Of a stretch of 22,768 bases of DNA, positions 1-22,768 are shown in pieces (the stretch's first letter is position 1; every line of letters starts with the position of its first letter). The position numbers and the translations under genes were made by a program. The DNA lies in assembly GCA_019058015.1 (NCBI GenBank), contig JAHLWH010000112.1:1-22768 (forward strand), written 5' to 3'. The notes under the pieces were generated by a model. The model was not told the DNA's origin and did not search any database. It worked only from the letters and a program-made list of their open reading frames with translations. Origin of the DNA: Promethearchaeota archaeon (lineage in GTDB: Archaea > Asgardarchaeota > Lokiarchaeia > Sigyniarchaeales > SOKP01).

Positions 1-2
1 GT

Positions 3-473
3 GATACACCTGTCCTTATCACAGGTGTGGGTCAAGCAACAGATACTCATATCGTTTATGAACGTGAAGATCTAACTGTCTTGAAGGCACTTCAAATCTG
101 CTCAAAACAAGCATATGATATGGCTAAAAAAATACCTGGAGATATTGATGTATGTGAAGCCCATGACGCATTTACTATACTAGAAGCGATCCAGAGTGAA
201 GATTTGGGATTCTTCAAAAAAGGTGAAGGCGCTAAAGCCGCGTATGAGGGATTAACGGAAATTGGCGGAGTAATTCCTATTAATCCTTCAGGTGGTTTAA
301 AAGCAAGAGGGCATCCTTTGGGAGCAACAGGAGTTGCTCAAGTTGTGGAATTATTTTGGCAATTACGTAATGAAGCAGGGAAAAGGCAGGTACAAAATGC
401 TCAAACAGGTATAACATGTAATTTTGGCGGATTTGGAAATAATATTGTGAGTATATTAGTGGAGAGGATGTGA
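3..473 (+). CDS. Thiolase (acetyl-CoA C-acetyltransferase, archaeal/SCP2-type), C-terminal part; 5'-partial at window edge
   Basis: Frame is open from base 3 (DTPVLITGVGQ...). Motifs CEAHDAF and NPSGGLKARGHPLGATG are typical thiolase C-domain signatures. Overlaps a DUF35 gene. Confidence 0.93.
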   Translation, partial: DTPVLITGVGQATDTHIVYEREDLTVLKALQICSKQAYDMAKKIPGDIDVCEAHDAFTILEAIQSEDLGFFKKGEGAKAAYEGLTEIGGVIPINPSGGLKARGHPLGATGVAQVVELFWQLRNEAGKRQVQNAQTGITCNFGGFGNNIVSILVERM

Positions 474-829
474 AATCTGTGAGTGATACTACTATTGTTT
501 GGAAAAAATGTAAAAAATGTGGGAAACTTCAACATCCTGACCATCTCCGGTGTATCCAATGTAAAAATATAACATTTAATATAGTGAAATCTTCTGGGGA
601 TTGCAAATTATTAACTTATACAATTCTTAATGCACCTCCTTCTGAATACCGCGATAAAAAATCTTACGCTATTGGTGTTGTAGAATACTCAAATGGATTA
701 AAAGCGATTGGACAAATAATAAGGTCGGAGAATCTTAAGATTGGAATGAAATTAACACCCGAGTTCAAAAAATTAACAGAAGATTTAGATGGACAAAAGA
801 TTTATGGAGTCATATTTAAACCTATTTAA
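470..829 (+). CDS. DUF35 family Zn-ribbon/OB-fold protein (thiolase-associated scaffold)
   Basis: CKKCG...CIQC Zn ribbon followed by an OB-fold segment (LLTYTIL...YAIGVVE...LKIGM). Directly after thiolase, the classic archaeal pairing. The start may be GTG 479. Confidence 0.9.
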   Translation: MKSVSDTTIVWKKCKKCGKLQHPDHLRCIQCKNITFNIVKSSGDCKLLTYTILNAPPSEYRDKKSYAIGVVEYSNGLKAIGQIIRSENLKIGMKLTPEFKKLTEDLDGQKIYGVIFKPI

Positions 830-946
830 TTAAAAAAATGAATTCTTTTTGGTACTGTTATTATTCTTTACATCATCTATAATTCTTTATTGGAGAATTC
901 TTATTTTTGAAAAAAAATTTAAGGAATAAATTTGATAAGAATAATT

Positions 947-1549
947 ATGAGTGAAAAAAATAAAGCAACTTATGTTGATATATTTGAAAAGATACTAAAA
1001 AGTTCAGATATTTGCTACATAAGAAATTATAGCACTCAACCACAACCATTTATGGGCTTAAACTTAGAAAATTTTGATTTTATTGCATTTAATGCGTTAG
1101 ATGTAGATAAAAAATATGTGATTGATGTAATTGGATTTGATTATCCTAATCCCTACGAAAGAGGTGATATTGCATATGAGATTGATGCAAAAATACCTCA
1201 AAGTTCAATAGATGATAATAGAAAAAATATCGAACATATGATTTTTTGGCAGAACTTATTTAGCGGAAGTTTTAAAAGTCTTTTAGCATTCTTTTATGAA
1301 TTTAAGGATAAAACCTCTGAAGAAAAATATAAATCCATAATGAAAGATAAGGTAGAAATAGTAGAATATGAAGAAGAAACAAACCTACGTAAATTTGGTT
1401 TGAATGTTATTAAAGGCGATGATTATCTCTCTTATATTAATATGAATGAAATTGATCCTGTTAATATAAAATTGAAGCCTGGAGATGGCCCAAACATTCT
1501 AACTAAATTGAGTGATTTTTTACCTATTGAAAATTTTAATATTTCTTAA
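947..1549 (+). CDS. Hypothetical soluble protein
   Basis: ~200-codon open frame with normal composition. ATG 947 (MSEKNK) is preferred over TTG 932. No recognisable motif. Confidence 0.7.
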   Translation: MSEKNKATYVDIFEKILKSSDICYIRNYSTQPQPFMGLNLENFDFIAFNALDVDKKYVIDVIGFDYPNPYERGDIAYEIDAKIPQSSIDDNRKNIEHMIFWQNLFSGSFKSLLAFFYEFKDKTSEEKYKSIMKDKVEIVEYEEETNLRKFGLNVIKGDDYLSYINMNEIDPVNIKLKPGDGPNILTKLSDFLPIENFNIS

Positions 1550-1555
1550 ACAAAA

Positions 1556-2575
1556 TTAGATCAAAATACTTACAGGCTCTCCTAAAAACTGTTTTATATA
1601 ATTAAATTGTTTCCTTATAGTTGTAGCACTAAAATCAGAAACTTTTTCATCTGCTATTATTTTTTGTGTAAAAATTTTTTTAAAAGGGCTAATTTGTGCA
1701 ATATAATAAATGAATCCCGCAGTAAAGGCTTTTATATTCACACTATTGATAAATTTGTAAGGAATAAGTTTTAATACCTTAAAAGCCAGAAGTTGCATCT
1801 GAATTTTCATATTCTCAAATTTTTCTTCGCTTTCAATATAATAGCTGACTAAATGATATGGAATTCTGTTTATTTCTCTATTGAATAGAAACTTAATTTG
1901 TTCTTTTAATTTCTTTTCTAATTCTAATTTCAGTCGTTTTTTTTCCTTTTTTATGGATTTCAACACATCATCCTTATCTTTTTTTTTCTTTACTTTAATA
2001 GTAGATACTTTAATCAAAGCGTTATTTAGCATTTTTTTATTAATTTTATGCCCCATTTCATTACAAATTTCTATATATCTTTCAATTCTAATGTTTGTTA
2101 AGTCTTTTATTTCATCCCAGATAATTGTAAAAAATATTAAAATCATATTTTGAAAGGGTTTTTTAAAGTTCTTCAAATAAGTAAGATATTTCTTTTTAAT
2201 TGATTCAAATTGGACAGAACCAATGTGAATATTATGATTTTTAAGTAAATCAATCTCACTTTTTTGACGAGCAAAATTAGTTTTTGAATCTTTATACCAT
2301 TTGCCGAGTTTTTTAATCTTATCATATTTTAGTTTTATTATTGGGTCTTGTAAAGCTGCTTTATCTAATTTTTTAATGCGATATTCATAAATGCGTTGTC
2401 GATTTTCTAATTCACTGGAGTATGGGAAATTATCTTTAAATATTGTAACATCCTCACTTAATACCAAACCACAATCCTTACAAACGATAAGACCTCTTTC
2501 CCTTAATAAATTCTTATGAGAACATGAATTGATGTCTTTTTTTACCGGATCTAACTTACTGCCTTTTTTTTGCAT
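1556..2575 (-). CDS. Divergent transcription factor B (TFB/TFIIB-like) paralogue
   Basis: N-terminal Zn ribbon CSH...GLIVCKDCGLVL. C-terminal cyclin-fold/HTH signature AGFIYYIA...FTQKIIA...FSATTIRKQF matches the TFB TQxxIA...TIR motif. Confidence 0.78.
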   Translation of the reverse strand: MQKKGSKLDPVKKDINSCSHKNLLRERGLIVCKDCGLVLSEDVTIFKDNFPYSSELENRQRIYEYRIKKLDKAALQDPIIKLKYDKIKKLGKWYKDSKTNFARQKSEIDLLKNHNIHIGSVQFESIKKKYLTYLKNFKKPFQNMILIFFTIIWDEIKDLTNIRIERYIEICNEMGHKINKKMLNNALIKVSTIKVKKKKDKDDVLKSIKKEKKRLKLELEKKLKEQIKFLFNREINRIPYHLVSYYIESEEKFENMKIQMQLLAFKVLKLIPYKFINSVNIKAFTAGFIYYIAQISPFKKIFTQKIIADEKVSDFSATTIRKQFNYIKQFLGEPVSILI

Positions 2576-2711
2576 CCTATTCTTTAATTTTATTATAAAT
2601 ATTTTTATGTTAAAATAACTAATTTTAAAATCAATATATTTTTTTATATTAGATATCCTCTATATTAATTCTATAAAAAAAATTATTGCTAAGAAAAGAA
2701 AAAAAAATAGG

Positions 2712-2945
2712 TTGAAATTTATGGAACTTATGCCCCATGCGAAACATTTTACAATAATTGGTATGATTATTTTAGTTTCTTGTTTTATATATGTAGAATT
2801 TCTATATCTAACTGTTGGTTTATTAATCATCCCTATGGTTATTGCATGTGTGTTAGCTGTATGCGGGATGGTCATTACAGCTATTGGAATAAAACAATTT
2901 ATTATAATAAAAAATTTAGAAGAAACAAAAAATTTGAAGAAATAA
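2712..2945 (+). CDS. Small membrane protein (2 predicted TM helices)
   Basis: Two hydrophobic stretches and a basic C-tail. Fills the gap between the TFB and PCI genes. The start may be ATG 2721. Confidence 0.6.
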   Translation: MKFMELMPHAKHFTIIGMIILVSCFIYVEFLYLTVGLLIIPMVIACVLAVCGMVITAIGIKQFIIIKNLEETKNLKK

Positions 2946-3013
2946 GTAAAAAATTAAAGCATAGAGAAATCACTTTTTTAATTTCTTTTATTTTAATTAT
3001 TCAAAAACACCTT

Positions 3014-3775
3014 TTAATCCTTAATAGTATCAATTAACCTCTGTTTTTCATTATTATTTGCCAATGTATTAAATAAAATTAATTTTCTACGTGGAATATA
3101 TTCAGCGTATAATTCTGATTTATCAATCATACTGAAAATCATTTCAATTAGGAATTCTTTATCCTTAATTCCAGATTGTTCAGAAAGTTCATCGATTCTT
3201 AATCGTTTGAATTTTGTTCCTATTTCCATTAAAGACTTCTTTTTTTCTTGAATTCCCCTTTTTTCTATAAACCTATTGATATAAGATATTTTAGAATCAA
3301 TCTTATTAATAAATCTTTGAGAAAAATTTTCTTTTAATGAAATCGTTTTATAATTGATTAACTTTTCAAAGTCTTTTTTTAAATTACTCGTAGTTTTGCT
3401 CTCTTTAAATGGGATTAAATCTAAAAAGCTATTAATTTCATTTTTAAGATTTTCAATTCTTATTCTCTCTTTCAAATCTTCTTGTTTAATCTTTTCTCTT
3501 TCCTCTCTCTCTTTCTTTTCTTTCTCCTGCCTTTCTTTATCAATTTTCTCTTGTTCGATTCTTTCTCTTTCTGTTTTTTGTTTCTCTCTCTTAATTTTTT
3601 CAATTTCCTCTAAATCAGTTTTTTCCATTCGCTCTTTTTCAGGCTTTTGAATTTTTGGAACTTCTATTAATTTTGGCTTCCCAATCATCATTCTACCACA
3701 TGAAGTGCAGAAATTCCAATTTGGTTTAAGTGGTGCTCCACAAAATTTACAATAATTAATTTTTTTTTTACTCAT
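3014..3775 (-). CDS. Zn-ribbon + charged coiled coil + C-terminal PCI-like winged-helix protein
   Basis: CKFCG...FCTSCG ribbon, an E/K/R-rich coiled coil, and a C-terminus LMEIGTKFKRLRIDELSEQSG...MIDKSELYAEY resembling the PCI-type winged helix I recall from Lokiarchaeia proteins. Confidence 0.75.
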   Translation of the reverse strand: MSKKKINYCKFCGAPLKPNWNFCTSCGRMMIGKPKLIEVPKIQKPEKERMEKTDLEEIEKIKREKQKTERERIEQEKIDKERQEKEKKEREEREKIKQEDLKERIRIENLKNEINSFLDLIPFKESKTTSNLKKDFEKLINYKTISLKENFSQRFINKIDSKISYINRFIEKRGIQEKKKSLMEIGTKFKRLRIDELSEQSGIKDKEFLIEMIFSMIDKSELYAEYIPRRKLILFNTLANNNEKQRLIDTIKD

Positions 3776-3803
3776 AAATTCTCGTTTCTAATCAAATTCA
3801 TTA

Positions 3804-6800
3804 TTACATAAAATTAAAAATTCCAGAAATTTGCAAATAAAGTAAAATCCCTGTTAAAATAATTAAACAAATAAATATTAATGTGGTAAAAAATCTCCAT
3901 TTTATTGAGATACGGCCTCGTTTTTCTTCACGATAAATAAAAAACAATAAAATTGCACCAAAGACAATGATTGAGAAAAGTATTAAAAATATATTGGGAG
4001 GTATGAAGCCAAATAAAGTTCCAATAACTGAGCCATAAATAATACAATAATATATCATTTTTACCCGGAAACTACTTTCAGGGTCCCCACTAGCTATCTC
4101 ATGCATAATTGGATAAGCCAATAAAAATGAAACAACCAAATCAACTGGCAAAGCATGAAACCAAGCTAAGTTTAGTGGGGGTATTCCAATATTTTCTTCT
4201 AATAAGATAAATATTACTATAAAAATGATGATAATAATTATCCCCCAAATGTATATCCAACTTTTCTTTAAGAAATCAATAAATCTATTATAAGCATTTA
4301 AAATTGCGATTTTTATCGAATTAAAGAAATTTACAATTATCATCTTTAACGCTCTGAACTTTCTCAAAAGATAATCGACTATTTTACCAAATTGTTCTTT
4401 CAATTCTTCAAAAAAGAATATAAATGGATATAATAGAAGGGTAATTACAAAGAATACTGTACTCCAAATATAGGATAAAGAAAAATAATAAACAATTACG
4501 CTTAATGATAAGAAAGTAGCAATCCAAAAGAGAAGTGCTCGTAATGAATGTTTTTTAAATGGTTTAATATCAATAGCAAGAAAAGTTAAAAGAATCAACA
4601 TAGCTACACTTAAATTAAATGGCCAATTTGTTATGTAGGGTTGTAATAAAAGTCCTAAATATAGAAAACAATTTAAAGAGAGTAAGAATCCAAGAAAGAG
4701 AAATGATATTCTTCTAAGATTTAATCTTAACTTCTCTTCAAAGACTCCGATGTTGATATCGACATAACACAAAACAAATAATATTACTGAAGAAAGAATA
4801 ATCAAATTAAGGATAACTAAAAGATCTAAACTAGTGAAATATAAAGGCCAAGATATGAAATTTATGTATAAAACAAATAACAAGAATCTTTTAATCTTAT
4901 TTTTATTAGTTCTGATTATTTCTATATTCCGTAATAAATAAAACAAGTAATAGAATTCAATTATTAGGAATATTATTATTAATGGGATAAATGCAACGAA
5001 AAATGTAAAGATCCAATCTATAAACATTATGGGAGATATCATTATCAATATCCAGGAAACAATTTTAATAGAATCTGACCATTTTGATAGTAAGAATTTA
5101 AATAAATATAGATCAATTATCATCATAAGATGAACCACAATACTTAATAGCATTATTTGAGATTCAATTGGTGCAAAACCTAATGCTCTTTGAATAAAAA
5201 TAAATAAAAATAGATAAAATATCAATCCTATAATTCCTTGGACGAATAATTTCTTATCATTAAGGGTTTCGATTTTTTTATAAAATCTAGACATAATAAA
5301 AAACTGCTTAAGTGTTGAAAACAATGCATAATTAGTATAAAATTGCATTGTAAAAAATAAAAATAAATTAAACCAGAGAAGGTCTGGGTTGATTAGTAAA
5401 AATTGGTTTAAAAATAAGAGTAAAAATATAGATAATAACAAATAACTTAGTGTATGAATTAAATACCCATATCTTTTCCTAAAATTCTTTATAATATATA
5501 GTTCGAATATTGATAATAAAAAGAGTGTTATTAAAGAAATTAATGAACTTCCAAGAAATCCAAAACTCTCAAATAGATTGTAAATTAATAGTATTAACTC
5601 AATATATAAACAAAATATAATCAGTGAATATCCTTTTGCTTTAAAATCAAGATATTTTTCTTTAAAATATAATTGATTTACTAAATATATTGAGTAAAAT
5701 GAAAATGCACTCTCAATTATTAGTAATAAGCTTATATTGAAAAAATTTAGAAGTAGAAATGTCTCAAAAATTGTAATCCAATACATTGCGAAAAGAATTT
5801 GAATTAAAATAAAAAGAAGAAATTCAATCTGGAGAACAAATTTAATTTGAACTATTTTATTATAAATTAAGTTTGAAAAGAATAATAACACTGCAGATAA
5901 TAATAAGAAAAGTAATGTGGTTGGATAACCAATCAATAATTCATTAATACCTAAAATTAAATTGGATATTAATGATGCAAAATAAAATGAATTCATTATA
6001 AGAATAGAATAAATCAAACAAACCCTTAGGAAAGAGCTTATTTTTTTATATTTTACATCCATTTGGGATAGAAAATATGTTGATATCAGATTTAATAGAG
6101 ATAATGTTAATAATAAAAGAAAAATATCCAAATGGAAAAGATATAGATATATAGAAAATAAATTACATCCAACAAACCAAGACCAAAGTATTATCTGATT
6201 CCTTATTTTTGGAATCAAATATTTAAAAAGATACTTATCAATAACATAACTCTCGAAAAATACCATACTACTTGCTAATAAAGATATAAAAAATAATGAA
6301 TACAAAATTTCAACCTCAATCTCTATTAGAAAAATCAAAACATTAAGGAGAATAGCGGTTGGAAGAATGCAATATAAAAATAAACTCAATCCATTCAAAA
6401 ATTTTGTTAATGGTTTGACTTTTAATTTAATTCCAGATAATTCTATATATTTCAAAGAGCATAATAATAATGTTGACCAAATTATTAAAAATTCAAAAAT
6501 CTGATTATACCAAGAAATTGGAGTAAGAACTGAAATCCATATCGATATAAATAAAGAATTAATGATAAAACATATAGAATTTAGAATTCTTAATATGAGA
6601 TCTTTCTGAATTATTTCTAAATATTCATTTTTAATTTTAATTCTTCCTTTTTTGACCAAATTACTGAATAAATTAATTATGACCTGCAAAAAACTAAAAT
6701 AGACCATTAACCATGTTATAATTCCGATAGTATGAATTATTGGAATAAATAATAGGAATGCTTGAATAAGAAAAGTTAGAGGAAATGGAACTAGAAACAA

Positions 6801-9800
6801 TAATACAAATCTATATTTATCTAAAAGGGGATAGAAAAATAAAATTAACACTGAACTAAAAATGAAACAAATAAACATTGGAGACCCTTGAATAAAAGGA
6901 AATAATAATGACGTAATTGTCAAAGAAGTTCCAAACGCCATAATTGTCCAGGGAATTGCTTTATTAAAACTAAAAATCATTTTTTCATATCGATTAAAAA
7001 CGAAGAAGGTACCTCCAAATATTGCAATTGCAAAAAATATAGAAAATAGTTCAAATCCTGGTATAATAAAAAACGAGAAAAGTGTTAATAAAGAGAAATT
7101 AATAATGAATATAATCGAAATAACAAAATGAACATATTTTTTGTTTAATTTCAGATATTTTGATGAAAACATGCTAAATCCTAAAATGATAAAGGAAATA
7201 TTGACAGCGATAAATGGATTGAGAAGAATCGCATGTAAAATAAAATAAATTAATAAAAACATTCCAAGCAAAAATGTTATATAGGAAAAAATAAGTATTG
7301 TAATTTTACTTCTTATCATAGGAAAATACGAATAAATCATGGAAAATAACCCTATAGCGATAAGAACAATGGATGTAATAATCTCGGGCAACATATTTAA
7401 AAATATTAAATAGAAAATTAAAAACACAATATTGATTCCACTTAAAAGAATCCATAATTTTGAAAGAACCTTCCAATACTTTAATTTGTAGATTATTGGC
7501 ATTAATAAAAAGATTGAAATTATTGTAAAAGAAAGATAAGTGAGAAGAAAGTTCTCTCCAAATATATTAAAGACAATCCATGCAACCAATCCAAAGCTTT
7601 CAATCCAGAAGAATAATAAAATTAGACCAAAGTGTGCCTTAATTTTTGTGTATAGAACTGGTAAATACAATAATGAAGAAATTAAGATTGAAATGATTAA
7701 TGACCCGTTAAAATCTAATGTTCCAAAAAATGTAATTGCATTAGTATATATATCGATATCAAGGAATATTCTATAAATTACGACAAAATTAACAATAGGA
7801 AATAAATTCCACAGCCACCATCCTGCTTTCCAAATTGCCCATGATATCTTCCATTTATAAATTCCAATTGAAATGTAAAAAAGAAAAATTCCTAGATTTA
7901 ATGAGATAATTAGAGGAAAAGGTTCTTCAAGGGGAATTGGTAAATAGTATGTAAGTAAAAAAAATAAGAATGTTGGAAGCGATATAGCAATTGCAGTTAA
8001 AAATGTATAGAATGAATATTTTCTATATTTCTCAGGAATTTCATTAAATAATAAAACAAATCCGAATCCTGTTATGCTTAAGGTAAAAGTAAAAATTAAA
8101 ATATTATTAATTAAATCATCTACAGGGAGTATAAACAAAAATTGATAAGAAAAGTAGCTAATTATATCAAAAATAATTAATACAATTAAAGTTTTCTTAT
8201 ACAAATGATAATTTTTATCGCCAATACGACGAAGGAAAACGGAATAAAAGAATAAAATTATTCCAAGCGAAATAGTGATATTATATAATAATAAAATATG
8301 AGTGAAAGTTAAGAAAAAGACAAAAGATATTGCAGAAATTGATCCATACAAAATAAATTCTTCAAGATGGGAATGCTCTTTGAGGTTTAAAATTATGGCG
8401 AAAAATAATACACAAGATAAAGATACTAAATATTCTATAATAAAAAATCCTAGAGGGATCGGCTCAAAAACAGAGAAATCAAAACCTGAATATATATGAA
8501 ACATTAGATAAAATCTTAAAAATGTGATATAACTAAGTAAGAAAATATTTAAAACTCTTAAAATCAAATTTTCATTTCTAACGCGAAAAATTATAATATA
8601 AAGAGGAAAGAGAAAAATGAAAGAAATAAGGGGCTCTATATAAAGAAGACTGATGAAAAGCAATAAATTGAGGGAAAATAATTCAATTAATCGAAATTTG
8701 GACTTTTTTATTTTTAGAGAATAATTTTTTATGAAACAGTAATTAAAAAAAATAAAAATGTTCACACATAGAGTTCCAATTAAAATAATTGGATTTTCAT
8801 TAAAGAATGAAAAATTTATTGCAAACCCCCAAAATACTTCAATAAAAAATACAAGCAATGAACCGATAAACGTAATAATAGTGATATTTTCTATAAGTAT
8901 TATGTTCTTATCCAATGAAATTCTTGCTTTTTTTAGATATGAAATGGTTATTGGTGATAAAATCGAGAAAATTGCAATAAAAAATGTGATTTTGTTAAGA
9001 ATTGAAAATGGAAAATAATATGAAATCAAGAGAATAAGAACTATTTTTACATATAACCAAGAGACTAATTCAATAATTTCTTTTACTTTGAAAAGTTCAA
9101 ATCTAAGAATTAATTCGCTTATCTTAAATAAAATTAAAATTGATGAGAAAAATGAAAGAAAATATATAGCATAATTCAATAAAGCAAGATCTGGTGGAAA
9201 TATAATTATTAAACTAATAAAATTGTGAAATAACAACATCACTAGGTAAGATAACGTAAAAGTAGACCCCAAAAAAATTATGTTATAGCATGTTTTTAAA
9301 GATCTACTACTGATAATTCCCAGTTTTTGCATCTTTTTTAATGTATAAATATTAAAAAAGAAAAAAATCAAAATCGATATTGAAATTAAAAACTCATTAA
9401 TTATAATTGAAAGAAAAATTACTGACGTTGAAATAGAAATTAAAAACCAAACATATATCTGTGATTTACTTATTAACCTCTGATTAACTTCTTTATATTT
9501 ATAACGAACAGATATATATTCTAATAATTTCAAAAAGCCAAATATCAAAAATAGCGTACAATTTAAATCAATTAAAATAAGAAATATACTAAAAAGAATT
9601 AACCCTGTATTTAACATATCCAATATGATAATCGTAGGAAGAATAATAACAGAAACCGATAAAAGGATATTATCTATTGCAATTAATTTTTTAAGCCAAT
9701 TCTCATGAATTAATTTTTTATAAAAAATATAATAAATTGGAAGATATAAAATAATACATGACGAAATCACAGGAACAGTTAATAAATAATAAGTTCCGTA

Positions 9801-11966
9801 AAAGAACAAAAAAGAATAGTAAAAAACTATAATGGAAAGGAAAATTAATGAAAAACTTGTGAATTTAATTATAAATTCTCTAGAAAAAAGTTCCTCTTTA
9901 AGAGAAAAGATATTAACTAACATACAAATAATTGCTGTTGATAAAAATATAGAAATTAATAAAAATGAGAAATTTAAAAGAAAGACTAATTCAAAGAATA
10001 TGTAAAATAAGATTGTAAATAATTCGCCAGCAACAATGTATGAATTAAACCTTACATAATTCTGATATTTTGAATTCGCAATTTTGCCTAACTTTACTCC
10101 AAATTTTAAAAGATAATGAAGTGTAATTGAAAAATATAATAGATCTAATAATAGAGCTATAATATTAAAATAAACAGAAATAATTGAAATAAAAATAGAA
10201 GCGAATAAAAACCAAGAAGCAAAATAACTATAATTAAAGAAATTTCCTTTAGAAAAGATTCCAATAAGGTAATTAAGAAATGTAAACAAAATAAATAACA
10301 AAGGGAATAAGATAGATGATATTATTAAAGAATTAAGAAAGAATCCAGGATCTACAGGAACCACAAGGAAATAAATTCTAAAATTAATTAAAATAAATAG
10401 AAAAATTTCTATTAAAAATGAGATAACGGTTAAACTTTTTTTAAAAAATTTTGACGCTTTTCTATTAAATCTACTAAAATATAATCGATACAAAGAACTT
10501 AGAAGTGCAATTAAGAAGATTAATGCATTTATGAAAATTTGAGAATAAAATATAATGAAAGGATCTGAAGTAAAAACAATATATGCACTAAATATAAAAG
10601 GAAAAAATAAATAAAGAATAAGGAAAAAGCTAGAAATTATAAGAAAATCTTGAACAATCGAAGCATTTCTTTTGTCAAGTAATTTAATTCTTGCAAAAAT
10701 TTCTAGAATAAAATATAAAACTATAAAAAATATAATTAATTGTTCATTCCAATTTAATTGCAAGATTCTGAAACAAAAAGAAGCTAAAATAATAATAGTA
10801 TTTGTCATATAGAGGATTCTGTTATATTTTTTATTCGAAAATCCAGCCCTTTCCTCTAAATAAAATAGAATATTAATAAAAATGAGTGATAAAAATGCAA
10901 GAATTGGAAAATCCAAAAATAATAATAATGAAAATATACTAGTGATTAATGTTAATGAAAGAATAGAATTGATTTTTAGACGATTTTTACGTTTTTTTAA
11001 TTTCTTTTCTTTCCTTTCTTCACTTGCCAGTGCTATATGGTGTGTATAATGAAAATATACGTATAACTCAACTTTAAGAAAGATTATAATAAGGCATAAG
11101 ATAATTAATGATACATTAAATAATTCTAAACCTGAAAGTGGTGGCATTACTGGGCTAAATAGTATATGCAAAAGCATTAATAGAATTGAAATACAAAATA
11201 GAAGCCCAACATTAGAACTAACTAATTTTTGTTTAAATTCAATTAATTCATTTAAAAACTTTTGATTTTCTTTTATTGCATTAGTAATTCTAAAACGGAC
11301 ATTTCTTGTAATGAAGAGCGTAATTCCATAAAAAAATATATTTGTAATAATTAAATAAAACCAAGATAGTTGAGTATAAGATATAACCGATAAAAATACA
11401 ATTTGGATTATATAATTAATTATAAATATGAAATTGTGTAAATTGGTTAATATTGAAGTTATACCAACTGAATGTTTAAATCTCTTATCTTTATCACCAA
11501 ATAAATCAACTGGCTTAAAATAAATATAAAACCAAGTGATATTATAAATTACTATAAAAGCAATTAAAGGGAAAAGTCCAAATTTTCCGGTTTGCCATTG
11601 AGAAGTAATAATTTCAACTATTGGCGTTAAAATAACAGCCGCAAATGTGACAAAATAAGAAATATGAATCCTGGCAACTAAATTATTTTTTATGTTCTTA
11701 AAAAATGGTTTATCCCGATATCTATCAAAACCGATATAAAAGAAAAATAATGAAAAAGTGAGGGCTAAAAGTGAAAAAGCGATTGCAAAATCTAAATCTG
11801 CTTGTCCCGTAATTTGAATCGTTATAAAATCCGTAATATAAAAAGTTAATAAAGCACAAGCTATTGGAGCAATAATTAAATAAAAACAAAACCACCAAAC
11901 TTTCCAAATAAACTCTGTTGCTCTCCTAATTCTCTCTTCAGAATCATTTGATGATTTTGAACTCAT
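3804..11966 (-). CDS. Giant polytopic membrane protein (2720 aa), unknown function
   Basis: Uninterrupted 8.16-kb ORF of alternating hydrophobic helices and short basic loops. AGGTGTG SD-like motif upstream of the ATG. 28 bp from the downstream same-strand PCI gene. Confidence 0.88.
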   Translation of the reverse strand: MSSKSSNDSEERIRRATEFIWKVWWFCFYLIIAPIACALLTFYITDFITIQITGQADLDFAIAFSLLALTFSLFFFYIGFDRYRDKPFFKNIKNNLVARIHISYFVTFAAVILTPIVEIITSQWQTGKFGLFPLIAFIVIYNITWFYIYFKPVDLFGDKDKRFKHSVGITSILTNLHNFIFIINYIIQIVFLSVISYTQLSWFYLIITNIFFYGITLFITRNVRFRITNAIKENQKFLNELIEFKQKLVSSNVGLLFCISILLMLLHILFSPVMPPLSGLELFNVSLIILCLIIIFLKVELYVYFHYTHHIALASEERKEKKLKKRKNRLKINSILSLTLITSIFSLLLFLDFPILAFLSLIFINILFYLEERAGFSNKKYNRILYMTNTIIILASFCFRILQLNWNEQLIIFFIVLYFILEIFARIKLLDKRNASIVQDFLIISSFFLILYLFFPFIFSAYIVFTSDPFIIFYSQIFINALIFLIALLSSLYRLYFSRFNRKASKFFKKSLTVISFLIEIFLFILINFRIYFLVVPVDPGFFLNSLIISSILFPLLFILFTFLNYLIGIFSKGNFFNYSYFASWFLFASIFISIISVYFNIIALLLDLLYFSITLHYLLKFGVKLGKIANSKYQNYVRFNSYIVAGELFTILFYIFFELVFLLNFSFLLISIFLSTAIICMLVNIFSLKEELFSREFIIKFTSFSLIFLSIIVFYYSFLFFYGTYYLLTVPVISSCIILYLPIYYIFYKKLIHENWLKKLIAIDNILLSVSVIILPTIIILDMLNTGLILFSIFLILIDLNCTLFLIFGFLKLLEYISVRYKYKEVNQRLISKSQIYVWFLISISTSVIFLSIIINEFLISISILIFFFFNIYTLKKMQKLGIISSRSLKTCYNIIFLGSTFTLSYLVMLLFHNFISLIIIFPPDLALLNYAIYFLSFFSSILILFKISELILRFELFKVKEIIELVSWLYVKIVLILLISYYFPFSILNKITFFIAIFSILSPITISYLKKARISLDKNIILIENITIITFIGSLLVFFIEVFWGFAINFSFFNENPIILIGTLCVNIFIFFNYCFIKNYSLKIKKSKFRLIELFSLNLLLFISLLYIEPLISFIFLFPLYIIIFRVRNENLILRVLNIFLLSYITFLRFYLMFHIYSGFDFSVFEPIPLGFFIIEYLVSLSCVLFFAIILNLKEHSHLEEFILYGSISAISFVFFLTFTHILLLYNITISLGIILFFYSVFLRRIGDKNYHLYKKTLIVLIIFDIISYFSYQFLFILPVDDLINNILIFTFTLSITGFGFVLLFNEIPEKYRKYSFYTFLTAIAISLPTFLFFLLTYYLPIPLEEPFPLIISLNLGIFLFYISIGIYKWKISWAIWKAGWWLWNLFPIVNFVVIYRIFLDIDIYTNAITFFGTLDFNGSLIISILISSLLYLPVLYTKIKAHFGLILLFFWIESFGLVAWIVFNIFGENFLLTYLSFTIISIFLLMPIIYKLKYWKVLSKLWILLSGINIVFLIFYLIFLNMLPEIITSIVLIAIGLFSMIYSYFPMIRSKITILIFSYITFLLGMFLLIYFILHAILLNPFIAVNISFIILGFSMFSSKYLKLNKKYVHFVISIIFIINFSLLTLFSFFIIPGFELFSIFFAIAIFGGTFFVFNRYEKMIFSFNKAIPWTIMAFGTSLTITSLLFPFIQGSPMFICFIFSSVLILFFYPLLDKYRFVLLFLVPFPLTFLIQAFLLFIPIIHTIGIITWLMVYFSFLQVIINLFSNLVKKGRIKIKNEYLEIIQKDLILRILNSICFIINSLFISIWISVLTPISWYNQIFEFLIIWSTLLLCSLKYIELSGIKLKVKPLTKFLNGLSLFLYCILPTAILLNVLIFLIEIEVEILYSLFFISLLASSMVFFESYVIDKYLFKYLIPKIRNQIILWSWFVGCNLFSIYLYLFHLDIFLLLLTLSLLNLISTYFLSQMDVKYKKISSFLRVCLIYSILIMNSFYFASLISNLILGINELLIGYPTTLLFLLLSAVLLFFSNLIYNKIVQIKFVLQIEFLLFILIQILFAMYWITIFETFLLLNFFNISLLLIIESAFSFYSIYLVNQLYFKEKYLDFKAKGYSLIIFCLYIELILLIYNLFESFGFLGSSLISLITLFLLSIFELYIIKNFRKRYGYLIHTLSYLLLSIFLLLFLNQFLLINPDLLWFNLFLFFTMQFYTNYALFSTLKQFFIMSRFYKKIETLNDKKLFVQGIIGLIFYLFLFIFIQRALGFAPIESQIMLLSIVVHLMMIIDLYLFKFLLSKWSDSIKIVSWILIMISPIMFIDWIFTFFVAFIPLIIIFLIIEFYYLFYLLRNIEIIRTNKNKIKRFLLFVLYINFISWPLYFTSLDLLVILNLIILSSVILFVLCYVDINIGVFEEKLRLNLRRISFLFLGFLLSLNCFLYLGLLLQPYITNWPFNLSVAMLILLTFLAIDIKPFKKHSLRALLFWIATFLSLSVIVYYFSLSYIWSTVFFVITLLLYPFIFFFEELKEQFGKIVDYLLRKFRALKMIIVNFFNSIKIAILNAYNRFIDFLKKSWIYIWGIIIIIIFIVIFILLEENIGIPPLNLAWFHALPVDLVVSFLLAYPIMHEIASGDPESSFRVKMIYYCIIYGSVIGTLFGFIPPNIFLILFSIIVFGAILLFFIYREEKRGRISIKWRFFTTLIFICLIILTGILLYLQISGIFNFM

Positions 11967-12108
11967 ATTTCTGGTAACACACCTAATTATAATTTAAATT
12001 ATTAAACAAAATTTACGGTTGGAGAACTCCTATTATGATTTATTTTTTATCAGAAAATAATTATATTATTATACCAAATAATTCTTTCTCTTTTATTAGT
12101 ATTTAAAA

Positions 12109-12262
12109 GATTTTGAGACCAATATTTGTCACAAAATAATTATATTTTTCAACATTTTTAAAAAAAGCTATGAAATCTTATCACTCTATAATATTATAGA
12201 ATTAAAGGAAATAATTATTGTAATTAATAAATTATTGTTTTTTTTTATAATAGTAATATTAA
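12109..12262. repeat. ~154-bp imperfect direct repeat, copy 1, containing palindrome TCTATAATATTATAGA (12185-12200)
   Basis: Aligns by eye with 13002-13155. A 34-bp core AATCTTATCACTCTATAATATTATAGAATTAAAG is identical in both copies. Confidence 0.9.
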
Positions 12263-12315
12263 AACATAATTAGATTAATAAAATGTATATAAAATTTTAA
12301 ATATTAACTATTTAC

Positions 12316-12963
12316 ATGAATAGTGAGAAGATCTCAGCAAACGATATTCAAGGGGATGCAATGAGCATATGCAATCAACCTCTTTCAGAATGTAACGATT
12401 GTGGTCTTAGCGAAGTTCTGATGTGTAAGTATGAAGTTAAGGATGCAATCATCTTTTTGATACCCTTCCTTATTGCTTTCATTCCGGCCATTATTGGAAT
12501 TATTTCATCGGGCTATGGCTTGTGGCTCATTGCATACTTCGGATTTATGATATTCTTTTTTATTGTATGGGAAAACCGGATACTATGCAGTCATTGCCCG
12601 TACTACGCCGAAGAAGGGAAAACTCTCCGTTGTCACGCGAACTATGGCTTACCTAAAACTTGGAACTATCACCCAGAACCGTTGAGTCGCTCCGAACAAA
12701 TTCAATTCCTAATAGGAGTATTAATTATAGTTGGATTTCCTATGCCTTTCTTGATTATTGGAGAACAATATTTGATGTTGACAATCTCAGTAGTAGGGGT
12801 AATACTCTGGTTATGTGTTTTACAATTAAGGACCTGTAAAAAATGCATAAATTTTTCTTGTCCCCTAAATCGCATTCCTAAGAAAATAGTAGACGAATAC
12901 CTCAAGCATAACAAGGTTATGAGAAGCGCGTGGGAGAAAACAGGGTACAGAATTGCAGATTAA
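12316..12963 (+). CDS. Cys-rich 4-TM membrane protein, hypothetical (possible metal binding)
   Basis: Two TM hairpins. Cys motifs CNDC, LCSHCPYY, CHANYG and CKKCINFSCPLN. Visibly GC-richer than its flanks (28/60 GC in 12601-12660). Confidence 0.8.
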   Translation: MNSEKISANDIQGDAMSICNQPLSECNDCGLSEVLMCKYEVKDAIIFLIPFLIAFIPAIIGIISSGYGLWLIAYFGFMIFFFIVWENRILCSHCPYYAEEGKTLRCHANYGLPKTWNYHPEPLSRSEQIQFLIGVLIIVGFPMPFLIIGEQYLMLTISVVGVILWLCVLQLRTCKKCINFSCPLNRIPKKIVDEYLKHNKVMRSAWEKTGYRIAD

Positions 12964-13001
12964 TCTACTTTAATTGGATGTGCAAAATTCCTGTAAGAAA
13001 T

Positions 13002-13155
13002 GATTTTGAAACCAATTTTTTTGTCAAAAAAATTAATTTTTTCAATTTCTTAAAAAAAGCTATGGAATCTTATCACTCTATAATATTATAGAATTAAAGA
13101 AAATAGTTATTGTAATTAATAAACATTGATTTTTTTTTCATAACAGTAATATTAA
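13002..13155. repeat. ~154-bp imperfect direct repeat, copy 2, containing palindrome TCTATAATATTATAGA (13077-13092)
   Basis: Second copy, ~893 bp downstream of copy 1, starting 38 bp after the stop of the Cys-rich gene. Confidence 0.9.
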
Positions 13156-13180
13156 TATTAAATTGACTTGTTGGTTTCAT

Positions 13181-13199
13181 AAAAACAGATGCTGTTTTT
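13181..13199. promoter_or_regulatory. Short inverted repeat AAAAACAG-atg-CTGTTTTT upstream of the ThiS/MoaD-like gene
   Basis: 8-bp arms with a 3-nt spacer, 23 bp before ATG 13223. Could be an operator or terminator, but it is AT-rich and may be chance. Confidence 0.3.
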
Positions 13200-13222
13200 T
13201 ATTTTCTGAATACACATAAAAG

Positions 13223-13522
13223 ATGCCAATAAAAGTAAAATTGTATGGAGATTTAAGAGAAAAGGCGTCTAAACATAATTCCAATGCAGGTGCTCCAAGC
13301 ACATTGAATCTTGAAGATAATGAGATAAAATTTGTATTTGATATTCTAAAGAAGTTTAACATAGAAGAAACAGAAATTAGCCATATTTTTGTAAATCATA
13401 AATACAGCGAACCAAGGAAAGAAGTCAAAGATGGAGATAGAGTTGGTTTATTCCCAAAGAATATGGGATTAATCTTCGTGGAAATAATCCAAAATAATTC
13501 GAATTTGGATTCTAAATATTAA
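13223..13522 (+). CDS. ThiS/MoaD-family ubiquitin-like (beta-grasp) protein lacking C-terminal Gly-Gly
   Basis: IKVKLYGDLRE...IFVN...VKDGDRVGLFP is the MoaD/ThiS/SAMP pattern. It ends FPKNMGLIFVEIIQNNSNLDSKY instead of FPPxxGG. Confidence 0.82.
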   Translation: MPIKVKLYGDLREKASKHNSNAGAPSTLNLEDNEIKFVFDILKKFNIEETEISHIFVNHKYSEPRKEVKDGDRVGLFPKNMGLIFVEIIQNNSNLDSKY

Positions 13523-13934
13523 ACATTCTGTAAGGAACCCCGAAAAAGGTGTCTCCCCCAATGATACTCTTAATTTTATTCCGAGTAGTAATTGTATCAT
13601 AATAAATAAATAATTGTCCCTTTCCATCACATGGTTCATTAATTTCAACAAAAACAAATTCAGGACTCGTATTTTCAATAGATGTAATAACGTCCTGATG
13701 TTCCTCAACTATTTCTCTCACAGTCTCAATACTTGGATAGTCTTCACAAGAAGGCCCTAAATTATCAATATAAGTCATAATAGCACCATAAGATATAATA
13801 AGCGATAGACTTCCAAATACAACTAAAATGATTATTAGAGCGTAAAGAATGTGTCGATTTTTTCTTTCATTTAAAGATTTATTATTTTTAAAAATTGCAT
13901 TTAAATTTGATTTCTTTGAAGAATCTTCAGACAT
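13512..13934 (-). CDS. Hypothetical membrane-anchored protein
   Basis: N-terminal TM helix, then a small domain with two Cys and a C-terminal TFFGVPYRMFNI. Overlaps the ThiS-like gene tail-to-tail by 11 nt. Confidence 0.75.
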   Translation of the reverse strand: MSEDSSKKSNLNAIFKNNKSLNERKNRHILYALIIILVVFGSLSLIISYGAIMTYIDNLGPSCEDYPSIETVREIVEEHQDVITSIENTSPEFVFVEINEPCDGKGQLFIYYDTITTRNKIKSIIGGDTFFGVPYRMFNI

Positions 13935-14194
13935 ATTATTCTTTCCTAGGTTAGAATTTTCGAAAAAATCATAAAATAGAAGATGAATTGAATCGTACCA
14001 ATAATTAAGTAATAGAATAATAAAAATTTATTCTATTATTCATTTTTTCTTCGATTAAGTAATTTCCGTTGGAATTACAGATATATATTGAGTTAATTCA
14101 ATTTAATGCCCATCAACTAATAGATTTTGAAATTACCTAACTTTAGTATAATGTTTTTCATAATATTCTCTTAAAATACTCTTAATCGCAATAA

Positions 14195-15304
14195 AAAGAC
14201 TATTTATTAATTGATCGTATAAAGTATGCTATTGTCTTAATAGAATCGAAAATTAAAAAACTCACGGATATAGATCCCAAACCTGATGTTATAATAATAT
14301 CTGTTCCTAAAGAAATCTTAAAATCTTGTAGAAGTCTTAAATATAAGCATACTAATAGAATTTATCTCATAAAACGGCAATTTGATCTAGGTTTGAAAAA
14401 CTATAAAGATGGATATAATTTTCATAATCTAATAAAAATCATAGGAATGGATAATGGCATCCCTATACAGTTAATTTATCCAGATACACTATTTCCAAAT
14501 CCTAAAGTAAAAGGGAGACAAGATTTGGCGATGATTGCTTGGAATCTAACTGTAGCTCTATTATATAAAGCAAATGAGATACCGTGGAAATATTTTGAGT
14601 TCCCAGATAGCACTTGTTTTGTCGGTATCTCTTTTCATAAAGAATTCGATGATAATGACGAGCAGATCATGAGAGCAAGTGTGGCTCAAAATTTCCTTTC
14701 AAACGGTAGAGACATTGTTTTAAGAGGAGATAGATTTGAATGGGATACCAATATATCAAAGAGTCCGCATATGAGTGAAGAATGTACAATTGATTTAGTG
14801 GAGAAAATACTTTCTAAATATAAAGAACATTGGGGAAAATTACCAGATAGAGTTGTAGTGCATAAAATTTCTGAATATTGGCCGGATGAATCAAGAGGTT
14901 TTGAAGCAGCACTAAATAATGTGAATAAAGCAGATTTAATAACTATTTCAGATACAAATATAAGATTTTTTAGACTTGAACAAATGCCAGTTGTTAAAGG
15001 TACTTTCATTAATTTATTTGGTAGATATTATCTATATAATGTTGGTTATATTCCTTGCTTAGAGGTGTATCCTGGAAGTAGAATTCCATCGCCTATCGAA
15101 ATTAAATTTCATAGGAATGATGAGGATCCTATTAAAATTTGTAAAGAAATAATGGCTTTAGCTCGTTTAAATTGGAACAATATTGATTACTCTACTAAAT
15201 ATCCAGTAACGATGACTTTTTCGAGAAATGTTGGCGAAATACTCTCAGAATATAGAGCTAAATCATTACCAAGAATTCCTGATAAATATAGGTATTATAT
15301 GTAA
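14195..15304 (+). CDS. ago: Short prokaryotic Argonaute (MID-PIWI, catalytically inactive), apparently 5'-truncated
   Basis: Frame is open from 14195 (369 codons), 66 codons before the track's TTG, and includes PDVIIISVPKEI. MID pocket FHNLIK...PIQ...LYKA. PIWI motifs CFVGISF, PDRVVVHK, PSPIEI, EIMALARLNWN, PVTMTFSRNVGEIL and C-terminal YRYYM. Confidence 0.92.
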   Translation, partial: KDYLLIDRIKYAIVLIESKIKKLTDIDPKPDVIIISVPKEILKSCRSLKYKHTNRIYLIKRQFDLGLKNYKDGYNFHNLIKIIGMDNGIPIQLIYPDTLFPNPKVKGRQDLAMIAWNLTVALLYKANEIPWKYFEFPDSTCFVGISFHKEFDDNDEQIMRASVAQNFLSNGRDIVLRGDRFEWDTNISKSPHMSEECTIDLVEKILSKYKEHWGKLPDRVVVHKISEYWPDESRGFEAALNNVNKADLITISDTNIRFFRLEQMPVVKGTFINLFGRYYLYNVGYIPCLEVYPGSRIPSPIEIKFHRNDEDPIKICKEIMALARLNWNNIDYSTKYPVTMTFSRNVGEILSEYRAKSLPRIPDKYRYYM

Positions 15305-15411
15305 AGAAGGTAAATAATAAAAATACCATTATATTAGGGAGATCTAAATATTAATCGTTTTAAATTATATTATTTATAAATATATTAATAGATTAAAATG
15401 GTGAAATCGTT

Positions 15412-15744
15412 ATGCCTAAGAAGTCAAAAACTATAGAAAGAATATGGAATTTAAAAATTTTTAAGCAAAAAACAATCACTAAAGAAATTTATGAAGAGAA
15501 TAAAGATGGAATTAGAGAGATAATGGACAATTTACTGATTGTTGTTGAAGAGCCCGCATTATTTAATTATGAAGCACATTGCGAAGATTTTAAGCAATTT
15601 ATTAAATTATCTACAAAAATTTTAAAATATTTAGATACGGATGAAAGAAAATTTGTAACTAAAATAAATAAATTCACAAAAGAAAAATGTAAATCTGTAT
15701 GGTCTGTTAAACCTCGAGTAGTAATAGATGAGGATTTTTCTTAA
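15412..15744 (+). CDS. Hypothetical 110-aa soluble protein downstream of Argonaute
   Basis: ATG preceded by a GGTGA SD motif. Same strand as ago, 107 bp downstream. No recognisable domain. Confidence 0.7.
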   Translation: MPKKSKTIERIWNLKIFKQKTITKEIYEENKDGIREIMDNLLIVVEEPALFNYEAHCEDFKQFIKLSTKILKYLDTDERKFVTKINKFTKEKCKSVWSVKPRVVIDEDFS

Positions 15745-15759
15745 ATTTAATAAAGTCTT

Positions 15760-16590
15760 TTATGAATCATTCATCCATTCCATAAATCCCTCTCTTTCTG
15801 GTCCCTTTGGCCAATCCTGATCGAGAATTCTTTTCTTCCTCCTTTTCTTTAATATATTTCTTAATTTCATTATTAATATGAAAAGAGGATAAGTAAATAT
15901 AATTATTATTATTAAGCAGATAAATATAATAATGTTAAAATTAAAAACATCGAAAGAATAAGAATGATCAATTCAATTATAATCATAACATAAAATGTTT
16001 TAAAATTTGATTCTGATTCTTTCATATATTTTAAATTTCTTATTATGAAATATATAAATAACCATTTTTTTAAATCGCTTTTTGTTTTTGTTTTACAAAA
16101 TCTTGCCAATAAACCTTGTAGATAATTATGTTCCTTATGATTACTTTGAAAAAATTCTGCTAGAGGTTGCCCAACTTTCCATATATTTTAGCCAAATTTT
16201 AATTCAGCTTTTTTTAACCCCCTCTTCTAAATCTTTATCGCTATTTTTCTAAAAAATTAATAAGAGATGAAGATTGTATATTAATGTATTTAAATTTTCT
16301 TTATTTTTGATTAAATAATTCTCTCGTGCTTTATCACTTGTTAATAACAATTTGAATTTTTTATTATCCAATATAATAATTTTTTTCTTTTTTAAAGAAT
16401 TTAATTCTCCAACACCAAATAATATATAGATTTGTATATTATCAATACTTTGCGTAAATTCTCATTCTAATACAATTCCAGATAATAGTGAGATATTAAG
16501 GACTTTATTAAAAGAAATCCCACAATAATTACTAATTTCTTGAATCCTTTCAGAATTTTTTTGTATTAATTCTACTTCTCTTTTTTTCAT
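15760..16590 (-). pseudogene. Decayed ~275-codon gene with C-terminal TM helices
   Basis: From ATG 16590 (MKKREVELIQKNSERIQEISNYCG...) a protein-like reading continues through TGA 16464-16462, TAG 16251-16249, a frameshift at an A7 run near 16210, TAA 16190-16188 and a frameshift near 15914, ending ...DQDWPKGPEREGFMEWMNDS* at 15760. It includes the track ORF 15912..16109. Confidence 0.55.
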
Positions 16591-16662
16591 AATTATCACT
16601 ATGATTTTTATTGGCTTTCTTATAAAATGCTCATATTTAAAAGAAAAAAATGCTGAATGTAT

Positions 16663-17241
16663 CTAATGTATCCAATTCGCAGGTCTGATTTCGAGAGGTA
16701 TGATAACCCTAGGGGAGGACTTATAATATTCAGACTCCATGACACGCAATTTTATGGTGGAAAGTCCCGGACCAAGCTTCTCTAACAATTTTGGAATGGT
16801 GTCGTTATCGATTGTGACTACCCATGCGTCAAGCGTCTTTTCTATTGGAAGCGTGAAAGTTTCTTTTAGCTGTCCGTTGGGATCTAAAATTTCGCAAAGA
16901 ATATGATACACGTAATTGTCGTTAAGAATGCTTTCTGGAGAGGGTTCGAGCTCTGAGGCTTCGTAAACTTTGGTAAGAGATGCTAAGGTGTTTCCGAAAC
17001 TACTTGGAATAGGATCTGCTTTTGTTACATAAGTATCGATTCTTAAGTCTTCGTATTGCTTCGTGACATTACCGTCAGGTAAGTCGTAAGAAATGTAATC
17101 TCCCGCACCGAGCGCAATATCGCCTTTATGAAGGTTAATAAGACCTTCTACATAAGTGCTATCGATGGTTAACATACTTGTTAGATCGATGAACTTCAAA
17201 TTTATCGACATTATTTCAATTAAAAAAGCAGAAATTGACAA
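16663..17241 (-). pseudogene. GC-richer coding segment, probably an internal fragment of a much larger protein
   Basis: Protein-like acidic/beta-rich translation. 26/60 GC at 16741-16800 versus 10/60 at 16381-16440. The composition switches abruptly near both ends, and no convincing start/SD is present. Confidence 0.5.
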
Positions 17242-17415
17242 TTTTCTGGAGGAAAAACCACAAAATGAAATTAAGGCACAGTTAAATTTATTAAATAGTC
17301 ATAATCTCGAATTATTACTAGATTCCCATGTAATATCGACATTGAAAATTTATTTTCCTCATAATAGAGATTAGGAAAATTAAATAAAAATAATAAAGAA
17401 TAAAAAAAATTGAAT

Positions 17416-18171
17416 TTAAACGTCTCGAGTCCTGAATCTTAAATAGGCTAACACCAGGCATGGAATGAGATATGCGAGAAGCATAATTATTACATAACTC
17501 AGGTCAATGATAAAAACTCCATCAACCGCTGAGGGGTCAAAGATTTGAATCACTGCGATTTCAGCATATATTGGGAAATAGTATGGAGCACCCAATAAAA
17601 TTCCAAAAGCTGTTGCTCCTGCCATGATGAAGAAAAATGCCATGACCATTGCCTGTGTACCAGATCTGAATATTGCACTAAATAATAGATATATTGCCAC
17701 ATATGTTCCCCCAACTAAGCAATAGAATACAAACCAGGAGAACAATTCCAAGGGTACTTGTTGGTATAATGCTAAACTAAAAATAATATTCTCAAATAAA
17801 GGAATCCCGTTCCAGATCAATACACTTGTGAAAACAGCAAGGGATTTTCCAATGAAAAAATTGTCTCGTCCTGTTTTAGTGAAATTCGTTAAAGCAGTCC
17901 CCTTATCGAATTCGTCAGCGAGAACTCCTCCCGCAAAAAAGAGCGTTAAGAACACTAAAAGTGAACCTATTTGTCCTACTGTACTAGCCATAAATAACTT
18001 TACATCAGGAGGAGGGGAAAACGCAAGTATGATTGCTGTAAGGTTGTACATTACTAAGCCAAGAATTAACATCAGATAATACCTTTTTCTATGAAGGAAT
18101 AATTCAAATTTGTAGATTACGAAAATTTGATTCATACTCAAATTTCTTTTCATCTCTAAATTTAAAGCCAT
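17416..18171 (-). CDS. ABC-2 type transporter permease
   Basis: ~6 TM helices and an ADEFDKGT...RDNFFIGK motif (ExxxGT...GK of ABC-2 permeases). Start ATG 18171 (MALNLEM) follows AGGAGA, directly downstream of the ATPase gene. Confidence 0.88.
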   Translation of the reverse strand: MALNLEMKRNLSMNQIFVIYKFELFLHRKRYYLMLILGLVMYNLTAIILAFSPPPDVKLFMASTVGQIGSLLVFLTLFFAGGVLADEFDKGTALTNFTKTGRDNFFIGKSLAVFTSVLIWNGIPLFENIIFSLALYQQVPLELFSWFVFYCLVGGTYVAIYLLFSAIFRSGTQAMVMAFFFIMAGATAFGILLGAPYYFPIYAEIAVIQIFDPSAVDGVFIIDLSYVIIMLLAYLIPCLVLAYLRFRTRDV

Positions 18172-18175
18172 TAAT

Positions 18176-19207
18176 TTATCTCCTCTTAAGTTTATTATTT
18201 TGAGTATATTTAATTTCATTATTTTCCACTAACTCTATGTAAAGTTCTTCCAAACGAGAAGTTCTTACCCTGCTAAAACCTATTATAGGGAGTTTGAGGT
18301 CTGAAGTTAATATTTTATGAATGTTTTTGCGGGATGAGGGCTTTCCATCATAATAAATGTGAAATCCAGGAATGTTTTCATCGTAAACAACAGGTATTTT
18401 GTCATCATTTTCACTAAATGCCTTGATTTTTTCAGAAATTTCTTTCACTAACTTGTTAACATTATTGGGATTGATGGGTTCTAATAATTCTACCCCTATT
18501 TCTTGTTTAGTCATTTTCTGTTCCAAATTAACGAGCTTATCCACGGCGATGAGTTCTCCTCGGTTAATGATAGCAATCCGATCACAAATTTCAGATATTT
18601 CATATAGCATGTGGGATGAAAGAAAGATGGTTTTACCAAGGTCTTTTAATTTTTTCATGATTTTTCGAACTTGAATGCGTGCTGCGGGATCTAAACCAGT
18701 TTGAGGCTCGTCTAATACTGCTACATCTGGCTCGTGTACAATTGCTTGCGCCAAGCCTAATCGTTGTTTCATGCCTTTAGAAAATTCTTTTATTTTCTTA
18801 TTTTTCCATCTTGTTAACTTAACAATTTTAAGTGCCCATTCTATTTGTTTTTCAATTTTCTCTTTTGGAACACCCAATAATCGGCAATAATACCCAAGTA
18901 TCTTTCTTGGAGTAACGTGACCATAGAAGGCAGGGATATCAATTAAAAAGCCAAATCTCCTATATAATTCAGAGGGAACTTCTCTCGCCTTAGCAAGAGA
19001 ACCATTTCCATTTGTGATTTCAATTTGACCTGACGTAGGTTTGATTAACCCTCCTAACATTTTCATCGTGGTTGTTTTACCAGCTCCGTTCGGACCCACA
19101 AAGCCCAGTACTTCTCCTTGATAAATTTCAAGGTTTAAATCATTTACTGCGATGAGGTCATGATACTTTTTCTTTAATTCAGAAAATTTTACAACTGTTT
19201 GTGTCAT
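18176..19207 (-). CDS. ABC transporter ATP-binding protein (ABC-2/multidrug-type exporter)
   Basis: Walker A GPNGAGKTT, signature FSKGMKQ, Walker B AVLDEP and H-loop LSSH. AGGTGT SD upstream. Confidence 0.96.
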   Translation of the reverse strand: MTQTVVKFSELKKKYHDLIAVNDLNLEIYQGEVLGFVGPNGAGKTTTMKMLGGLIKPTSGQIEITNGNGSLAKAREVPSELYRRFGFLIDIPAFYGHVTPRKILGYYCRLLGVPKEKIEKQIEWALKIVKLTRWKNKKIKEFSKGMKQRLGLAQAIVHEPDVAVLDEPQTGLDPAARIQVRKIMKKLKDLGKTIFLSSHMLYEISEICDRIAIINRGELIAVDKLVNLEQKMTKQEIGVELLEPINPNNVNKLVKEISEKIKAFSENDDKIPVVYDENIPGFHIYYDGKPSSRKNIHKILTSDLKLPIIGFSRVRTSRLEELYIELVENNEIKYTQNNKLKRR

Positions 19208-19278
19208 AGTTACACCTTTTTTTTATGTAAATTTGAAAAAATAGTACTTTAAATAAAGAACATATCAATTAGTTTTTA

Positions 19279-19485
19279 TTATAAATGGAGTCCAATTATT
19301 ATCTGAAATTCCTTAACTCTTTTATTATCATCATATTCCTTAGCTAAAGGTATTTCAATATTTTATAGTCTATCTAGTCGCTCAGATAATCTTCCATCGG
19401 TTTTTAAAATAATAAATGCATCATTTTTTGAGCTCTTTGGATCTATTTCCTTTATTCTTTTCATTTTATCGATTATTTGCGACAT
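19279..19485 (-). pseudogene. Possible small gene remnant with internal stop
   Basis: MSQIIDKMKRIKEIDPKSSKNDAFIILKTDGRLSERLDRL*NIEIPLAKEYDDNKRVKEFQIIIGLHL*, with an in-frame TAA at 19365-19363. Confidence 0.3.
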
Positions 19486-19487
19486 TG

Positions 19488-20191
19488 TTAGGTAAAGGTT
19501 TTCTTAATATAACAAACATCAATTAAGAAATCTTGAACAGTTTCGCTCGTATTCTCATCGTATTCATTATGCATCGTTGAACGAGGCACCCAAGATTCTA
19601 AACCATTCTCAAAGACAGAAGTAATGCCTTATCGGTATGTTTTTTAACTCTCGCAGAGACCATTGCCATATCCTTTTGTTCTTTTTTAACAATTGGTTTT
19701 TCCTTTTGGTCAGCAGCTTCTTTAATCTCTTTAACTTGGGTTATTTCATTACTACTCTTTAAAATTATGGCAGGCGGTTTCTCTTGAACTGCTCCAGAAG
19801 TCGCAAATTCAATTTTCTCAAGCATTAAATGCTTTAGCAATCTTCTAAGAAACTCTGATTGTGGAAACTTAATAATTCTACTATATGGTCCTACGTTAAT
19901 CCAGAACCCTTGATTATCTTTATCCCAATTTATCGCAATTCTGGTCGATTTCTCTTTATATTTATGGACTGTATTCCACGATGTTTTATTTGAGAACACA
20001 TCAATTACTTGGATAATCTCTTCAATAGTCAACCTTACAATTTTCCCTTCACTCAACGATGGTCTTTCCCATGTTCCATCTTTTTTCTTCTTAATACATT
20101 GAAGAAAGATAAAGGGTTCTTCCTTGCGATTGCTCTCTACAATAAATCCAACTTTCTCGCCAAAAAAGCTTTGACTATGCGTATCAGTCAT
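19488..20191 (-). pseudogene. Conserved-looking hypothetical protein (possible nucleic-acid-binding domains), frameshifted near 19617
   Basis: The track ORF ends ...HTDKALLLSLRMV*. Shifting frame near 19617 continues VFENGLESWVPRSTMHNEYDENTSETVQDFLID..., completing a T.KA.L...E.W.P.S beta-barrel-like motif, with a stop at 19490-19488. Confidence 0.7.
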
Positions 20192-20314
20192 GGTATCTAA
20201 TTCTATTCTTAAAGGAAGTATATCGATACAATAAATTTAATTGAAATTTCTTACTTTTTTATACTTCTTTTCGATTCGATATATTTACAATATTTTTTAT
20301 ATTTCTTCTTCCTT

Positions 20315-20986
20315 TTAACAATCTGTGGGATCCCAATCAAAGGTTACAAAAGCATCTTTTCCGTGATTATATGTATTAAATTCATATCCTCTAACAGAGC
20401 CCACAATCGATCTATCCCAAATCGCGAGTTCTATACCGTAAGCGCACTTTATTTTATCAGGACATAAATTTAAATTTCCAATCTCTTGACCAAGTCCTCC
20501 ATCGATGGCACCAATAATGCCTTGTTCATCAACACCTGGAATTGGATCATCATATCGAACTTCTTCCCCTATTTGTTCACCAGACTCTGTAATATTTCCT
20601 CCAAATATTTTTAATCGAAATTTTTTAAAATAGTCATCTCTGAAATTACCATAGATAAAGATTAAAGGTACTTCCCAGTCCTTATTTCCGATAAATGCAT
20701 CACATTTTTTATAATTTCCTTCGCTATCTTTGACAGTAACACCTTTAGTAGGCAGTGTTGGGGGTGGAGTACCACCAAACGTAAAAAGGTCAGGTTCTCT
20801 ATTATCCAGTATAAGTGAGACATCAGTTGTTTGTCCAGGAAGTGGATTTTTCTCTGCATCTGCTAATTCAAGCTTTAGCAAATATTTATTATCCTTTCCA
20901 TAATTCCTCCAATGTACCAAGGGAGCAAGACTATAGTTATCTATTTGAATAAAAAAAAGGTAAAAAAAACAATTAAAAATCATCAT
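20315..20986 (-). pseudogene. Probable C-terminal fragment of a larger extracellular beta-rich protein
   Basis: Protein-like from about DNYSLAPLVHW to ...CAYGIELAIWDRS...WDPTDC. The first ~14 codons (MMIFNCFFYLFFIQ) come from low-complexity A/T sequence, suggesting a lost 5' end. Confidence 0.55.
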
Positions 20987-21380
20987 TATCTTTTGTAACC
21001 AACCAAAAAGAACTACAGTTAGTATAAAAGTTAATTACAAAAACTTAGGTTTTTACCTCAAGTATCTTCATTTTTTTATTATCTCAAAATTATTCTTTTT
21101 ATTTCCTTTTATTTTAGACTAGTTGTATACCAAATATTTTATGAAATAAATAATCGCGAATGTTGTGTTTAATGAGAAATAAAATTAAGTTTGATATTTA
21201 AAAAATAGTGGAATAATTTATTAACTGCATGAAATCCCTGATTTATAATTATAATTTTAGAAATAATAAAAAATTGAATCACTTATATTTCCATAAAATA
21301 TAAGAAATAATCTTTTATTCAACATATATCTCATGAGTTTTTATTTTTAGTTCGAGAAGTTTTGGGAAAAATTTATAAAT

Positions 21381-21444
21381 GATTTTGATCAATTTATATT
21401 TTAATTTTTAAAGATTTTGATCAATTTTTATTTTAATTTTTAAA
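21381..21444. repeat. Tandem duplication, 2 x 32 bp (1 mismatch)
   Basis: GATTTTGATCAATTTATATTTTAATTTTTAAA (21381-21412) followed by GATTTTGATCAATTTTTATTTTAATTTTTAAA (21413-21444). Confidence 0.85.
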
Positions 21445-21468
21445 ATATAATTAAAAAGGTGAATTCCA

Positions 21469-21828
21469 ATAGAAGAAAAAGATATAAGTGCATTAGTTAG
21501 TATTATAGTTTTCATATTCTCAGGAATTCTGATTCTATTTAGTCTTGATGAACCTTCCACAACCTTATGGGTAAGCGTTTATACTGGTATAACCGCGCTT
21601 TATTTCGGTAAAAGAGTTACCCAAGATGCTAAGATAAAAGCAAAACCTGGAGTAGAGCCTTTAAAACCTTTGAAACTTCCAAGATACATTGTTAGACTTA
21701 TTCTTTTGATTATAGCTTTAATACTTTATATTATCAGTCTAATTATGACATTACCTTCCAGAGATTCCTTACTATGCGTAGTAATTACAATTCTTGTGTT
21801 TTTCGGTCTAGGATTTGGTCTTACATAG
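21469..21828 (+). CDS. Unannotated 119-aa 4-TM membrane protein with ATA at the start position
   Basis: Stop-free frame (I/M)EEKDISALVSIIVFIFSGILILF...ITALYFGKR...PLKLPRYIVRLILLII...GLGFGLT*. AGGTGA SD sits 6 nt before ATA 21469. Absent from the ORF track. Confidence 0.75.
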   Translation: MEEKDISALVSIIVFIFSGILILFSLDEPSTTLWVSVYTGITALYFGKRVTQDAKIKAKPGVEPLKPLKLPRYIVRLILLIIALILYIISLIMTLPSRDSLLCVVITILVFFGLGFGLT

Positions 21829-21854
21829 AATAATTAATAATATAATCTAACTTA

Positions 21855-21893
21855 ATGATGCTTTTTAATAGTGGCATCATACAAACCTTTTTT
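21855..21893 (+). terminator. Possible terminator: ATGATGC/GCATCAT stem followed by a T-tract
   Basis: 7-bp stem (21855-21861/21874-21880) 26 bp after the stop at 21828, followed by CCTTTTTT. Confidence 0.35.
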
Positions 21894-21939
21894 ATCAAAT
21901 ATTTAGATTTAAATTTATATTAGGAAGAGATGGTTAAAT

Positions 21940-22587
21940 ATTAAAGGTATAAAACTAAAAATTGAAAAGTATATACTTAAAAGAATTATTATAACAATAG
22001 TTGTTGGTGTTGCAGTAAGTTTATTAACTTTTTTTGTAATTCCGATAATTCTTGAATTATTTATATGGGCGTATTACATTACATTTCTGAAATTTTTTTG
22101 GGTATTTTGTTTGATTTATATTTCTTTACAATTAAAAAAAGACTTAGATATTAAAGGTTTAATCTATTTCACAAATATAGTTACATTGGCAATATATATT
22201 ATCGATACAATTGCTCAATATACAGGATTATATGAAACAGCAACCGAATTTTTTGTTTTAAGTTGGGATATGGCTTCTCATTTTGCTGCAGGATTCGTTT
22301 TTTTTCTTATTTTTGTTATGTTTATAAGTATAGTTGAAATCAAATATAAAGTTGAAAATATTGCTTTAATTTTAACGAATGTAGCGTTATTTATCTGGGA
22401 AATATTAGAAGAATTATTAGAATTATTTTATGGCGGAACATTGGAAGGATTCGCAAATTATTTCTTTTGGAATGGAGTACAAGATATGATTTTTAATCTT
22501 TTAGGTTCATTAACGGCTTATTTAATTGTAAAATTATATTTTAAAAAAAAAAGAAAAGAGATAGAATTGAAAGCTTCAAGTAATTAA
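21940..22587 (+). CDS. Membrane protein with VanZ/DUF2238-like motifs; true start upstream of the track's 22111
   Basis: Motifs WDMASHF, FIWEILEE and QDMIFNLLG (D..H / WE..E / D...N..G pattern). The frame is open from 21913 and encodes two more TM helices before 22111. The start is uncertain (ATT 21940, ATA 21949, or out-of-frame ATG 21930). Confidence 0.7.
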   Translation: MKGIKLKIEKYILKRIIITIVVGVAVSLLTFFVIPIILELFIWAYYITFLKFFWVFCLIYISLQLKKDLDIKGLIYFTNIVTLAIYIIDTIAQYTGLYETATEFFVLSWDMASHFAAGFVFFLIFVMFISIVEIKYKVENIALILTNVALFIWEILEELLELFYGGTLEGFANYFFWNGVQDMIFNLLGSLTAYLIVKLYFKKKRKEIELKASSN

Positions 22588-22695
22588 TGAGACTCAGAAT
22601 ATATAATTCCTTCTGCTTAATACTGTTTAAGTAGAAGATACAATTGATATAAATATTAAAAAAAATATAAAAAAAATTTGAAAAAAATATAGGCG

Positions 22696-22712
22696 GGGAG
22701 ATGAATTCTCCC
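22696..22712 (-). terminator. GC hairpin flanked by A-tracts (T-tracts on minus strand)
   Basis: GGGAGA-tgaat-TCTCCC stem-loop with long A runs on both sides. Possible terminator for a minus-strand gene beyond the window. Confidence 0.3.
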
Positions 22713-22768
22713 ATAAAAGTGGAGAAAAAAAATCCAAAAAAAAAAAAATAAAAATAAAAAAAAAAAAA

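Follow-up and report, generated by a model that had tools for sequence, protein, structure and literature searches.

Short Argonaute Systems Closest to the Locus

SPARHA pairs a short Argonaute (short pAgo) with an HNH-APAZ protein and is represented by AcaSPARHA (PDB 9om4; PMC12738770), SPARDA pairs one with a DREN/DUF4365-APAZ protein (PDB 9qbp, 9qbl, 9qbq and 9jsb; PMC12205087), and SPARTA pairs one with a TIR-APAZ protein (PDB 8qlo, 8ifk and 8fex; PMC9097488). Short pAgos are described in PMC9097488 as being without the catalytic tetrad, and in the account of the SPARHA Argonaute given in PMC12738770 residues R180 and K184 anchor the 5'-phosphate.

In this study, a 22,768-nt stretch of a Promethearchaeota archaeon contig (JAHLWH010000112.1), referred to as the window, was analyzed. 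A sequence-only reading had described an open frame in it as an orphan, headless, SPARTA-like short Argonaute in an Asgard-like genome. Our analysis indicates with high probability that positions 14212-15304 hold a short pAgo gene copy that is truncated at its 5' end and most likely non-functional; it comes from an Asgard-archaeal, SPARDA/SPARHA-like branch and was beheaded by one join. Judged from its sequence, the fragment is assignable to the nuclease-associated clade S2B (SPARDA/SPARHA-like) of short pAgos, in an Asgard-archaeal branch. The nearest proteins come from sources named Promethearchaeota and Hodarchaeota, in agreement with the earlier impression of an Asgard-like genome.

The Open Frame and Its Argonaute Homology

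The open frame runs from 14195 to 15304 on the plus strand, comprises 369 codons and a stop without interruption, and is closed upstream by a TAA at 14192-14194, as had been read. The translation contains every motif listed at that time (FHNLIK, PIQ, LYKA, VGIS, HKIS, FSR and YRYYM at the C-terminus). From 14212 to 15304 (+) the frame is the 3' part of a short pAgo gene, about three-quarters of its length, corresponding to codons 113-476 of the full-length family followed by the TAA stop, and it encodes the second half of the MID domain and the whole PIWI domain.

No Pfam family matched the frame at E ≤ 1, and PADLOC and PDB were used in place of Pfam. The PADLOC model pAgo_I matched at E 4.4e-109 (profile positions 116-455 of 455), and the PDB chain 9om4_B matched at E 1.1e-59 and 205 bits (chain residues 124-471 of 471). 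Matches to short pAgos in the PDB ranged from E 1e-59 to 3e-28, establishing PIWI homology to this group. The frame also matched the 346-position PADLOC model PDLC02392 from end to end; this model may itself stem from fragmentary gene calls of 330-353 aa.

The residues expected to form the guide 5'-phosphate pocket (H77, K81, Q92 and K125) had been recognized as kept, and all 14 family members share them without exception. In 9om4_B, the R and K of the "..lrraik.." stretch stand opposite H77 and K81; by chain numbering, we take this R and K to be R180 and K184 of PMC12738770. At the positions named earlier as substituted DEDX positions, the window carries the same residues as its full-length relatives, in an alignment that holds no catalytically active Argonaute. 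HKIS is private to the window copy; among the 13 aligned relatives, 12 carry HK[ST]S and one, P0018, carries QKSS. The genome's second Argonaute has no D at the two aligned positions.

Truncation of the N-Terminus

Relatives sharing 76-82% identity are 474-476 residues long, and the window aligns with them from their residue 113 on (tblastn, 82% identity to residues 113-476 of P0002). The earlier estimate that the frame is at least about 100 aa too short was thus correct, and the alignment to full-length homologues that had been proposed as a check defines the missing part as residues 1-112 of the 476-aa family, leaving the MID domain incomplete. At the DNA level, homology to the loci of five relatives (L008, L009, L003, L006 and L011) starts between 14209 and 14237, the earliest at 14209/14210; in three further loci the relative's own copy was cut or aligned later. 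In an AlphaFold model of P0002 (pLDDT 89), residues 1-112 comprise strands 38-46 and 86-95 and three helices, and the homology to the window begins at helix 112-131. According to this model, the lost part would carry two of the four MID core strands.

The window copy has no intact start codon of its own. Between the stop at 14192-14194 and position 14393, beyond the join at 14211|14212, there is no ATG, GTG or TTG, in line with the earlier reading, which had also placed ATT 14210 and ATA 14219 correctly in frame. The first canonical start is the TTG at 14393-14395 (+), codon 67 of the frame, whose product would be 303 aa; the two genes upstream of the frame both lie on the opposite strand. In relatives, the column of this TTG holds TTG in L010, TTT in L008, L009 and L003, TTA in L006, and ACA or CCA in L011, L012 and L013. 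The database gene call P0008 (285 aa), 100% identical over 77% of the frame, begins at the internal ATG at 14447-14449 (+). This codon is a family-conserved methionine, ATG in all nine aligned copies, and not a new start.

The source assembly (G000) is metagenome-assembled, with 94.4% completeness, 283 contigs and 3.84 Mb. A tblastn search of it for the Argonaute N-terminus returned nothing below E 0.21. Clade-specific HMMs of the partner protein and of the N-terminus, run against all of its six-frame ORFs of at least 30 aa, gave best E values of 0.024 and 0.091.

A Non-Homologous Join with a Native Gene

In a three-way DNA alignment, native sequence and the Argonaute fragment meet at 14211|14212 in a non-homologous join. 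About 5 bases are shared around it (AAT/GATC, 14209-14216), the blastn limits being 14216 for the same-genus genome G001 and 14209/14210 for L008. Window positions 13421-14216 are 92% identical to G001, where an intact gene for a 242-aa N-formylglutamate amidohydrolase (FGase) runs on at the point at which the window turns to Argonaute. The window holds a stub of this native gene at 14133-14211 (-), consisting of its last 25 codons and the stop. The minus-strand translation of the stub ends in LINSLFIAIKSILREYYEKHYTKVR followed by the stop and matches the C-terminus of the G001 ORF, which itself matches Pfam FGase at E 5e-15. The rest of the FGase gene was not found in the source assembly by tblastn, which returned a single 36%-identical paralogue on contig C64. 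The in-frame lead of the Argonaute frame at 14195-14211 (+), KDYLL and part of an ATT codon, aligns to the 3' end of the G001 FGase gene and not to Argonaute loci. A native 140-aa gene at 13512-13934 (-), without a matching Pfam family, is located behind FGase in G001, with both on one strand; as previously noted, it is divergent from the Argonaute fragment and starts 260 nt before 14195.

The join is present in a second sample. In run X3, from another sample of the source's study, one 3735-nt contig spans 12998-16200 with 33 differences. This argues against an assembly join at about 14195, which had been named as a way in which the truncation could disappear. A chimera of two organisms or loci, with the real gene being full length, is conceivable for a metagenome-assembled genome of 283 contigs; however, the X3 contig was assembled separately and crosses the region unbroken, the sequence shared at the join is much shorter than any assembler word, and the missing 5' part lies on no contig of the genome. 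We consider this explanation extremely improbable.

Contigs from three other studies (X5, X6 and X7) track the window to exactly 14211, with 25/1137, 18/639 and 15/632 differences, and past this point differ from it for 81, 582 and 675 letters, respectively. The loose end of X5, the sole one of the three displayed, reads like G001 FGase. The absent cover of 14282-15300 in these three runs was not counted as evidence of absence. The divergence of the flank from populations without the join is 2.2-2.8%.

The stretch from 14212 to about 16019 is unmatched in four same-genus genomes. No tRNA gene that could mark an integration is present in the window, and the repeats flanking the genome-specific stretch were short AT-rich chance matches, with no inverted repeats. 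Within this stretch lies a small 110-aa ORF at 15412-15744 (+), which has four relatives at E ≤ 0.001 (112, 76, 77 and 76 aa) and was not found at other Argonaute loci. A weak PADLOC match to PD-Lambda-5_A (E 3e-4) raised the possibility of a second truncated defense gene, which was rejected because the relatives are themselves 76-112 aa long. The description of the neighboring sequences as decayed is therefore accurate for the FGase stub but not for this ORF.

The position of the flanks in another same-genus genome, G004, is a point in favor of an inversion that split the gene. In G004 the left flank maps to C3:14.8-21.3 kb (+) and the right flank to C3:60.8-55.0 kb on the opposite strand. 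Under this explanation, the partner gene and Argonaute codons 1-112 would be joined to the 5' part of FGase in an unassembled and conceivably reversible arrangement. Since both halves would lie on one reciprocal junction, a single missing contig could hide them, and an incomplete assembly (94% complete, 283 contigs) leaves room for such a contig. However, neither half was found by tblastn or HMMs in the 3.84 Mb, and the join has about 5 shared bases with no inverted repeats flanking it. G004 also has no FGase here, which shows that the region differs between members of the genus; for the same reason G004 says little about the ancestral gene order and was set aside as a guide to it, being unable to tell deletion from inversion. 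We regard the inversion as highly unlikely, and even if it were true, the part within the window would be headless.

The Partner Gene in Intact Relatives

In all six relatives' loci with upstream sequence (L006, L011, L013, L014, L009 and L003), the Argonaute gene is immediately preceded by a co-directional nuclease-APAZ gene of about 500-530 aa; this answers the proposed comparison of synteny. PADLOC labels these partners Aga_REase-PNTD1-PNTD2 or Aga_REase_Archaea. Five partners were scanned, and REase-APAZ and SIR2-APAZ models matched; the TIR-APAZ model matched solely in L014, the most distant locus, where the match is confined to the APAZ part (residues 319-441).

A profile of the partners matched the APAZ parts of 9qbp_A (E 1.5e-9, the best match), 9om4_A (E 8.4e-7) and 9jsb_D, and the best fold matches of a partner model were the SPARDA, SPARTA and SPARHA APAZ chains, with 9qbp_A at the top. 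The head of the partner (the first ~225 residues) had no PDB sequence match and no Pfam family above threshold; Pfam Cap4_nuclease touched one of 13 partner proteins at E 0.022, under the cut-off.

In the source assembly, tblastn E values with the partner did not fall below 0.14, and neither of two PADLOC APAZ models had a match. An APAZ-effector gene, whether in the same operon or fused, was thus found neither in the window nor elsewhere in the assembly searched. This extends the original observation that no APAZ gene is adjacent to the frame and is the outcome of the genome-wide search suggested with it. A second Argonaute locus, with an Mrr-type nuclease, is present in the genome on contig C255.

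Searching with P0002, we obtained no relative among genome contigs and two, G015 and G020, in the genome search. The intact relatives represent a small, uncharacterized Asgard-archaeal branch of nuclease-APAZ short Argonaute systems, for which 14 partner proteins were found; the lists of Asgard Argonautes published with PMC11217426 may already contain this family. This branch, with a nuclease head that falls in no assigned family, is of greater interest than the remnant but lies outside the window.

Sequence Evolution and Coding Potential of the Fragment

The 364 homologous codons contain neither a stop nor a frameshift; the frame is 30% GC, and a stop would arise from 5-6% of single substitutions. 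With about 11-31 neutral substitutions, the fragment would remain free of stops with a probability of roughly 0.2-0.56. For a young join (2.2-2.8% flank divergence), an open frame is expected. The amino-acid branch length of the window copy is 0.10, compared with 0.10 and 0.11 for its intact sisters P0002 and P0003. Pairwise dN/dS was 0.069-0.090 for pairs with the window and 0.049-0.127 among pairs without it; dS is saturated (1.1-2.2), and dN/dS is therefore unable to date the loss. At columns invariant in 16 relatives, the window copy has four private changes (I79L, T91I, Y197C and R268K), while P0002 and P0003 have one each at otherwise invariant columns, a weak hint at relaxation in the window copy. 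The open frame, branch length, dN/dS and kept pocket residues would fit purifying selection and would equally fit a young join. Of the signs named earlier for a simple pseudogene, full-length, partner-linked homologues were found, but dN/dS, at saturated dS, resembles that of intact pairs.

These features bear on the proposal of a working "minimal" Argonaute, translated from TTG 14393, ATG 14447 or a non-canonical codon, acting alone or with a trans-encoded partner, and held under selection. The uninterrupted frame, a branch length and dN/dS like those of intact relatives, the retained guide-binding residues and the second Argonaute locus on C255 with its Mrr-type nuclease would all suit such a protein. 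Against it, what precedes 14212 is the 3' end of another gene in antisense, the model predicts the loss of two of the four strands of the MID core, and no APAZ protein was found in the genome. Moreover, ATG 14447 is a conserved internal methionine, and the young join already predicts an open frame. The sequence-only reading had offered, as one of two alternatives, ATT 14210 or ATA 14219 as the start of a minimal MID-PIWI Argonaute; this is not supported, given that 14195-14211 is antisense to the FGase 3' end, so that ATT 14210 straddles the join, and half of the MID core is predicted to be lost. Database relatives of 330-353 aa, where traced to a locus, proved to be parts of longer frames there. 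A minimal Argonaute is thus very unlikely.

The short relatives concerned (P0044, P0048, P0084 and P0085) were rejected as natural minimal forms. Loci L040, L041 and L045 hold frames of 548-565 aa, and L032 holds a frameshifted Argonaute copy. The 548-565-aa frames sit behind an upstream gene of roughly 493 aa, which, from its motif, we take to be TIR-APAZ.

It is also hardly probable that the headless fragment, translated from TTG 14393 or ATG 14447, is a PIWI-centered decoy or regulator that has half of the MID domain and persists in two or more co-occurring strains. A decoy or regulator of this kind might, for example, bind guides or the partner proteins of other Argonaute systems.

Proposed Origin and Significance

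The locus is best explained as a young dead gene rather than a new minimal Argonaute, because the rearrangement took the start, the first 112 codons and the partner gene. In the intact state, a nuclease-APAZ gene of about 500-530 aa would have stood directly upstream of a gene for a 475-aa Argonaute. By analogy with described systems, the two proteins may have formed a heterodimer that senses invader DNA with a 5'-phosphorylated guide and then unleashes the nuclease; the intact relatives are likely to function in the manner of SPARDA and SPARHA. A single non-homologous join would then have placed the Argonaute gene, with codon 113 as its first remaining codon, against the final 25 codons of FGase on the opposite strand, so that promoter, start codon, codons 1-112 and partner gene were all stripped off. 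The join may mark a deletion or one side of a larger rearrangement, and an in-place deletion appears more plausible than the acquisition of a fragment. In the case of an inversion, one unassembled contig of the incomplete assembly could carry both missing halves. The remnant probably makes no working protein.

The earlier suggestion of a recently beheaded remnant of an abortive-infection system therefore agrees with the sharp join, the partner-linked full-length relatives, and the failure to find either the partner or the N-terminus in the genome.

While the remnant itself has little biological weight, the locus offers a datable case of defense-system loss, in which the effector gene and the head of the sensor gene are lost together through one non-homologous join. 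Losses of this kind are to be expected where carrying an abortive-infection system is costly. The locus also serves as a warning that a short database Argonaute listed as "MID-PIWI only" can be a fragment or a gene called from an internal start, as with the 285-aa call here, the relatives of 330-353 aa and, possibly, the PADLOC model of 346 positions.

Comparison with SPARHA, SPARDA and SPARTA

The SPARHA Argonaute is the best solved-structure match to the window fragment, and the partner profile of the relatives matches the APAZ part of 9om4_A. The likeness ends at the HNH head, which the relatives' partner does not have, and the window copy lacks both residues 1-112 and any partner.

SPARDA provides the second-best Argonaute matches (9qbp_B, E 1.7e-52; 9qbl_B, E 1.5e-49; 9jsb_A, E 1.9e-44). 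On the partner side, the DUF4365 protein 9qbp_A is the best match of the relatives' profile by sequence and of the partner model by fold, and PADLOC calls the relatives' partner a restriction-endonuclease-type APAZ protein. In SPARDA operons the partner gene precedes the Argonaute gene, and the relatives' loci run in the same order. However, the match to the relatives' partner is limited to the APAZ part, the head being not recognizably DUF4365, and the window copy is a fragment without a partner.

SPARTA shares the MID-PIWI architecture and the principle of an APAZ partner, and its Argonautes match the window more weakly but clearly (E 5.8e-33 to 3.1e-28, 117 bits, against 205 for SPARHA and 182 for SPARDA). 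The partners of the close relatives are nuclease-APAZ and SIR2-APAZ matches, with TIR-APAZ confined to L014. The original label of a SPARTA-like short Argonaute was therefore right as to the short pAgo, but in view of these partner matches it named the wrong branch.

Structure of the open frame and its junction

The window is the entire 22,768-bp contig C106 (G+C content 21–34%) of a 3.84 Mb genome assembled in 283 contigs with a completeness of 94.4%. The frame resembling a short prokaryotic Argonaute (short pAgo) was confirmed as described in the sequence-only reading: TAA at 14192–14194 is followed on the forward strand by 369 open codons, from 14195 to the stop at 15302–15304, TTG 14393 is the earliest ATG/GTG/TTG in this frame, and all of the quoted motifs occur in the translation. 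The fragment matched no Pfam family at E ≤ 1; it matched the PADLOC profile pAgo_I (E 4.4e-109) over positions 116–455 of 455 only.

The Argonaute was found in none of the four same-genus genomes and in 2 of the 24 other genomes of the family. The left flank is native: positions 9501–13522 are 92–94% identical to two same-genus genomes, G004 and G002, and positions 13421–14216 are 92% identical to contig C18 of a third, G001. G001 carries a homologue of the 140-aa gene found at 13512–13934 (minus strand) of the window and, before it in the same orientation, a 242-aa ORF matching the Pfam family FGase (N-formylglutamate amidohydrolase; E 5e-15). Of this FGase gene, the window retains only the stop and the 25 codons preceding it (14133–14211, minus strand); tblastn located the remainder neither at the site nor elsewhere in the genome, where just one 36%-identical paralogue was found, on contig C64. 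In a three-way alignment, the window tracks G001 until ...TTATTAAT and thereafter follows the Argonaute locus L008. This switch places the join at 14211|14212, within the ATT codon at 14210 once proposed as a start; that proposal is not supported. The in-frame TAA at 14192 is the antisense of the FGase stub.

The possibility that an assembly join caused the truncation was examined by comparing positions 12800–16200 with Logan contigs from four sequencing runs: X3, a different sample of the same study as the source, and X5, X6 and X7, from three other studies. A single 3735-nt contig of X3 spans 12998–16200 unbroken, crossing the join, with 33 differences from the window; at most two fall within the Argonaute part, and none of the 31 listed lies between 13964 and 15657. 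In X5, X6 and X7, one contig each matches the left flank to exactly 14211 (25 differences in 1137, 18 in 639 and 15 in 632 positions, respectively) and then departs from the window, continuing for 81, 582 and 675 letters. The loose end of X5, the sole one printed, is one letter off the FGase continuation of G001. Populations diverged by 2.2–2.8% in the flank therefore keep an unbroken FGase, and the join postdates their split. The join is young and is not an assembly artefact.

Separately, 19 of the 31 listed differences from X3 are clustered in a 210-nt patch (13268–13477) of the ThiS-like ORF (13223–13522), a pattern suggestive of local recombination between co-occurring strains.

Loss of the Argonaute N-terminus

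Searches of a large protein collection yielded 102 relatives of the fragment at E ≤ 0.001. Those with 76–82% identity are 474–476 aa long (certain gene calls are longer); for two of them the source is named, as Promethearchaeota and Hodarchaeota. The fragment product aligns from residue 113 of these relatives, at the string IDRIKYA, leaving the five preceding residues (KDYLL) unaligned; DNA homology to the relatives' loci begins at 14209/14210 at the earliest. With residues 1–125 from eight relatives as tblastn queries, the N-terminus was found neither upstream, nor in any frame of the window, nor across the genome, the sole matches being 13–18 residues overlapping the retained part and genome noise at E ≥ 0.2. 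With an HMM of the N-terminus, the strongest match in the genome (E 0.091) was to a second, unrelated Argonaute. This second locus (contig C255, plus strand) encodes a 763-aa protein (2962–5253), residues 294–748 of which match PADLOC pAgo (E 3.7e-50). The gene immediately after it (5257–6501) codes for a 414-aa protein that contains an Mrr_cat nuclease domain. The Argonaute of this locus is 23% identical to the fragment and has no D at the two aligned catalytic positions.

P0002, a full-length relative, was modelled with AlphaFold (pLDDT 89.2, pTM 0.90); in this model, residues 1–112 comprise strand 2–5, helix 22–29, strand 38–46, helix 48–60, strand 86–95 and helix 98–105, and homology to the window starts at helix 112–131. 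If strands 38–46, 86–95, 139–143 and 198–201 are read as the four-stranded MID core, half of this core would be lost from the window copy.

Neither candidate start is a new feature. ATG 14447 is ATG in all nine aligned copies; at the column of TTG 14393, L010 shares TTG with the window, L008, L009 and L003 have TTT, L006 has TTA and the remaining three have a Thr/Pro codon. The public gene call for the locus (P0008, 285 aa, 14447–15304) starts at the internal conserved Met.

Several database relatives are 330–353 aa long, and the fragment matches the PADLOC model PDLC02392 (346 positions) over its full length. The 330–353-aa entries that were traced to a locus were rejected as natural minimal Argonautes, being internal-start calls or frameshifted copies; the PADLOC model may derive from such calls. 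P0044, P0048, P0084 and P0085 correspond to loci with longer frames; L040, L041 and L045 contain frames of 548–565 aa behind an upstream gene of ~493 aa, with a putative TIR-like motif; and L032 is a frameshifted copy. The traced 330–353-aa relatives provided no evidence of a natural headless family, and the reading of the fragment as a minimal MID-PIWI Argonaute is not supported.

Partner gene and genomic surroundings

In intact relatives, a co-directional gene of ~500–534 aa runs up to the Argonaute start, ending there or a short way ahead of it. This nuclease-APAZ partner was present at all six loci with upstream sequence, namely L006 (genome G020), L011, L013, L014, the partial L009 and L003 (genome G015); L008, L010 and L012 are cut by a contig end and fall outside this count. 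The partner genes at L006 (7361–8893), L011 (751–2259), L013 (268–1872) and L014 (1355–2935) each encode a ~225-aa N-terminal head. PADLOC labelled the partners Aga_REase-PNTD1-PNTD2 or Aga_REase_Archaea, with E as low as 8e-19. A profile of four partners matched the APAZ parts of 9qbp_A (DUF4365 protein, E 1.5e-9), 9om4_A (HNH endonuclease, E 8.4e-7) and 9jsb_D (DREN-APAZ, E 2.6e-4), and the top fold matches of a partner AlphaFold model (pLDDT 81, 13-sequence alignment) were SPARDA, SPARTA and SPARHA APAZ chains (E 2.5e-13 and below).

The head (first ~225 residues) has invariant E63-D64, D69 and Q78-I79-K80, which may constitute a PD-(D/E)xK-like motif. It had no PDB sequence matches, and no Pfam family reached threshold; Cap4_nuclease was hit by 1 of 13 partner proteins, below the cut-off (E 0.022). 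Screening of 81 loci (ORFs of at least 250 aa; L006 and L008–L087) detected the head in 4, and the large collection contains 14 proteins with it, three of which have a source name, Hodarchaeota or Promethearchaeota. Several of these 14 proteins lie on contigs equal in length to contigs of close Argonaute relatives, and the two genes may thus be co-located.

No partner was found in the rest of the genome either: five clade partners used as tblastn queries had no hit below E 0.14, the clade HMM reached a best E of 0.024 against 47,129 six-frame ORFs (at least 30 aa), and PADLOC models PDLC02415 and PDLC02398 had no matches.

Damage also seems to have affected the same-family copy at L003 (G015, contig C406, 829–2688, minus strand). 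Its Argonaute lacks ~51 codons, with the frame preserved, and this gap ends just before the NRIERIKYA helix where the window copy begins, and the match to its partner gene is split into two separate pieces. The otherwise identical protein P0005 retains the ~51-codon stretch.

The other window genes are ordinary (the C-terminal part of a thiolase, an OB-fold protein, an ABC transporter pair and the ThiS-like ORF), and a 2720-aa ORF (3804–11966, minus strand) matched no Pfam family at E ≤ 0.001. Positions 9501–12166, overlapping its 5′ part, are ~92% identical in two same-genus genomes. No convincing defence-family match was obtained among the scanned window proteins, with PADLOC applied to the fragment and two others. 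A 110-aa ORF of unassigned function (15412–15744, plus strand) weakly matched the C-terminus of PADLOC PD-Lambda-5_A (E 3e-4), probably by chance; it was rejected as a second remnant, its four relatives being of like size (112, 76, 77 and 76 aa).

Origin of the junction

The simplest reading of the join is a deletion, which would have run from within FGase, through intervening DNA and the partner gene, into Argonaute codon 112. A foreign fragment taken up via illegitimate recombination would leave the same picture. The join may also reflect an inversion whose reciprocal product lies on an unassembled contig. This is possible since the right flank (16474–16668 and 20265–20944) lies in G004 on the same contig as the left flank, at a distance of ~34–40 kb and in opposite orientation; G004 itself has no FGase at the site and is thus a poor guide. 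The segment from 14212 to ~16019 had no matches in the four same-genus genomes, and no tRNA gene or meaningful repeat was found flanking it.

Significance of the open frame

In a maximum-likelihood tree of 17 family members (350 shared columns), the terminal branch of the window copy was 0.10, compared to 0.10 and 0.11 for the intact sisters P0002 and P0003. Pairwise dN/dS was 0.069–0.090 with the window copy and 0.049–0.127 without it, with dS saturated at 1.1–2.2. At four columns that do not vary among the remaining 16 members, the window copy has private changes (I79L, T91I, Y197C and R268K); P0002 and P0003 have one such change each. From the flank divergence of 2.2–2.8%, neutral changes in the 1093 nt are bounded at ~31, or roughly half that number on a single branch. 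Stop-creating changes make up 5.1–5.6% of single substitutions in this frame, and the chance of its staying open is 0.53–0.56 after 11 substitutions, 0.40–0.43 after 16 and 0.21–0.24 after 27. Given the young join and these probabilities, an intact frame is what recent loss predicts, and the open frame is weak evidence of function. The join, the missing N-terminus and the missing partner support the reading of the fragment as a beheaded remnant.

Relation to known short pAgo systems

Among solved structures, the fragment's top match was 9om4_B (E 1.1e-59; chain residues 124–471 of 471), the Argonaute of a system described as SPARHA (PMC12738770), followed by the SPARDA Argonautes 9qbp_B, 9qbl_B and 9jsb_A (E 1.7e-52 to 1.9e-44). 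SPARTA Argonautes ranked third (E 5.8e-33 to 3.1e-28), and the initial label "SPARTA-like" gives way to another affiliation. Nuclease-APAZ partners are described as defining clade S2B, and short pAgos as forming 1:1 heterodimers with an APAZ protein (PMC9097488, PMC12738770, PMC12205087). The fragment represents a recent and ordinary loss of a gene from a system of known type, and its system of origin is of the nuclease-associated S2B type (SPARDA/SPARHA-like), not SPARTA.
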